In this document: positions 1 through 64,000 of the stretch, in pieces | Layout of the letters: each line of letters starts with the position of its first letter | Position numbering within the stretch: the stretch's first letter is position 1 | Assembly (NCBI GenBank): GCA_965203565.1 | Contig: OZ241896.1 | Location: 1,685,728-1,749,727, forward strand | From: Vicinamibacterales bacterium | GTDB lineage: Bacteria > Acidobacteriota > Vicinamibacteria > Vicinamibacterales > UBA8438 | DNA: 64,000 bases | Reading direction: 5' to 3' | Program-made: the position numbers and the translations under genes | Notes under the pieces: generated by a model | Seen by the model: the letters and a program-made list of their open reading frames with translations, nothing else | What the model was told of the DNA's origin: nothing | Databases searched by the model: none

Positions 1-21
1 ATCGGGGCGGTCCCTCTGTCC

Positions 22-894
22 GTGTGGCGCCGCCTGGGAAACCGCGTGCGGCTGGCGCAACGAGCGCTTCGGTTGATGTTCTACAACGCCCTGCCCCTGG
101 ACGACGGCTCGGTGTTCGTCACCTACGCCAGGGAGGTCGGGATCGTTCGGAACGGAATCTATCGCCGGCTGAAGGGGCTCGTTCGCCCCTGCCGGGTCTT
201 GCGCGGCGCTTCTGCGCTCGACAGGAACGGGCGCGTCTTCTTCGGCGAGTATCTTGCCAACGTCGAACGTGGACCGGTGCGAGTCTATCGATACGCGCCG
301 GGCGGCGACGGCGTCAGCGTGGCGTACACCTTCCCGCCGGCCTCCATCCGCCACGTGCACGGCGTCTATCACGATCCGTTCGATCACAGCCTCTGGTGCC
401 TGACCGGCGACACGGCTCAGGAGGCGCGCGTGCTGCGTACGGACGATGGATTCAAGACGCTGTCGACGATCGGCCGTGGAGATGAAAGCTGGAGAGCGGT
501 AAGCGTCCTGTTCACCAGAGACGGGGTCTGGTATGCGACTGATGCGGAATTCGAGGCTAACAGGGTGTTCCGCATCGATCGAGCGACCGGGCGGCGTTTC
601 GAATTGGGCGTGGTGGATGGCCCCGTTTACTATTCGACCGTATGGCGGCGCGGCTTGTTCTTCGCCGTGACGGCGGAGCTTTGTCCGAGTCAGACAGGGA
701 GATCGGCTACGCTCTGGACGATCCGGGATGGTGAATTGTCACGGGTGGTGAGCATCGACAAGGATCGATGGCCGGTGAAGCTGCTGCCGGGGACGCTGCA
801 TTTCCCCGGCGGACCGGGCGTGGAGCAGGGACTCTACTTCCAGGCGGTGGCCCTCAAGGGCGTCGACGCTCGATGTTTTCGCGTGGAAGCCTGA
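22..894 (+). CDS. hypothetical BNR/beta-propeller-like protein (may be 5'-truncated by the window edge)
   Basis: 290-aa ORF with FFGEY, IRHVHGV..DPF, LWCLTGD and TDDGFKT motifs typical of BNR-like propeller proteins; lower GC3 than its neighbours. Confidence 0.6.
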   Translation: MWRRLGNRVRLAQRALRLMFYNALPLDDGSVFVTYAREVGIVRNGIYRRLKGLVRPCRVLRGASALDRNGRVFFGEYLANVERGPVRVYRYAPGGDGVSVAYTFPPASIRHVHGVYHDPFDHSLWCLTGDTAQEARVLRTDDGFKTLSTIGRGDESWRAVSVLFTRDGVWYATDAEFEANRVFRIDRATGRRFELGVVDGPVYYSTVWRRGLFFAVTAELCPSQTGRSATLWTIRDGELSRVVSIDKDRWPVKLLPGTLHFPGGPGVEQGLYFQAVALKGVDARCFRVEA

Positions 895-994
895 CAGCCT
901 GCCTTCGCCGCGACGCTGGCCGGACGAGGCGTTTCATGATAGCGTGCGGGCGCGGCGCGTCGGGGCGCCGCGCCCGCAACACGGGAGATTCTTC

Positions 995-1984
995 ATGACG
1001 ATCAGACCCCTGGCCGCTTCCGCCGGCCTCGCCCTGTTCGGCCTCGCCGGCTTCGGCTGCACGGCGTACGGCCAGCCCGACCGCTCGGCGAACGCGCCCG
1101 GCGCGACGCAGCAGCAGTTCGAGCGGTGGATGACGGAGCACTCGAACTGGGGCCGCTGGGGCGACGACGACCAGCTCGGCGCCGCCAACCTGATCACGCC
1201 GGCCAAGCGGAAGCAGGCCGCCGCGCTGGTCGAGACCGGCGAGGCGGTCTCGCTCGGCCACGACGTGGCCGACGATCTGGGCAGCGACCCGAACCGCCCG
1301 TTCGGGCTGAACATGATCATCTCGTTCGACCCGGACCGGATCCGGGACCGGCTCGACATCGACTACCACGGCGGGTTCTTCACGCACCTGGACGCGATCT
1401 GCCACGTCGTCTACGACGGCAGGATCTACAACGGCCACGCCATGCGGGAGGCGGTGACCGACGACGGCTGCGAGCACCTGGGGATTACCGGCCTGAAGGA
1501 CGGCGTGGTGACGAAGGCGGTGCTCGTCGACGTCCCGCGCCTGCGGGGCGTGCCCCATCTGGCGCCCGGGACCCGCGTCTACCGCGAGGACATCGAGGAG
1601 TGGGAGGAGCGGACGGGCGCCGCCGTCGAGCCGGGCGACGTTCTTCTGATCCGGACCGGCCGCTGGGCGCGCCGGCGCGCCGAAGGAGGCGGGAACGCCG
1701 GGATGGACGCGTCGTTCCTGCCGCTGCTGGCCGAGCGGGACGTCGCGCTGTTCGGCAGCGACACCGCCCACGAGCTCCGCGACAACATCCCCGGACTCGA
1801 CGTCACGGTCATCCACAAGTTCATGGTGGTGGCGCGCGGCATGAACCTGTTCGACAACCTCGATCTCGAAGAGGCGGCGGAGACCGCCGCCCGCCTCGGG
1901 CGCTGGGAGTTTCTCTTCATGGCCAGTCCGGTCCGCGTACCGAAGGGGACCGGGTCGCCGATCAACCCGATAGCGGTGTTCTGA
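995..1984 (+). CDS. cyclase family protein (kynurenine formamidase-like metal hydrolase) with signal peptide
   Basis: SNWGRWGDDDQLGAANLIT, HGGFFTHLDAICH and GTGSPINPIAVF motifs; GGGAG upstream of ATG 995. Confidence 0.9.
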   Translation: MTIRPLAASAGLALFGLAGFGCTAYGQPDRSANAPGATQQQFERWMTEHSNWGRWGDDDQLGAANLITPAKRKQAAALVETGEAVSLGHDVADDLGSDPNRPFGLNMIISFDPDRIRDRLDIDYHGGFFTHLDAICHVVYDGRIYNGHAMREAVTDDGCEHLGITGLKDGVVTKAVLVDVPRLRGVPHLAPGTRVYREDIEEWEERTGAAVEPGDVLLIRTGRWARRRAEGGGNAGMDASFLPLLAERDVALFGSDTAHELRDNIPGLDVTVIHKFMVVARGMNLFDNLDLEEAAETAARLGRWEFLFMASPVRVPKGTGSPINPIAVF

Positions 1985-2022
1985 CGGCCCGTGGTGGAGC
2001 CTCGCGCGGGGCGCCGAGACGC
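1985..2022 (-). repeat. partial copy (terminal arm) of the 158-bp MITE
   Basis: cggcccgtggtggagcctcgcgcggggcgccgagacgc resembles the reverse complement of the element's right end; starts immediately after the cyclase TGA. Confidence 0.65.
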
Positions 2023-2078
2023 TCTCTCCCGGGAAGCCCGCGACTGCGCTACTATACTGGGAAGCGTCGCGGCCCGAC

Positions 2079-2155
2079 GCGCCCGTAGCTCAGCTGGATA
2101 GAGCACCGGCCTTCTAAGCCGAGGGTCGCAGGTTCGAATCCTGCCGGGCGCGCCA
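2079..2155 (+). tRNA. tRNA-Arg(TCT)
   Basis: GCGCCCG/CGGGCGC acceptor stem, TAGCTCAGCTGGATAGAGC D-arm, CTTCTAA anticodon loop, GGTTCGAATCC T-arm, encoded CCA. Confidence 0.97.
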
Positions 2156-2192
2156 CTTTTCCCACCCGACGGGGCCGGCGCCGGCCCCGTCG

Positions 2193-3109
2193 CTAGAAAC
2201 TGTACGTCAGGCCCGCGCTGACGCCGAACAGCCGCATGTCGCCGGTCTCGATGCCGCCCGACACCGGCTGGCCGCCGTCCCGCCGCCGGGCGGGCGGATG
2301 GCTGCGGAGCGGGTCCCACACGATCCCGTCGTCGTCGCCGAACGCGCCGTAGTCGACCCAGCGGCCCTTGAAGTCCAGGGCGACCGAATCCGAGAGCGCG
2401 TAGCGCACGCCGGCCAGCACCTGGTAGCCGAACAGCGCGTCGTCGAGATCGGCCCGCGCGACGCTGGTGGAGCCGGCGAGGTTCCGCCGGATCTCCTCCG
2501 CGTTGGGGCGTCCGGCGCCGGTGACGATGGCGTCCGGGTTGAAGTTGCGCGCCCACAGGCTGACGTAGTCCATCTCGGTGACGCCGACGCCGACGCCGAA
2601 CCCGACGTAGGGGGTCATCGGGCCGCCCCCGGAAAAGTCGTAGTAGACGTTGCCGAACAGGTTGTTCGACGTGACGCTGCCGATCCGGTCCTCCGCCCGC
2701 TGCAGCTCGCCGCCGAGCTTGGCGAACGTGGCGCCGCCCGCCGCGGCGACCGCCGCGGTCTCGTTGAACGCCGACTCCCGGTAGAAGTACTCGACCTCGA
2801 CGCGCAGCCCGGCAGCCGGCAGCCGGTAGCCCAGCACCGCGCCGGCCAGCAGCCCTCCGCCGCTCCCCACTGCGCTTTCCCAGGCGCTCGCGCCCGGACT
2901 CGCGCAGTCCGGATCTTCGGGCGCCAGCGGGTGACGTACTCGTCGCAATCGCTCGGACCGTCGTAGCCGATCCCGGCGAACTCCATCCCCGTCGCGAAGT
3001 TCACGCCGAGGCCGGAGCCGAGATAGAACCCCGACCCGGTCTGCGCGAAGGCCGGCGGCGCCGCCGCCGCCAGCACCGCGATCACGCCCGCCGCATACCC
3101 ACGTTTCAT
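2193..3109 (-). pseudogene. outer-membrane beta-barrel (opacity/OmpA-like) protein, frameshifted near 2931
   Basis: Signal peptide plus GFYLGSGLG in ORF 2615..3109 continues in another frame (PLAPEDPDC...RVEVEYFYR...PYVGFGVG...GLTYSF, C-terminal Phe) in ORF 2193..3194. Confidence 0.75.
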
Positions 3110-3216
3110 CTGATTCGAGCCTCCGCCGCCGCGCCGGCATGAGCGCCGCGCAGACGATTATCCTAGCATGCGCCGCCCGCCCGCCTGCCTGCAACGCATC
3201 CGGCGCCGGACGCCGG

Positions 3217-3759
3217 TCACTGCGCCTGGGGCCGCGACCGGCCGCCGGACGGCGACGTCGGGTCGGGGTGCGCGTGCCGCTGCCGGATCCGCCACCCGTC
3301 GGCCGTCCTGACGTAGACGTCTTCGTAATACCCCGTGTCCGTGATCGCCAGCTCCTCCGCGCTCGGGTCGAAGGCGAGCCAGTAGACCTTCCCCGTGGCG
3401 CGCCCGTCGCCGTCGGGGGTGATCACCCAACTGCTGTTCCAGTGGCGGTACGTGTAGTCGGGCGCGCGCGGGGCGAAGCTCCGGCGGCGCCACTCGGCCA
3501 TCTGCTCCCGGCCGATGAACTCCCCCCGGTCGCCGATCCGGAAGATCGCGTCCTCGGTGAAGACGTTGAGCCACATCTCGGCGTTCCCGAAGTCGGTCCC
3601 CTGGTTGTAGCGCGAGTACAACTGGTGGATCTCCGCGAGGTCCTCCCCGGTCAGGCCGCCCGGCCCGCCGGCCTCCTGGGCGTGGACCCAGCCGAAGGCG
3701 GCAAGCGATCCGAGCATGCCGATCAGGGCGCCCGTCAGCAGCAGCGGCAATCCGCGCAT
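3217..3759 (-). CDS. SnoaL-like/NTF2 family protein
   Basis: EIHQLYSRYNQGTD, VFTEDA and GYYEDVYVRTADGWRIRQR motifs; GGAGGAG SD before ATG 3759. Confidence 0.85.
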   Translation of the reverse strand: MRGLPLLLTGALIGMLGSLAAFGWVHAQEAGGPGGLTGEDLAEIHQLYSRYNQGTDFGNAEMWLNVFTEDAIFRIGDRGEFIGREQMAEWRRRSFAPRAPDYTYRHWNSSWVITPDGDGRATGKVYWLAFDPSAEELAITDTGYYEDVYVRTADGWRIRQRHAHPDPTSPSGGRSRPQAQ

Positions 3760-3863
3760 GGCTCTCCTCCTTTGGTCGAACGTGCTTGGGTTGAACGTGC
3801 AGCGCATGCGTTACCGTAGCATGCCTACCAGCCCGTGGTGATACGATCCGCGCGGATCATTTC

Positions 3864-4655
3864 ATGGGAACGCTTTGCCGGCCCTCCGCCCGGCGCCGCG
3901 CGCTGCCGGCGGCGGGGGTTCTCCTCGCGCTCGCCCACGGCGGTCCGGCCGTCGCCGCGGACGGCGAGCCTGACGCGGATCGGCCGCGCCACTACGCCGG
4001 CGCCTTCGTCGGCTCCGGCCGCCTGCACGCCCGGATCGTCGACGTGGACGGCTTCGCGAACTGGGGGAACCCCGGCGCGGCCCTCCGGTACGACGACGTG
4101 GAGCTGGTCGGCGGCCTGCTGATCGGGAGGAAGATCGACGTCGGCGGCGCGCCGGTGCGGGTCGAATTCGACGCCGCGTTCGGCGACGTGCTGGCGACGA
4201 CGAACCGGCTCGATCCCGAAGGCCGGGACGAGACGGTGGATCTGGAGATGCAGTGGATCGTCACCGCGGCCGGCGGCCTCGAACGGACGCTCGGCCGCGC
4301 GACGCTGTTCGCCACGGGCGGTCTGGCGGTCGCCGGGACCGCCAGCGCGGTGACCGACGTGGATTACGTCCCGGGCCCGCCGCCGCGGTTTCGGTGGGAC
4401 CTCGACGATTCGTTTCGCGAGGCCTCGGCGGACGTCGGCTGGATGGTCCGGGTCGGCGCGGAGGCGGCTCTGTCCGACGCCTGGGCGGTCCGGCTCGACG
4501 GCGCGTACCTCGACTTCGGCCGGCGCTCCCGCGCCGTGAACCGGTCCGGCGACAACCGGTGCGGGCCGGGCGGTCCCCGACGGCCCTGCGCCTACGGCGT
4601 CGAGAACCGGTTCGGCCTCGCGCGCCTGGCGATCGTCCACCGGTTCGGCCCGTGA
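3864..4655 (+). CDS. outer-membrane beta-barrel (porin-like) protein
   Basis: Signal peptide, alternating beta strands (YAGAFVG, LFATGGLA, VGWMVRVGAE, WAVRLDGAYLDFG), ends ..HRFGP. Confidence 0.7.
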   Translation: MGTLCRPSARRRALPAAGVLLALAHGGPAVAADGEPDADRPRHYAGAFVGSGRLHARIVDVDGFANWGNPGAALRYDDVELVGGLLIGRKIDVGGAPVRVEFDAAFGDVLATTNRLDPEGRDETVDLEMQWIVTAAGGLERTLGRATLFATGGLAVAGTASAVTDVDYVPGPPPRFRWDLDDSFREASADVGWMVRVGAEAALSDAWAVRLDGAYLDFGRRSRAVNRSGDNRCGPGGPRRPCAYGVENRFGLARLAIVHRFGP

Positions 4656-4665
4656 CGACGGCTCG

Positions 4666-7600
4666 ATGAAGGTCATGACCCGGCCGCTGCCCGTGACGCC
4701 TCCGCTGACCGGCTCTTCGCCGCGATCTCCCCGGCGCGCCCGCCGCTGCGGCGCGGTGCGCCGCGCGCTGGCCGCTGCGGCGCTGCTGACCGCCGTCTGC
4801 CGCCCGGACGCCCCGGCGCTCGCGGCCCAGGCCGGGACGACGACCGGCGTCGTCCGCGGGACGGTCCACAGCCCGGCCGGCGATCCGGTGGCGGGCGCGG
4901 TCGTCGTCATCCGGCACCGCGAGACCGACCTGCTGACGTCGGTGGAGACCACCTCCTCCGGGACGTTCGCGCGCACCCTGCTGCCGCCGGGCACGTACGA
5001 CCTGACGGTGACGGCGGCGACCGCCGGATACGGCGTCGAGCGGATCGAGGGGGCCGCCTTGCGCGTCGGCGAAACGCTCGATCTGGCCGTCGCGCTCCGC
5101 GTGGTGGCGGCCGAGACGGTCACCGTCGCCAGCAGCCTCCCGACGCCGATCGACGCCGCGGACGTCACCAGCTCGCAGCGCGTGCTCGAAGACGTGGTCG
5201 ACGGGCTGCCGAGCAACGGCCGCAACTTCATGAGCCTGACGCTGCTCACGCCGGGCGCGTCGATCTCGCAGGGGCCGGACGGCGACGAGCTGAACATCGC
5301 CGGCCAGCGCGGCATCTTCAACAACTTCATCGTCGACGGCGCCGACTTCAACAACCCGTTCTTCGGCGAGCAGCGCGGCGGACAGCGTCCCGCCTTCACG
5401 TTCAACCAGGACGCCGTCGCCGAGCTCGTGGTGGTGAACCAGGGCGCCACCGCCGAGTACGGCCGGTCGGCGGGCGGGTTCGTCAACGTGATCACCAAAT
5501 CGGGGACGAACGCGTTCGCCGGCTCGGCCCACTACTTCGGGCAGTGGGACGAGGCGGCCGCCCCGCACCCGGCCGCGCGGGGCGGCGGGCGGCCCGACTT
5601 CCACCGGAACCAGGCGGGCGCCACCCTGGGCGGGCCGCTCGTGCGCGACCGCGCGTTCTTCTTCCTGGCCTACGACCAGCAGGCCGCCGCCGAGACGAAG
5701 CAGGCGGCGCGCAACGTCCGGAACCCGGCGAACCTGAGGAAGCTGGAGCGGTTCCTGCAAGCGCGCTGGCCGGGACTGTTCGACGACGAGTTCGGGCCGA
5801 TCCGCCGGACCGACGACGCGCGGTCGCTCATCGCCAAGCTCGACCTGAACCTCGACGGCCGCCACCAAGCGTCGTTCAAGTACAACTACAACTGGTCGGA
5901 GCAGGTGAACGGCACGTTCGACGTCGACGCCTGGGGCGCGTCGGCGAACGGGGTCGAAGGCAACCGCGCGCACGCGTTCAACGGCGGCCTGCGCTCCCTG
6001 CTCACCAACGCGCTCTCGAACGAGGTCCGGGTCCAGTGGGCGCGCGAAGACCGGCCGCGCGGATACCGGGGGCCGCTGCTGCCCGGGGCGCGGCCGCCCG
6101 GACCGCCGCAGTTCGCCGCGCTGGGGGGACGGCCGTTCCCGGACGTCGCGATGGACTTCGACGACGGCTTCCGCATCGGGCTGCCGTTCTTCCTCCCGAT
6201 CGACCCCAGCTTCGACACGCGGCTGCAACTGGTCGACAACGTGTCGTTCGCCGCCGGCGACCACCTCTTCAAGGCGGGGGTGGAGTACAACCGGACCGTC
6301 GCCGAGCAGCAGTTCCTCGGCTTCGCGAACAGCCGCTACCTGTTCGACTCGGTCGACGGCTTCATCGACTTCGTCACCCACGACGGCCGCGCCGTCACCT
6401 GCTCGGACGGGACCCGCGGCCGCACGCCCGCCGACTGTCCGCCGGGCGCCGGCGTCACCGGTCCGGTGCTGCTCTACCTGCAGTCCGCCACCGTGCCCGG
6501 CGTCGCCCCCGAGCGGCTCGGGCGCCAGCAGCTTCGGGCGCACGAAGTCGGGGCGTTCGTGCAGGACACGTGGCGTCCGCACGACCGGGTGACGCTCGAC
6601 CTCGGGTTGCGCTGGGACGGCGCGTGGCATCCGGACGTCTTCGTCGACCCGGACGACGCCTTCTTCGCGCCGTACCTGGGCGACCCCCGGTTCCCGTCCG
6701 ACGGCCGGATCCCGGACGACCTCGACAACCTGCAGCCGCGCATCGGGCTGGCGTGGGACTTGGCCGGGAACGGCCGCACCGTGGCGCGCGCCAACGCCGG
6801 CTCGTACGTCGCGCGGATGCCGCTGCTCGTCTTCGCGCAGCACCGGACCACCAACGGCGCGTTCCAGCAGATCCTGTTCCGGAGCAGCGCCTCGCCGGAG
6901 CTCGGCCCGGTCCCCGCCCTCGACGAGCAGATAGACGCCTCGACCGCGCGGCCGTTCCTGCCCGACGTCCAGGTGGCGGACCGCGGCCTGGAGCTGCCGC
7001 GCACCTGGTCGCTGAGCGCCGGCGTCGACCGCGACCTCGGCCGCGGCCTGGCTGCGAGCGCGACGTACCTCCACGCCCGCACCGACAACCTGTTCCGTTT
7101 CGTCAACCGGAACGACCCGGCGCTCGGCGCGCCGTTCGGGGTCGGCACGCACCCGTCGGGGGGCGGCCTCAACACGCTGACGGTCGCCGAGAGCAGCGCG
7201 CGCTCGCGATACCACGCCCTGACGCTCGGGCTGCGGGGCCGGAGCGGCCTCCGCGGCCGCCTGCTCGCCTTCGAAGCCCACTACACGCTCGCCTTCGACC
7301 GGTCCGACGACGACAACGAACGCGATCCGTTCATCCTGCGGTATGCAAGCGCCGCCGACCTGACGCCGGAGTTCGGCTGGTCGGACCGCGACCGGCGCCA
7401 CCAGGCGAGCGGGTACGTGCTGCTCGGGCTGCCGGGCGGCGTCCAGTGGAACAACGTCGTCCGCTACCTGTCGGCCTCGCCGGCGTCGGAGCAGTGCGCC
7501 CGCCGGGGCGTGCGGGCCGCGCAGCCGTCGGACCGGATCTGCGCCGACGGATCGATCCTGACGCGCAACACGCTCCGGCGCGAGAACGACTTCTTCACGT

Positions 7601-7800
7601 GGGACCTCCGCGTGTCGCGCCGCTTCACGCTCTCCGGCGGCGCGGTCGTCGAGCCGATCGTCGAGGTCTTCAACCTGACCAACGCCGACAACTTCATCGA
7701 CGCCGCCGTCGGATCGCTCCTGTTCAATTTCGACGGCACGATCCGGAGCGGCCTCGGCGACACCCGCCGGGCGCAGGTCGGCGTCAGCGTCCGGTTCTGA
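4666..7800 (+). CDS. TonB-dependent receptor, Oar-like, with carboxypeptidase regulatory-like N-terminal domain
   Basis: LPSNGRNFMSL, AEYGRSAGGFVNVITKSGTN, FVQDTWR..LDLGLRWD, C-terminal VSVRF. Confidence 0.92.
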   Translation: MKVMTRPLPVTPPLTGSSPRSPRRARRCGAVRRALAAAALLTAVCRPDAPALAAQAGTTTGVVRGTVHSPAGDPVAGAVVVIRHRETDLLTSVETTSSGTFARTLLPPGTYDLTVTAATAGYGVERIEGAALRVGETLDLAVALRVVAAETVTVASSLPTPIDAADVTSSQRVLEDVVDGLPSNGRNFMSLTLLTPGASISQGPDGDELNIAGQRGIFNNFIVDGADFNNPFFGEQRGGQRPAFTFNQDAVAELVVVNQGATAEYGRSAGGFVNVITKSGTNAFAGSAHYFGQWDEAAAPHPAARGGGRPDFHRNQAGATLGGPLVRDRAFFFLAYDQQAAAETKQAARNVRNPANLRKLERFLQARWPGLFDDEFGPIRRTDDARSLIAKLDLNLDGRHQASFKYNYNWSEQVNGTFDVDAWGASANGVEGNRAHAFNGGLRSLLTNALSNEVRVQWAREDRPRGYRGPLLPGARPPGPPQFAALGGRPFPDVAMDFDDGFRIGLPFFLPIDPSFDTRLQLVDNVSFAAGDHLFKAGVEYNRTVAEQQFLGFANSRYLFDSVDGFIDFVTHDGRAVTCSDGTRGRTPADCPPGAGVTGPVLLYLQSATVPGVAPERLGRQQLRAHEVGAFVQDTWRPHDRVTLDLGLRWDGAWHPDVFVDPDDAFFAPYLGDPRFPSDGRIPDDLDNLQPRIGLAWDLAGNGRTVARANAGSYVARMPLLVFAQHRTTNGAFQQILFRSSASPELGPVPALDEQIDASTARPFLPDVQVADRGLELPRTWSLSAGVDRDLGRGLAASATYLHARTDNLFRFVNRNDPALGAPFGVGTHPSGGGLNTLTVAESSARSRYHALTLGLRGRSGLRGRLLAFEAHYTLAFDRSDDDNERDPFILRYASAADLTPEFGWSDRDRRHQASGYVLLGLPGGVQWNNVVRYLSASPASEQCARRGVRAAQPSDRICADGSILTRNTLRRENDFFTWDLRVSRRFTLSGGAVVEPIVEVFNLTNADNFIDAAVGSLLFNFDGTIRSGLGDTRRAQVGVSVRF

Positions 7801-7887
7801 CCGGGCGGCCGACGGACGTCCGCGCCGATCGCCGGCCAAGCCGGTTCAACGACCCGAGGTCGGGCGGCCGGCGCGCTGGAACGGATC

Positions 7888-8178
7888 GTGCTTGCAATCG
7901 TGTACGGGATCGCCCACGCCGTCCTGTTCCTGATCGGGTCGATGTTCATCTTCTCTCGCCGCGACCTGCTGCATCCGATGCTCGATGCGGTCACCACCCT
8001 CGATCCCCGGTTCGACGCCGCGTACCGGTTCGGCGCGATCTTCCTTGCGGAGCTGTATCCGGACGGCGCGGGCCGGCCCGACCCGGCGGTGAAGCCGTTG
8101 AAGAAAGGCGTACGTGCGCGGCCGGAGCGCTGGCAATATCCGCCATCGGTCGAGCCCGGCGCCGCGGCGAGGCGATGA
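7888..8178 (+). pseudogene. internal fragment of a pilus-cluster-associated TPR-like protein
   Basis: VTTLDPRFDAAYRFGAIFLAELYPDGAGRPD..LKKG..PERWQY resembles a segment of longer proteins found upstream of prepilin peptidases; only about 55 aa are recognisable. Confidence 0.5.
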
Positions 8179-8951
8179 CCGATCCGGGTCTCGCCGGCTT
8201 CGTGGCGCTGGCCGCCGCCGGACTTGTCATCGGCAGCTTTCTCAACGTCTGCATCTACCGGTTGCCCCGGCGTCAGTCGGTGGTCCGGCCGGCGTCGCAC
8301 TGCACGGCGTGCGGTCGATCGTTGCGGTGGTTCGAGAACACGCCGGTGCTGGCCTATCTGACGCTCCGAGGCCGTTGCCGGACATGCCGCGCCCGGATCT
8401 CCGCCGTCTATCCGGCGGTCGAGATGGCCGCGGCCGTCCTGTTCCTGGCGCAGTACTGGCAGCTAGGCTGGCAGCCGCTTCTGGCCGTTCGCCTGGCGTT
8501 TTCGAGCGCCCTGCTGGCCCTGTTCGTCATCGACCTGCGGCATCGGCTGCTGCCGAACGAGATCACCGTGCCGGGCGTCGCGGTCGGCTTGGCGGCCGGC
8601 GTCTTCCTGGAGCCGGGCTGGCGGGACGCCCTGATCGGCGCGGCGGCGGGCGGCGGAACGCTGCTGCTCCTGGCGGAGGTCTACTACCGGCTGCGCGGTG
8701 AGGAAGGGCTCGGCATGGGCGACGTCAAGATGCTGGCGATGATCGGCGCGTTCCTCGGATGGCGGCAGACGTTCGTGACGCTGCTGGTGGCGTCGGTGCT
8801 CGGGGCGACGATCGCGATCGGCCTGCTGGCGCTCCGCCTCGCCGATCGCCGGTACGCCCTGCCGCTCGGGTCGTTCCTGGCGGTCGGCGCCGTCATCGCC
8901 ATGGCGGTCGGAGAACCGCTCCTGGCCTGGTACGCAGCGCTCTATCGTTAG
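8175..8951 (+). CDS. pilD: prepilin peptidase/N-methyltransferase
   Basis: GSFLNVCIYRLP, two CxxC pairs (SHCTAC, GRCRTC), IDLRHRLLP, GLGMGDVKMLAMIGAFLG. Confidence 0.95.
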   Translation: MTDPGLAGFVALAAAGLVIGSFLNVCIYRLPRRQSVVRPASHCTACGRSLRWFENTPVLAYLTLRGRCRTCRARISAVYPAVEMAAAVLFLAQYWQLGWQPLLAVRLAFSSALLALFVIDLRHRLLPNEITVPGVAVGLAAGVFLEPGWRDALIGAAAGGGTLLLLAEVYYRLRGEEGLGMGDVKMLAMIGAFLGWRQTFVTLLVASVLGATIAIGLLALRLADRRYALPLGSFLAVGAVIAMAVGEPLLAWYAALYR

Positions 8952-8960
8952 TTAGCGATG

Positions 8961-8996
8961 CGCTCTCGGCGCCCCGCAGGGCTCCACCACGGGCTG
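8961..8996 (+). repeat. partial copy (right arm) of the 158-bp MITE
   Basis: cgctctcggcgccccgcagggctccaccacgggctg matches the element's 3' end. Confidence 0.7.
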
Positions 8997-9159
8997 CCGG
9001 CAGTTTCCGCGGCCCCTCGGGACCGGATCCCGGGCTGTTTCCGCCACGTCGCGCACGACGATCGATGCGGCGCGCGCTCGCCCGAGGCAGCAGCGCCGTT
9101 CGGGATGCGGCGCCCCGGCGCAGGCGGCGGGGCTTCCGCCGTGATCGTCAAAGCGAAGT

Positions 9160-9864
9160 GTGGAGCCTCGTCGCGGGCTGTCGGCGGGCGCGGACGGTCC
9201 GGCTCGGATGTTGCAACAACTGCTGGTGATGGGCGCCTCCGGACATCCTCGGCGCGCCGGGCGCAGCCGGGCGGATTCCCGGTCCCGGACCGACTGCGGT
9301 CCGGGCTGCGGCTCGGTCTCGGGCGCCGGCTTCAGCTTGATGGAGGTCCTGATCGCGTCCGGCCTGATCGTCTCCCTGGCGGCCGGCGTCGCCCGGTTGA
9401 CCGCGGCGTCGATCGAGGCGGTTCGCGCTTCCGGCGATCAGACGACGGCGCTGCTGCTGGCGGTCTGGAAGATGGAGCAGCTACGGTCCCTGACGTGGAG
9501 CCGAGACCCGGCCGATGCGTCGCCGCGGTCCGATCTGGTGACTGACCTGTCGCGCGATCCGCCCGCCCCCGGCGGCGTCGGCCTGCGGGCGTCGCCGGCT
9601 GACAGCCTCGACCGCAGCGCGCCGGGGTACGCCGATTACCTGAACGCCGCCGGCGCCTGGGTCGGCGCCGGGGCGACTGCGCCGCCCGGCGCGTCGTTCG
9701 TGCGGCGCTGGTCGGTGCGGCCGAGCCCGCTGGCGCCGGACGATCTGCTCGCGCTCGACGTCGTGGTCGCGCCGCTGCCGGTCTTCGAGCGCGCCGGGGC
9801 GTCACCGGTGGCCTCGAACACGCCGGGCGTGGTCTGGCTCGGCTCGCTCACGGGACGCCGGTAG
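9160..9864 (+). CDS. type IV minor pilin (PilV-like); start uncertain
   Basis: Class III signal G|FSLMEVLIA followed by a hydrophobic helix; downstream of pilD. Confidence 0.8.
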   Translation: MEPRRGLSAGADGPARMLQQLLVMGASGHPRRAGRSRADSRSRTDCGPGCGSVSGAGFSLMEVLIASGLIVSLAAGVARLTAASIEAVRASGDQTTALLLAVWKMEQLRSLTWSRDPADASPRSDLVTDLSRDPPAPGGVGLRASPADSLDRSAPGYADYLNAAGAWVGAGATAPPGASFVRRWSVRPSPLAPDDLLALDVVVAPLPVFERAGASPVASNTPGVVWLGSLTGRR

Positions 9865-9872
9865 GACGTTCG

Positions 9873-10895
9873 ATGCTGGCGGAGCTGGTCGTGGCGGCGG
9901 CGGTGCTGGCGTTGCTCCTCGGGTCGGTGTTCAGCCTCGTGGATCCGGCGCAGGGCGCACTGGCGATCCAGCCGCACGCGGCGGAGACGCACCAGCGGAT
10001 GCGGGCGGCGTTCGTACGGCTGCACACCGACCTCGTGATGGCCGGGAGCGGGCCGCATCCGACCCTCGACGTCTCCGTCGCACGCTTGCGGGCGCCGGTG
10101 CTCCCGGCGCTGGTCGGCCACCGCCATCCGCCGGCGGCCGGGACCACCTTCAGACGCGACGCCGTCACTATCCTGTACGCCCCGCCGCGGAGTCCCGCCG
10201 CGCCGCTGGCGTCTCCGCTTGCCGGAGCGGCGGTGCGGCTTGCGCCCGGCGATGCGCGCTGCGGCGCCGGCGTGACGACGTGTGCGTTCGAGAGGGGCGG
10301 CATGGCCCTGGTCTTCGACGCCGGCGGCCGGTCCGACGTCGTGCGCGTCACCGAAGTGCTCGACGACGCGCTGCAGGTCCGCGCAGTCGCCGGCGGCCCG
10401 GCGCAGCCGTTCGCGGCGGGCGCGTCGATAACGCCGCTCACCGTGCGCAGCTACTACCACGATGCGGAGTCCTCGCAACTCCGCATGCAGGACGGGTGGA
10501 CGCTGGACGCCCCGGTGCTCGACAACGTCGTCGGACTGTCGCTGCGCTACTTCGGCGCCCGGCTGCCGCCGGCGGCGCCCGGCGCGCCCGTCGCCCCATG
10601 CCTGCGCGCCCCGCCGGGGGCGGGATCGGGGGAGCCGATCGGCCCGGACGCCGAAATCGAGCCTTCCGCGCTGCTGGACGGGCCGCGCTGCGGCGGGCGG
10701 CTGCCCTACGACGTCGATCTGTTTCGCGTACGGCGGGTCCGGGTGGAGATCCGTCTCCAGGTCTCCGCCGAGCGGTTCCGGGGCCGCGACCCGTCCCTGT
10801 TCGTCCGGCCCGGTTCGGCGCGCGGCGGCGCGCGGCAACTTCCCGACCTGATCGGAGTCTTCGAGGCGGCGCCGCGGAGCGTACTCGGTCACTGA
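9873..10895 (+). CDS. type IV minor pilin (PilW-like)
   Basis: N-terminal LAELVVAAAVLALLLG, QRMRAAF..L..DL.MAG and VLDNVVGLSLRYF motifs; position in operon. Confidence 0.75.
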   Translation: MLAELVVAAAVLALLLGSVFSLVDPAQGALAIQPHAAETHQRMRAAFVRLHTDLVMAGSGPHPTLDVSVARLRAPVLPALVGHRHPPAAGTTFRRDAVTILYAPPRSPAAPLASPLAGAAVRLAPGDARCGAGVTTCAFERGGMALVFDAGGRSDVVRVTEVLDDALQVRAVAGGPAQPFAAGASITPLTVRSYYHDAESSQLRMQDGWTLDAPVLDNVVGLSLRYFGARLPPAAPGAPVAPCLRAPPGAGSGEPIGPDAEIEPSALLDGPRCGGRLPYDVDLFRVRRVRVEIRLQVSAERFRGRDPSLFVRPGSARGGARQLPDLIGVFEAAPRSVLGH

Positions 10896-10908
10896 CGTCC
10901 GGCAATCC

Positions 10909-11553
10909 GTGACGAGAATTTCGTTGCATGCGCTCGGTTCGGCGCGCGCCGCCAGCGCTCGCGGGATCGCCCTGATCGTCACCCTGATGGCGCTCATGGC
11001 GCTCGTGGGCCTCACCGGCGCGCTCGTGCCGCTGACGACGACGGAAACGGCCGTTTCCGCGAACCATCGCCGGGCCGCGCAGGCGTTCTACGCGGCCGAG
11101 GCGGCGATCGAGTGGGCGGCGCAGGAACTCGGGCAGGTCGGTTCGTGGGATGCCGTGCTGGCGGGAAGCCGGCGGTCGAGGTTGTGGGAGGGCGAAGCGA
11201 TGCTGCGGTTCGCCGACGGCGCAGTGCTCGACCTCGATCGGGCGACCACCGAGCTGAACCGGCGCGGCGCGGGCGCGGCCGGGCGGAACCTGCGGTGGCG
11301 TCTCTACGCGCGCGGATCGCTGGACGGGCTGCTGCGCCGCGATCCGTCCGCCGGGCTCCTCCGCGTCGTGGTCTGGGTCGCCGACGACCCGGCGGAAACC
11401 GACGGCGATCCGTTCCGGGACACCAACGATGCGCTGCTGGTCCACGCCGCGATCGTCGGGCCGGCCCTGGCGCAGCGCGCCGTGCAGGCGACGCTGCGGA
11501 GGACCGGTCCGGCCCGCCGGGTCACGCTGGCGTCGTGGACGCTGGTGCGCTGA
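10909..11553 (+). CDS. PilX N-terminal domain pilus assembly protein
   Basis: RG|IALIVTLMALMAL and QAFYAAEAAIEWA motifs. Confidence 0.8.
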   Translation: MTRISLHALGSARAASARGIALIVTLMALMALVGLTGALVPLTTTETAVSANHRRAAQAFYAAEAAIEWAAQELGQVGSWDAVLAGSRRSRLWEGEAMLRFADGAVLDLDRATTELNRRGAGAAGRNLRWRLYARGSLDGLLRRDPSAGLLRVVVWVADDPAETDGDPFRDTNDALLVHAAIVGPALAQRAVQATLRRTGPARRVTLASWTLVR

Positions 11554-11584
11554 ACGGCCGATGATCGGTCCGCGCCGGAGCGGA

Positions 11585-12673
11585 TCATGCCGCGTCACGA
11601 ATCCCGATCGCGCGGAGCGCGGCCCGGATCTCGGCTTCGGTGACGTCATCGACGATCACCGTTTCGCCCAATCCGGTCGGCAGCACCATGTGCAGGCGCC
11701 CGTGAAGCACCTTCTTGTCCCGGCGGATGGCGGCGCCGATCCGGGACGCCGGCAGGTCGTTCACCGGCGGCAGGGGGCCGAGCGCGGCGACGAGGCCGGC
11801 GAGCGCGGCGGCGTCGTCGCGCGGGAACAGGCCGCGCGCGGCGGCGACGTCGGCCGCCGCAAGCATCCCGTGGGCGACCGCTTCGCCGTGCCGGAACCGG
11901 CGGTACCCGCTCGCGGCTTCGATGGCGTGCCCTACCGTATGCCCGAAGTTGAGCGTGCGCCGGCGGTCCCCCTCGCGCTCGTCCGCCGAGACGATCGCCG
12001 CCTTGATCCGGCACGATTCGCGGATGACGGGGACGAGCGCCGGGATCTTGCGCTCGACGATGGCCTCGAGGTCGCGGCGCACCCGCTCGAACAGCTCGCG
12101 GCTCGCGATGACGCCGTACTTGACGACCTCGTACAGTCCGGACCGGAACTCGCGCCGGGGCAGCGTGGCGAGCAGCTCCGGGTCGGCGACGACCACGATC
12201 GGTTGGTGGAACGCTCCGATCAGGTTCTTGCCCAACGCATGGTTGACGCCGACCTTGCCGCCGATCGCGCTGTCGACCTGGGCCAGCAGGGTGGTCGGCA
12301 CGTGCGCCAGCCGCACGCCGCGCAGCAGGGTCGCCGCCGCGAAACCGGCCACGTCGCCCACCACGCCGCCCCCGACCGCCACGATCGTGGCGCCGCGGTC
12401 GGCTCCTCGTTCGATCAGCGCGCCGTAGAGCCGGTCGACGGTGCGCAGCGTCTTCGCCCGCTCGCCGTCCGGCATCAACAGCGGCTCCGCGCCCCCGAGC
12501 GTCCGTTCGATCGCCGGCCCGTGCAGCTTCCAGATCCGGGGGCTGGAGACGACGAACCGCCGGCCGGCGCCGCCCGCCTCCGACACGATCCGATCGAGGC
12601 GCCGCAAGAGGCCGCTCCCGACGTGCGCCCGGTAGGCGCGCGATGCGGTCCGTACGTCGATCCCGTCGTTCAT
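11585..12673 (-). CDS. aroB: 3-dehydroquinate synthase
   Basis: GGGVVGDVAGFAAA, PTTLLAQVDSAIGGKVGVN, LNFGHTVGHAIE, HGEAVA. Confidence 0.97.
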   Translation of the reverse strand: MNDGIDVRTASRAYRAHVGSGLLRRLDRIVSEAGGAGRRFVVSSPRIWKLHGPAIERTLGGAEPLLMPDGERAKTLRTVDRLYGALIERGADRGATIVAVGGGVVGDVAGFAAATLLRGVRLAHVPTTLLAQVDSAIGGKVGVNHALGKNLIGAFHQPIVVVADPELLATLPRREFRSGLYEVVKYGVIASRELFERVRRDLEAIVERKIPALVPVIRESCRIKAAIVSADEREGDRRRTLNFGHTVGHAIEAASGYRRFRHGEAVAHGMLAAADVAAARGLFPRDDAAALAGLVAALGPLPPVNDLPASRIGAAIRRDKKVLHGRLHMVLPTGLGETVIVDDVTEAEIRAALRAIGIRDAA

Positions 12674-12703
12674 CAGGAGCGTCGTCGCAGGAGTCGGCCT
12701 GGA

Positions 12704-12862
12704 CAGCCCGTGGCGGAGGTCCCCGCTGCATTCAAGCGGCGATGCATCCCGCCTGACGGCGTTGTTCGTCGGTTGCGTATGCCCAATATGCGCCCTCCTC
12801 ACGCCTTGTCAGGCGGGCGCCTCGCCGCTCTCGGCGCGACGCGGGGATTCCACCACGGGCTG
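12704..12862. mobile_element. palindromic MITE, full copy 1 (159 bp, intergenic)
   Basis: TIR cagcccgtggcgga...tccaccacgggctg; near-identical to 44821..44978 and 45558..45715; flanks TGGA/TGAA (degenerate 4-bp TSD). Confidence 0.9.
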
Positions 12863-12945
12863 TGAAGGGTTGCGTCCTGTAGGATAACAGCAATCGTTTC
12901 GCCGTCGGCGCGGCGCGAAGCGATGGCTGCGCGAGGACGACGTTC

Positions 12946-14535
12946 TTGGCGGACCTGGACTGCGACTTCCTGATCGTCGGCAGCGGCATCGCGGCCTTGC
13001 GGGCCGCAATAGAAGCGGCCGGGGCCGGCGAGATCCTGATGGTGACCAAGGGCGCCGCGGCGCAGGGGAGCACCGCTTTCGCGCAGGGGGGGATCGCGGC
13101 GGCGGTGGGCGAGGGCGACTCGCCGGCGCTCCACGCGGCGGACACGATAGCGGCGGGCGACGGGCTGTGCCGCGCGGAGGCCGTGCAGGCGCTGACCGAG
13201 CGCGGGCCGCGCTACGTCGGCGAACTCCTCGAGTGGGGCGCGCGGTTCGACCGGGATCCCGACGGCCGCGTCGCGCTCGCACGCGAAGGCGCGCACACGG
13301 TTCGGCGGGTGCTGCATGCGCACGATGCGACCGGGCGCGAGATCTGCCGGGCGCTCTGGAAGCGGATCGCCGGCTGCCCCGGCGTTCAGGTGATCGAGCA
13401 CGCCCTGGCGGTGGACGTCGCCGTTGGCGACGGCCGCTGCACAGGCGCCTGGTATCTCGATGCGCACGGCCGCCGCCGCACGGTGGCGGCCGCCGCGACG
13501 CTGCTGGCCACCGGGGGCGCCGGGCAGGTCTTCAGCGAGACGACCAACCCGCCGGTCGCGGCGGGCGACGGGATCGCGATGGCGTACCGCGCCGGCGCGC
13601 GCGTCGCCGATCTGGAGTTCGTGCAGTTCCATCCGACCGCGCTCGACGTCGAAGGCGCGCCCCGTTTCCTGCTCTCCGAAGCGCTCCGGGGCGAGGGAGC
13701 GGCGCTGGTCAACGACGCCGGCGAGCGGTTCATGCAGCGCGTCGATCCGGCCGGCGACCTGGCGCCGCGCGACCGGGTGGCGCGCGCCATCGTCCGCGAG
13801 GCGCAGCGTACGGGTGGGCGCGTGCACCTCACGATGAACGGGCTCGACCCCGCATTCGTCCGCGCGCGGTTCCCGATCATCACCGACGCGTGCCGGCGCG
13901 CCGGCTTCGACCTCGCGCACGATCGGATACCGGTCGGTCCGGCCGCGCACTACGTCATGGGAGGCGTCGACGTGGATCTCGACGGACGGACGTCCGTGGC
14001 CGGCCTGTACGCGGCCGGCGAGGTCGCCTGCACCGGCGTGCACGGGGCGAACCGGCTGGCCAGCAACTCACTCCTCGAAGGGCTGGTGTTCGGCGCCGCC
14101 GCCGGCGCCGCCATGCGCCGCTGGGCGGCCGACTGCGGCCGGCCGCGCGTTGCGCTCCGTGCGCCCGCCGCCGCAGGCCGGCCGGCCGCCGGTCCGCCCG
14201 GCCCGGCCGAGAGCGCCGTGCGCAAGCTGATGTGGCGGGACGTCGGCCTGTTCCGGGACGGGCCGAGGCTGGCCGAGGCGTTGAAGACGCTGGACGCATG
14301 GAGCGCCGCGCTCGAACCCGGAGGGGACGATCCGGCCGCCGTCCGGATCGCGAGCATCGTGACGGTCGGCCGGCTCGTCGCGCGAGCCGCGCTACGGCGC
14401 GAGGAAAGCCGCGGCGCCCACTGCCGGTCCGATTTCCCGGAGCGCAACGACAGGGACTGGGCGCGCCACGCAGCAGAGTCGAAAGAGAGGGTGAGGGGAG
14501 GCGATGCCGGCGAAACCGGACAAGTTCGTCACTGA
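12946..14535 (+). CDS. nadB: L-aspartate oxidase
   Basis: IVGSGIAAL, AQGGIAAA, REGAH, DLEFVQFHPT, GVHGANRLASNSLLEG, REESRGAH. Confidence 0.96.
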   Translation: MADLDCDFLIVGSGIAALRAAIEAAGAGEILMVTKGAAAQGSTAFAQGGIAAAVGEGDSPALHAADTIAAGDGLCRAEAVQALTERGPRYVGELLEWGARFDRDPDGRVALAREGAHTVRRVLHAHDATGREICRALWKRIAGCPGVQVIEHALAVDVAVGDGRCTGAWYLDAHGRRRTVAAAATLLATGGAGQVFSETTNPPVAAGDGIAMAYRAGARVADLEFVQFHPTALDVEGAPRFLLSEALRGEGAALVNDAGERFMQRVDPAGDLAPRDRVARAIVREAQRTGGRVHLTMNGLDPAFVRARFPIITDACRRAGFDLAHDRIPVGPAAHYVMGGVDVDLDGRTSVAGLYAAGEVACTGVHGANRLASNSLLEGLVFGAAAGAAMRRWAADCGRPRVALRAPAAAGRPAAGPPGPAESAVRKLMWRDVGLFRDGPRLAEALKTLDAWSAALEPGGDDPAAVRIASIVTVGRLVARAALRREESRGAHCRSDFPERNDRDWARHAAESKERVRGGDAGETGQVRH

Positions 14536-15955
14536 GATCACGCCGCGCTCGGAGGATTTCTCGCGCTGGTACACCGACGTGGTGCGCCGTGCGGAGCTCG
14601 CCGACTACTCGCCGGTCAAGGGGAGCATGGTCATCCGCCCGTACGGCTACGCGATCTGGGAGCTGATGCAGGCGGCGCTGGACGCCCGGTTCAAGGCGAC
14701 CGGACACGTCAATGCGTACTTCCCGCTGTTCATACCGGAGAGCCTGCTGCGCAAGGAGGCGGCGCACGTCGAGGGGTTCGCTCCGCAGGTGGCGTGGGTC
14801 ACCCGCGGCGGGGACGAAGACCTCGAGGAACGCCTCGTCGTGCGGCCGACCTCCGAAGCGATCATCGGGACGATGTACGCCAGGTGGATCCAGTCGTGGC
14901 GCGACCTCCCGATCCTGATCAACCAGTGGGCGAACGTCGTCCGGTGGGAGAAGGTGACCCGGTTGTTCCTGCGGACCACCGAGTTCCTGTGGCAGGAAGG
15001 CCACACCGCGCACGAGACGCGGGAGGAAGCCGAAGCCGAGGCGCTGCGCATGCTCGGCGTGTACAAGGAGTTCGCCGAACACGAGCTGGCGATGCCGGTG
15101 CTCGACGGACGGAAGACCGAGAGCGAGAAGTTCGCCGGGGCGCACGTCACGTACTCGATAGAGGCGCTGATGGGGGACGGCCGCGCCCTGCAGGCCGGCA
15201 CGTCGCACATGCTCGGCCAGAACTTCTCGAAGGTGTTCGACGTCAAGTTCCAGGCGCGCGACAAGTCGGTGCAGCACGTCTGGCAGACCTCGTGGGGAAT
15301 GACCACCCGGCTGATCGGCGGCGTGATCATGACGCACGGCGACGACAGCGGGCTGATCCTGCCGCCGCGCATCGCCCCGCACCAGGTGGTGATCGTGCCG
15401 ATCCCGCGGGGCGACTGGCGGGAGACGGTGCTGCCGCGGGCGCAGGAGATCGCCCGGGCGCTGACCGGCGCCGGCGTGCGGGTCAGGCTCGACGACCGGG
15501 AGGAGTACACGCCGGGATGGAAGTACGCCGAGTGGGAGATGCGCGGCGTGCCGCTCCGGCTGGAGATCGGCCCCCGCGACGTCGAGCGGTCGCAGGTGAT
15601 GCTCGTCCGGCGGGACACCCGCGAGAAGGCGCCGGCTCCGATGGAGGGGCTGCCGCACCGCGTGCACGAGCTGCTCGACAGGGTGCAGCGCGACCTGCTC
15701 GACCGCGCCGTCCGGTTCCGCGACGACCACACGATGCGCGCGGCCGCGCGCGACGAGTTCGTCGAAGCGTTCAGAGGGCGCCCCGGCTTCGTCGTCGCCC
15801 CCTGGTGCGGCGGAGAGGAGTGCGAGACCGGGATCAAGGCCGACTTGCAGGCGACGATCCGGAGCGTTCCGATCGAGCCGCCGCCGGCCTCCGGCCCCTG
15901 CATTCGCTGCGGGGGGCCGGGTCAGGTCGACGCGTACTTCGCCAAGTCGTACTAG
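14504..15955 (+). CDS. proS: proline--tRNA ligase (archaeal/eukaryotic type)
   Basis: DFSRWYTDVV, RPTSE, NQWANVVRWE, FLRTTEFLWQEGHT, C-terminal Zn-binding cysteines and FAKSY. Confidence 0.97.
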   Translation: MPAKPDKFVTEITPRSEDFSRWYTDVVRRAELADYSPVKGSMVIRPYGYAIWELMQAALDARFKATGHVNAYFPLFIPESLLRKEAAHVEGFAPQVAWVTRGGDEDLEERLVVRPTSEAIIGTMYARWIQSWRDLPILINQWANVVRWEKVTRLFLRTTEFLWQEGHTAHETREEAEAEALRMLGVYKEFAEHELAMPVLDGRKTESEKFAGAHVTYSIEALMGDGRALQAGTSHMLGQNFSKVFDVKFQARDKSVQHVWQTSWGMTTRLIGGVIMTHGDDSGLILPPRIAPHQVVIVPIPRGDWRETVLPRAQEIARALTGAGVRVRLDDREEYTPGWKYAEWEMRGVPLRLEIGPRDVERSQVMLVRRDTREKAPAPMEGLPHRVHELLDRVQRDLLDRAVRFRDDHTMRAAARDEFVEAFRGRPGFVVAPWCGGEECETGIKADLQATIRSVPIEPPPASGPCIRCGGPGQVDAYFAKSY

Positions 15956-15968
15956 CCGCCCGGCGGCC

Positions 15969-17615
15969 CTACCGGAGGCGCACCACCAGCGCGGCGCGGC
16001 GGTTCAGGCGGCGCGTCTCCTCGCGGGCGTTGTCGTGCGCGGGCCGCTCCTCGCCGTAACTGATCGTCCGGAGCCGGCCGGCGCCGGCGCCCTGTCCGGT
16101 CAGGTACTCCCGCACCGAGTTCGCCCGCCGCTCGCCGAGCGCCAGGTTGTACTCGGCGGTGCCGATGTTGCAGGTGTGGCCTTCGATCTCGATGTTCAGG
16201 TCGGGATCCTCCTCCAGGGCCGCAACGACTTCGTCGAGGACGCGCGCAGCCCCCGGCCGCAAGGTGTACCGGTCGAAGTCGAAGTGCACGTCCTCGAAGA
16301 TGTACTCCTTGCGCGGCGGCGGCGGAGGCGCATCGACCTGAATGGTCACCGTGCCGGACGCCGACCCGCCGCGGCCGTCGCTGACCGTCACGGTCACCGG
16401 GACCGGGCCGTCCTGTTCGGGCGCTCGCCACTGCTGCGTCGCCTGGTTGCGGGCGCCCGGCAGCTCGCCGGCCGGGGCGGTCCAGCGGTACTCGATCGGG
16501 TCGCCGTCCGGATCCTGCGCATCGGCGCGGAGCCGCGTCTCCTCTCCGAATTCCAGCCGGCACGGGTCGCAGCTTGCGCTGACGGTCGGCGGCCGGTTGG
16601 CCGGAGGCGGCGGCGCATCGGGCGGCGGCGGCAGGTAAACCTTGACGCCCGGGTGGTACCCGACCCGGAACAGCAGGCTGAGCCGGTCCTTGACGTCCGA
16701 CGCCTGGCCGCCCTCGGACCGGTTGGGATGGCGCGCCGCCCAGCCGAGGCCGCCGCCGATGGAGAGCCCCGCCGGGCTGTTCCAGCGCAGGCCGACCGTG
16801 ACGTCGAGGGGACTCCGGAGCTCGGTCTGCAGCGCCGACAGGCCGCCGTCCGGGCCGACCAGGCGACTCAGGAAGATCGAGTCGCTCAAGTACGCCTCGC
16901 CGCCGATTTCACCGAACGCCTGCAGACGGCCGCGCACGGGCGCGCCGACCCCGAACCCCCACGTGACGCCGTTGGCGACGTCGACGTCGTCCGGGTCGCT
17001 CCGGAAGGCGAAGCCGCCGAACCCGGCGATCTCGACGGCGCCTGTCGCCTTGCTGACGATCAGGTCGATTTCGCCGTCGACCTTGCCGCTCGAGACGCCC
17101 GCGTCGTCATCTCCCGTCGGGAGCTTGACGAAGCCGCGCACGGCGAGCGCCGCCGGGTTCATCCGCGCCTCGGACAGCAGGTTGAACTTCACGCCCGCCA
17201 GCACGTCGCCGAACTGGTTGCCGCTGAACGCGCTGGTCGCGAGGGGGTAGTCGTTGAGCACGCCGCCGAACCTCGGCGACGCCCCGAACAGAGGGCGTAC
17301 GTCCCGGTCGATCCGCGTCAGGACGCGGACCGACCCGAAGATCTCGGCTCGGCCGCCGACGCCGGCCGCGAACGAGCCGGCCAGGTGCCTGACGTTGCTG
17401 AATCCCTGCTCCCGGTCGAAGTTGACGAAATGCCCTCCCGCCGCGAACGCGCCGCCGTCCAGCACTTCCGCGGTCGGCACGAACCACAGGCCGGTGTCTC
17501 CGATCAGCGTCGATCCGGCGGGCCGGACGGCGTCGGCGTCCTGCGCCGCGGCCGGCGCCGCCGGCAGCGCGGCCAGCCCGGCAAGTACCCCTGCGACCAC
17601 AACGTGTCGTGTCAT
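15969..17615 (-). CDS. OmpA family protein (beta-barrel + PKD/Ig-like + OmpA peptidoglycan-binding domain)
   Basis: GDTGLWFVPTAE N-terminus; FEDVHFDFD, EGHTCNIGTAEYNLALGERRA, ISYGEERP...NRRA. Confidence 0.92.
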   Translation of the reverse strand: MTRHVVVAGVLAGLAALPAAPAAAQDADAVRPAGSTLIGDTGLWFVPTAEVLDGGAFAAGGHFVNFDREQGFSNVRHLAGSFAAGVGGRAEIFGSVRVLTRIDRDVRPLFGASPRFGGVLNDYPLATSAFSGNQFGDVLAGVKFNLLSEARMNPAALAVRGFVKLPTGDDDAGVSSGKVDGEIDLIVSKATGAVEIAGFGGFAFRSDPDDVDVANGVTWGFGVGAPVRGRLQAFGEIGGEAYLSDSIFLSRLVGPDGGLSALQTELRSPLDVTVGLRWNSPAGLSIGGGLGWAARHPNRSEGGQASDVKDRLSLLFRVGYHPGVKVYLPPPPDAPPPPANRPPTVSASCDPCRLEFGEETRLRADAQDPDGDPIEYRWTAPAGELPGARNQATQQWRAPEQDGPVPVTVTVSDGRGGSASGTVTIQVDAPPPPPRKEYIFEDVHFDFDRYTLRPGAARVLDEVVAALEEDPDLNIEIEGHTCNIGTAEYNLALGERRANSVREYLTGQGAGAGRLRTISYGEERPAHDNAREETRRLNRRAALVVRLR

Positions 17616-17701
17616 CGATCAAATCCTCGTAACAGGCGATGGTATTGCGCCGGCGCGCGCAAGTCAACGGCGACGCCCGACGCCGGCGGCCTGCGAGGGC
17701 G

Positions 17702-17734
17702 TCTCGGCGCCCCGCGGGGTTCCGCCACGGGCTG
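17702..17734 (+). repeat. partial copy (right arm) of the 158-bp MITE
   Basis: tctcggcgccccgcggggttccgccacgggctg abuts the tatC stop codon. Confidence 0.7.
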
Positions 17735-18547
17735 TCACTCCCCCCGGCGGCGGAAGACCCACGCGATGACGATGCTCAGTCCGTAGAGCGCCATCATCGG
17801 CGCCGCCATCATGGTCAGCGTCACCGGGTCGCCGGTCGGCGTCAGCACGGCGGCGAAGACGAAGATCAGCAGCACGGCGTACTGGGTGTTCCGCGCCAGG
17901 AAGCCCGGCGTCACCGCGCCGACCCGGGCAAGGAAGAAGACCAGCGTCGGCATCTGGAAAACCAGCCCGCAGGCGAGCAGCAGCTTCACGTACAGCGAGA
18001 ACGCGGGCTGGATGCGCGGGAAGAACTCCATGTAGTCGGTCGTGAACCCGGCGAAGAAGCTCCAGGCCCACGGGAACAGCAGGAAGTGCGAGAACAGCGC
18101 CCCGCCGACGAAGAAGAGCGATGCGAAGAATACGAACGGAATGGCGAACTTCTTCTCCCGGGCGTACAGGCCGGGGGCGACGAACTGCCACAACTGGTGG
18201 AGGACGACCGGAACGGCCATCACCAGGCCGGCCAGCGCCGCGATCTTGATGTAGAGGAAGAACGCTTCGGTCGGCTCCGTGTACACGAGGCGGCCGCCGT
18301 CCGGCAGGATCTGCTGGAGCGGCCGCATGATGAACTCGAAGATCCGCGCGATGAAGGCGAAGGCGACGAGGAATCCGGCCAGGAGCGCGGCGACGGAGAT
18401 GATCAGGCGTTTCCGGAGCTCGTCGAGATGCTCCAGGAACGACATCTTCCCGCCGGCCGCGTCGAGCTCGTCGGTGTCCTCGATCCGTTCGCGCTGCCCG
18501 TGCGGGTCGCCGCCGGGACCGGGAGCCGGGAACTGGGCCAGCGACAT
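17735..18547 (-). CDS. tatC: twin-arginine translocase subunit TatC
   Basis: MSFLEHLDELRKRL, FVAPGLY..EK, AAVLTPTGDP. Confidence 0.97.
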   Translation of the reverse strand: MSLAQFPAPGPGGDPHGQRERIEDTDELDAAGGKMSFLEHLDELRKRLIISVAALLAGFLVAFAFIARIFEFIMRPLQQILPDGGRLVYTEPTEAFFLYIKIAALAGLVMAVPVVLHQLWQFVAPGLYAREKKFAIPFVFFASLFFVGGALFSHFLLFPWAWSFFAGFTTDYMEFFPRIQPAFSLYVKLLLACGLVFQMPTLVFFLARVGAVTPGFLARNTQYAVLLIFVFAAVLTPTGDPVTLTMMAAPMMALYGLSIVIAWVFRRRGE

Positions 18548-18604
18548 GGGCTGAACGGCGGAGTGTGGGCGGCCGGCCGCCGGCCGCGACCGGAGGGCGG
18601 GCTG

Positions 18605-18859
18605 CTACGCGCCGGGGTTGCCGCCCTCCGGGGCCTGCGTCGCGCCGGCCGCGGCCTTGGGCGGCGGCTCGGGGGGGGGCTTGTCCTCGATCCGGATCTC
18701 CTCTTCGAGCGTGCTGCGGAGATCGTTCGACGCGCGCTTGAACTCCGTCAGGCTCCGCCCGAGGGAACGGCCGAGCTCGGGCAGCTTGCGCGGACCGAAG
18801 ACGATCAGCGCGATGACGAAGATGATTATCAGCTCGGGCATCCCGATTGAGCCGAACAT
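18605..18859 (-). CDS. tatA: twin-arginine translocase TatA/TatE subunit
   Basis: [34 protein letters not shown]. Confidence 0.95.
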
Positions 18860-18931
18860 CGATGACGCTCCTTTGACTGAGGCTCTCCTGACGGCGCTCT
18901 TCGCCCGGCCGACACGCAGGCAACCTCGAAA

Positions 18932-18960
18932 AGTATAAGAGTGCGCCGGCGGGCGGTCAA
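18932..18960 (-). promoter_or_regulatory. sigma70-type promoter of tatA-tatC
   Basis: TTGACC-N17-TATACT on the minus strand. Confidence 0.7.
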
Positions 18961-19012
18961 CAGCCGGGATGCAGCGTCCGTCGAATGCAGCGGGGCTTTC
19001 CACCGCGGGCTG
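18961..19012 (-). mobile_element. 52-bp internally deleted MITE derivative with intact TCAA target duplication
   Basis: tcaa|cagccgggatgcagcgtccgtcgaatgcagcggggctttccaccgcgggctg|tcaa; matches the reverse complement of the element's left arm. Confidence 0.75.
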
Positions 19013-19088
19013 TCAAGGCGCGGCCGGCGGCGGCCGCGCCTTGACAGCCGTTGCGGGTCAGGGGCCTGTCTGATAGCATGCAGGCGTC

Positions 19089-20708
19089 GTGCGCGCTGTT
19101 TCTCCGTTGGCGATCGGCTCGGGCGCCGTCGTGCTGTCGGCGCTGGTCGGCGGATTGTTCGGCGGGCGGGTCCTGGCGACGCAGGAAGACCTCCCGCAGC
19201 GCTACGACCGGTTCGCCGCCGCGCTCGCCGCGATAGAGACGCACTACGTCGAAGCGGTCGACGCCGAGCACCTGATCCACCAGGCGATCGGCGGCATGCT
19301 CCAGACGCTCGACCCGCACTCCAGCTTCATGGATCCGCGCTCGTACTCCCAGCTTCGGGAGCGGCAGGAGGGCCGCTACTACGGACTGGGGATCTCGATC
19401 AACGTCATCGACGGCGACATCACGGTGATGAGTCTCTTCGAAGGGTCGCCGGCCTACCGGAGCGGGCTGCGGCGCGGCGACGTCATCGCCAGGATCTCCG
19501 GGCAGGACGCGAAGGACATGAGCAGCGACGACGCGGTGCGGCTGCTCCGCGGCCCCAGGGGGACGTCGGTCGAGATCTCGATCCGGCGGTTCGGCTACGA
19601 CGCGCTGATCGATCTGACGGTCGAGCGCGACGAGATCACGATCGCGACGGTCGAGGCGGCGTTCCTGGTGGACGATCGGACCGGGTACGTGAAGCTCGGC
19701 GACTTCTCCGAGACGACCGACGCCGATCTGAGCGCCGCGCTGCGCAGGCTGCGGGACGCGGGGATGGAGCGCCTCCTCCTCGACCTCCGCAACAATCCGG
19801 GCGGGCCGCTCGATCAGGCCATCAAGGTGTCGAACCAGTTCCTGCCGCGCGGCGACCTGATCGTGTACACGCGCGGCCGCGTGGACAACTCCGATCAGGA
19901 CTACCATGCGACGCGGGAGGGGGCGTTCACCCGGCTCCCGCTGGTCGTCCTCGTGAACCGGAACAGCGCGAGCGCTTCCGAGATAGTCGCCGGCGCCATC
20001 CAGGATCACGACCGCGGCCTGATCGTCGGCGAGACGACGTTCGGCAAGGCGCTGGTGCAGTCGATCTACCGGGTCAGCCACGGAGCCGGGCTGGCGCTGA
20101 CGACGGCGCGGTACTACACGCCGAGCGGGCGCATGATCCAGCGTCCGTGGGACGGCGCGTTCGACGAGTACCTCGCCTACTCGATGCGGGAGCAGCATCC
20201 GCGCCCGCATTCTCCGGCGGAGCGGAAGTATACGGCCGGCGGACGCGTCGTGTACAGCGGCGGCGGCATCGAGCCCGACAACCGCATGGCCGGCCCGATA
20301 GAAGGGTTCGATCCGTCGCGGCTGGGGCGTCTGCTGGCCGCGCGCCAGGAGTTCGCGGGCTTCGCCGAGCGTTTTTCGGCGGCCGGCGACCGCCGCATCG
20401 CCGCTCCGAGTCGGGGGCGCAAGGTGGTTGCGCCCGGCTTCACGATCGACGACGCGCTGCTGGAGGAGTTCAAGGACTACGTGCGGGGCCGGGGACTGAC
20501 GATCGACGACGAGGCGTTCGCCGCCGACTTCGACTTCGTCGCGGCGATGCTCCGGTACGAGATCGACAAGGCGGTGTTCGGCGCCGACGAGGCCCGGCGC
20601 AATCTGTTCGACGCGGACCCGCAGACGCAGTATGCGGGGACGCTGTTCGACGAGTCCGAACGCCTGCTCGAAGGATCCGGAAACCCGGCGGTCGTCGCGG
20701 CGCGATAG
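19089..20708 (+). CDS. S41 family C-terminal processing peptidase (CtpA/Prc-like)
   Basis: LDPHS, PDZ (GLGISI), LDLRNNPGG, SASASEIVAGAIQD, TFGKALVQ. Confidence 0.95.
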   Translation: MRAVSPLAIGSGAVVLSALVGGLFGGRVLATQEDLPQRYDRFAAALAAIETHYVEAVDAEHLIHQAIGGMLQTLDPHSSFMDPRSYSQLRERQEGRYYGLGISINVIDGDITVMSLFEGSPAYRSGLRRGDVIARISGQDAKDMSSDDAVRLLRGPRGTSVEISIRRFGYDALIDLTVERDEITIATVEAAFLVDDRTGYVKLGDFSETTDADLSAALRRLRDAGMERLLLDLRNNPGGPLDQAIKVSNQFLPRGDLIVYTRGRVDNSDQDYHATREGAFTRLPLVVLVNRNSASASEIVAGAIQDHDRGLIVGETTFGKALVQSIYRVSHGAGLALTTARYYTPSGRMIQRPWDGAFDEYLAYSMREQHPRPHSPAERKYTAGGRVVYSGGGIEPDNRMAGPIEGFDPSRLGRLLAARQEFAGFAERFSAAGDRRIAAPSRGRKVVAPGFTIDDALLEEFKDYVRGRGLTIDDEAFAADFDFVAAMLRYEIDKAVFGADEARRNLFDADPQTQYAGTLFDESERLLEGSGNPAVVAAR

Positions 20709-20935
20709 CGCGGGCTGCGCTTGCGATACGGCTCGCCGGCTTGCTACACTGCCGTCGGCGTCAACGTGACGCCCCCTCGACGGGCCTCTGCAGCCGCCGC
20801 GTCCGAGGCGCTTCCCGTGCAGGCGCGAACAGGAACACGTCGAAGCGTTCCCAGCCGCTCGACAGGAGAGGAGAGAGCCGACCTGTCCGAGCGGCCCTTT
20901 CGTGTACCGGCGGCGCCGGGCGCGGCGCGCGTGCG

Positions 20936-23900
20936 ATGCGTTTGAACCACCTGAAGATCTCCGGCTTCAAGAGTTTTCCCGAGCGGTCCGAGCTCGCGTT
21001 CGACTCCGGCGTGACGGCCATCGTCGGCCCGAACGGGTGCGGCAAGAGCAACGTCATCGATGCGATCACCTGGGTGCTCGGCGAGCAGAGCGCGCGGAGC
21101 CTCCGGGGCGAGCGGATGGAGGACGTCATCTTCAGCGGGAGCGATGCGCGCCGGCCGACGGCGACCGCCGAAGTCCGTTTGCAGCTTTCCCGGGTGACTG
21201 CCGCACTGGCCGTGCTGGGCGGCCGTGACGCGTCCTCCGGTCGGGCGTCGGGCGACGGCCGCAACGGCTCCGGCGGCGGTTCGAACGGCGGCGGCCACGC
21301 CGCCCGCGCAGGAGACGCCGGGGTCGCCCCGGTGAACGGCGCCGACGCAGCGATCGATCCGTTCGACGAGGCGCCCTGCATCGCTCGGGACGTCGAGGTC
21401 GGGCGGCGCCTGTTCCGGTCCGGCGAAAGCGAGTACCTGATCGACGGGCAGGCGTGCCGCCTGCGCGACGTCCAGGACCTGCTGATGGACTCCGGCATGG
21501 GCGTCAAGGCGTACTCGATCATCGAGCAGGGCACGATCGGCCAGATCCTGGGCGCGCGCCCGCAGGAACGGCGCCGGCTGATCGAGGAAGCGGCCGGGGT
21601 GACGAAGTACAAGAACCGGCGGCGCGCCGCGGAGCTGAAGATCGAGGCGGCGCAACAGAACCTCACGCGCGTCGACGACATCGTCTTCGAGGTCGAGAAG
21701 CAGCGGGGCGCGCTCAAGCGTCAGGCTGCGAAGGCGCGGCGGTACGCACGGCTGCGGGAGGAGCTGCGCCGGTGGGAGAAGGCGCAGTACGCGCGCAGAA
21801 GCCGATCGCTGATGCAGGCGATCGAAGCGGCGTCGGCGCGGCTCGACGATGCGCGCGCCCGCGAAGCCGGCGCCGCGGCCGAGGCGGCGGCGGTCGAGGC
21901 CGCGCACGAACGGCGGCGGATCGAGCTTGCCGAAGTGGAGCGGTCGGCGACCGCCGCCCGCGACGCGGCGCACGGACACGAGCTGGCGGTGGACCGGCTC
22001 CGGCAGCAGATCGAGTTCCACCAGCAGCAGGCGCAGTCCCTGGCCGAGGCTGCCGCTCGGGGCGCCGCGGAGCTCGAGGCGCTGGAGGCGAAACACCAGC
22101 CGTCGCAGGCGGAGCTGTCCGGTCAGATCGATCTGCTGGCGCAGTGCGAGGCCGAGCGGGCCGCGGCGGCGGAGGCGCTGCGGGCCGCCGAGACGGCGCA
22201 TCAGGCCGCACAGGGCGCGCTCAAAGGGATGGACGCCGAAGTGGAGGCGGCGCGAAGCGAGGTCTTTTCGGCCATCAACGCGGCGACGGTGCTCCAGCAC
22301 GTGCTGGGCGCGACGCCGGGCGATCTCGACCGGGTCGGCGCCGACATCGACCGGTTCCAGACGGAGGCGACGGACGTCGCGACCGAGTCCGCGAAGCTGG
22401 CTGCGGAACGCGAGAAGGCCGAGGCGAATGCGGCCCGCGTCCGCGAGGCGATCGAAGCCGCGCGCGGCGCGCGGGCGGAGCAGGAGGCGAAACTTGCGTC
22501 CGCGCGTCCGGAGCACGAGTCCCGGGTCGAAGAGGCGCGGGTTCGCGGGCGCGAGCTGGCGTCGCTGTCCGCGCGCATGACCTCGCTGGAGGAGTTCGTG
22601 ACCGCGCGTGAGGGATACGACGACGCCGCGCGGCTCATGCTGAGCCGGCCGCACGACACGTTCGAGCATCTCGGCTCGGTCGCGGACCACCTGCGCGTCG
22701 ATCGGGGTCGCGAGCGCGTCGTCGAAGCGGGCCTGGGGGAGCTGCTCGAGGCGGTTGTCGTGCGCACGGGGCGGGACGCCCGCGCCGGGGTGGCGATAGC
22801 GACGGCGAACGGCGCCGGCCGCTGCGTCTTTCTCGTCGCCGAGGAGATCGCCTCCGGCGAGGCCGGCTCCCCGCCGGCGCCGTCGCTCGTCCCGTTCACG
22901 GACGTGGCCGGCGTCGAGGGTCCCGCCGCCGAGGCGGTGCGCGGCCTCCTGGCGCGTCGATGGCTCGCGCCGTCGCTCGAGGCGGCGGAGTCCGCGGCCC
23001 GGGTCGCCGGCGACGTGATCGTCGCGCCCGACGGGACGACGTTTCAGGGGTCCGCCATCGTGCGCGGCGGCGGGCGGGCCGCCGATCGCGGCATCTTGCG
23101 CGCCGAAGGGGAGGTCAAGCAGCTCCGCGCCCGTCTGGAGTCCGAACGGGACGCGGTGCGGCGTCTCGACGGCGAAGTCGCCAGGCTCGCCGCCGCTGTT
23201 TCGGAGACGGACGCCGAGGTCAGGGCGCTGCAGGCCGAGGAGCACGCGCGCGAGAAGGAGCTGATCGAGGCCGAGCTCGGGCTGTCGCGATGCGGCGAAG
23301 ACGAGGCGCGTCTCGGCCGGCGGCGCGACGTCGTCCGGACCGAGCAGCGGAAGGCGCAGGAGTCGCGCGATGCGCTCGTGGCGAAGCAGTCCGAGGCGCG
23401 CGAAGCGATCGCCCGGCTGGAGGTCGACCAGCGCGCCGCCGAACAGCAGTGCATGCGCGCCCAGCGCCGCCTGCTCGACGCCCGGGCGTCAGTGGACGAG
23501 TTGAGCCGGAAAGCCAGCGAAGCCAGAGTCGCCCATGCCGAGCTGGTCGAACGCGCGTCGGGCCTCGCAGCGGACGTCAAGCGGCTGGAGGAAGCGGTCC
23601 GCGACCTGGGGCGGCGCATCGGCGTCCTCGCCGCCGACAATCGCCGCGCCGTCGAGGAGCAGGCGTCCCTGGAGGCGTCCGCCGCGCAGTCCACGCGTCA
23701 GATGGATGCGGAGTTCGAGCAGCTCGATGCGCGGCGGGGGGACGTTCGCGCCATCGACGCGCGCGCCGCCGAGTTGCGCGACCGGATTGAGGCACAGGGA
23801 AAACAGGCGCAGGCGGCGCGCGAGACCCTCGACGCCGTCCATGCCGAGATCGCCCGGATCGAGGTCGACAAGGCCAAGGCCGAGGCCGAGCACGACACGC

Positions 23901-24751
23901 TGGCGGCAGCCTGCCGCGACAATCTGCAGGCCGGCCTGGACCAGGTTCGGGCGGAGGTCGAGCAGCTCGAGCGCGACGGCGTCATCGGCGGTGAGGTCGA
24001 GCCGCCCGTCCTCTCCGACGACGACTCCGAGGCGCCTGCGGACCCGCCGGCCGCCGGCGCAGGCGTCGGCGAGTCCGCCGAGGCGGCCGGCCGGCCCGGG
24101 CGGGCGCAACGCGCGCCGGAAGAGATCATCAGCCGGCTGCGCGCCGAGATCGATCGGCTCGGTCCCGTGAACCTGATGGCGATTGAGCAGTTCGACGAGC
24201 TGGAGCAGCGGCGCGACTTCCTGACGACGCAGCGCAAGGATCTGCTCGACTCGATCCGTTCGACCGGCGAAACCATCACGCGGATAGACGCCACGACCCG
24301 CAAGCGGTTCCGGGACGCTTTCGACGCGGTCAACGAGCGCCTGCAGGAGACGTTCTCCACGCTGTTCGGCGGCGGGCGCGCAAGCCTCGTGCTCCTGGAC
24401 GAGACCGACGTCCTGGAGAGCGGCATCGACGTCGTCGCGCAGCCGCCCGGCAAGCGGCTGCAGAACCTTCAGCTGCTGTCCGGCGGCGAGAAGGCGCTGG
24501 CGGCCATGGCGCTGATGTTCGCCATCTTCAAGTACAAGCCGAGTCCGTTCTGCCTCCTCGACGAGATCGACGCGCCGCTCGACGACGCCAACATCGGCCG
24601 GTTCGTCGAGATGCTTCGAGGTCTGGAGGACTGCACGCAGTTCGTGCTGGTGACGCACAACCGGAAAACCATGGAGATCGCCGACCGGCTGTACGGCGTC
24701 ACCATGGAGGAGCCGGGCGTCTCGAAGCTCATCTCCGTCAGGCTCCACTGA
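20936..24751 (+). CDS. smc: chromosome segregation protein SMC
   Basis: GFKSF, GPNGCGKSN Walker A, coiled coils, LSGGEKAL signature, LLDEIDAPLD. Confidence 0.96.
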   Translation: MRLNHLKISGFKSFPERSELAFDSGVTAIVGPNGCGKSNVIDAITWVLGEQSARSLRGERMEDVIFSGSDARRPTATAEVRLQLSRVTAALAVLGGRDASSGRASGDGRNGSGGGSNGGGHAARAGDAGVAPVNGADAAIDPFDEAPCIARDVEVGRRLFRSGESEYLIDGQACRLRDVQDLLMDSGMGVKAYSIIEQGTIGQILGARPQERRRLIEEAAGVTKYKNRRRAAELKIEAAQQNLTRVDDIVFEVEKQRGALKRQAAKARRYARLREELRRWEKAQYARRSRSLMQAIEAASARLDDARAREAGAAAEAAAVEAAHERRRIELAEVERSATAARDAAHGHELAVDRLRQQIEFHQQQAQSLAEAAARGAAELEALEAKHQPSQAELSGQIDLLAQCEAERAAAAEALRAAETAHQAAQGALKGMDAEVEAARSEVFSAINAATVLQHVLGATPGDLDRVGADIDRFQTEATDVATESAKLAAEREKAEANAARVREAIEAARGARAEQEAKLASARPEHESRVEEARVRGRELASLSARMTSLEEFVTAREGYDDAARLMLSRPHDTFEHLGSVADHLRVDRGRERVVEAGLGELLEAVVVRTGRDARAGVAIATANGAGRCVFLVAEEIASGEAGSPPAPSLVPFTDVAGVEGPAAEAVRGLLARRWLAPSLEAAESAARVAGDVIVAPDGTTFQGSAIVRGGGRAADRGILRAEGEVKQLRARLESERDAVRRLDGEVARLAAAVSETDAEVRALQAEEHAREKELIEAELGLSRCGEDEARLGRRRDVVRTEQRKAQESRDALVAKQSEAREAIARLEVDQRAAEQQCMRAQRRLLDARASVDELSRKASEARVAHAELVERASGLAADVKRLEEAVRDLGRRIGVLAADNRRAVEEQASLEASAAQSTRQMDAEFEQLDARRGDVRAIDARAAELRDRIEAQGKQAQAARETLDAVHAEIARIEVDKAKAEAEHDTLAAACRDNLQAGLDQVRAEVEQLERDGVIGGEVEPPVLSDDDSEAPADPPAAGAGVGESAEAAGRPGRAQRAPEEIISRLRAEIDRLGPVNLMAIEQFDELEQRRDFLTTQRKDLLDSIRSTGETITRIDATTRKRFRDAFDAVNERLQETFSTLFGGGRASLVLLDETDVLESGIDVVAQPPGKRLQNLQLLSGGEKALAAMALMFAIFKYKPSPFCLLDEIDAPLDDANIGRFVEMLRGLEDCTQFVLVTHNRKTMEIADRLYGVTMEEPGVSKLISVRLH

Positions 24752-24777
24752 CCGGCGACGGTGCCGCGTCGCGCCGC

Positions 24778-26988
24778 TTACCCCCGCACGTGCTCGCGGC
24801 TGTCCCGGCCGCGCGGCGGGCGCCGCCGCGAGCGGTTGCGCGGAGCAGCGCCCGGAGCGCCGGCGCCCCTGGCGTCTTCCTCGCGGCTTTGAGAGGGCGC
24901 GTCGGCCGGCGGCGTGAGCAACGCCTTCCGGCTCAGCCGCACCTTCCCGGACGGGTCGACGTTGATCACCTTGACGAGGACCTGATCGCCTTCCTGCAGT
25001 TCGTCGCGAACCTCGCCGACCCGGTAGTGGGCGATTTCCGAGACGTGAAGCAGGCCGTCGATACCCGGCAGGATCTCCACGAACGCCCCGAAGTCGGTAA
25101 TGCGCTGCACCTTTCCGAGGTAGGTCTTGTCGAGCTCGGGGCTTGCCGTCAGCTCCTCGATGATGGAGATCGCCTTCCGGGCCGCATCCTCGTTCGCCGA
25201 GGCGACGTTTACCCGCCCGTCGTCCTCGACGTCGATCTTGACGCCGGTGCGGTCGACGATGCTGCGGATCGTCTTCCCGCCCGGTCCGATGACGTCCCGG
25301 ATCTTCTCGACCGGGATGGTGATGGTGACGATCCGCGGCGCGTAGGTGGAGATCGACTCGCGGGGGGCCGCGATGGTGGCCTGCATCGCCTCCAGGATGG
25401 CGAGACGGCCGGCGCGCGCCTGCGCCAGCGCTTCCCGCATGACCTCGGCCGGGACGCCGGTCATCTTGATGTCCATCTGCAGCGCGGTGATCCCGTCGGC
25501 GGTGCCGGCCACCTTGAAGTCCATGTCGCCGTAATGGTCCTCGGCGCCGGCGATGTCGGACAGGACGGCGTAGCGGTCGCCGTCCTCCTCCATGACGAGT
25601 CCCATCGCCACCCCCGCCACCGGGGCCTTGAGCGGCACGCCGGCGTCCATCAGCGCCAGCGTGGCGCCGCAGACCGTGGCCATCGACGACGACCCGTTCG
25701 ATTCGAGGATGTCGGAGACGACCCGCAAGGTGTAGGGGAACGCTTCCTCGCCGGGAACCATCGGGACGAGGCTGCGCTCGGCGAGGTTTCCGTGGCCGAC
25801 TTCCCGCCGCCCCGGTCCGCGCAGGAACTTCACTTCGCCCACGGAGAACGGCGGGAAGTTGTAGTGGAGCAGGAAGCGCTTGTACGTCTCGCCGTCGACC
25901 CGCTCGATCTTCTGCTGGTCGTCGGAGGTGCCGAGCGTGGCCGTCACGAGCGCCTGCGTTTCGCCTCGCGTGAAGACGGCGGAGCCGTGCACGCGCGGGA
26001 GCACGCCCACCTCGGACCAGATCGCGCGGATCTCGTCGAACTTCCGGCCGTCCAGCCGCCGCCCCCGTTCGAGGACCTCGTCGCGCAGCACCTTTTCCTT
26101 GAGCGTCTTGAAGATGCGCCCGGCGTCGGCCCGGCGGTCGGCGTCGTCCTCGGGCAGCGAGTCGAGGAGCTCCGCGAGCACCTGGTCCACGCGCGCGTAG
26201 CTGTCGAGCTTGTCCCGGACCTGCATCGCCTCGGTCAGCGGGGCGAGGACCTGCGCCTCGACCTGCCGGGCGAACGCCGCATCGGTCTCGCGCGCAGCCA
26301 CTGCGACCTTCGGCTTGCCGGCGGCGGCCGCCATCTCGTCGATGGCGGCGACGATCCGCCGGATCGCCTCGTGGCCCGCTTCGAGCGCGCGCAGCATCTC
26401 GTCTTCCGACACCTCCTGCGCGCCGGCCTCCACCATCACGATCGCGTCACGGCTGCCGGCGACGACCAGATCGAGCCGGCCCCGGCTGCGCTCGCCGTAC
26501 GTCGGGTTGATCAGCAGCTCGCCGTCGACCAGCCCCACCCGGACGGCGGCTATCGTCTTCTCGCACGGTATCTTCGAGACCGCCAGCGCCGCGGAAGCGC
26601 CGGTGAGGGCCAGCACGTCAGGGTCGCTGTCCGAGTCGGCCGACAGGACCATGGCGACCACCTGGGTCTCCCGGCTCCAGCCGGACGGAAAGAGGGGACG
26701 GATCGGCCGATCGATCAGGCGGCTGGTCAGAACCTCCTTCTCGGTCGGCTTCCCTTCGCGCTTGAAGAAGCCGCCGGGAATGCGCCCCGACGCGTAGGTG
26801 TACTCGCGGTAGTCGACGGTCAGCGGCAGGAAGTCGATCCCCTCCCGGGCCGATGGCGCGCAGCAGGCCGTCACCAGGACGACCGTCTCGCCGTACCGGA
26901 CGACGACCGCGCCGTCCGCCTGCTTGGCGAGCTTGCCCGTTTCGAATGCCAGTGTTTCGCGGCCGACGTTGAGGTGGCCTGTGTGCAT
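24778..26988 (-). CDS. pnp: polyribonucleotide nucleotidyltransferase
   Basis: TGKLAKQADG, FTRGETQ, ESNGSSSMA, GDMDFKVAG, KH and S1 domains. Confidence 0.98.
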   Translation of the reverse strand: MHTGHLNVGRETLAFETGKLAKQADGAVVVRYGETVVLVTACCAPSAREGIDFLPLTVDYREYTYASGRIPGGFFKREGKPTEKEVLTSRLIDRPIRPLFPSGWSRETQVVAMVLSADSDSDPDVLALTGASAALAVSKIPCEKTIAAVRVGLVDGELLINPTYGERSRGRLDLVVAGSRDAIVMVEAGAQEVSEDEMLRALEAGHEAIRRIVAAIDEMAAAAGKPKVAVAARETDAAFARQVEAQVLAPLTEAMQVRDKLDSYARVDQVLAELLDSLPEDDADRRADAGRIFKTLKEKVLRDEVLERGRRLDGRKFDEIRAIWSEVGVLPRVHGSAVFTRGETQALVTATLGTSDDQQKIERVDGETYKRFLLHYNFPPFSVGEVKFLRGPGRREVGHGNLAERSLVPMVPGEEAFPYTLRVVSDILESNGSSSMATVCGATLALMDAGVPLKAPVAGVAMGLVMEEDGDRYAVLSDIAGAEDHYGDMDFKVAGTADGITALQMDIKMTGVPAEVMREALAQARAGRLAILEAMQATIAAPRESISTYAPRIVTITIPVEKIRDVIGPGGKTIRSIVDRTGVKIDVEDDGRVNVASANEDAARKAISIIEELTASPELDKTYLGKVQRITDFGAFVEILPGIDGLLHVSEIAHYRVGEVRDELQEGDQVLVKVINVDPSGKVRLSRKALLTPPADAPSQSREEDARGAGAPGAAPRNRSRRRPPRGRDSREHVRG

Positions 26989-27058
26989 GAATTCTGCTCC
27001 CTCGGTTCGAGATGACGGAGACGAGGCGGGGAGGCGCGAGCGGCGGATCGGGCGCGCG

Positions 27059-27325
27059 CTACTTGCGGATGCCCAGCCGCTTGATCAGGACCGCGTACCG
27101 ATCGGAGTCCTTGCCCTTCAGGTAGTCCAGGAGACGTCGCCGCTGCCCGACGAGCTTCAGCAACCCGCGGCGCGAGTGGTGATCCTTGGCGTGGACCTTG
27201 AAATGCTCGGTCAGACTGCTGATGCGCTCGCTGAGGATCGCCACCTGCACTTCCGGCGACCCCGTGTCGGCGTCGTGGGTGCGATACGAGCCGATGAGCT
27301 CCGACTTCCGATCCTTGGGCAACAC
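27059..27325 (-). CDS. rpsO: 30S ribosomal protein S15
   Basis: [32 protein letters not shown]. Confidence 0.98.
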
Positions 27326-27447
27326 GTCCGTCCGCCTCCGCGTACGACCCGGACGCTGCCTTGTGAACGGTCAGTTCACGCGCGCGCATCCAGCCGCCGT
27401 TTGCCGCGTTAAACTCTTCTTTCTCCTGTGATTACCGCGATCGAATC

Positions 27448-28368
27448 TTACACCAAGACGATCCGCGGATGCAAAGCGCCGCCGGGTCCCGTCTCGGCGA
27501 TCGCCAGCAGCCTTCCACCGCCGTCGTACACCTTGCACTTGCCCGCCGGCGCCGGGCTCGTCCAGGACCTGACGTCGGCCGGGACCACCGGGTTGCCGTG
27601 GGCGGTCCGCGCCGCGCCGCGGCCGGTCACCACGACGCCCGGCAGCTCGGGCAGCAGGTCGGCCATCGCGACCATCCGCGGCGCGGCGTCATCGGCGCCG
27701 CCGCCCATCTCGTCCAGGCGGACGGCCGCGTCGAGGGTGAACGCCCCGCTCCGCTCGCGGCGCAGGCTTTCGAGGCAGGCGCCGCACCCGAGGCTCCGGC
27801 CGAGGTCGTGGGCCAGCGTCCGCAGGTAGAACCCCGGCGAGCAGGAGACGCGGCAACGGAGCCGATCGTCGCTCAGCGTGAGGATCTCGAAGCGGTGGAC
27901 CGTGACGTCCACCGGACGAAGCTCCACCGGCTTCCGCCGCCGCGCCAGGCGATAGGCGCGTACGCCGCCGACCTTCTTAGCCGAGAACGGGGGCGGCTGC
28001 TGCTGAAAGGCGCCGGTGAACGCGCGGCACGCGGCTTCGACCGCGCCGCGGTCGATCCGCGGCGGCGGTCCGGGAGCGGGCGCGGCCGTCCCGGTCGCGT
28101 CGTACGTGTCGGTCGAGACCCCGAGCCGGATGACGGCGTCGTACGTCTTCGGCCCGGCCGCCAGCAGTGCGGCCAGCCGGGTGGCGCGGCCGACCACGAG
28201 CGGCAGAACGCCGGTGGCCAGCGGGTCGAGCGTGCCGAGATGACCGATGCGCCGGACGCCCAGGATGCGCCGGACCCGGACGACGGCGTCGTGCGACGTG
28301 AGACCCGGCGGCTTGTCGACCACCAGCACGCCGTCCAGCCGCGCGGTCCCGCTAGCTGGTTCCGGCAT
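27448..28368 (-). CDS. truB: tRNA pseudouridine(55) synthase
   Basis: DKPPGLTSHD, GHLGTLDPLATGVL, PPPFSAKK. Confidence 0.97.
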   Translation of the reverse strand: MPEPASGTARLDGVLVVDKPPGLTSHDAVVRVRRILGVRRIGHLGTLDPLATGVLPLVVGRATRLAALLAAGPKTYDAVIRLGVSTDTYDATGTAAPAPGPPPRIDRGAVEAACRAFTGAFQQQPPPFSAKKVGGVRAYRLARRRKPVELRPVDVTVHRFEILTLSDDRLRCRVSCSPGFYLRTLAHDLGRSLGCGACLESLRRERSGAFTLDAAVRLDEMGGGADDAAPRMVAMADLLPELPGVVVTGRGAARTAHGNPVVPADVRSWTSPAPAGKCKVYDGGGRLLAIAETGPGGALHPRIVLV

Positions 28369-29320
28369 CGACCGCCGCCGCCACGTCGGCGACGACCCGG
28401 GCGCGGGCGCCGTCGAACGGCTCCGCGGCGGTGAGGCCGGCGGCGTTGCGATGGCCCCCGCCGCCGTGCGCCGCCGCCACGGCGCGCACGTCGATCGCCC
28501 CCTTCGAACGGAGGCTGACCCGCAACTGTCCGTCCAGTTCCTTGAAGAGCACCGCGGCCTGCACGTCCCGCGCCGCCAGCGGAAGGTTGACCAGCCCGTC
28601 GAGATCCCCGGTCCCGCCGCCCGTCGCGCGCAGCAGCCGATCGTCGACGTCCAGCACCGCCACGCGCCCGCCGGCGGCGAGCTCCATCCGCTCCAGCAGC
28701 GCGCCGGTGAGGCGCAGCTTGCCGACGGTCTCCTGCTGGTGGACGCGCGCCGCCACGGCCGCCGGCGACACTCCGGTCCCGGCCACCTGCCGGCAGATCT
28801 CGAACGTGCGGGCGGTGACGTTCGCGTGGTGGAACGATCCGGTGTCGGTCAGGATGGCGACGTACAGGAAGGTCGCAACGTCGGGCGTGAGCGGGACGCC
28901 GAGACCCTTCACGACGTCGAAGACCATCTCGCCGCAGGCCGCGGCGGTCTCGTCGAACCAGTTGACGGCGCCGTACCCCGTGTTGCCCAGGTGGTGATCG
29001 ACGTTGATGACGAAGCCGCGGTCCAGCCCCGCGATCTCCGTCCGGTCGATCGAGCTGCACTCGAGTATGACCGCCGCGTCGAAAGTCCCTTCGACCCGGT
29101 CGGTGACCTCCACGTCCGCAACTCCTTCGAACGTCTGCAGGAACGGGGGCGGCGGGTCCCGGCTCACCAGGCGCACCTGCTTCCCGAGCCGCCGCAGCGC
29201 GCCGGCCAGCGCGAGCTGCGACCCGGTGGCGTCGCCGTCGGGCCGCGCATGGGAGGCCACCACGAAACGGCGCCGCGTTCGCAGCGCGTCGAGAACCGCT
29301 TCCAGCGGCGTGTCAGCCAT
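28352..29320 (-). CDS. nrnA: DHH/DHHA1 oligoribonuclease/pAp phosphatase
   Basis: HARPDGDA, NVDHH, TDTGSF, GGGGHRNAAG. Confidence 0.92.
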   Translation of the reverse strand: MADTPLEAVLDALRTRRRFVVASHARPDGDATGSQLALAGALRRLGKQVRLVSRDPPPPFLQTFEGVADVEVTDRVEGTFDAAVILECSSIDRTEIAGLDRGFVINVDHHLGNTGYGAVNWFDETAAACGEMVFDVVKGLGVPLTPDVATFLYVAILTDTGSFHHANVTARTFEICRQVAGTGVSPAAVAARVHQQETVGKLRLTGALLERMELAAGGRVAVLDVDDRLLRATGGGTGDLDGLVNLPLAARDVQAAVLFKELDGQLRVSLRSKGAIDVRAVAAAHGGGGHRNAAGLTAAEPFDGARARVVADVAAAVDAGTS

Positions 29321-29693
29321 CGTCCGCGCCGCGGTCGGGCGGGTCGGGCGGACGAGCCGCGCCGACCTCTTCGAGCAGGCGCGCCACGCGGTCCTGGCGC
29401 TCCGCCGAATCGTCGTGGAGGAACGTCAGTTCCGGCACGCGCCGCAGGCCGACGCGGCCGAGCCGCCGCTTGAGGAACGGCCGGGCGCGGCGCAACGCCC
29501 GCCGCGCCGTGCGGGCGTCGCCGTCCGCCAGCAGGGTGTAGTACACGCGCGCATGCTGCAGGTCGTTCGTCATCCGCACGTGCGTCACCGTCACGTTGCG
29601 CGCGCCCGGGTCGCGCACCTCCCGCTGCAGCAGCGCGCCGAGTTCGGTCCGGATCACGTCGCCGACCCGTTGCGGCCGAATGGGACCGGGCAT
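29313..29693 (-). CDS. rbfA: 30S ribosome-binding factor A
   Basis: RPQRVGDVIR, VRDPG, DLQHARVY, LRRVPELTFLHD. Confidence 0.95.
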   Translation of the reverse strand: MPGPIRPQRVGDVIRTELGALLQREVRDPGARNVTVTHVRMTNDLQHARVYYTLLADGDARTARRALRRARPFLKRRLGRVGLRRVPELTFLHDDSAERQDRVARLLEEVGAARPPDPPDRGADDG

Positions 29694-29711
29694 CGGCGGA
29701 CCCATGAGCCG

Positions 29712-29996
29712 CTACGCCAGCCACTCGCGGTCGGCGGCGACGATCAATCCCGGGTCCTGGCGCTCGATTTCCTCGACCACGGCGTCGAGCGATCGCGCGA
29801 CGGCCTGCTGCGCGGCGCCGACCGCGGCGACGGCGAGGCGGCAGCGCTGCCGCAGCGTCTGATGATCGGTCTCCGCCACCGAGACGTTGAGGCGGCGGAG
29901 ACGGTCCTTCACGCTCCGCACCACGGCCCGCTTGTCCTTGAGCGAGCGGGCGCCCGGAACGCGCATCTCGATGGACAGGAGGCCGACGACAGGCAC
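29712..29996 (-). CDS. DUF503 (YlxP-like) protein
   Basis: ARSLKDKRAVVRS, NVSVAETDHQ; lies between infB and rbfA. Confidence 0.92.
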   Translation of the reverse strand: MPVVGLLSIEMRVPGARSLKDKRAVVRSVKDRLRRLNVSVAETDHQTLRQRCRLAVAAVGAAQQAVARSLDAVVEEIERQDPGLIVAADREWLA

Positions 29997-30023
29997 GACG
30001 CGACGCAGGAACCCCGAAAATGG

Positions 30024-32687
30024 CTACACGGTCGCGGCGACCTTTTCGACCGTGAACGATTCAATGACGTCGCCGACCTTGACGTCGGCGAACTTCTCGA
30101 AGGCGACGCCGCACTCGATGCCGGTCTTCACTTCGTTGACGTCGTCCTTGAACCGCCGGAGAGATCCGATCCGTCCTTCGTGCACCACGACGCCGTCACG
30201 GACCAGACGGGCCTGCGCGTCGCCGGCCCTGGTGATGCGGCCGTCGGTCACGACGCAACCGGCGGCCGCGCCGAACTTCGGCACCTTGAACACTTCCCGC
30301 ACTTCCGCCAGGCCGAGCTGTTTCTCCTCGGTCGTCGGCTCGAGCAGCCCGCTCATCGCCTTCCTGACTTCGTCGGTCACGTTGTAGATGACCGAATGCT
30401 TGCGGACGTCGACCCCTTCGGCCTCGGCCACGGTGGCGGCGTTCCGGTCCGGTCTGACGTTGAACCCGATGATGATGGCGTTCGACGTCGACGCCAGCAG
30501 GACGTCCGACTCGCTGACGGCGCCCACTCCGGTATGGATGATCCGGATCTTCACCCGCTCGTCCCCGAGTTTCGCGAGCGACTCGGCGAGCACTTCGGCC
30601 GATCCCTGCACGTCGGCCTTGATGATGATCGGGAGCTCCTTGGCCTCGCCTTCCGCCAGTTGCTGCTGCAGCGACTCCAGCGTCAGCCGGGTTCCCCGGC
30701 TCCCGAGCGCCTTCTCCTTCAACTGGTTCTGGCGCAGGAGCGCGATCTGGCGCGCCTTGGCTGCGTCGCCGACCACCTGGAACGCGTCGCCGGGCTGCGG
30801 CAGGCTCGTCAGCCCGAGCACCTCGACCGGGCTCGACGGCGCCGCTTCCTTGATCTGCCGCCCGCGGTCGTCGATGAGCGCCCGGACACGCCCCACGCGG
30901 GCGCCGGCGATGAAGTTGTCGCCCACGCGGAGCGTGCCGTCCTGCACGAGGATGGTGGCGACCGGCCCGCGGCCGCGATCGACCTTGGCTTCGAGCACGG
31001 CGCCGGCGGCGGTTCTCTTGGGGTTCGCCTTGTGCTCGCCCAACTCCGCTTGCAGCAGGATCGTCTCCAGGAGCGTGTCCAGGTTCCGCCGCTGCTTCGC
31101 CGAGACCGGGATCATCTCCGTCTGTCCGCCCCAGTCCACCGGCGCGAGATCGCGCTCGGCGAGCTCCTGCTTGACGCGGTCGGGGTTGGCGTCCGCCTTG
31201 TCGATCTTGTTGATGGCGACCAGGATCGGAACGTCCGCCGCGCGCGCGTGGTCGATCGCTTCCTGCGTCTGCGGCATCACGCCGTCGTCGGCCGCCACGA
31301 CGAGGACCACGACGTCGGTGACGCCGGCCCCGCGGGCGCGCATGGTCGTGAACGCCTCATGGCCGGGCGTGTCGAGGAACACGATCCGGCTGTCCTTGAC
31401 GGTGACCGCATACGCCCCGATGTGCTGCGTGATCCCGCCTGCCTCCCGCTCGGCGACCCGCGTTTCCCGAATGGCGTCGAGCAGCGTGGTCTTGCCGTGG
31501 TCCACGTGCCCCATCACGGTGACCACGGGAGCGCGCGGGACGAGGTCTTCGGGACGGCTGTCCTCGCTTTCAAGGACGCCCACTTCTTCTTCGAACGAGC
31601 GCATCTCGACGTCGGCGCCGAACTCACGGGCGATCATGGTCGCCGTGTCGGTGTCGAGCGTCGTGTTGATGGTCATCATGAGCCGTTTTTCGATCAGCTT
31701 CTTCAGCACCTCCTTCGCCTTGACTTCCAGCTTGTCGGCGAGGTCCTTGACGGCCATCCCCTCCGCCAGCGTGATCGTCCGCGTGATCGGCGGCGGCGGC
31801 GCCGCCGGCGGCGGCGCCGTTTGCCGCGGCCGCCGGTCGCCGCGCTTGCCGTGCGGCCGGTACGGCCGCGGCGGCGGTCGATATCCGACGGCGGGCCGCG
31901 GCGGCAGCGGTCTGGACGACGGGGGGCGGACCGGCTGCGCGGGCAGCGGCCGCGGGCCGCCCAGCGGCTGCTGGCTCATCGGCGGCGGCGTGCGCATCGT
32001 CGCCGGCGGTCTGACGTCGGTCGCCGCGGCCGCTGCGGCCGGCGGCGCAACGGGCGCGGCCGACGCCGCCGGCCGTTTCGGCTCCTCGACCCGCAGCCGC
32101 AACGTCGGCGGCGCGGCCCGGCCGGTCGGTTTCGCGAGGACGGCGGCGCGCCGCGGCGGCGCTGACGGCTTGACATCGGATGCAGCGGTCGCCGCGGCCG
32201 CTGCGGCCGGCGGCGCAACGGGCGTGTCGATGGCTTGCGCCGGTGGCGCGGCCGGCGCCGCCGCCGCGGCGCCGTTCGGCGGCGCTTCGGCGGTCGGCGC
32301 GGCGGCGGACTCGGCGTCGGCGGCGACTGCCGCCTCGGCTTCCGCCGCGGCTCTCGCCTCGGCTCTGGCCGCCTTGGCCGCCTTGATCAGCCGGGGCGGA
32401 CCGAGCGTCGGCCTGGCCGGCTTCGGCGCTTCCGCTCCAGGTTGCGTCGGCCGGCCGCGCCGGGCGGACGGCCGGCGCAACGCCGCCTCGGTGAACAGGC
32501 GGCCGCTCGGCAGCTCGATGCCCCGCTCGCGCGCGACCCGCATCGCGAACTGGCGGGCCACGATCTCTTCGACCGTGCTCGAGGCGCTCTTGACGTCGAT
32601 GCCGGAGTCGCGGCGAAGCTGTTCGATGATCTCCTGACTGGGAAGGCCGAGCGCCTTCGCGACCAGATGGATCCGGATGGTAGCCAA
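30024..32687 (-). CDS. infB: translation initiation factor IF-2
   Basis: MGHVDHGKTTLLDAIR, DTPGHEAF, NKID; TTG start followed by ATIRIHLVAK. Confidence 0.97.
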   Translation of the reverse strand: MATIRIHLVAKALGLPSQEIIEQLRRDSGIDVKSASSTVEEIVARQFAMRVARERGIELPSGRLFTEAALRRPSARRGRPTQPGAEAPKPARPTLGPPRLIKAAKAARAEARAAAEAEAAVAADAESAAAPTAEAPPNGAAAAAPAAPPAQAIDTPVAPPAAAAAATAASDVKPSAPPRRAAVLAKPTGRAAPPTLRLRVEEPKRPAASAAPVAPPAAAAAATDVRPPATMRTPPPMSQQPLGGPRPLPAQPVRPPSSRPLPPRPAVGYRPPPRPYRPHGKRGDRRPRQTAPPPAAPPPPITRTITLAEGMAVKDLADKLEVKAKEVLKKLIEKRLMMTINTTLDTDTATMIAREFGADVEMRSFEEEVGVLESEDSRPEDLVPRAPVVTVMGHVDHGKTTLLDAIRETRVAEREAGGITQHIGAYAVTVKDSRIVFLDTPGHEAFTTMRARGAGVTDVVVLVVAADDGVMPQTQEAIDHARAADVPILVAINKIDKADANPDRVKQELAERDLAPVDWGGQTEMIPVSAKQRRNLDTLLETILLQAELGEHKANPKRTAAGAVLEAKVDRGRGPVATILVQDGTLRVGDNFIAGARVGRVRALIDDRGRQIKEAAPSSPVEVLGLTSLPQPGDAFQVVGDAAKARQIALLRQNQLKEKALGSRGTRLTLESLQQQLAEGEAKELPIIIKADVQGSAEVLAESLAKLGDERVKIRIIHTGVGAVSESDVLLASTSNAIIIGFNVRPDRNAATVAEAEGVDVRKHSVIYNVTDEVRKAMSGLLEPTTEEKQLGLAEVREVFKVPKFGAAAGCVVTDGRITRAGDAQARLVRDGVVVHEGRIGSLRRFKDDVNEVKTGIECGVAFEKFADVKVGDVIESFTVEKVAATV

Positions 32688-32727
32688 CGTTTTCTCTCGG
32701 CAACGCGCCGCGGCGCGCCGGCGCAAG

Positions 32728-34074
32728 TCAGTTCGGCGCCCGCTCTTCAGACGCAGCCGGGGATTCCGGGCTGTCCGGCGCCTGCTCCGCTTCCGCGGCC
32801 GTCGCGCGCTCCGCCGCATCGACCTGCTCTCGGACCGCCTCCTTCAGCGCCTCCGCCGCCTCCCTGCCGATCCCCGCCACTTCGGCCAGCGTGTCGGTCG
32901 TCGCCTCCAGCAACCGGTCGGCGGTGTCGAGACCCGCGGCGCTGAGCTTCCGAAGCTGCTCGCCGTCAAGGTCGGGCAACGTCAGCGTCGCGGCGTCGTC
33001 GGCGGCAAGCCCGTCGAGTTGCGCTTCGACCTCGCGGCGTTTCTCCTCCTCGCTCTTGATGTCGATCCTCCACCCTGTCAACTTGGCCGCCAGCCGCACG
33101 TTCTGGCCCTTCTTGCCGATGGCGAGCGACAACTGGCGGTCCTCCACGACGACCTCGATCACGTTTTCCTCGTGCTCGACGACGGTGACGCGCTGGACTC
33201 TGGCCGGGCTGAGCGCGTTGCTCACGAACGCCGCAGGGTCTTCCGACCACTCCACGATGTCGATCTTTTCTCCGCGCAGTTCGCGGATGATGGCCTGGAC
33301 CCTGGTCCCCTTCATGCCCACGCACGCGCCGACCGGATCGATGTCGCGTTCGCGCGAGTACACGGCGACCTTCGCCCGGTCCCCGGCCTCCCGCACCGCG
33401 CTGCGTATCGACACCGTGCCGTCGTATATCTCCGGCACTTCCTGTTCGAACAGCTTGATGAGCAGCGCCGGGTCGGTGCGGGACAGGATCAGTTGCGGGC
33501 CCTTGGCGTTCCTGTTGACTTCCCGAATCACGGCGCGGACCCGGTCGCCGGCGGTGTAGTTCTCGGCCCGCGACTGCTCGCGTCTCGGCAGCAGCGCCTC
33601 GACGCGGCCCGACTCGACGAAGATGTCGCCGTTCTCGAACTGCTTGACCGTTCCCGACACGACGTCGCCGACGCGCCCGCTGTACTCCGCGTAGACGTTT
33701 TCGCGCTCGGCTTCCCGCACCTTCTGGAAAATCACCTGCTTCGCGGTCTGGGCGGCGATGCGTCCGAGCACATCGGTCGGCTTCGGAAACTCGATCTCCA
33801 TGTCGACCTCGGCGTCGTCGCCGTACAGATCCTGCGCTTCCTCGAGGGAGATCTCGACGAGCGGATCGGTGACTTCTTCGACGATCTGGCGGACGGCGAA
33901 CAACTCGACCTGGCCCGTCTCGGGGTTGAACTTCGTTCTCAGATTCTCGTCGGACTTGTAGTACTTGCGGGACGCGGTCAGGACGGCGTCTTCGATCGCC
34001 GTGACGATCACGTCGGGATCGATCCCCTTCTCCTTGGCCACGGCCTCTATCGTCTGCTGCAGTGGATTGTTCAT
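32728..34074 (-). CDS. nusA: transcription termination/antitermination factor NusA
   Basis: GRIAAQTAKQVI, REAGDRAKVAV, ACVGMKG, SLAIGKKGQNVRLA. Confidence 0.97.
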   Translation of the reverse strand: MNNPLQQTIEAVAKEKGIDPDVIVTAIEDAVLTASRKYYKSDENLRTKFNPETGQVELFAVRQIVEEVTDPLVEISLEEAQDLYGDDAEVDMEIEFPKPTDVLGRIAAQTAKQVIFQKVREAERENVYAEYSGRVGDVVSGTVKQFENGDIFVESGRVEALLPRREQSRAENYTAGDRVRAVIREVNRNAKGPQLILSRTDPALLIKLFEQEVPEIYDGTVSIRSAVREAGDRAKVAVYSRERDIDPVGACVGMKGTRVQAIIRELRGEKIDIVEWSEDPAAFVSNALSPARVQRVTVVEHEENVIEVVVEDRQLSLAIGKKGQNVRLAAKLTGWRIDIKSEEEKRREVEAQLDGLAADDAATLTLPDLDGEQLRKLSAAGLDTADRLLEATTDTLAEVAGIGREAAEALKEAVREQVDAAERATAAEAEQAPDSPESPAASEERAPN

Positions 34075-34084
34075 GGCCGTTCTC

Positions 34085-34576
34085 TCAGAACTCCACCTCC
34101 AGCCGGGCGCGCGAGACCAGCGACCAGGGGATCCGGCGCCGGCGATCCGTCGATTCGAGCACCACGTCCTCGCCCAGGACGCCGCTGATCCGGCCCTTCC
34201 ATGCGTGCTGGCCGTCAACGGCGTCGGTCGTGACGATCTTCGCCAGACGCCCCGCGAACCGGCGGCAGTCGTCCAGATGCCGAAGCGGCCGGTCCAGTCC
34301 GGGGGACGAGACTTCCAGCGTATACCGGTGCGGGAACGTCACCTCCGCGTCCAGGACCGCGCTCAGGTCCCGGCTCACCTGTTCGCAGTCGCCGACGCTG
34401 ACCGGCGCGCCGGGACGCCCTCCGGCCCGCTCGCCGTCCTCCCGATCCAGGATCACCCTCAGCACCCACCCGATCGATTCCCGCCGCAAGCCGACGCTGA
34501 AGACGTCGAGTCCGCGACTCGACGCCACCCGCGCGGCGGCGTCGGCAATCTCCGACAGCAACTCGTCGCGTCCCAC
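34085..34576 (-). CDS. rimP: ribosome maturation factor RimP
   Basis: DCEQVSRDLSAVLD, YTLEVSSPGLDRPL. Confidence 0.95.
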   Translation of the reverse strand: MGRDELLSEIADAAARVASSRGLDVFSVGLRRESIGWVLRVILDREDGERAGGRPGAPVSVGDCEQVSRDLSAVLDAEVTFPHRYTLEVSSPGLDRPLRHLDDCRRFAGRLAKIVTTDAVDGQHAWKGRISGVLGEDVVLESTDRRRRIPWSLVSRARLEVEF

Positions 34577-34602
34577 GGCGGCGGCCCCCCGCGGACACCC
34601 CC

Positions 34603-34632
34603 AAAAAACAAAAAGTGGGCAAACGCCCACCC
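34603..34632 (-). promoter_or_regulatory. rimP leader hairpin / attenuator-like terminator
   Basis: GGGTGGGC-GTTT-GCCCACTT followed by a T-rich tract (TTTGTTTTTT) just upstream of rimP-nusA. Confidence 0.7.
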
Positions 34633-34709
34633 ACCGAACTCACCGGACAAGGCAACCCGAAATGCTATCACGACATGCTCGGGCCGGCAACTTCCAGCGC
34701 CGCGGGCCG

Positions 34710-35015
34710 TCAGGCCGGCGGCGCGGACTGCGCCAGCGCATCGTCGACCAGTTGTTCGAGATCGATGGTCAGACGCTGCGCGTCGTCGCTCCGGGCCGAG
34801 TGGGCCGCCAGCGCCTTGAAATGTTCGTCTGCAATGTTCAGCGCCGTCAGCACGGCGATGCGCACCAAGTCGCCGGGGGTCTGCTCCGCGGACGCGTGCA
34901 TCTTCTGATCGACGTACTGCGCGAGCTGCGCCACGTACGCCTGATCCAGATCGCTCCGGATCGGATACTGCCGGCCGAAAATCTCGACGACGACGACGGC
35001 CGCTCCATCGTTCAC
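34710..35015 (-). CDS. zapA: cell division protein ZapA
   Basis: VEIFGRQYPIR, LAQYVDQKM, AVLTALNIADE. Confidence 0.93.
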   Translation of the reverse strand: MNDGAAVVVVEIFGRQYPIRSDLDQAYVAQLAQYVDQKMHASAEQTPGDLVRIAVLTALNIADEHFKALAAHSARSDDAQRLTIDLEQLVDDALAQSAPPA

Positions 35016-35038
35016 GATCGGGCTCCCCGGACGCTCCG

Positions 35039-35317
35039 TCAGACGTCGATCGTTTCGAGCTGCTGGAGCAGGTCCTCGACGCGGTTGCGCACCTGTTCCC
35101 GTTCGGTCACCAGGTTCTTGAGCTCGGCCGAGGCGGACTCGGCGCCCTCGAGCTGCGCGCGCAGGCTCTCGACCTCGTTCTGCAGGCGCTGGTTGTCCTC
35201 GTGGGCCCGCGCCAGCTCGGACCGCGTCCGTTCCGACAGCGCGATGAGGCCTTTCACCTTGTCGACGAGGCGCTCGATCTGATCGACGTCAATCGCTTGT
35301 CCCGTGGTCACTGGCAT
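35039..35317 (-). CDS. coiled-coil cell division protein, ZapB-like
   Basis: Heptad-rich 92-aa ORF between pheT and zapA, ending EREQVRNRVEDLLQQLE. Confidence 0.8.
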   Translation of the reverse strand: MPVTTGQAIDVDQIERLVDKVKGLIALSERTRSELARAHEDNQRLQNEVESLRAQLEGAESASAELKNLVTEREQVRNRVEDLLQQLETIDV

Positions 35318-35357
35318 CTGTTCCGGCTCCTGTCGTCCAATCTCGTCACCATCCCCG

Positions 35358-37469
35358 CTACCGCAGCTTCGCGTCGTGCGCCGCCTCGAGCCGCGCCACG
35401 ATGACGCCGATCGCACGATCGATCTCGGCGTCGGTCAGCGTCCGCTCCGGCGACCGGAACGTCAGGCGCAGGGCCAGACTGACACGGCCGTCGGGGATTC
35501 CCTCGCCCGCGTACCGGTCGAACTCGCGCACGCGCAGCAGCGTCTCCGGCGCCGCGGATCGAATCGTGTCACGAACCGCCGCGGCGGGCAAGGCGGCATC
35601 GACGATGACGGCGAGGTCGCGGACGATCGACGGGTGGCGGGGGAGCGGCGCCGCCGTCGTCCGCCGGCGATCGACGCCGACGCGGGCCAGCGCGCCCAGG
35701 TCGAGCTCGGCCACGTAGACGGCGTGGCGGCGCGAGGGCAGACCGCGCGCCGCGGCGACCTCGGGGTCGAGACGGCCGACGTGGCCGAGCGTGACGGGCG
35801 CCGCTTCGCCGGGCGCCGCCGCCTGCGCCACGGCGGTCCGGTCCTCGACGAGCGGCCGGCGCGCCGCCGCCGCGAACGCCGCCTCCACGCCGCACGCCTC
35901 GCAGACGCGATCGACGATCCCCGCGGCGTCGAAGAAGTCGGCCGCCGGCGCGCCGCCGGGCCAGCGCCGGCTGTCGCTCCAGTGCTCCGGGGCCGCCGGC
36001 CCCGTGATCGCGACCGCGGCCGCCCAGGTCTCGCCCGCCGCCGCCGTGAACCGGCGCCCGATCGTGAAGAGCCGGACGTCGCTCCGCTCGCGCCGGAGGT
36101 TGTGGACCAGCGCATCGACCAGACCGGGAATCAGCGACGGCCGGAGCACCGCGGACGTTTCGGACAGCGGGTTGGCGATGCGCGCCAGGTCCTCGGCCCG
36201 GTCGACGAACGGCAGCGCGGCCGCTTCGTCGATGAACCCGTACGTGATCGCTTCCGAGCAGCCGCTCGCCGCGAGCATCCGGCTGACCAGCCGCCGCTGC
36301 GCGCGCTCGCCGCTCGCCGGCGCGGGGGGGCGGACCAGCGCCGGGAACGTCGACGGCAACCGGTCGTAGCCGTAATGGCGGGCCACCTCCTCGATCAGGT
36401 CGATCTCGCGGCCGACGTCGACGCGGTGCGAAGGCGCGGTGACGCGCCACCTGGTCCCGGCGTCGTCCGCCGGCGCCGGCTCGACGCCGAACCCGAGCCG
36501 GCCGAGCGTCGTCCGGACGCAGTCCGGGGCGACGTCGACCCCGAGCACCTGCTCGATCCGCGCGCGCCGGAGAGTGACGGCCGCCGGGGCGCGCGGCGCG
36601 GGGTAGCGGTCGACGATGGCGCCGCGCGGCGTCCCGGCGCCGGCCGCTTCGAGCAGCGCGAGGGCGCGCCGCAACGCCCGCACCGGCGCCTCGACGTCCG
36701 CCCCGCGCTCGAACCGGTGCGACGCGTCGGTCGACAGCCCCAGCCGCTTGCTCGCGCGGCGGACCGAGACCGGATCGAACCAGGCGCTCTCGAGCGCGAC
36801 GCGCGCCGTGGACGCGGTCACCTGGGAGTCGGCGCCGCCCATGACGCCGGCCACGGCTTGCGCGCGCGCGGCGTCGGCGATGACGAGCACGCCGGGGTCG
36901 AGCGAGCGTTCGACCCCGTCCAGCGTGCGCACCGTCTCCCCGGCGCGGGCCGGCCGGATGCGGAGCTCGCCCCCCTGGAGCCGGTCAAGGTCGAAGGCGT
37001 GCATCGGGTGGCCGAGCTCGATCATCACGTAGTTCGTGACGTCGACGACGTTGTTGACAGGACGGACGCCGGCGGCCTCGAGCCGCGCCGTCATCCAGCC
37101 GGGCGACGGGCCGACGGTCACGTCGGCGACCGCCGCCGCGTACCGCGGACAGCGCGCATCGTCCTCGACGGCGACCGGCAGCGCGCCGTCGCCGACGCCG
37201 ACGCCGGCCAGCGCCGGCCAGACGAGGTCGGCGTCGTAGATCGCCGAGACCTCCCGGGCGATCCCGACGACGCCGAGGCAATCGGGACGGTTGGTGGTGA
37301 TCTCCAGGTCGAGCACCGCGTCGTCCCCGTCCGCCGCCGACCCCGGCGCCGCGGGAGGCGGCTCGATCGACGAGACCTCGAAGCCGCGCCGGGTGAGGGC
37401 GTCGGCCAGATCCCCGACGCCGGCCGTGACCGGCGCGATCTCACGCAGCCACGAGACGAGGATTCTCAA
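35358..37469 (-). CDS. pheT: phenylalanine--tRNA ligase beta subunit (lacks the B2 OB-fold)
   Basis: [50 protein letters not shown]-terminal FDX-ACB. Confidence 0.95.
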
Positions 37470-38536
37470 TAGGGGAACTGCTCCAGCAGCCGCAGGTCGT
37501 TGTCGTAGAACGCGCGGATGTCCTGCACGCGGTACTTCAGGATGGCGACGCGGTCGATCCCGAGGCCGAACGCCCAGCCGGTCAGCCGCTCCGGGTCGTA
37601 GCCGACCGCTTCGAGCACCGCCGGGTGGACCATGCCGCTGCCGAGGATCTCCAGCCATCCGGTCCGCTTGCAGACGGCGCACCCGCCGCCGCCGCAGAAG
37701 ACGCAACTGATGAACGCCTCGGCGCTCGGCTCGGTGTACGGAAAGAAGCTCGGGCGGAACGTCACCTGCGTGTCCGGCTCGAAGAGCTGGCGCAGGAAGC
37801 ATTCGAGCGTCCCCTTCAGGTCGGCCATCGTCACCCCCTCGCCGACCAGCAGCCCCTCGACCTGCTGGAACATCGGGGAGTGCGTCAGGTCGGGGGTGTC
37901 CCGCCGATAGACCAGCCCCGGCGCGATGATCCGCACCGGCGGCTCGTGCGTCTCCATGTACCGGATCTGCACGCCGGAGGTGTGCGTGCGCAGCAGCGTG
38001 CCGGGCGGTCCGGCCGGCGTCGGCAGGGGCGCGTCGAGGTACAGCGTGTCCTGCATGTCGCGGGCGGGATGCTCCGGCGGCATGTTGAGCGCTTCGAAGT
38101 TGTGGTAGTCGTCCTCCACCTCCGGACCTTCCACGACCTCGAAGCCGAGGCCGGTGAAGATCTCCTCGATCTCCTCGCGGATGACGGTCAGCGGGTGGCG
38201 GCGTCCGACCCGGACCTCCCGGCCGGGGAGCGTGACGTCGACCGCCTCGCGGGGCGCGCGCGCATCGCCCCCCCCGGCCAGCGCGCGCTCGATCTCCTGC
38301 TTCAGATCGTTGGCCTGCCGGCCCAGGCCGCGGCGCGCGTCCGGCGGCGCCTGCGCGACCGACTTCAGCAGCGCCGTGACGGCGCCGCGCTTGCGGCCGA
38401 GATAGCGGTGGCGCAGCTCCTGCAACTGCTCGGCGGACGACGCCCGGCCGAGATCGGCCAGGAAGGCGGCGCGGATCGCTTCGGTGGTCGGGGCGGGCGC
38501 GGCGGCGTCGGGCGGAGGCGGCGGGGCTTTCGCCAC
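37466..38536 (-). CDS. pheS: phenylalanine--tRNA ligase alpha subunit
   Basis: [46 protein letters not shown]. Confidence 0.98.
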
Positions 38537-38542
38537 TATCTG

Positions 38543-38938
38543 TCAGGCGTCGGCGCCCGCGGCGGCGCCGGCCGCCGCATCGGAGGAGCCGCGCGCCTCC
38601 CGGGCCCGCTCGGCGAGGTGCGCGAACGCCGCCGGCTCGCGCACGGCCAGATCCGCCAGGCTCTTCCGGTCGAGGGCGACGCCGGCGCTCTTCAGGCCGT
38701 TGATGAACCGGCTGTAGCTCAGGCCGTGGGATCGCGCCGCGGCGTTGATCCGGATCACCCACAGGCGGCGGAAGTCGCGCTTCTTCCGGCGGCGGCCGAC
38801 GAACGCGTAGTTCAGCGACGTGTCGACCGCTTCCTTCGCCGCGCGGTGCAGCTTGCTCTTGGTCTGGTAGAAACCCTTGGCTCTGGCCAGGAGGCGCCGC
38901 CGCCGGGCGCGCCGCAGGGGTCCGCGTTTCACTCGCAT
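38543..38938 (-). CDS. rplT: 50S ribosomal protein L20
   Basis: [32 protein letters not shown]. Confidence 0.98.
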
Positions 38939-38945
38939 GGTTTGC

Positions 38946-39143
38946 TCACCTGTAGGGGATCATCCGCTTCAGACGGGGCGCGTCGGCCTCGTCCACCGTC
39001 GTCGTGCCGCGCAGGCCGCGCCGGCGCTTGGCGGTCTTGCTCGTCAGGATGTGCTGCTTGAATGCCTTGCTGCGCCGGAGCCTTCCGGTTCCGGTCGCGC
39101 TGAACCGCTTGGCCGCGCCGCGGTGCGTCTTCAGTTTCGGCAT
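38946..39143 (-). CDS. rpmI: 50S ribosomal protein L35
   Basis: [14 protein letters not shown]. Confidence 0.98.
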
Positions 39144-39172
39144 CCGGTTTTCCTTCTTTCCTTCCGGTTCGA

Positions 39173-39733
39173 TCAGTGCCCCTTCCGCTGGACGGTCTTG
39201 CTGGCCAGGATGGTGTGCATCTGGTTCCCCTCCATCCGCGGCATCGTTTCCTGCGTGGCGACTTCGACGAGCTCCTCCACCAGGCGGTCGAGGATGTGGC
39301 GCCCGAACTCGGGGTGGGCCATCTCCCGGCCGCGGAAGAAGATCGTGGCCTTCACCTTGTCGCCGTGGGCGAGGAAGCGCTCGACGTGCTTCTTCTTGAA
39401 CTGGTAGTCGTGCTCGTCGACCTTCGGCCGGAACTTGATCTCCTTGATCTCGATCGTCTTCTGGTGCTTCTTGGCCTGCCGCGTGCGCTTCTGCTCCTGG
39501 TACTGGTATCGCCCGTAGTCGGTGATGCGGCAGACGGGAGGCTGCGCCGTGGGCGACACCTCCACGAGGTCAAGACCCTTTTCGCGGGCTATCGCCAGCC
39601 CTTGCTGCGGGGACATCACCCCGAGCTGCTGTCCCTCGTCGTCGATGACCCGAACCTCCCTGACCCGGATACGCTCGTTGATGCGCGTACGGTTCGCGCG
39701 AAAGTCCCGGCGCGGTCCTCGTCGAAAAGCGAT
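39173..39733 (-). CDS. infC: translation initiation factor IF-3 (non-canonical ATC start)
   Basis: The frame stays open upstream of 39619 through RINERIRVREVRVID to an ATC preceded by GGGAGGGA; DLVEVSP, KEIKFRP, FFRGRE. Confidence 0.93.
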   Translation of the reverse strand: MAFRRGPRRDFRANRTRINERIRVREVRVIDDEGQQLGVMSPQQGLAIAREKGLDLVEVSPTAQPPVCRITDYGRYQYQEQKRTRQAKKHQKTIEIKEIKFRPKVDEHDYQFKKKHVERFLAHGDKVKATIFFRGREMAHPEFGRHILDRLVEELVEVATQETMPRMEGNQMHTILASKTVQRKGH

Positions 39734-39753
39734 GGCGTTTCCCTCCCGTTATT

Positions 39754-41679
39754 CTAGCAACCCGCCGGGCGGCCCTTGCGCCGGACCTCGTCGAGCGCGG
39801 CGTCGAGGAACGCATCGACCTGCTGCGCGCCCTGGTCCCCCCCGCCGCGGGTCCGCACCGCGACGGCGCCGGCCGCCGCCTCGCGGTCACCCACCACCAG
39901 CATGTACGGGACCTTCTGCAACTGCGCCTCGCGAATCTTATACCCGATCTTCTCCTGCCGGGCGTCGAGCTCGACGCGCAGGCCGGCGGCGGCCAGCCGC
40001 GCCCGCACCGAGTCCGCGTACTCGGCGTGCCGGTCGGCGATCGGGATCGCCACCGCCTGCACCGGCGCCAGCCAGAGCGGAAACGCCCCGGCATGGTGCT
40101 CGATCAGGAGCGCGATGAACCGTTCGAAGCTGCCGTAGAGGGCGCGGTGGACCAGGACCGGCGTGTGCTCCGCGTTGTCGGCGCCGACGTACTTCAGGCC
40201 GAACCGCTGCGGCATCTGATAGTCGAGCTGGATCGTGGCGCACTGCCAGCGCCGGCCGAGCGCGTCGGTCACGTGGACGTCGATCTTCGGCCCGTAGAAG
40301 CTGCCGCCCCCTTCGGAAACCGTGTACGGCGCGCCGGCCGCCTCGACGGCGCCCTGCAGCTGCGACTCCGCATGGTCCCACGTGGCGGCGCTCCCGAGGC
40401 AGTCGTCCGGGCGCGTGGAGAGCTCCACCGCGTAGTCGAGCCCGAAGTCGCGGTAGACCCGGCCGACGAGCCGCAGCAGCCGCTCCACCTCGGCGCCTAT
40501 CTGGTCCTCGGTGATGAAGCAGTGGGCGTCGTCCTGGGAGAACTGGCGGACCCGGGTCAGGCCGGACAGCACCCCGGACGCCTCGTTCCGGTGCAGGACG
40601 CCCTGGTCGGCGTAGCGCAGCGGGAGGTCGCGGTAGCTCCGGACCTCGCTCGCGAACAGGAGCATGTGGCCGGGGCAGTTCATCGCCTTGAGGCCGCACG
40701 GCTCGCCTGCCGACTCGACCAGGAACATGTTCTCGCGGTAATGCTCCCAGTGGCCCGACGTCTCCCAGAGCGCCTTGTTGAAGACGAGCGGCGTCCGGAC
40801 CTCCTGATAGCCTTCGCCGGCGAGCACGCCGCGCATGTAGTCGGCGAGCAGGCCGTACAAGGTCGCCCCCTTCGGCTGCCAGAACGGCGCCCCAGGCGCC
40901 GCCGGATGGAACAGGAACAGGCCGAGCTCCTTGCCGAGCTTGCGGTGGTCGCGCTGCTTCGCCTCCTCGATCTTCGCAAGGTGCGCGCGGAGCTCCGACG
41001 CCTTGAAGAACGCCGTGCCGTAGATCCGCTGCATCGGCGGGTTCTTCGCATCCCCCTTCCAGTAGGCGTTCGAGCTGCTGAGCACCTTGAACGCCTTGAG
41101 CCGGCCGGTCGACGGCACGTGCGGCCCGGTGCAGAAGTCGACGAAGGCGTCCTCGATGGCGTAGCACGAGACGACCGGGCCGCCCTTCTCCTCGATCAGC
41201 TGCACCTTGAGCGGCTCGCCCCGCTCGCCGAAGTACGCGGCCGCCTCGGCCTTGGGCATCATCTTCCGCTCGTAGCGCAGGTCGCGGGACGCCAGCTCGG
41301 CCATCTTCCGCTCGATCGCCTCCAGGTCCTCGGGGACGAACGGGCGACTGACGACGAAGTCGTAGAAGAAGCCGTCGTCTATCGGCGGTCCGATGCCGCA
41401 CTGCGCCTCCGGAAAGAGCGCGGTCACCGCCGCGGCGAGCAGATGCGCCGTGCTGTGGCGGTACAGCTCGAGCGCCTCCGGCGCGTCGGGGGTGACGAAC
41501 CGGACCGACGCGTCCGATGCGAGCCGGTGCGACAGATCGACCATCCGCCCGTCTACGACGGCGGCCAGCGCCCGCTTCGCCAGCCGAGGCGACACGTCGG
41601 CGGCCACGGCGGAGAGTTCGGCGCCGGCCGGCGCGCCGCGCGTGGACCCGTCCGGCAGCGTGACGATCACCTGGTTCAT
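39754..41679 (-). CDS. thrS: threonine--tRNA ligase
   Basis: TGS domain, RHSTAHLLA, DFCTGPHV, RDHRKLG, KAMNCPGH, HRALYGSFERF. Confidence 0.98.
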   Translation of the reverse strand: MNQVIVTLPDGSTRGAPAGAELSAVAADVSPRLAKRALAAVVDGRMVDLSHRLASDASVRFVTPDAPEALELYRHSTAHLLAAAVTALFPEAQCGIGPPIDDGFFYDFVVSRPFVPEDLEAIERKMAELASRDLRYERKMMPKAEAAAYFGERGEPLKVQLIEEKGGPVVSCYAIEDAFVDFCTGPHVPSTGRLKAFKVLSSSNAYWKGDAKNPPMQRIYGTAFFKASELRAHLAKIEEAKQRDHRKLGKELGLFLFHPAAPGAPFWQPKGATLYGLLADYMRGVLAGEGYQEVRTPLVFNKALWETSGHWEHYRENMFLVESAGEPCGLKAMNCPGHMLLFASEVRSYRDLPLRYADQGVLHRNEASGVLSGLTRVRQFSQDDAHCFITEDQIGAEVERLLRLVGRVYRDFGLDYAVELSTRPDDCLGSAATWDHAESQLQGAVEAAGAPYTVSEGGGSFYGPKIDVHVTDALGRRWQCATIQLDYQMPQRFGLKYVGADNAEHTPVLVHRALYGSFERFIALLIEHHAGAFPLWLAPVQAVAIPIADRHAEYADSVRARLAAAGLRVELDARQEKIGYKIREAQLQKVPYMLVVGDREAAAGAVAVRTRGGGDQGAQQVDAFLDAALDEVRRKGRPAGC

Positions 41680-41712
41680 GCGGCGGTTCGCAGTGAGGGA
41701 GAGCTGGAGAAA

Positions 41713-41789
41713 TGGTAGGCACGGGCGGACTTGAACCGCCGACCTCCTGCATGTCAAGCAGGCGCTCTGACCAACTGAGCTACGCGCCT
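41713..41789 (-). tRNA. tRNA-Val(GAC)
   Basis: AGGCGCGTAGCTCAGTTGGTCAGAGCG, CCTGC-TTGACAT-GCAGG anticodon arm, GGTTCAAGTCC, ends CCA. Confidence 0.97.
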
Positions 41790-42961
41790 GAATCCCGAGG
41801 GTCCGACCTCCGTCCGATCCGTTCGAGGGCCCGTTCGAGGACCGGGTCGCCGGCCGGCGCCGGTTCGCCGAGCTCCACCGTCGGCGGCTCTACCACGACC
41901 GCCGGCTCGACTCCGGACCGGTGCAGCGGATCGCCGGACGCCTGAAGATAACGGGCCTGCGACAGCCACAAGCCGCCGCCGTCCTGCAGCCGGACCAGCT
42001 GCTGCACGCTGACCCGTCCGGCCGTGCGCCGGCCTACCGCTTCCGCGCGGCCGCTGCCCGTCAGGCCGGCCGCGAACAGCTCGGCGGCGTGCGCCGTCCC
42101 GTAGTCGGTCAGCAGCACCAGCGGCGTGTCGATGGCGGCGCTCCCGGCCCCGGCCTCGATCGGGGTCCGGCCGCCGCCGGTCTCTTCCCGCTGCAGCAAC
42201 GTGCCCGACGCCACGAACAACCGGGCCGCCTCGATCCCTTCGTCGAACGATCCGCCGCCGCAGTTGCGGACGTCGACCACGAGACGCGCCGCCCCGTCGG
42301 CCGTCAGCCGCGCCGCTTCGCGCGCGATCTCGGCCGCCGTCCCGGCCGGGAAGGCGGCCACGCGCAGGTACCCGACGCCGCCGGACAACATCCGGCCGGT
42401 GACGTTCGGACCGGCCGGCTCCTCCCGGACCAGCGCGACGTCGTACGGCTCGGACGTGTTGCCCCGCAGCAGCGAGAGACGGACCGTCGATCCCGGCTCG
42501 CCCCGGAGCAGCGCCGCGCTCTCGATGCTCGACAGCCGCCGGGTGGACTGATCGTCGATCGTGCGGACGTAGTCTCCCGGCCGCAGGCCGGCCCGCGCGG
42601 CCGGCGAGTCGTCGCGCACCGCCACGATCTGCGTGTAGTACCGGCTCGTCGTCTCGACGCCGATCCCGCCGGGCGGCGCCGGGTCGCCGCGTTCGACTCG
42701 CGCCGCCTCCTCCGGCGTGAGGTACGCGCTGTCGGTGTCGAGCCCGCTCGTCAGCCCCCGGAGCGCGCCGTCCATCACCGCGTCGAGATCGGCGTCTTCG
42801 ACGTAGTTCTCCGTGATGAGGGAGACGACGTCCTCGAAGATGCGAAGATGCCGGTAGGCGCCCTCGCGGGCGACGGCCTGGCCGAGGTAGCCCCCCAGGA
42901 GGGTGAAGGCCACCACGGGGAACGTCATCGTCAGGATGATCAGACGCGTGCGCGGATGCAT
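41780..42961 (-). CDS. S41 peptidase/PDZ family protein with substituted catalytic residues
   Basis: PDZ plus VVDVRNCGGG; TAHAAE replaces SASASE and TAGRVSVQ replaces TxGKxxVQ. Confidence 0.85.
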   Translation of the reverse strand: MHPRTRLIILTMTFPVVAFTLLGGYLGQAVAREGAYRHLRIFEDVVSLITENYVEDADLDAVMDGALRGLTSGLDTDSAYLTPEEAARVERGDPAPPGGIGVETTSRYYTQIVAVRDDSPAARAGLRPGDYVRTIDDQSTRRLSSIESAALLRGEPGSTVRLSLLRGNTSEPYDVALVREEPAGPNVTGRMLSGGVGYLRVAAFPAGTAAEIAREAARLTADGAARLVVDVRNCGGGSFDEGIEAARLFVASGTLLQREETGGGRTPIEAGAGSAAIDTPLVLLTDYGTAHAAELFAAGLTGSGRAEAVGRRTAGRVSVQQLVRLQDGGGLWLSQARYLQASGDPLHRSGVEPAVVVEPPTVELGEPAPAGDPVLERALERIGRRSDPRDSGA

Positions 42962-42962
42962 G

Positions 42963-43000
42963 GCGTAAAGCTGCCTATTCCAGCGTAAGGCTGCCTATTC
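42963..43000. repeat. tandem 18-bp direct repeat (20-bp period) in a divergent promoter region
   Basis: gcgtaaagctgcctattc / gcgtaaggctgcctattc. Confidence 0.8.
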
Positions 43001-43046
43001 TAATGGATCGGTGGACAGACCCGCCACCGGGCGGTACTCTGTCGCC

Positions 43047-43505
43047 GTGCGGATGCTCGGCATCGACGTCGGCGCGCGCCGGATCGGTCTGGCGCTGAGC
43101 GATCCGTCGGGCGCGCTGGCCACGCCGCTCGGCGCGCTGGCGCCGCCACCGCGCCTCGAAACGCGGGTGGAGGCGGTCGTCCGGGAGATCGACCGGCTCG
43201 CGCAGGACGAGTCGGGACTCGGCGGCGTGGTCGTCGGGATGCCGCGCAGCCTCGACGGGCGGCCCCATGCGCAGACCGCGCGGGTGGCCGCGTTCGTCGA
43301 GGCGCTGCGGCGATCGGTCGGGCTGCCTGTCGCGGTGCAGGACGAGCGGCTGACCAGCCGCGAGGCGGAGCGCCGGCTCGCGCTCCGCGAGAACGACTGG
43401 CGCCGCCGCAAGCGGAAGCTCGACGCCGCCGCCGCGGCCGTCATCCTGCAGGATTATCTGGACGCCCGCCCGGTGCGGCCGGCGGCGGCCGGCGGAGGAG
43501 GGTGA
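43047..43505 (+). CDS. ruvX: Holliday junction resolvase-like protein RuvX/YqgF
   Basis: LGIDVGARRIGLALSD, VVGMP, QDERLTS, LDAAAAAVILQDYLD. Confidence 0.95.
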   Translation: MRMLGIDVGARRIGLALSDPSGALATPLGALAPPPRLETRVEAVVREIDRLAQDESGLGGVVVGMPRSLDGRPHAQTARVAAFVEALRRSVGLPVAVQDERLTSREAERRLALRENDWRRRKRKLDAAAAAVILQDYLDARPVRPAAAGGGG

Positions 43506-44548
43506 TGCTGCGAAAGCTCCTGCTGGCGGCGGCGCTGCTCGCGGGGGTCGCCGCCGCCGGCGCGATCGTGGCGGTCAACGCGCTGATCGGCCGTCTGGAG
43601 CTGCCGTACGGCGAGCGGGCGGGCGGAGAAGTGTTCGTCGAGGTCGAGCCGGGCGACTCGATCCGGACGATAGCGGCGCGGCTGGTCGCGGCCGGCGTCG
43701 TGCGGGACGAGCTCACGTTCCGGCTGGCGGCGTGGCGCGCCGGCCGCGACCGGGCGCTCCAGGCCGGCGAGTACCGGTTCGACCATCCGCTGTCGGCGAT
43801 GGCGGTGGTCGAGCGGATCGCCGCCGGCCGGGTCTACCTCCGGCCGATCACCTTCCCCGAAGGGCTGACCATCGAGGAGATGGCCGCGGTCTTCGAGACC
43901 CGCGGCTTCGGCTCCGCCGACGCGTTCCGGGCCGCGGCGGAGCAGGCCGCGCTGATCGCCGACCTCGACCCCCGCGCCGCGGACCTCGAAGGCTATCTGT
44001 TCCCCGAAACGTACGCGCTGCCGCGCCGCGCGACCGCCGACGACCTGGTGGCGGCGATGGTGGCGCAGTTCCGCGAGGCGTTCGACGACGAGCTTCGCGC
44101 GCGGGCCGCCGAGCGGGACCTGAGCGTCCGCGACGCGGTGACGCTGGCGTCGATCATCCAGAAGGAGACCGGCGCGGCGGCCGAGCACGGGCTGGTCTCG
44201 GCGGTCTACAACAACCGCCTGCGGATCGGGATGCCGCTCCAGAGCGACCCGACGGTGATCTACGCCCTCGGCCGCGCGAACCTGTACGACGGGAACCTGA
44301 CGCGCGACAATCTCCGGTTCGACTCGCCCTACAACACCTACCGGTACCGCGGCCTGCCCCCCGGCCCGATCGCCGCGCCCGGCCGCGCCGTGCTGCAGGC
44401 GTCGCTCGCGCCGGCCGACGTCGGCTACCTGTACTTCGTCAGCCGGAACGACGGCACCCACGCCTTCGCCGACTCGCTCCGCGAGCACAACCGGAACGTC
44501 CACGAGTTCCAGGTGGAGTACTTCCGCCGCCGCCGGACGGGGCAGTAG
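43502..44548 (+). CDS. mltG: endolytic transglycosylase MltG
   Basis: LQAGEY, LEGYLFPETY, LASIIQKET, LQSDPT, SPYNTY..GLPPGPI. Confidence 0.96.
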   Translation: MMLRKLLLAAALLAGVAAAGAIVAVNALIGRLELPYGERAGGEVFVEVEPGDSIRTIAARLVAAGVVRDELTFRLAAWRAGRDRALQAGEYRFDHPLSAMAVVERIAAGRVYLRPITFPEGLTIEEMAAVFETRGFGSADAFRAAAEQAALIADLDPRAADLEGYLFPETYALPRRATADDLVAAMVAQFREAFDDELRARAAERDLSVRDAVTLASIIQKETGAAAEHGLVSAVYNNRLRIGMPLQSDPTVIYALGRANLYDGNLTRDNLRFDSPYNTYRYRGLPPGPIAAPGRAVLQASLAPADVGYLYFVSRNDGTHAFADSLREHNRNVHEFQVEYFRRRRTGQ

Positions 44549-44820
44549 CAAGACCGCGGCCGCCCGGCGCGCCGCGCGCCGGGAGATCAGGACCAGCGCA
44601 TCCAGCCCGATCCCTCGCGCCCTCGATCGAAGACGCCCGGATGCAGCAGCTCGGCCAGGATCTCCGCCGACTCCACGAGACGCGGGCCGGGACGGTTGAA
44701 GTACCGGTTCCCGTCGGTGACGAAGACGCGGCCGGCCCGCACCGCCGAGAGCGTCCGCCACTCCGGACGCGACGCCAGGGCGGGCATCTCACGCATCGAC
44801 CGGTCGACGTCGAAGCCGCA

Positions 44821-44978
44821 CAGCCCGTGGCGGAGGTCCCCGCTGCATTCGAGCGGCGATGCATCCCGCCTGACGGCGTTGTTCGTCGGTTGCGTATACC
44901 CAATATGCGCCCTTCTCACGCCTTGTCAGCCGGGCGCCTCGCCGCTCTCGGTGCGACGCGGGGTTCCACCACGGGCTG
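44821..44978. mobile_element. palindromic MITE, full copy 2 (158 bp, TSD CGCA)
   Basis: cgca|cagcccgtgg...ccacgggctg|cgca; removing the element plus one TSD restores ATG CCG TGC GGC TTC GAC. Confidence 0.95.
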
Positions 44979-45557
44979 CGCACGGCATGATCGCCACCAC
45001 GTCCGGGTCGCGCGCCGCCAGCTCCTCGACGTCGAGATAGCCGGAGTGGCGGCCCGCTTCGCCGATCATGACGACGCCTCCGGCGATCTCCACCAGCTCC
45101 GGCATCCAGTTGCCGGCATGCATCAACGGATCGATCCACTCGATGCAGGCGATCGACGGGCGGGCGGGCCGCGCCGCAGCCGCCGCGCGGATCGCGTCCA
45201 GCCGCGCGGTGAGCCGGGCGACGAGATCCACGCCGCGATCCGGCGCGTCGAGCGCCGCCGCCACCGTCTTGACGTCCCGCCGGACGTCGCCGAGCGCCAT
45301 CGGCTCCAGCGAAACGAGCGCCGGCCGCGACGCGACCAGATCGCCTACGGCGCGTTCGACGTCCGCGAGGCTGACCGCGCAGACTTCGCACTGCGCCTGC
45401 GTGACGATGACGGTTGGAGCGAGCCGGTCGAGCAGGCTGGCGTCGACATGGTGGACCGACAGCGCGTCGGCCACGATGGCGCGCACCTGCGCGTCGATGG
45501 CGCGGCTCGGCGCGCCGGCGTCCACCTTCGCCGCCGAGCAGACCGGCAGGCGCTCAA

Positions 45558-45715
45558 CAGCCCGTGGTGAAAGTCCCCGCTGCATTCGAGCAGCGATGCA
45601 TCCCGCCTGACGGCGTTGTTCGTCGGTTGCGTATGCCCAATATGCGCCCTCCTCACGCCTTGTCAGCCGGGCGCCTCGCCGCTCTCGGTACGACGCGGGG
45701 TTCCACCACGGGCTG
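45558..45715. mobile_element. palindromic MITE, full copy 3 (158 bp, TSD TCAA)
   Basis: tcaa|cagcccgtgg...ccacgggctg|tcaa; removing the element plus one TSD restores PPSVERLPV. Confidence 0.95.
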
Positions 45716-45955
45716 TCAACCGACGGCGGGAAGTCGCACTCGTGCGACCGGCCGACGAGCTGCTCCTCGAAGCCGAGCGCGGCGACTATCTCGGTCGCGC
45801 TGGCGATGAGCGAGACGATCCGGTGCTCCGCCACCGGGCGCTCACCAGCGCGCCGCCGCCGGTTGGCCGTTCTCCGGCGCCGGCGACGGATCGCGCAACG
45901 AAGCCCGGCTGAACAGCAGCGGCGGAAAGATTCCCATGCTGACCAGGGTGGTTGA

Positions 45956-46030
45956 GGCAGCCCCGGATTCGCACCGGGTTCCCTCTGGCCGCTCCGAACC
46001 TACGCCCGGAGCGCCAGCGCACCGAAGCGA
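45956..46030 (-). ncRNA. cobalamin riboswitch, 5' half only (truncated)
   Basis: AGAGGGAACCCGGTGCGAATCCGGGGCTGCC core upstream of the BtuF-like gene; the usual GCAACTGT and B12-box 3' part is not seen. Confidence 0.7.
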
Positions 46031-46059
46031 CGGTAGCCGCCCGACCGCGCCGCCGTCAA
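46030..46059 (-). promoter_or_regulatory. putative sigma70 promoter of the riboswitch leader
   Basis: TTGACG-N18-TACCGT immediately upstream of the riboswitch. Confidence 0.5.
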
Positions 46060-46087
46060 ACGCAGCGCGAGCGCGTACGTATAATGT

Positions 46088-46310
46088 GAATCTCCTCAAA
46101 TGCGTGTGGGTAGTGGCGGCGCCAGTTCGATGCCTCCGCAGCAGAGGAACAGCATCGAGATGAGGGCGCCGGGGGGTGGAACCCGTATGCGCGCCGCGCA
46201 ATCACCCGCAGCTTGTTGTTGATGCCCTCCACCGGTCCATTCGTCATCCGGGTGTCCAGACAGGCCAGGATGACTTCCGCGTGTTTCCGAATCGTGCGCT
46301 CCAGCTTCAC
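46088..46310 (-). mobile_element. ISL3-family transposase C-terminal remnant with degenerate right end
   Basis: TNGPVEGINNKLRVIARRAYGFH, then frameshift to ALISMLFLCCGGI..LPTRI*; CCCACACGCATTTGAGGAGATTC end followed by AT-rich flank. Confidence 0.8.
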
Positions 46311-46373
46311 GGCGCCCGCCGAAACGTCGCCCCCTCCACGCGCGGACGAGCAGCGCCGGTCCCGCCACCGCGT

Positions 46374-48126
46374 TCACGCCGGCGGAGGCGGCGACTCGTC
46401 CGACGCGGCCCCGGTCGGACTCGCGCGCGGACGCCACAGCACGCTCATCGCCCAGCCGAGATCCAGCCGCTCTCCGGTCCACGCCGGCAGCGCCGTATCC
46501 GGTCCGATTGCGATCCCCGCCGCCGCCAGCCGCCCGTCCACCGGCGCCAGCGCCGCCCCGGTCCAGCGCGGCGGTTCCGGAACTTCCGGCAGCGGCCGGC
46601 CGTCGGCCCGTGTGAAGCGGACCGCGCCCGTGTCGTCAAGCTTCACCTGCAAGCCGCCTTCGTGCACCGCCCGGTGATGCCGCCGGCAAAGCTGCACCAA
46701 GTTGTCGAGCCGGGTCGCGCCGCCGTGCGCCCAGTGCCGGACGTGGTGCGCATCGCACCGCCGGGCCGTGCAGCCGGGGAAGCGGCAACGCCGATCCCGC
46801 GCCGCGAGCGCGCGGCGCAGCGCCGGCGGGATCGTGCGCGTCTTCCGGCCGACGTTCAACACCTGTCCGGACGCGCCGTGGGTCATGACGACTCGCCCGG
46901 CGTCGCACGCCAGCCGTCGCGCCGTTTCCGTGGAGACACGCAGTCCGCCGGCGTCCTCCAGCACCGCCTGACCACCGTGCGCGGCGCGAGCAGCGTCGTC
47001 GGGACTTGGCCCGTCAGCGCTTCCCGCCGGCCGGCGCGTTCCCGCGGGAACGTACTCTCCGATCGATGCGGCGCCCGTCGGCGCCGAGTCCACCGAGTCG
47101 CCAGCCGCACCCTGCGGGTCGCCGACGCCTGCCGCGGCGTCGCCTCCCGGCTGGCGGATTGCCGCAGTGCGATCGGCCGCTGTGGGTCGGACGACCGAAG
47201 ACGTTCCCGCGGGAACGTACGTCGGGTGATCCGCTCTCTTTGTCATCGCTGCGTCGTGCGCCAGCGTCGCGGCATCCACGTGCAGCACCACCTGGTACCG
47301 GTCGCCCGCCCGCCGTCCCGGGGTCCAGCTACGCCGACAGCGCCGCCTCCGCCACCCGGCCGAGCGCGTCCGCCCGCCGCTGCTCCGACGACGCCTCGGG
47401 CGCGTCTTCTTCCGGAGCGTCCGCCGCCTCCGTCCGCAACTGCTCGCTCGCCGCATCGAGCGACCGCAGCACCGCCGCCCCGACCTCCGGCGCAAGCCGC
47501 CCCCGAATCACCACCATCCCGTCGTCGTCAACCCAGGTCCGCAGCTCCCGGTGCGCGTGCCGCCGTCCGTCTTCGGCAATCTCCGCCGCCCGGTCCACCC
47601 GCCGCCACGCCCGCGTCACCTGTTCGACGTGCACGGCCGTCCCGGCGAGCGCGACGTTGAGCAGCGCCGTTTCGTTCTCCGGCGTCGCCACGCGGGTCAG
47701 CGCCCGCACCTTCGAATAGGAGACCCGCCCGCGCTGCATCGCGGCGCCGATGAGCGGCAACCTGGCTAGGGCGTGGGCGACGCGCACCTTCTCGCGGGCG
47801 GCGCCGGGGGCGAGACCGGTGCGCCAGCTCAGCCAGTGGGCGCAGGAGGAGAAGCCGCCCGCTCGCCAGCCGCCCTGCTCGTCGAATTGGCGGATGAGAA
47901 CGAGCAGAGCGCAGGTGGCGGCCTGGATGCGGGCGGAGAGCTCGGCGATCCGGTCGCCCAACCGGTCGAGATCGAGTCGGTTCGGAACGGCAGCGGCGTC
48001 AATCGCCGTCGGAGCGCAGCTTGGCGAACGAGGTTCGTCCATCGCGCCGGCGCCCGCGTACGGGGGAAGCACGGGACCGGCGGACGGCGAACCCGGAGGC
48101 GGAACCGGTGTGGTTTCGAGGTGCAT
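46374..48126 (-). pseudogene. DUF222 + HNH endonuclease, split by a TAG stop and frameshift near 47330
   Basis: 5' part: SCAHWLSWRTG..AREKVRVAHAL..GRVSYSKVRALTR; 3' part: RYQVVLHVD, ARRLACDA, RDRRCRFPGC, DAHHVRHWAHGG, NLVQLCRRHHRAVH. Confidence 0.88.
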
Positions 48127-48158
48127 GCCCTATGGTAATCCCTTGTTTTTCAGCCTCT

Positions 48159-48232
48159 TGTACGGCTCTCAGGCGGCCGTTCCCGGTCCGTTCAATGCTT
48201 TTCGACCTTCCGGTTGGGTGTACGGCTCTCAG
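48159..48232. repeat. 14-bp direct repeat with 60-bp period
   Basis: tgtacggctctcag at 48159..48172 and 48219..48232. Confidence 0.75.
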
Positions 48233-48246
48233 AGGGCAGCTAAAGC

Positions 48247-49707
48247 CAATACTGTTGCTTTAAGACTCACGCCTCCTGTATGCTGTCCCGAAAAGGCGGG
48301 AAACGCGGAGGGGTGGATGTCCCGAACACAAGCGGTTCTGCTTGGTGGTCCTCGGCTGTCGGACTATTTGAGCATCGGGGTGCTCGCGCAAGTGTACCCG
48401 ATCACGTCGGTGCGCGCGGCGTTGGCTTCGTGTGGTCGGGCAAGCGGTCGGCAGCGAGATCTGCCGGCCGAAGCGATGGTGTATTACGTCGTGGCTCTGG
48501 GGCTGTTCCGGTCGGTGTCGGCGCGGGAGGTGCTGCGCTGCTTGCTGGAGGGACTGCGTTGGGTGTCGTCGGACTCGGCGGCGTTGCGGGTGTCGGGAAA
48601 GTCGTCGATTTCGCGTGCGCGTGCGCGCTTGGGACCGGAACCGTTCGAGGCGTTGCGCGCGGTGCGGGTCAAGCCGCTGGCGGATCCGGCGACGCGCGGG
48701 GCGTGGTATCGCAACCGTCGCCTGGTAGCGTTCGACGGGTCGGCGTTGAACGTGCCGGACGAGGCGGGGAACCGGGAGACGTTCGGGGCGCCCGGGGCGT
48801 CACGGGGCCGTGCCGCTTTCCCGCAGGTGCGCTTGACGGCGCTGGTGGAGTTGGGGACGCGGGCGGCGTTCGCCTGGCGGGCGGGGGCGTATGGCGAGTC
48901 GGAGGAGACGCAGGTCGAGACGCTGCTGCCGTGGTTGTCGGCGGGGATGCTGGTGCTGGCGGACCGGGGCTATTGTGGCTTCCCACTCTGGCGGCGGGCG
49001 TCGGACACCGGCGCCGACCTGCTGTGGCGCATGAAGGCGAATCTGCGCCTGCCGGTACTGGAACGCTTCGCCGACGGTTCCTACCGGAGCATGCTCCGGG
49101 GCAGCGGACAGGATCGCCGGCGCAGTCGGGGCGTCTGCCCCGTGCGGGTCGTCGAGTACACGCTGGACGGCGCCAGCGGCGAGGTCTACCGCCTGGCCAC
49201 CACTCTGCTCGACCCGGCCGTTGCGCCGGCGGCCGAGATGGCCGCCCTGTACCATGAGCGTTGGGAAGTGGAAACTACCTATGATGAGGTCAAGACGCAC
49301 ATCCTGGGTCCCGGCGCCATCCTGCGCAGCAAGACGCCGGACCTGGTGCTGCAGGAAGTGCACGGTCTGATGCTGGCGCATTACGCGGTGCGGCGCCTGA
49401 TCTACAAGGCGGCCCGCAGGGTGGACGAGGACCCGGACCGTCTTTCGTTCGTCCACGCCGTGCGGGTCTTGCGCCGCCGTGTCGAGCACCCCGGCGTTTC
49501 CCCCCTCGGCGCATGAGCAGCTCCACGACCGCGTGCTGGAGGAGATTCTGGAAGAGCGAGCGGTCTCCAGTCGCGGTCAGAAGAAACCGCGCTGCGTCAA
49601 GCGGAAGATGAGCGGCTACCCGCTCCGCCGCCCTGGCCCGGTGTCCCGCCGCAAGTGGGACTGGACGCCGCACATTGTTGCACCAGAACGCTAAAGCAAC
49701 AGTATTG
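48247..49707 (+). mobile_element. IS4-family insertion sequence (complete, 1461 bp)
   Basis: TIR caatactgttgcttta / taaagcaacagtattg; 10-bp TSD cagctaaagc at 48237..48246 and 49708..49717. Confidence 0.95.
48317..49516 (+). CDS. IS4 family transposase
   Basis: SSISRARARLG, AFDGS, LADRGY, YHERWEVETTYDEVK (YREK motif). Confidence 0.93.
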   Translation: MSRTQAVLLGGPRLSDYLSIGVLAQVYPITSVRAALASCGRASGRQRDLPAEAMVYYVVALGLFRSVSAREVLRCLLEGLRWVSSDSAALRVSGKSSISRARARLGPEPFEALRAVRVKPLADPATRGAWYRNRRLVAFDGSALNVPDEAGNRETFGAPGASRGRAAFPQVRLTALVELGTRAAFAWRAGAYGESEETQVETLLPWLSAGMLVLADRGYCGFPLWRRASDTGADLLWRMKANLRLPVLERFADGSYRSMLRGSGQDRRRSRGVCPVRVVEYTLDGASGEVYRLATTLLDPAVAPAAEMAALYHERWEVETTYDEVKTHILGPGAILRSKTPDLVLQEVHGLMLAHYAVRRLIYKAARRVDEDPDRLSFVHAVRVLRRRVEHPGVSPLGA

Positions 49708-49996
49708 CAGCTAAAGCGGTCCGAGGGGCACGCTACGTTCCGGTCGGCAGATTGGACCAAGCGGGCGAAATGATCGTGTCAAGTACTTTCTGCAGAAAAA
49801 GCAGAAAATCGGGTGCGGGCGGCGCAATGCCCGCTCCATCGGCGTTCATGCACTGATGGGTGGAATTATTAAGGACACGGAAACTATCATGACAACGATG
49901 TAATAAAATGATATAATGATTGGTATGACGAAACGAGATGGTCGCGCCCTTGATCACAAAACACTTGAAGCTATTCGGATTCGAGCGGTCCTGCGC

Positions 49997-50080
49997 TGAG
50001 GTGGTCCCGGTTGTTTGGACAATTCGAGGGCTTCATTAAGGTGTATTCCGGTTGCGAATCATGCCCTCGTGTTCTTCGTC
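49997..50080. mobile_element. orphan IS3-family end
   Basis: tgaggtggtcccggttgtttggaca (TG...GGACA IR) interrupts the IS630 ORF after codon 24. Confidence 0.7.
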
Positions 50081-50166
50081 TGAGGTTGCCCCGATTCTGC
50101 GGACAGATTGACGCTTTCGGGTTCAGATCATGCCGTGGTTTTCCGTGGGAGTAAATCCACAATGAA

Positions 50167-50324
50167 GCGCTGTGGAACTGTGGGAATCTCGCGGCCTCGG
50201 CGCCGGCCCGATCGCCCGCGGTCGCCCGCGAGATTTCCAACGGACTGTGGGCGCCCGTGTCCCCGCTCTGCGGATGCAGCCCGTTGCGGACCGGGCGTCC
50301 ATAGGCCGGGCAGGTCCACAGCGC
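50167..50324 (-). ncRNA. putative structured RNA downstream of IS3 orfB
   Basis: Closing stem gcgctgtgga/tccacagcgc enclosing two long hairpins. Confidence 0.55.
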
Positions 50325-50416
50325 CCGGCGGCGATACGGGGCACGGCGCCGACAGGCGGGCGACCACGATGCCGGCGGAGCCGATGCGATGCGGCGCCTG
50401 TGCGCCATCATCGCCA

Positions 50417-51373
50417 TCATGCCCTCCCGGTGTTCCCCGCAGCAACGCCGGTGACGACGCCGGCCGGCGTCGGCGTGTCGGCCGCGAACCGGCTCGTGGG
50501 TGCGAGCGCCTTGCCGGACCGGTCCGCGGCCGCCGTCTCGTGGAGACGTTCGAAGGCGAGCGGCGAGAGGTAGCCCAGCGAGGAATGACGCCGCCGCGTG
50601 TTGTACCACCCTTCGATGAACGCGAACACGGCCGTCCGCGCCTCGGCGTGCGTCGCCCACCGCGTGCGGGCGAGCAACTCGCACTCGAGCGTCGCGAAGA
50701 AGCTCTCGGCCAGCGCGTTGTCGAAACAGTCGCCGACCGAACCCATCGATAGCTGCACGCCCCATCGCTGACAGCGGGCGCCGAAGGCCAGCGACGTGTA
50801 CTGGCAACCTGGATCGGAATGGTGGATCACCGCCGACGGCCGGCGCTGCTGCACGGCCATCTCCAGCGCCTCGGTCACCAGCGCCGTGCGCAGGTGCGCC
50901 GCCAGCGCCCAGCCCACGACCCGCCGGCTGAACACGTCCACGACGACGGCCAGGTAGAGCAAGCCGGCCTGTGTCGGAACGTAGGTGATGTCGGCGACCC
51001 ACAGACGGTTCGGCGCCACTGCCTCGAAACGGCGATCGACCCGGTCCGGGGCTGGCCGGACCCGCAGCGCTCGGCGCGTCGTTCGCGGCCCGCGGCGACG
51101 GCTCACGCCCGCAATGCCCGCCGAGCGCATCACCCGCGCCACCCGCTTGCGGCTCACTGCGGCTCCGGCGGCGGACAGTTCCGCGTGAATCCGGGGCGCG
51201 CCATACGTCCCGCGGCTGTGGACGTGAATCGCCCGCACGCGGGCCGTCAGATCCGCGTCGGCCTGCACGCGGGTGGACGGACGCCGCTGACGCCACGCAT
51301 AGTACCCGCTCGTGGAGACACCGAGCACGCGGGCCATGGTGGCGATGCGGAAGCGGGCCTGATGCGCACTCAT
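50417..51373 (-). CDS. IS3 family transposase OrfB (integrase core)
   Basis: TYGAPRI, LWVADITY, IHHSDPGCQY, DNALAESFFATLECE, WYNTRRRHSSLGYLSP. Confidence 0.95.
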   Translation of the reverse strand: MSAHQARFRIATMARVLGVSTSGYYAWRQRRPSTRVQADADLTARVRAIHVHSRGTYGAPRIHAELSAAGAAVSRKRVARVMRSAGIAGVSRRRGPRTTRRALRVRPAPDRVDRRFEAVAPNRLWVADITYVPTQAGLLYLAVVVDVFSRRVVGWALAAHLRTALVTEALEMAVQQRRPSAVIHHSDPGCQYTSLAFGARCQRWGVQLSMGSVGDCFDNALAESFFATLECELLARTRWATHAEARTAVFAFIEGWYNTRRRHSSLGYLSPLAFERLHETAAADRSGKALAPTSRFAADTPTPAGVVTGVAAGNTGRA

Positions 51374-51678
51374 GAACCGGTAGACCTCCCGGGTCCGGTC
51401 TCCCGTGCGAACCAGGCCGTGGCTTTTGCCAATATTTCCCGTTCTTCCCGCAGCCGACGGTTCTCCCGACGCAGCCGGCGCATCTCTTCACGCTCTTCGG
51501 TGCGCAGACCGTCGGTGCGCTCGCCGGCATCGCGGCCGGCCTGCGCCACCCAGTTCCGGATCGCCTGGGCCGACGGCTCGAACTCCCGAGCCAAGTCCTC
51601 CGGCGCACGCCCCGACCGGACCAGATCGACCATCTGCTTCCGGAACTCCGCCGCATACGGCGGTCTCGATTTCGCCAT
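51370..51678 (-). CDS. IS3 family transposase OrfA (HTH)
   Basis: PYAAEFRKQMVDLVRSG, LRRENRRLREEREILAKA; ATGA overlap with orfB. Confidence 0.93.
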   Translation of the reverse strand: MAKSRPPYAAEFRKQMVDLVRSGRAPEDLAREFEPSAQAIRNWVAQAGRDAGERTDGLRTEEREEMRRLRRENRRLREEREILAKATAWFARETGPGRSTGS

Positions 51679-52174
51679 CGCGAACACCTCCTCACTCCCA
51701 ACAGGATCAGGTGTCCGCAAAACCGGGTCAACTCCAGTCGGCGGTGAGTCCGCAAGGCGTGCTGCGGTTCATGGTGGTCGACGGGCGGATGACGGCGGGG
51801 CGATTCATCGAGTTTCTCAAGCGTCTGCTGCACAACCAGACCCGCCCGATCTACCTCATCGTCGATCAGCATGCCGCGCACCGGGCCCGGCTGGTCGATG
51901 CGTTCGTGCAGTCGACGCACGGCCGCCTGCGGCTGTTCTTCCTGCCGTCGTACTCTCCGGAACTGAATCCGGATGAATTGGTATGGAATCATCTGAAGAC
52001 GCATGGGACTCGCAAGCGCCTGCTGCAAACGCCGGCGGAGCTCAGGCGCTACGTCCTCAGCCACCTGCGTTCCTTGCAGCGCACCCCCGCCCGTGTGCGC
52101 GGGTTCTTTGGAAAGCCCAGCCTCCTCTATATAAGCTCCTAGTGTAATCAAACTAAGGGGTTCCTTAAAATATT

Positions 52175-53632
52175 TCACTCACCGTCGCCCCGCCCTCCGG
52201 CGATCCGCCGCCAGTCGCCGACGTCGGTGTGGAAGAGCGCCGCGGCGTCGCGGCCGGTGGCGAGGTTGTGTTCTATCGTCGTGGCGGCGGGCGGCGCGGC
52301 GGCGGCGGCGGCGTCCGTGCGCGGCGGGCGTTCGAACAGGACGCCGCCGAACGCCAGGTGGGCGGCGGCCAGCGTCAGCGCGAGGTTGAACGTCTGGCCG
52401 GCGAGGTAGAGCTGGATCGGCCGGCCGCCCGCCGTGTGGCGCGCCAAGTCGCGGAAGCTCGACTCGAGGCCGATGCTGACGAACGCCAGGCAGAAGAGCC
52501 AGCCGCGCACGTCGGACGTCAGGTCGAGGGTTGCGGCGACGCGCGCTGCGCCGAGCGTCGGCGTCAGGACGAACGAGAAGAGGAGCGACGCGGCGGCGAA
52601 GCCGATGACGAACTTCGGCAGGCGGCGCCAGATCTCGATCGCCTCCGGCTTCCGGCCGCCCGTCCGTTCGACCCTGGCGACCCAGAAGACCGCCACGAGG
52701 AACGCGATCAGGCCGATCAGCGTGTTCTGGATCATCTTCACCACGGCGGCGATCTGCTCCGCCTGCTCGCCGAGCAGGGCGCCGGCCGCGACGACGGCGC
52801 CGGTGGCGTCGACCGTGCCTCCGATCCAGGCGGCGCCGACCACCGGGTCGATGCCGGCGGCGCGGACGGCGAGCGGCATCACGATCATCATCGCCACCGT
52901 GAAGATCAGCGACATGCCGACCGCGAGCGTCAGCTCCTGCTTCCGGGCGCGCGTGGCCGCCGCCACCGCCATGGCGGCCGAGACGCCGCAGACGGAAGTG
53001 GCCGCCGCAATCACCATCACCAGCGGGCGGCTGCCTATCCGGAGCGTCCGGACCCCGAACCGGTACATGCAGACGAGGACGACGGGGGTGACCAGCCAGG
53101 CGACGAACAGTCCCGGCAGGCCGAGGCGCAGGACGTTGCCGAACAGGACTTCCGCCCCGAGCAGCACCAGTCCGGTCTTGACGTACAGCTCGCTGCGGAG
53201 CGCCGGCCGGAGCCACGCCGGCGTCCCGCCGGCGCCGGCCCGGCCGGTGTTGGCGATGACGAGTCCGATCAGGAGCGCCCAGAACGCGTACCCGACGCCG
53301 GCGGCGCGCACGCCCACCTGGTTGGCCAGCGTGTAGGCGGCGACGGCCAGCAGGAACAGCGGAACGAAGGCGGCGGCGTGGCGGCGGCCCTCGCCGGCGA
53401 TCGCCTGCGCGGCGAGCGCGCCGAGTCCCAGCAGGCCCAGCCCCAGTCCCAGGAGTCCCGGCGCGCGGCCGGCGAACGCCTCCGTCGGCAGGACCGACCA
53501 GCGTCCGACGCTCGGCACTGCGTCGATCAGCCCCGCCGCCGCGCCCGCCATGACCAGCCCGGCGAGCCAGACCGCCCACCAGTCCTCCGACGCGGCGAGC
53601 GGGCTGCGCTGCCTGGACGCGGCGGCGCTCAT
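52175..53632 (-). CDS. putative sulfate exporter family (YeiH/UPF0324) membrane protein
   Basis: SEDWWAVW, YVKTGLVLLG, ATSVCGVSAA, WIGGTVDATGAV, PKFVIGF, AFVSIGL. Confidence 0.9.
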   Translation of the reverse strand: MSAAASRQRSPLAASEDWWAVWLAGLVMAGAAAGLIDAVPSVGRWSVLPTEAFAGRAPGLLGLGLGLLGLGALAAQAIAGEGRRHAAAFVPLFLLAVAAYTLANQVGVRAAGVGYAFWALLIGLVIANTGRAGAGGTPAWLRPALRSELYVKTGLVLLGAEVLFGNVLRLGLPGLFVAWLVTPVVLVCMYRFGVRTLRIGSRPLVMVIAAATSVCGVSAAMAVAAATRARKQELTLAVGMSLIFTVAMMIVMPLAVRAAGIDPVVGAAWIGGTVDATGAVVAAGALLGEQAEQIAAVVKMIQNTLIGLIAFLVAVFWVARVERTGGRKPEAIEIWRRLPKFVIGFAAASLLFSFVLTPTLGAARVAATLDLTSDVRGWLFCLAFVSIGLESSFRDLARHTAGGRPIQLYLAGQTFNLALTLAAAHLAFGGVLFERPPRTDAAAAAAPPAATTIEHNLATGRDAAALFHTDVGDWRRIAGGRGDGE

Positions 53633-53781
53633 GGCGGGTCCAGCCAGCGGAAGAAGCCGGTCGCCGCGGCGGCGCCGGCAAGCCGGGCGGCGATGAACGC
53701 CGGCGCATCGGCCGGCGCGATGCCGGCGAAGGCGGCGGTGAAGGCGGCGGTGAAGGCGCGCCGCGGCGGGTCGGCGGTCAC
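53629..53781 (-). pseudogene. internally deleted MIP/aquaporin (AqpS-like) remnant, 50 aa
   Basis: GTG-TADPPRRAFTAAFTAAFAGIAPADAPAFIAARLAGAAAATGFFRWLDPP*; the stop overlaps the next ATG (ATGA). Confidence 0.55.
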
Positions 53782-53800
53782 GGCGCGCCCAGTCGGAGTT

Positions 53801-54607
53801 TCATCCGAGAGGCGCCTGCGCGGCGCCGACGATCGGGCCGCCGTCCGGCTCCTGCAGGAGCACCACGAGGCGGAGCTGTCCGCGGCGCCAGGCGGGGCTC
53901 ACGTGCACGCGGCCTTCTATCGGGTAGGCGTCGCGCGGCGGGCGGGGCAGGGCGCCGAGCCAGGTGAGGCTGCGGACCACGCCGGTGTGGGTCAGCGTCC
54001 GGGACGCGTTCTCGCCGCGGGTGACGTCGGTGGTGAGCGGGCCCTCGGTGACGGCGACCCAGACGTCGGGCGGCGCGCTGGTGGGAGGGACCGCCGTTGC
54101 GCGCCCTGTGACGCGCACCGTGTCGCCGCCGGCGGGCGCCGCTTCGATGGCGAGCGCCGCCTTCGGCGCCTTGCGCGCGTCGGCGACGGCGTCGTGCGCG
54201 GCGATCGACCGGCTGCCCACGAGCGCCGTCTGGCCGTCGACCACCATCATCGGCGTGTAGAGATGCCGCTCGCCGAGCGCTTCGACGTAGGCCCGCTGCC
54301 GGTCGTTGAACCGGCCGGACGAGAACGGGTCGCGCCAGCCCAGCCGGTTCCAGTAGTCGACGTGCTCGCTGAGCGGGATGATCAGGGCGCCCCGGACCGG
54401 CTGGTTGCGCTCGAGCGCCCGGAGCAGGTCGTCGGCCGGCGGACAGCTCGAGCAGCCCTGCGACGTGAACAGCTCGACGACGACCGGGGTCAGTGCGTCG
54501 CCGCCGCCGGCCGCCTGCGCCGCTTCGGTCGCGGCGGCCGGCGCAAGCCGCAAGGGGGCGGTCAGCGTCAGCGCGAGCAGCGGCCCGGCGGCGAGAACGG
54601 CGCGCAT
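53801..54607 (-). CDS. DUF1223 thioredoxin-like secreted protein
   Basis: VVELFTSQGCSSCPPAD, HVDYWNRLGWRDPFS, YTPMMVVDG, RGENA. Confidence 0.93.
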   Translation of the reverse strand: MRAVLAAGPLLALTLTAPLRLAPAAATEAAQAAGGGDALTPVVVELFTSQGCSSCPPADDLLRALERNQPVRGALIIPLSEHVDYWNRLGWRDPFSSGRFNDRQRAYVEALGERHLYTPMMVVDGQTALVGSRSIAAHDAVADARKAPKAALAIEAAPAGGDTVRVTGRATAVPPTSAPPDVWVAVTEGPLTTDVTRGENASRTLTHTGVVRSLTWLGALPRPPRDAYPIEGRVHVSPAWRRGQLRLVVLLQEPDGGPIVGAAQAPLG

Positions 54608-54676
54608 GACTTTCCGTTCCGATCCTATACTAGGGGCAGCCGAACGTTCCTTCCCTCTCAGACAGCGAGGAGCCAG

Positions 54677-55636
54677 ATGTCCAGACGGTCCATTGCGTGC
54701 GCGGTCCTGATCGCGTCGGCGTTGACGTTCACCGGTCCGGGCGCCGCCCGGGCCCAGTTGAGCGAGGCTGGAGTGCTGCTCGCCACGCTCGACAACGCGT
54801 ACCGGGTCGTTCCGAACGTGACGTACCACACGGCGAGCGGCGTCGACAACAAACTCGACCTGTACCTGCCCCGCAACGCCGACGCCGCCCCGCCGGTGCT
54901 GCTGCTGATCCACGGCGGCGGCTGGGTGATCGGCCAGAAGGAGACGTACACGATGCGGCTGCTCCCCTATCTGGAGATGGGGTTCGCCGTGGTCAACGTC
55001 GAGTACCGCCTGGCGAACGTCGCGCTGGCGCCGGCGGCGGTCGAGGACTGCCTGTGCGCGCTGCGGTGGATCGCGCAGAACGCCGAGGAGTACAACCTCG
55101 ACGCGTCGCGCGTCGTCGTCACCGGGATGTCCGCCGGCGGGCACCTGTCGCTGACGACCGGCATGATCCCGTCGTCGGCCGGCCTCGACCGGCAGTGCAT
55201 GGCGCGCGCCTTCTCGGGGCCCCGTCCCGCGGACCCGGCCACGGTGGTCGCCATCGTCAACTGGTACGGCATCACCGACGTGGTCGACATGCTGGACGGA
55301 CCGAACGCCAAGGGGTACGCCGTCGAGTGGCTCGGCAGCCTGCCGAACCGGGCGGAGGTGGCCTCCCGCGTTTCGCCGGTGAACTACGTGCGCGCCGGGT
55401 TGCCGCCGATCCTGACGATCCACGGCGACGACGATCCTATCGTCCCGTACCAGCACGCGGTCCGGCTGAAGGACCAGCTCGATGCGGCCGGCGCGCCGAA
55501 CGAGCTGCACACGGTGCCGGGCGGCGGCCACGGCAGTTTCACCGACGCCGAGACTATCGCGATCTACGAGAAGATCTTCGGCTTCCTCTCCCGGCACGGG
55601 GTCGGCGCGCGCCGGGCGACGAACCAGCAGGACTGA
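54677..55636 (+). CDS. secreted alpha/beta hydrolase (HGGG-type esterase)
   Basis: IHGGGW, GMSAGGHL, IHGDDDPIVP, GGGHG; GAGGAG SD. Confidence 0.92.
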   Translation: MSRRSIACAVLIASALTFTGPGAARAQLSEAGVLLATLDNAYRVVPNVTYHTASGVDNKLDLYLPRNADAAPPVLLLIHGGGWVIGQKETYTMRLLPYLEMGFAVVNVEYRLANVALAPAAVEDCLCALRWIAQNAEEYNLDASRVVVTGMSAGGHLSLTTGMIPSSAGLDRQCMARAFSGPRPADPATVVAIVNWYGITDVVDMLDGPNAKGYAVEWLGSLPNRAEVASRVSPVNYVRAGLPPILTIHGDDDPIVPYQHAVRLKDQLDAAGAPNELHTVPGGGHGSFTDAETIAIYEKIFGFLSRHGVGARRATNQQD

Positions 55637-55646
55637 TCGGGGCCGC

Positions 55647-57290
55647 ATGATCAGGCTGCGCGCGCCGCGGACGGCGCTGGCGTGCGCCGCGCTCGTCTGG
55701 GCGGCGGGGGGCGGCGCTGCGGCCCTCGCCGCCGGACAGGCCGCCGGCGGCGGCGCGGCCGACCCGGCGGCGCTCGACGCGGCGTTCGCCGCGTTCTGGG
55801 CGGCCGACTCGGACCGGGCGGCGGCGCGCGCCATCGCCGCCGTCCTGGCCGCCGGCCCGACCGCCGGCGAGGTCCGGGCGCGGCTCCGGGCCGGGCGCGA
55901 GCATCCGGCCGACGCGCCGACCGGCCGGCATCTGCGGAGCCGGCGCAACCGCGACGGCGTGCGGCACGACTACGTGCTGCGCGTCCCGCCCGCGTACGAC
56001 CCGCGCACGCCGATCCCGGTGCGGGTCTACCTGCACGGCGGCGTCATGCGCCCGCGGCCGGCCGACGGCGAGTGGTGGCGCAGCGAAGAGCGGTGGGTCC
56101 GCGACGACGCCATCGTGGTCGCGCCCGCGTCGTGGAGCGAATCGGTCTGGTGGCGGCGGAGCCAGATCGAGAATCTGGCCGGGCTGCTGGGCGACGTCAA
56201 GCGCGTCTACAACGTGGACGAGGACCGCGTCCACCTGCTGGGCGTCTCCGACGGGGCGACCGGCGCCTGGTACCACGCCTTCAAGGCCACGACTCCCTGG
56301 GCCGGCTTCCTCAGCTTCATCGGTCATCCGGCCGTGCTCGGCAACCCCCGGTCGGCGGTCGACGGCGAGATGCACGTGGTCAACCTGCGCGGCAAGCCGT
56401 TCTTCGTGGTGAACGGCGCGCGCGACCGCCTGTATCCCGCCGCCGTGATCGAGCCGTACGTCCGGCTGTTCGCCGAGGCGGGGGTCGCGATAGAGTTCCG
56501 CCCGCAGCCCGACGCCGGTCACGACCTGAGCTGGTGGGACCGGGAAGCGGCCCGCGTCGAGGCGTTCATCGCAGCCACCCCCCGCCGGCCGCTGCCCGAC
56601 CGGCTGACCTGGGAGACCGAGACCGCGCGCGAGTTCAACCGCGCGCACTGGCTCGTCATCGACGAGCTGGGGGCGGTGCGCGGGGAGAGCGCGCCGGAGG
56701 AGTTCGACCGGGTGACCGTGCCCGGGCCGCGCCGGCCGCTCGGCATCGACACGGTCGCCGAGCTGCCGGACGGGGCCGGTCTGAAGGTGGTCGAGGTCCG
56801 GCCCGGCTCGCTGGCGGACGAGGCCGGCGTCGCGGCCGAAGACGTCATCCTCGACCTGGGCGGCGTCCCCGCGCGGACCGCCGAGGCGGCGCGGCGGGTC
56901 CTTCTCGGCGTCCGGCCCGGCCGGAGCCTGCCGGTCACGGTGGAGCGCGCGGGCGCGCCGGTCCGGCTCGCCCTGCGGTTTCCGGCGTCGCAGCCGGGCG
57001 AGTCGCGGCCCGCGTTCCCCGGCGGCCGGACGTCCGGGCGGGTCGATCTCCGGCGGGAGGGCAACACGGTCGCCGCCTCGACGCGCGGCGTCCGCCGGTT
57101 CACGCTGCTGCTCTCGGAGGACCAGTTCGACCTGTCCCGGCCGGTCAGGGTGGTGGTCAACGGCGTCGTCGCCCACGACGCCGCGGCGCCCCCCGACGCG
57201 GCGACGCTGCTGCGCTGGGCCGCCGTCGACCAGGACCGGCGCCTGCTGTTCAGCGCCGAGCTGGCGATAGAGGCGCCGCCGGCGCGGTAG
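55647..57290 (+). CDS. secreted alpha/beta hydrolase (PHB depolymerase-like) with inserted PDZ domain
   Basis: VYLHGG, GVSDGA nucleophile elbow, NGARD, AGHD; PDZ LGID..LKVVEVRPGSLADEAGV..EDVI. Confidence 0.8.
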   Translation: MIRLRAPRTALACAALVWAAGGGAAALAAGQAAGGGAADPAALDAAFAAFWAADSDRAAARAIAAVLAAGPTAGEVRARLRAGREHPADAPTGRHLRSRRNRDGVRHDYVLRVPPAYDPRTPIPVRVYLHGGVMRPRPADGEWWRSEERWVRDDAIVVAPASWSESVWWRRSQIENLAGLLGDVKRVYNVDEDRVHLLGVSDGATGAWYHAFKATTPWAGFLSFIGHPAVLGNPRSAVDGEMHVVNLRGKPFFVVNGARDRLYPAAVIEPYVRLFAEAGVAIEFRPQPDAGHDLSWWDREAARVEAFIAATPRRPLPDRLTWETETAREFNRAHWLVIDELGAVRGESAPEEFDRVTVPGPRRPLGIDTVAELPDGAGLKVVEVRPGSLADEAGVAAEDVILDLGGVPARTAEAARRVLLGVRPGRSLPVTVERAGAPVRLALRFPASQPGESRPAFPGGRTSGRVDLRREGNTVAASTRGVRRFTLLLSEDQFDLSRPVRVVVNGVVAHDAAAPPDAATLLRWAAVDQDRRLLFSAELAIEAPPAR

Positions 57291-57316
57291 GCGGCCCCGC
57301 CGAACGGTTCCCCGCC

Positions 57317-58513
57317 ATGTCTCGCCGCGCCGACGCCCGGCCGCCGCTCCGCGGCGCGGAGAGCGCGCTCGCCGCCCAGGTCCGCGCACGCCTGGCGGAC
57401 CTCGGCGCCCAAGGGCTGCTCCGGACGCTGCGTCCGCCGTCCGGCATCGACCTTTCCTCCAACGACTACCTGGGGCTGGCGGCCGACCCGCGGCTGGCGC
57501 GGCGTCTGGCCGAGGCGGCGATGCGGGAGGGGTGCGGCAGCACCGGCTCGCGCCTGCTCCGGGGCCACCGCGAGAGCTTCGCCGCCGTCGAGCGCCGGTT
57601 CGCGGCGTTCAAGCGGACCGAGCGCAGCCTCTACTTCTCGAGCGGCTACCTCGCCAACCTCGCCGTGCTGGCGACGCTGCCGGAGGCGGGGGACGTCATC
57701 TACTCGGACGCGCGGAACCACGCGAGCCTGATCGACGGAACCCGCCTGTCGCGCGCCCGGTGCGTCGTCGCGCCGCACGGCGACCCGGACGGCCTCGCGC
57801 GGCGGCTGTCCGAAGACGGCGGTCCGGGCCAGCGGTTCGTGGTGGTCGAGTCGCTGTACAGCATGGACGGCGACTTCGCCCCGCTCGCCGGCTACGCCTC
57901 GGTCTGCCGGCGCTTCGGGGCGGCGCTGGTGGTGGACGAAGCGCACGCGGTCGGCGTCTACGGGGACGACGGCAGCGGGCTCGTCCGCGCGTGCGGCGTC
58001 GAGCGCGACGTCTTCCTGTCGATCAACACGGCCGGGAAGGCGCTCGGCGCCGCCGGCGCGTTCGTGGCGGGGCCGGCGTGGGCCATTGACTACCTGGAGC
58101 AGCGCGCCCGCCCGTTCGTCTTCTCGACCGCCGCGCCGCCGGCGCTGGCCGCGGCGATCGACGCGGCGCTCGACGCGGTGGCCGCCGAGCCGGAACGCCG
58201 CGCGGCGCTCGCCGCCCGCGTCCGGTTCCTCCGCGCGCGGCTGGCGCAGGCCGGCGTCGCCCTCGCCGCCGACCTGTCGCAGATCGTGCCGATCGTGGTC
58301 GGCGCCAACGCCGCCGCCGTCGCGCTCGCCGCCGAGTTGCAGCGGCGGGGATTCGACGTGCGCGCCGTCCGCCCCCCGTCGGTGCCGGAGGGGACGGCGC
58401 GGCTGCGGATCTCGGTGAACGCCGGGCTGTCCGAGAGCGACCTGGGCCGGTTCGTCGATGCGCTCCGGGAGGCTCTCGAGGAGGTCGGACAGTGCGCCGC
58501 GGCCTGTTCGTGA
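57317..58513 (+). CDS. bioF: 8-amino-7-oxononanoate synthase
   Basis: SSNDYLGL, GSRLLRG, NHASLIDG, ESLYSMDGD, VDEAHAVG, TAGKALG, RPPSVP. Confidence 0.93.
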   Translation: MSRRADARPPLRGAESALAAQVRARLADLGAQGLLRTLRPPSGIDLSSNDYLGLAADPRLARRLAEAAMREGCGSTGSRLLRGHRESFAAVERRFAAFKRTERSLYFSSGYLANLAVLATLPEAGDVIYSDARNHASLIDGTRLSRARCVVAPHGDPDGLARRLSEDGGPGQRFVVVESLYSMDGDFAPLAGYASVCRRFGAALVVDEAHAVGVYGDDGSGLVRACGVERDVFLSINTAGKALGAAGAFVAGPAWAIDYLEQRARPFVFSTAAPPALAAAIDAALDAVAAEPERRAALAARVRFLRARLAQAGVALAADLSQIVPIVVGANAAAVALAAELQRRGFDVRAVRPPSVPEGTARLRISVNAGLSESDLGRFVDALREALEEVGQCAAACS

Positions 58514-59157
58514 CCGGGACCGACACCGGCGTCGGGAAGACGGTGGTCTCGGCCGCCCTGCTGCACCGGTACGGCCGGGACGCGCCGCTCGGCTACTGGA
58601 AGCCGATACAGACCGGGACGCGGCGGGACGACGACACGGCCGAGGTGCGGCGGCTGGCCGCCGGCGCGCCGGCGGAGGCGCTCGACGACGGCGTCCGGCT
58701 GCCGGAGCCGGTCTCGCCGCATCTGGCCGCCGAGCTGGCCGGAACGACGATAGACCTCGGCGCGCTGATCGCCTCCGCCGCGCCCGTGCTCGCCTCCGGC
58801 CGCTGGATCGTGGAAGGCGCCGGCGGCGTGTTCGTGCCGATCAACCGATCCGAAACGATGCTCGACCTGATCCGCAGGCTGGGACTCCCGGCGCTGGTCG
58901 CGGCGCGGAGCACGCTCGGGACGATCAACCACACGCTGCTGACGCTGGAGGCGCTGCGCTCCCGCGCGCTGCCGGTGGCCGGCGTCGTCATGGTCGGCGA
59001 GCCGAACCGTCACAACCGGGCGGCTATAGAGCGCTACGGCGAGGTCGCCGTCGTCGGCGAGATGCCGCCGTTCGCCCCGCTGTCGGCCGAAGCGCTCGCC
59101 GCCTGGGCCCCGCGCGGGCTCGACCCGGACGGCCGGCTGGGGGAGGGGCTGCAATGA
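58492..59157 (+). CDS. bioD: dethiobiotin synthase
   Basis: FVTGTDTGVGKT, WKPIQTG, VEGAGG, LGTINHTLLT. Confidence 0.96.
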   Translation: MRRGLFVTGTDTGVGKTVVSAALLHRYGRDAPLGYWKPIQTGTRRDDDTAEVRRLAAGAPAEALDDGVRLPEPVSPHLAAELAGTTIDLGALIASAAPVLASGRWIVEGAGGVFVPINRSETMLDLIRRLGLPALVAARSTLGTINHTLLTLEALRSRALPVAGVVMVGEPNRHNRAAIERYGEVAVVGEMPPFAPLSAEALAAWAPRGLDPDGRLGEGLQ

Positions 59158-59191
59158 CGTCGCACGACGCCGGGTCCCGCCGCAGGCTGTT

Positions 59192-59216
59192 TGAGGTGGT
59201 CCCGCATTTTTGGACA
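59192..59216. mobile_element. orphan IS3-family inverted repeat
   Basis: tgaggtggtcccgcatttttggaca; 22/25 identical to the end at 49997. Confidence 0.7.
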
Positions 59217-59225
59217 ACCCGTCGA

Positions 59226-60086
59226 CTAACGGCGGAAGTCGAGGTCGAACAGGACGTCGTCGCCGAGCCGGAAGCACCGGCGCCGCGGGCGCAGCGCCTC
59301 GTCGAGCGACTCGATCGGATCCAGGGCGATCGCCGCCGGGCCGGAGCCGATCAGCATCGGGGCCACCGTGACGTGCATCCGGTCGAGCGCGCCGGCCTGC
59401 AGGAAACCGGAGACGGTCGCGCCGCCCCCCTCGATCAGCACGCGGCGGTAGCCCAGGCCGCGGAGCGCCTGCAGGACCGCCTTCGGGTCGAAGCGGCCGC
59501 CGCCTTGCCCGGCGGCCGGCATCAGCAGCACGTCTCCTTCGAGGCGCGGCGCCGCAGTCGCCCGCCTGCCCGGCGCCCGGCGCACCTGCACCGTCCGGGC
59601 GGCGCCGTCCGAGAAGACGCGCCGGCTCCGGTCGAGGCGCCCGTCCGGGTCGAGGACCACCCGCGCCGGATTCTCGCCCGCAGCCTCCCGCACCGTCAGG
59701 CGCGGGTCGTCGGCGGCGACGGTCCCCGCCCCGACCACCACCGCGTCGACCAGGGCGCGGAGCCGGTGGAGCCGCCGGACGTCGGCCGGGCCGGTGACGT
59801 AACGGGAATGGCCGGCGGCGGTCGCGATCCGGCCGTCAAGGCTCTGTCCGGCCTGCGCGATCGCCAGATCCGGGCGGATCTGCAAGGGCAGGAACAGGTC
59901 GATCAGATCGCGCGCCGCATCGCTCACGGCCGCGGAGGCCGTCCAGTCGCCGGAGGGGTGGACTTGCAACCATACGCCGGGATTGGGATCATGTTCAACG
60001 CGCACGGGCGCGCCGCCGGACTTCAGGTCCCGCGGCGCGGCGCGCAGCAGGCTCCATGCCGTGCGCTCGTCGATGAAAGGGTCCAC
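59226..60086 (-). CDS. RibD C-terminal (reductase) domain protein
   Basis: AQAGQSLDGRIAT, LHRLRALVDAVVVGAGTVAADDPRLTVR, LIEGGGATVS, VAPMLIGSG. Confidence 0.88.
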   Translation of the reverse strand: MDPFIDERTAWSLLRAAPRDLKSGGAPVRVEHDPNPGVWLQVHPSGDWTASAAVSDAARDLIDLFLPLQIRPDLAIAQAGQSLDGRIATAAGHSRYVTGPADVRRLHRLRALVDAVVVGAGTVAADDPRLTVREAAGENPARVVLDPDGRLDRSRRVFSDGAARTVQVRRAPGRRATAAPRLEGDVLLMPAAGQGGGRFDPKAVLQALRGLGYRRVLIEGGGATVSGFLQAGALDRMHVTVAPMLIGSGPAAIALDPIESLDEALRPRRRCFRLGDDVLFDLDFRR

Positions 60087-60095
60087 GCGGCAAGT

Positions 60096-61274
60096 ATGCA
60101 CGACGAGGCGGACCGCGGCCTGTTCGATCTGCAGCGGGGGCGGCCCTTGTACGTCGCGCCGCCGGCCGGGTCGGCGCCCCTGCCCGGCGTCCTGGTGGCG
60201 GCGGTCGAGGGGCTCGGCCCGCGGACGGTGGACCGCCTCCGGCGGATCGACGGCGCGGCGCTCCGGCTCGCCGTGACCGATCGCCGGGCGCACGCCATGG
60301 GCTTGGCGAACGGCGGCCGCCCCGCGCCGCTCAGCCTGCGGCTGAACGGCGCGTCGAGCCCGGACGACATCCTGCGTCTGTCGGCGGCGCCCGGCGACTA
60401 TTCGGGCGAGGTGCGCGACGTGCGCGAGGCGTCCGATCCGGAGGTCGGCGGACTGACGCTGGCGCGGCTGGGCCGCCTGATCCCGGCGGTGGTGGGCGTC
60501 CCGATCGGCCCGGCCGGCGCGCCGGCGCTGCGGCGGGATCTCGACCGCGGCGCCGTCCTCGGCGTCACCACGGCGCAGATCGGAGCGCTGGCCGGCGACA
60601 CGAAGCTGGAGCTGACGCACGTCAGCGACGGGCCGGTCCCGCTGGAGGACGCGGAAGACGCCGCGCTCGCCTGCTTCCGCGAGGCGAACGGCCTGCTGGA
60701 GCACGTGGCGGTGCTCGTGGGCGACCGGACGCGGTGGCCCGATCCGGCGCCGGTCCGCATCCACTCCGCCTGCCTCACGGGCGACCTGTTCGGCAGCCTC
60801 CGCTGCGACTGCGGCGAGCAGTTGCGCGGCAGCCTGCGGGCGTTCGCGGCCCGGGGCGGCGGCGTGCTGCTCTACCTGGCGCAGGAGGGGCGCGGCATCG
60901 GGATCGGCAACAAGCTGCGGGCGTACGCCTTGCAGCAGCAGGGGATGGACACGGTGGACGCCGACTGCGTGCTCGGCTTCGGCGCCGACGAGCGGCGCTA
61001 CGACGCGGCGGTGGCGATGCTGGAGCACCTGGGGATCGACCGGATCCGGCTGTTCACCAACAACCCGGAGAAGGTGCGGGCCGTGCGGGACGCGGGCATC
61101 GAGGTGGCCGCCCGCGAGCCGCTCTACGGCACGCTCAACCGCCACAACCTCCGGTACGTCAAGGCGAAGGTGTCGCGCGCCGGCCACTGGCTGGGGGAGA
61201 TGCTGTCCGGCGCCGCGTCCGCCGGCAGGCAGCCCGCGCCGCACGGAGGTTCGAAGCCGCAGAAGGCAGGGTGA
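60096..61274 (+). CDS. ribA: GTP cyclohydrolase II with degenerate DHBP-synthase-like N-terminal domain
   Basis: VRIHSACLTGDLFGSLRCDCGEQL, QEGRGIG..NKLRAY, LFTNNPEK, NLRYVKAK..AGH. Confidence 0.88.
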   Translation: MHDEADRGLFDLQRGRPLYVAPPAGSAPLPGVLVAAVEGLGPRTVDRLRRIDGAALRLAVTDRRAHAMGLANGGRPAPLSLRLNGASSPDDILRLSAAPGDYSGEVRDVREASDPEVGGLTLARLGRLIPAVVGVPIGPAGAPALRRDLDRGAVLGVTTAQIGALAGDTKLELTHVSDGPVPLEDAEDAALACFREANGLLEHVAVLVGDRTRWPDPAPVRIHSACLTGDLFGSLRCDCGEQLRGSLRAFAARGGGVLLYLAQEGRGIGIGNKLRAYALQQQGMDTVDADCVLGFGADERRYDAAVAMLEHLGIDRIRLFTNNPEKVRAVRDAGIEVAAREPLYGTLNRHNLRYVKAKVSRAGHWLGEMLSGAASAGRQPAPHGGSKPQKAG

Positions 61275-61308
61275 TACTGACGCGCACCGGCGGCAGCGGG
61301 GAAGCGGC

Positions 61309-61511
61309 ATGGCGAACATCGACGGCACGGCGCTTGGCGAGCAGCTTTCCGGCGATTCCGCCGACGACACCATCCGGGCCGCGGCGGTGACGACGTCCTG
61401 CGGGGCGGCGGCGGCGACGACTTTCTGATGGGCAACCCCGGCGAAGACCGGCTGTACGGCGACGCGGGCGACGACACGCTCCGGGGCGGCAACGACGCCG
61501 GCCTCGTCGGC
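61309..61511 (+). pseudogene. collapsed, frameshifted duplicate of the RTX gene 5' end
   Basis: Matches 62342..~62450 joined to ~62795..62878; the upstream 61256..61308 also duplicates 62288..62341. Confidence 0.8.
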
Positions 61512-61513
61512 GG

Positions 61514-61728
61514 CTACTGCAGATCGTCCGGAGTGAGTCCGGTCCGGCGGCTTGTTCGGGTCAGTATCCTGGGCCCGATCTCTTCGCGGTCGTGAAAGGC
61601 GAAAACGAAGTCGGGCCAACCCGTGCGCTGGAGGATGCGGTGAGAGCTCTTCCACGCTTCAGCGTCCAGCCGATGCGGAGGAGAGCGCCGAGAACCCTGG
61701 CGGCTTTCGTCGCCGGCCAGCGCCTTAC
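61514..61728 (-). pseudogene. hicA: HicA-family toxin, frameshifted and lacking its start codon
   Basis: RWPATKAARVLGALLRIGWTLKR / [36 protein letters not shown] in two frames; GTA at the expected GTG position. Confidence 0.8.
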
Positions 61729-61931
61729 GCGGCCTCGAACGACACGTCCAGGCACTCGGAACGCGTTTCGCCATGCTCCAGCCGGTCAGCCATGACACGG
61801 AGCGCCAGCGCCTGGACACGGGCGATGGCGTCATCCCAGTTCCGGCCGTAGCACATCACGCCGGAGAGCGCCGGCACTTCCGCCAGCCACCGGCCGTCGT
61901 CCTCGCGCTCCAACTCGATCCTGAACGTCAT
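61725..61931 (-). CDS. hicB: HicB-family antitoxin
   Basis: MTFRIELEREDDGRWLAEVPALSGVMCYG..AIARVQALALRV; GGAGGA SD. Confidence 0.9.
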   Translation of the reverse strand: MTFRIELEREDDGRWLAEVPALSGVMCYGRNWDDAIARVQALALRVMADRLEHGETRSECLDVSFEAA

Positions 61932-61984
61932 CTGCTTCCTCCATGATCGCATCCTGACCTGATGTGAAGCAACTTCCGATCGAA

Positions 61985-62049
61985 TCACGCCTTGTCAGCC
62001 AAGCGCCTCACCGCTCTCGGCGCCCCGCGCGGGGCTCCCACCAGGGCAG
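61985..62049 (+). repeat. degenerate right half of the 158-bp MITE
   Basis: tcacgccttgtcagccaagcgcctcaccgctctcggcgcccc...cccaccagggcag. Confidence 0.7.
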
Positions 62050-62050
62050 T

Positions 62051-62270
62051 TCACTTGGCCAGCCGGTCGATCGGGAACTCCCGGGCGTCGAGGATGACCT
62101 CCGCGAGCACGGCGCCGTAATGGTCCACGAGGCGCCTGCCGGCGTCGGCGCGGGTGGCGTCGCCGGCTGCGCCCGACCGGTCGAGATCGCCGGCGAGCCA
62201 GGCGAACGACGCCGCGTCGCTCCCGGCGTCCACCCGCCGGAGCATCCGCTCCAGAATCCGCCCCGAGCAT
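62051..62270 (-). pseudogene. C-terminal remnant of a creatininase/formamide hydrolase family protein
   Basis: FAWLAGDLDRSGAAGDA..ADAGRRLVDHYG..LAEVILD resembles the creatininase C-terminal W..DL..SG..GD motif. Confidence 0.55.
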
Positions 62271-62341
62271 CTCGATCGGGCGCCCGTGCCGCAGAAGGCA
62301 GGGTGATATACTGACGCGCACCGGCGGCAGCGGAGAACGGC

Positions 62342-64000
62342 ATGGCGAACATCGACGGCACGGCGCTTGGCGAACGGCTTTCCGGCGATTCCGCCGACGA
62401 CACCATCCGGGGCCGCGGCGGTGACGACGTCCTGCGGGGCGGCGGCGGCGACGACCACCTGATTGGCAACACCGGCGACGACCAGCTATACGGCGGCGCG
62501 GGCGACGACACGCTCTGGGGCGGCAACGACGACGACCTGCTCTCGGGCGGCGCGGGCGGCGACCGGCTGGTCGGCGGCTCGGGCGTGGACACAGCGAGCT
62601 ACTCCGGGTCGGCGTCCGGCGTGACGGTCAGCCTCGCCGCCGGCGCCGGGTCCGGCGGCGACGCGGGCGGCGACACGCTCGACCGCGTCGAGAACGTCGA
62701 CGGCTCGACGCATGCCGACCGGCTCACCGGCGACGACGGCGGCAACCGGCTCATGGGCGGCGCCGGCGGCGACGTCCTGCGGGGCGGCGGTGACGACGAC
62801 TTTCTGGTGGGCAACCCCGGCGAAGACCGGCTGTACGGCGACGCGGGCGACGACACGCTCTGGGGCGGCAACGGCGCCGATCGGCTGACGGGCGGCGCCG
62901 GCGACGACCATCTCGAAGGGGGCGCGGGCGCCGACACGTTCGTCTTCGGGTCCGGGCACGGCGACGACGCCGTGGTGGGGTTCACCGACGGCGAGGACCG
63001 GATAGACGTTGCGGCGCTGGGGGTCTCGGAGTTTTCCGGCCTGAAGACGACGACGACGTCGATCGGGACGCTGATCGATCTGGAGAGTGCGGGCGGCGGC
63101 TCGATCGTGCTCGCCGGTTTCGCCGTCGACGACCTGGATGCGTCCGACTTCGTGTTCGCGCAGGAGGGTGCGGACGAAACCGGCGGCGACGACGAGGGCG
63201 GCGTGAACGCTGGGGACACGAACGCCGGTGGTGACGGCACGAACGAGGGCGGCGCGAGTACGAACGACGGCAACACGATCCGGGGCGACGACGGCGACAA
63301 CCTGCTGCGGGGCGGCGACGGTCCCGACCGCCTGTACGGCGAGGGCGGCGCCGACACGCTGTACGGCGAAGGCGGCGACGACACGCTGTACGGCGGCGAC
63401 GGTGACGACCTGCTCTCCGGTAACAACCGTGACACTGGCCCTGGCGGCAACGACGTGGTGTCGGGCGGCCCCGGCGACGACGTCATTGGCGTTGGTGATG
63501 ATGGTGACGACACGCTCTCGGGCGGCTCCGGCGACGACAGGATCAGCATTCCATGGTGGGCGGATGGCGACAACACGGTCTCCGGCGGTGATGGCGACGA
63601 TCACATCCATGTCTCCGCTGATGGAGCGTATGGTGACAACACGGTTTTCGGCGATGCGGGTGACGATTCCATCAACGTCGGCAGTAATGGAAACCATACC
63701 GTTTCAGGCGGCGCCGGCAACGACGATATCTATGTTCAGGGCGGCTATGGCGGCAGCGATCTCACGGTTTCGGGTGATGCCGGCGATGACCGTATCTACG
63801 ATGAAAATCCCGGAGACGACACGATATCGGGCGGTCCAGGCAATGACAGCTTCTACATAAGTGGTCAATCCACCAACGGTGACAACACAATATCGGGTGA
63901 TGCCGGCGATGACCGTATCGAAGATTACGGTGGTGGAGACGACACGATATCGGGCGGAGACGGGAACGATCGGATCACGGCGCTCTGGGGTGACAACACG
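62342..64000 (+). CDS. RTX calcium-binding repeat protein (partial, runs off the window)
   Basis: Many GGxGxDxLx nonapeptides, [30 protein letters not shown]; no stop seen in this frame. Confidence 0.9.

Follow-up and report, generated by a model that had tools for sequence, protein, structure and literature searches.

The repeat that begins at position 12704 of the window (the whole 64-kb stretch of DNA that was analysed) is a real, recently mobile MITE of 158 bases, and represents a well-documented case of a common type of mobile DNA. It is best explained, with a probability of about 0.88, as a non-autonomous DDE transposon (MITE) of 158–159 bp whose movement, in trans, is catalysed by the transposase encoded by a 1470-bp insertion sequence (IS). 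Six features characteristic of a MITE were found together: small size with no transposase gene, TIRs, TSDs of fixed length, many dispersed copies, termini shared with an IS, and empty sites.

Within the window, the TIR pattern was matched 15 times with two or fewer mismatches, where 2.97 ± 1.75 matches were expected and none of 100 shuffles reached 15. Three full copies align along 158–159 nt, with flanking DNA that differs from the edge of the element onward, and are accompanied by a mini copy and four arm relics. These features and the genes next to or around the full copies are as follows.

12704..12862, + strand: full MITE copy, subfamily A, 159 bp, in a divergent intergenic region, flanking 4-mers TGGA / TGAA
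11585-12673, - strand: 3-dehydroquinate synthase gene, on one side of the 12704 copy
12946-14535, + strand: FAD-binding aspartate-oxidase-like gene, on the other side of the 12704 copy
44590..45999, - strand: periplasmic-binding-protein gene (Pfam Peripla_BP_2), broken by the copies at 44821 and 45558
44821..44978, + strand: full MITE copy, 158 bp, TSD CGCA/CGCA, inside the Peripla_BP_2 gene
45558..45715, + strand: full MITE copy, 158 bp, TSD TCAA/TCAA, inside the same Peripla_BP_2 gene as the 44821 copy
18961..19012, - strand: 52-bp mini copy, equal to the left 52 nt of the subfamily-B form, TSD TCAA/TCAA
8961..8996, + strand: right-arm relic, element positions 123-158, 89% identity, local score 52
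17702..17734, + strand: right-arm relic, element positions 126-158, 91% identity, score 51, directly 3' of the tatC gene
61985..62046, + strand: right-half relic, element positions about 96-156, local score 74
1987..2019, - strand: short right-arm relic, reversed, score 37 (shuffle maximum 30), just past the stop TGA at 1982-1984

The TIRs, CAGCCCGTGG...CCACGGGCTG, are perfect in the copies at 12704 and 44821. The original prediction had placed full copies at 12704, 44821 and 45558, a 52-bp mini copy at 18961 (recovered here both by BLAST and by local alignment) and arms at 8961, 17702, 61985 and about 1985; all of these stand, the four arms scoring above the shuffle maxima of 26–32 that were obtained for the local score in the relic controls. 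It had counted at least nine traces in all, of which eight are supported (three full copies, one mini copy and four arm relics), whereas a solo 12-bp TIR at 3829..3840 drops out. The latter was rejected as a trace of the element, as it is a 12-nt match with no alignment beyond it, and the best score in its 100-nt segment (24) lies elsewhere in the segment and does not exceed the shuffle maximum of 28. A TIR-like match at 50277, near an IS3-like ORF, was also rejected, with the rest of the element absent there. The TSDs proposed for the full copies were found at 44821 (CGCA) and 45558 (TCAA), but the 12704 copy has an imperfect TGGA/TGAA in place of the TCAA that had been assigned to it. The mini copy terminates in an internal pseudo-end, ...CCCGGCTG, and is itself a transposed element; it is also present in the bridging contigs of two sequencing runs, X2 and X7.

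The genome to which the window belongs (G000) is a single contig of 3.95 Mb with about 72% G+C. A BLAST search of this genome revealed 268 HSPs, comprising 169 full-length copies (158–159 bp; 80 on the + strand and 89 on the - strand) and 99 further partial ones. A perfect 4-bp TSD was observed at 126 of the 169 full copies, the remaining 43 being without one. Duplication lengths of 3 and 5–8 gave no case and no alternative offset of the boundaries fits the 169 copies, such that the predicted 4-bp pattern is borne out genome-wide. The consensus of the duplicated 4-mer across these copies is YTRR, and it is flanked by C at -5 in 127/169 and by G at +5 in 114/169. The strict 6-mer motif is matched by just 35 of the 169 sites; the target, C-YTRR-G, is loose and loosely palindromic. 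Two subfamilies, A (n = 140) and B (n = 29), are about 85% alike and are distinguished by GAGCGGCG/CGCCGCTC versus GACGGGCG/CGCCCGTC. Among the 169 copies, 51 have an identical twin and 62 pairs are identical; the family has therefore undergone recent bursts. The longest open frames in the element are of 52 codons, and it codes for no transposase.

Insertion at the 12704 site could be compared with related genomes and populations. Both flanking genes are present in 13/13 congeners, with coordinates that leave a gap too short for the element, and in an alignment of nine congeners the gap coincided cleanly with the element in 9/9. In a Logan contig from run X12, which bridges the site with 4202 + 1266 aligned letters and 42 differences, there are 11 letters where the window has 171, i.e. 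an empty 12704 site. The X2 and X7 contigs, in contrast, extend 25–28 nt into the 12704 element. Consequently, the 12704 copy is polymorphic among populations that are roughly 99% identical. The empty-site polymorphism that had been anticipated for the family is thus found at 12704, in congeners and in the X12 contig, and at 44821/45558 in congeners (see below), and the MITE family is recently active and still polymorphic in natural populations.

Several other observations were made around this site. In one congener, at locus L119 (G011:C143), the intergenic region with the empty 12704 site carries a related, shorter foldback element of ~100 nt with the ends GGCCCGTGG...CCACGGACC; it lies about 45 nt downstream of that site and represents a separate insertion by a sister MITE. 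The 12704 MITE adjoins a short non-coding motif at 12868-12900 (...TGTAGGATARCAGCAAACG...) that shortly precedes the FAD-binding aspartate-oxidase-like gene, is conserved in 9/9 aligned congeners and could represent an operator or 5'-UTR element. Contig depth summed over the bin that contains the MITE (window 12537-12903) was roughly 140–270 times that of the flanks in 4/4 runs, an excess that is not a copy count and that fits a very high copy number of the MITE family in those communities.

The MITE was found in 13/13 other genomes of the genus and in 22/24 of the family, and within the order it extends to several further families. When the phylum was sampled evenly, 18 of 301 genomes had a match at E <= 1e-15; 11 of the 18 come from outside the order, one of them, G186, being flagged as unpublished. 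A 22-mer core of the element occurs at at least 94 loci in named species genomes. Among the 80 matches listed, 69 are Vicinamibacterales or Vicinamibacteria MAGs, with the others coming from Thermodesulfobacteriota MAG071 (5), Bryobacterales (2), Ca. Marinacidobacterium (2), Acidobacteria bacterium (1) and Sedimenticola (1); full-length copies among the matches listed have up to 95% identity to the window copy. A plasmid collection searched with blastn at a distant setting contained no match to the element, and in the IMG/VR viral contigs there were 0 exact matches of the 22-mer core and no virus-host link through the element was found. The sequencing runs that hold 0.8–0.9 of the window's words are labelled sponge or marine metagenomes. 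Contigs from X2 and X12 (sponge metagenomes) and X7 (organism B) are about 99% or better over >4 kb, and X10 (marine metagenome) matches only as pieces of about 0.4–1.1 kb. The host is a sponge acidobacterium, of sponge or marine habitat.

Gene positions were taken from a purpose-made codon-usage caller (3079 calls, 88% coverage), which replaced an earlier GC3-threshold caller that covered 69% of the genome; its calls are approximate and split genes at insertions. With these calls, 167 of the 169 copies are not inside any called gene. A test that does not stop at split calls, in which an open coding-like frame was followed through the reconstructed empty site, placed 16/169 copies in genes, compared with 1203/2000 random positions. 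As 3727 of 4316 strict-motif sites lie inside called genes, the intergenic excess is not due to the location of targets, and points instead to the loss of genic insertions. The 3' ends of adjacent genes abut the element exactly in 28 of 159 cases, and a stop triplet is present on one strand within 101/169 TSDs; the proximity of copies to stop codons arises because the target contains TGA, TAG or TAA. Most surviving insertions are intergenic, and in many of them the duplicated 4 bp include a stop codon; about one in ten are intragenic, two of these in one gene of the window.

That gene, the Peripla_BP_2 gene at 44590..45999, has a homologue that is continuous over both insertion sites in four congeners (L135-L138). 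Each insertion with its TSD adds 162 nt (54 codons) to the gene, and a high G+C signal is seen in the same codon phase on all three gene pieces. In the 44821 copy a stop enters the frame of the gene 54 nt into the insert, and in the 45558 copy this frame is open throughout. Three of the six reading frames of the consensus are stop-free and the 162 nt of element plus TSD are divisible by three, so that some genic insertions lengthen the protein by 54 residues and do not truncate it. An in-frame test on the 16 genic copies gave mixed results, with several bringing in stops. The possibility that the two copies form a composite transposon was rejected, given that each has a separate TSD. Close pairs of genic insertions also occur elsewhere in G000:C1, at 1461771/1462319, 3401461/3403836, 3780857/3784071 and 3868651/3869990 (the window pair being 1730548/1731285), and suggest that certain genes or gene arrays withstand, or draw, repeated insertions. 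Beyond the Peripla_BP_2 gene, a segment of ~215 nt at about 46085-46300 has 94% identical repeats at three other places in the genome, and two adjoining ORFs on the - strand, 46377-46964 (DUF222 C-terminus and HNH) and 47332-47961 (DUF222 N-terminus), look like two parts of what was a single DUF222-HNH gene.

The 12704 copy also contains a sequence that resembles a promoter.

12785..12812, - strand: sigma-70-like motif CTGACA, 16 nt, CATATT (consensus match 9/12), directed toward the dehydroquinate synthase gene

The expected number of such motifs in 50 shuffles was 0.0, and the motif is kept in 152/169 genomic copies, on the strand opposite to the reference orientation, where it is followed by GGAGG and TTG. 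For copies located between genes of the same direction, the motif points along the genes in 63 cases and against them in 38 (binomial p = 0.017), and in 47 versus 27 where the downstream start is within 150 nt. These data raise the possibility that the MITE is also a host-adopted regulatory module, in which insertions upstream of genes would drive or re-start expression and thereby bias the orientation that is kept. On balance this seems rather unlikely. The bias is weak, and the 63:38 split is one of several uncorrected tests that rest on crude gene calls; the corresponding splits are 60 to 40 (p = 0.057) for copies that a start codon follows within 100 nt and 56 to 42 (p = 0.19) for those that a stop codon precedes by no more than 60 nt, and a 9/12 match to the consensus is no proof of promoter activity. 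The orientation of this predicted motif is thus a weak lead. It is also improbable that the MITE is a portable expression cassette, with a putative outward promoter, SD and TTG on one strand, whose foldback would be kept for that function or for transposition through cruciform or hairpin DNA. If this were true, dozens of genes in Vicinamibacterales, sponge-associated or not, would have had their upstream regions rewired as the MITE spread.

A search of G000 with TIR pairs at larger spacing revealed a recurrent 1470-bp IS with seven copies about 99% alike, none of which is in the window. TIR-like pairs that recur at spacings of 1344, 205 and 700 bp were not counted as members of the family, on account of constant flanks or poorly matching ends. 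The ends of the IS in G000 are CAGCCCGTGGTAAAAGTC... and ...CCTCGGACTG; the left end is equal to the MITE end at 17/18 nt and the right end is degenerate (CAGTCCGAGG). Its flanking 4-mers are equal in six of the seven copies, and among those six there is a C at -5 in five and a G at +5 in all six. Homologous ISs of 1458–1492 bp in relatives carry CAGCCCGTGG...CCACGGGCTG at both ends, are the same as the MITE end across 18–20 nt, and have TSDs of CTAG, TTAG or CTAT.

The 458-aa product of the IS contains the Pfam domains DUF772 (62.8 bits) and DDE_Tnp_1 (32.7 bits), with DDE_Tnp_1_6 at 24.3 just short of its cutoff of 25.1. The best of six NCBIfam models is IS1182 (NF033551), at 178.4 bits and under the cutoff of 270, and the IS5 models are all under their cutoffs too (IS5_4 90.6/140, IS5_1 40.3/275 and IS5_2 35.7/140). 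By these profile scores the partner appears to be of IS5/IS1182 type and is called a member of neither family, in agreement with the IS5- or IS1182-like enzyme that the 4-bp TSD had led the original prediction to propose. The window contains transposase ORFs of its own, which were identified with Pfam and form a small IS cluster.

48476-49513: IS4-like transposase ORF
50420-51373: IS3-like transposase ORF
51759-52139: IS630-like transposase ORF, truncated

The IS4-like element as a whole extends over 48247-49707, the lowest-G+C part of the window, and is bounded by perfect 16-nt TIRs, CAATACTGTTGCTTTA; as had been stated, these are unlike the MITE TIR. Mobilisation in trans by a transposase from outside the window, also part of the original prediction, is instead supported by the 1470-bp IS, which has the same termini, 4-bp TSDs and flank preference as the MITE. 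With termini, TSD length and flank preference in agreement, the 458-aa transposase is the probable agent of MITE movement: it would recognise the MITE ends in trans, make a 4-bp staggered cut at C-YTRR-G and insert the element, with duplication of the 4 bp.

Alternatively, the MITE could be moved by an enzyme other than the 1470-bp IS transposase, and the common 18–20-nt termini would then reflect shared ancestry only. The likeness between MITE and IS ends after about 18–21 terminal nt, with no similarity past the termini, and thus the MITE does not derive from the 1470-bp IS by a simple internal deletion. Moreover, the transposase was found in 16/41 relatives (E <= 1e-20) as compared with 32/41 for the MITE (E <= 0.001), and in the complete genomes G003, G006, G018 and G024 the MITE is present and the transposase was not found; another enzyme may therefore move the MITE there, or the copies may be orphaned. 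For G000 itself, however, a different mover is doubtful, since IS and MITE agree in TSD length and in the C(-5)/G(+5) preference, and a tblastn search of this genome with the transposase found the seven IS copies and their fragments but no more distant homologue. Furthermore, the nearly identical IS copies and the identical pairs of MITE copies both appear recently active. Movement of the MITE by the transposase of the 1470-bp IS is thus the preferred reading.

The whole element had been predicted to fold as one long imperfect hairpin, and its computed fold is indeed a single long hairpin of -100.6 kcal/mol (z = -8.45), with 0/200 shuffles as good. Compensatory changes in the stem, which had been put forward as a check, were sought in an alignment of 46 copies composed of three from the window, six diverse ones from G000 and 37 full-length ones drawn from the at least 94 loci outside it. 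The last were retrieved by an exact 22-mer in the right arm, which freezes those columns and cannot create covariation. Double-sided changes were observed at 15 of 48 predicted pairs, compared with a shuffled mean of 5.3 (0/500 reach 15) and 0–3 when the partner was slid. Among rare variants in the 169 copies, there are 42 G.T and 53 A.C mismatches; as G.T is not commoner than A.C, there is no wobble tolerance on one strand and no sign of selection on a one-strand RNA. The arms are thus observed to co-vary, and these paired changes, which maintain the near-perfect foldback symmetry, most likely operate at the level of the DNA or of the master copy. This could take place by selection on transposing copies, or by template-switch correction of quasi-palindromes, an established mechanism able to keep arm symmetry.

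It is very unlikely that the hairpin acts as RNA when co-transcribed, as an mRNA stabiliser, RNase target or terminator whose stem is kept by RNA-fold selection (a role of this sort has been proposed for some enterobacterial and neisserial repeats), because, in spite of the strong predicted fold, the covarying stem, the position of nearly all copies outside called genes and the exact abutment of some gene 3' ends, G.T mismatches are no more frequent than A.C, no T-run or terminator-like site was found in the element, the split of orientations with respect to the upstream gene (56 to 42) is not significant, and stop adjacency is explained by the target. Comparison with Rfam, likewise proposed at the outset, left the element without a matching RNA family: at the gathering score two tRNAs and no element match were found, and the best sub-threshold hit (E <= 1) was to a generic hairpin model at 24.1 bits against a threshold of 79.

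The partner IS was compared with the two families closest to it. Members of the IS1182 family are about 1.3–1.9 kb in size, a range within which its 1470 bp falls, and like them it encodes one DDE transposase that carries DUF772 at its N-terminus, IS1182 being its best curated model. ISPse1 of Paracoccus seriniphilus, an IS1182-family member, has 1653 bp, IR 16/16 and DR 4 (PMC3281130), and the partner is similar in its size of about 1.5 kb, its short TIRs and its 4-bp TSD, a comparison that is by description and not by sequence. Unlike called IS1182 members, it reaches 178 bits where the cutoff is 270. IS5 of E. coli and IS5-group MITE derivatives duplicate 4 bp at YTAR, and the present system resembles this group in its 4-bp TSD, its pyrimidine-T-purine-purine core, the DDE_Tnp_1 domain and the CTAG-type targets of the relatives' ISs. 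It differs from the IS5 group in the IS5_4 score (90.6 vs 140), in termini that begin CAG and in a looser target (YTRR with C/G flanks).

As a repeat family, the MITE has counterparts in other bacteria. The Correia (NEMIS) elements of Neisseria are high-copy, roughly 100–160 bp long and mostly intergenic, with TIR hairpins, promoter-like signals and a TA duplication. The MITE is like them in copy number, size, mostly intergenic position, hairpin-capable TIRs and a promoter-like signal, and unlike them in that its TSD is 4 bp and not TA, it belongs to another phylum, the whole element is self-complementary and a candidate partner IS has been identified. Rickettsia palindromic elements (RPE) are palindromic repeats that lie inside protein genes without breaking the frame. 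The 162 nt (54 codons), the three open frames of six in the consensus and the read-through of the 45558 copy recall these elements; in contrast to them, 16/169 copies are genic, several of these with stops, and the clear TSDs and IS partner indicate ordinary transposition. REPs are associated with a tyrosine (RAYT) transposase. REP/BIME are described as palindromes of 20–40 bp (PMC3733652), and the MITE shares with them a high copy number, an extragenic position and palindromy, but at 158 bp is four to eight times longer and has TIRs, 4-bp TSDs and a link to a DDE transposase. In those parts of the literature on MITEs in Acidobacteria, Vicinamibacterales transposable elements and IS1182 MITEs that were accessible, no description of the element was found.

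Knowledge of how MITEs work is unchanged by this case. It provides, for a little-studied and mostly uncultured order, a complete and consistent example of an active MITE-IS pair, with target motif, partner IS, insertion polymorphism and gene disruption. At about 170 copies per genome, the element breaks short-read assemblies of these organisms and splits gene calls. The covariation between its arms constitutes a clean data set on how foldback elements keep their symmetry, and its insertion polymorphisms are usable as strain markers for sponge and other metagenomes.
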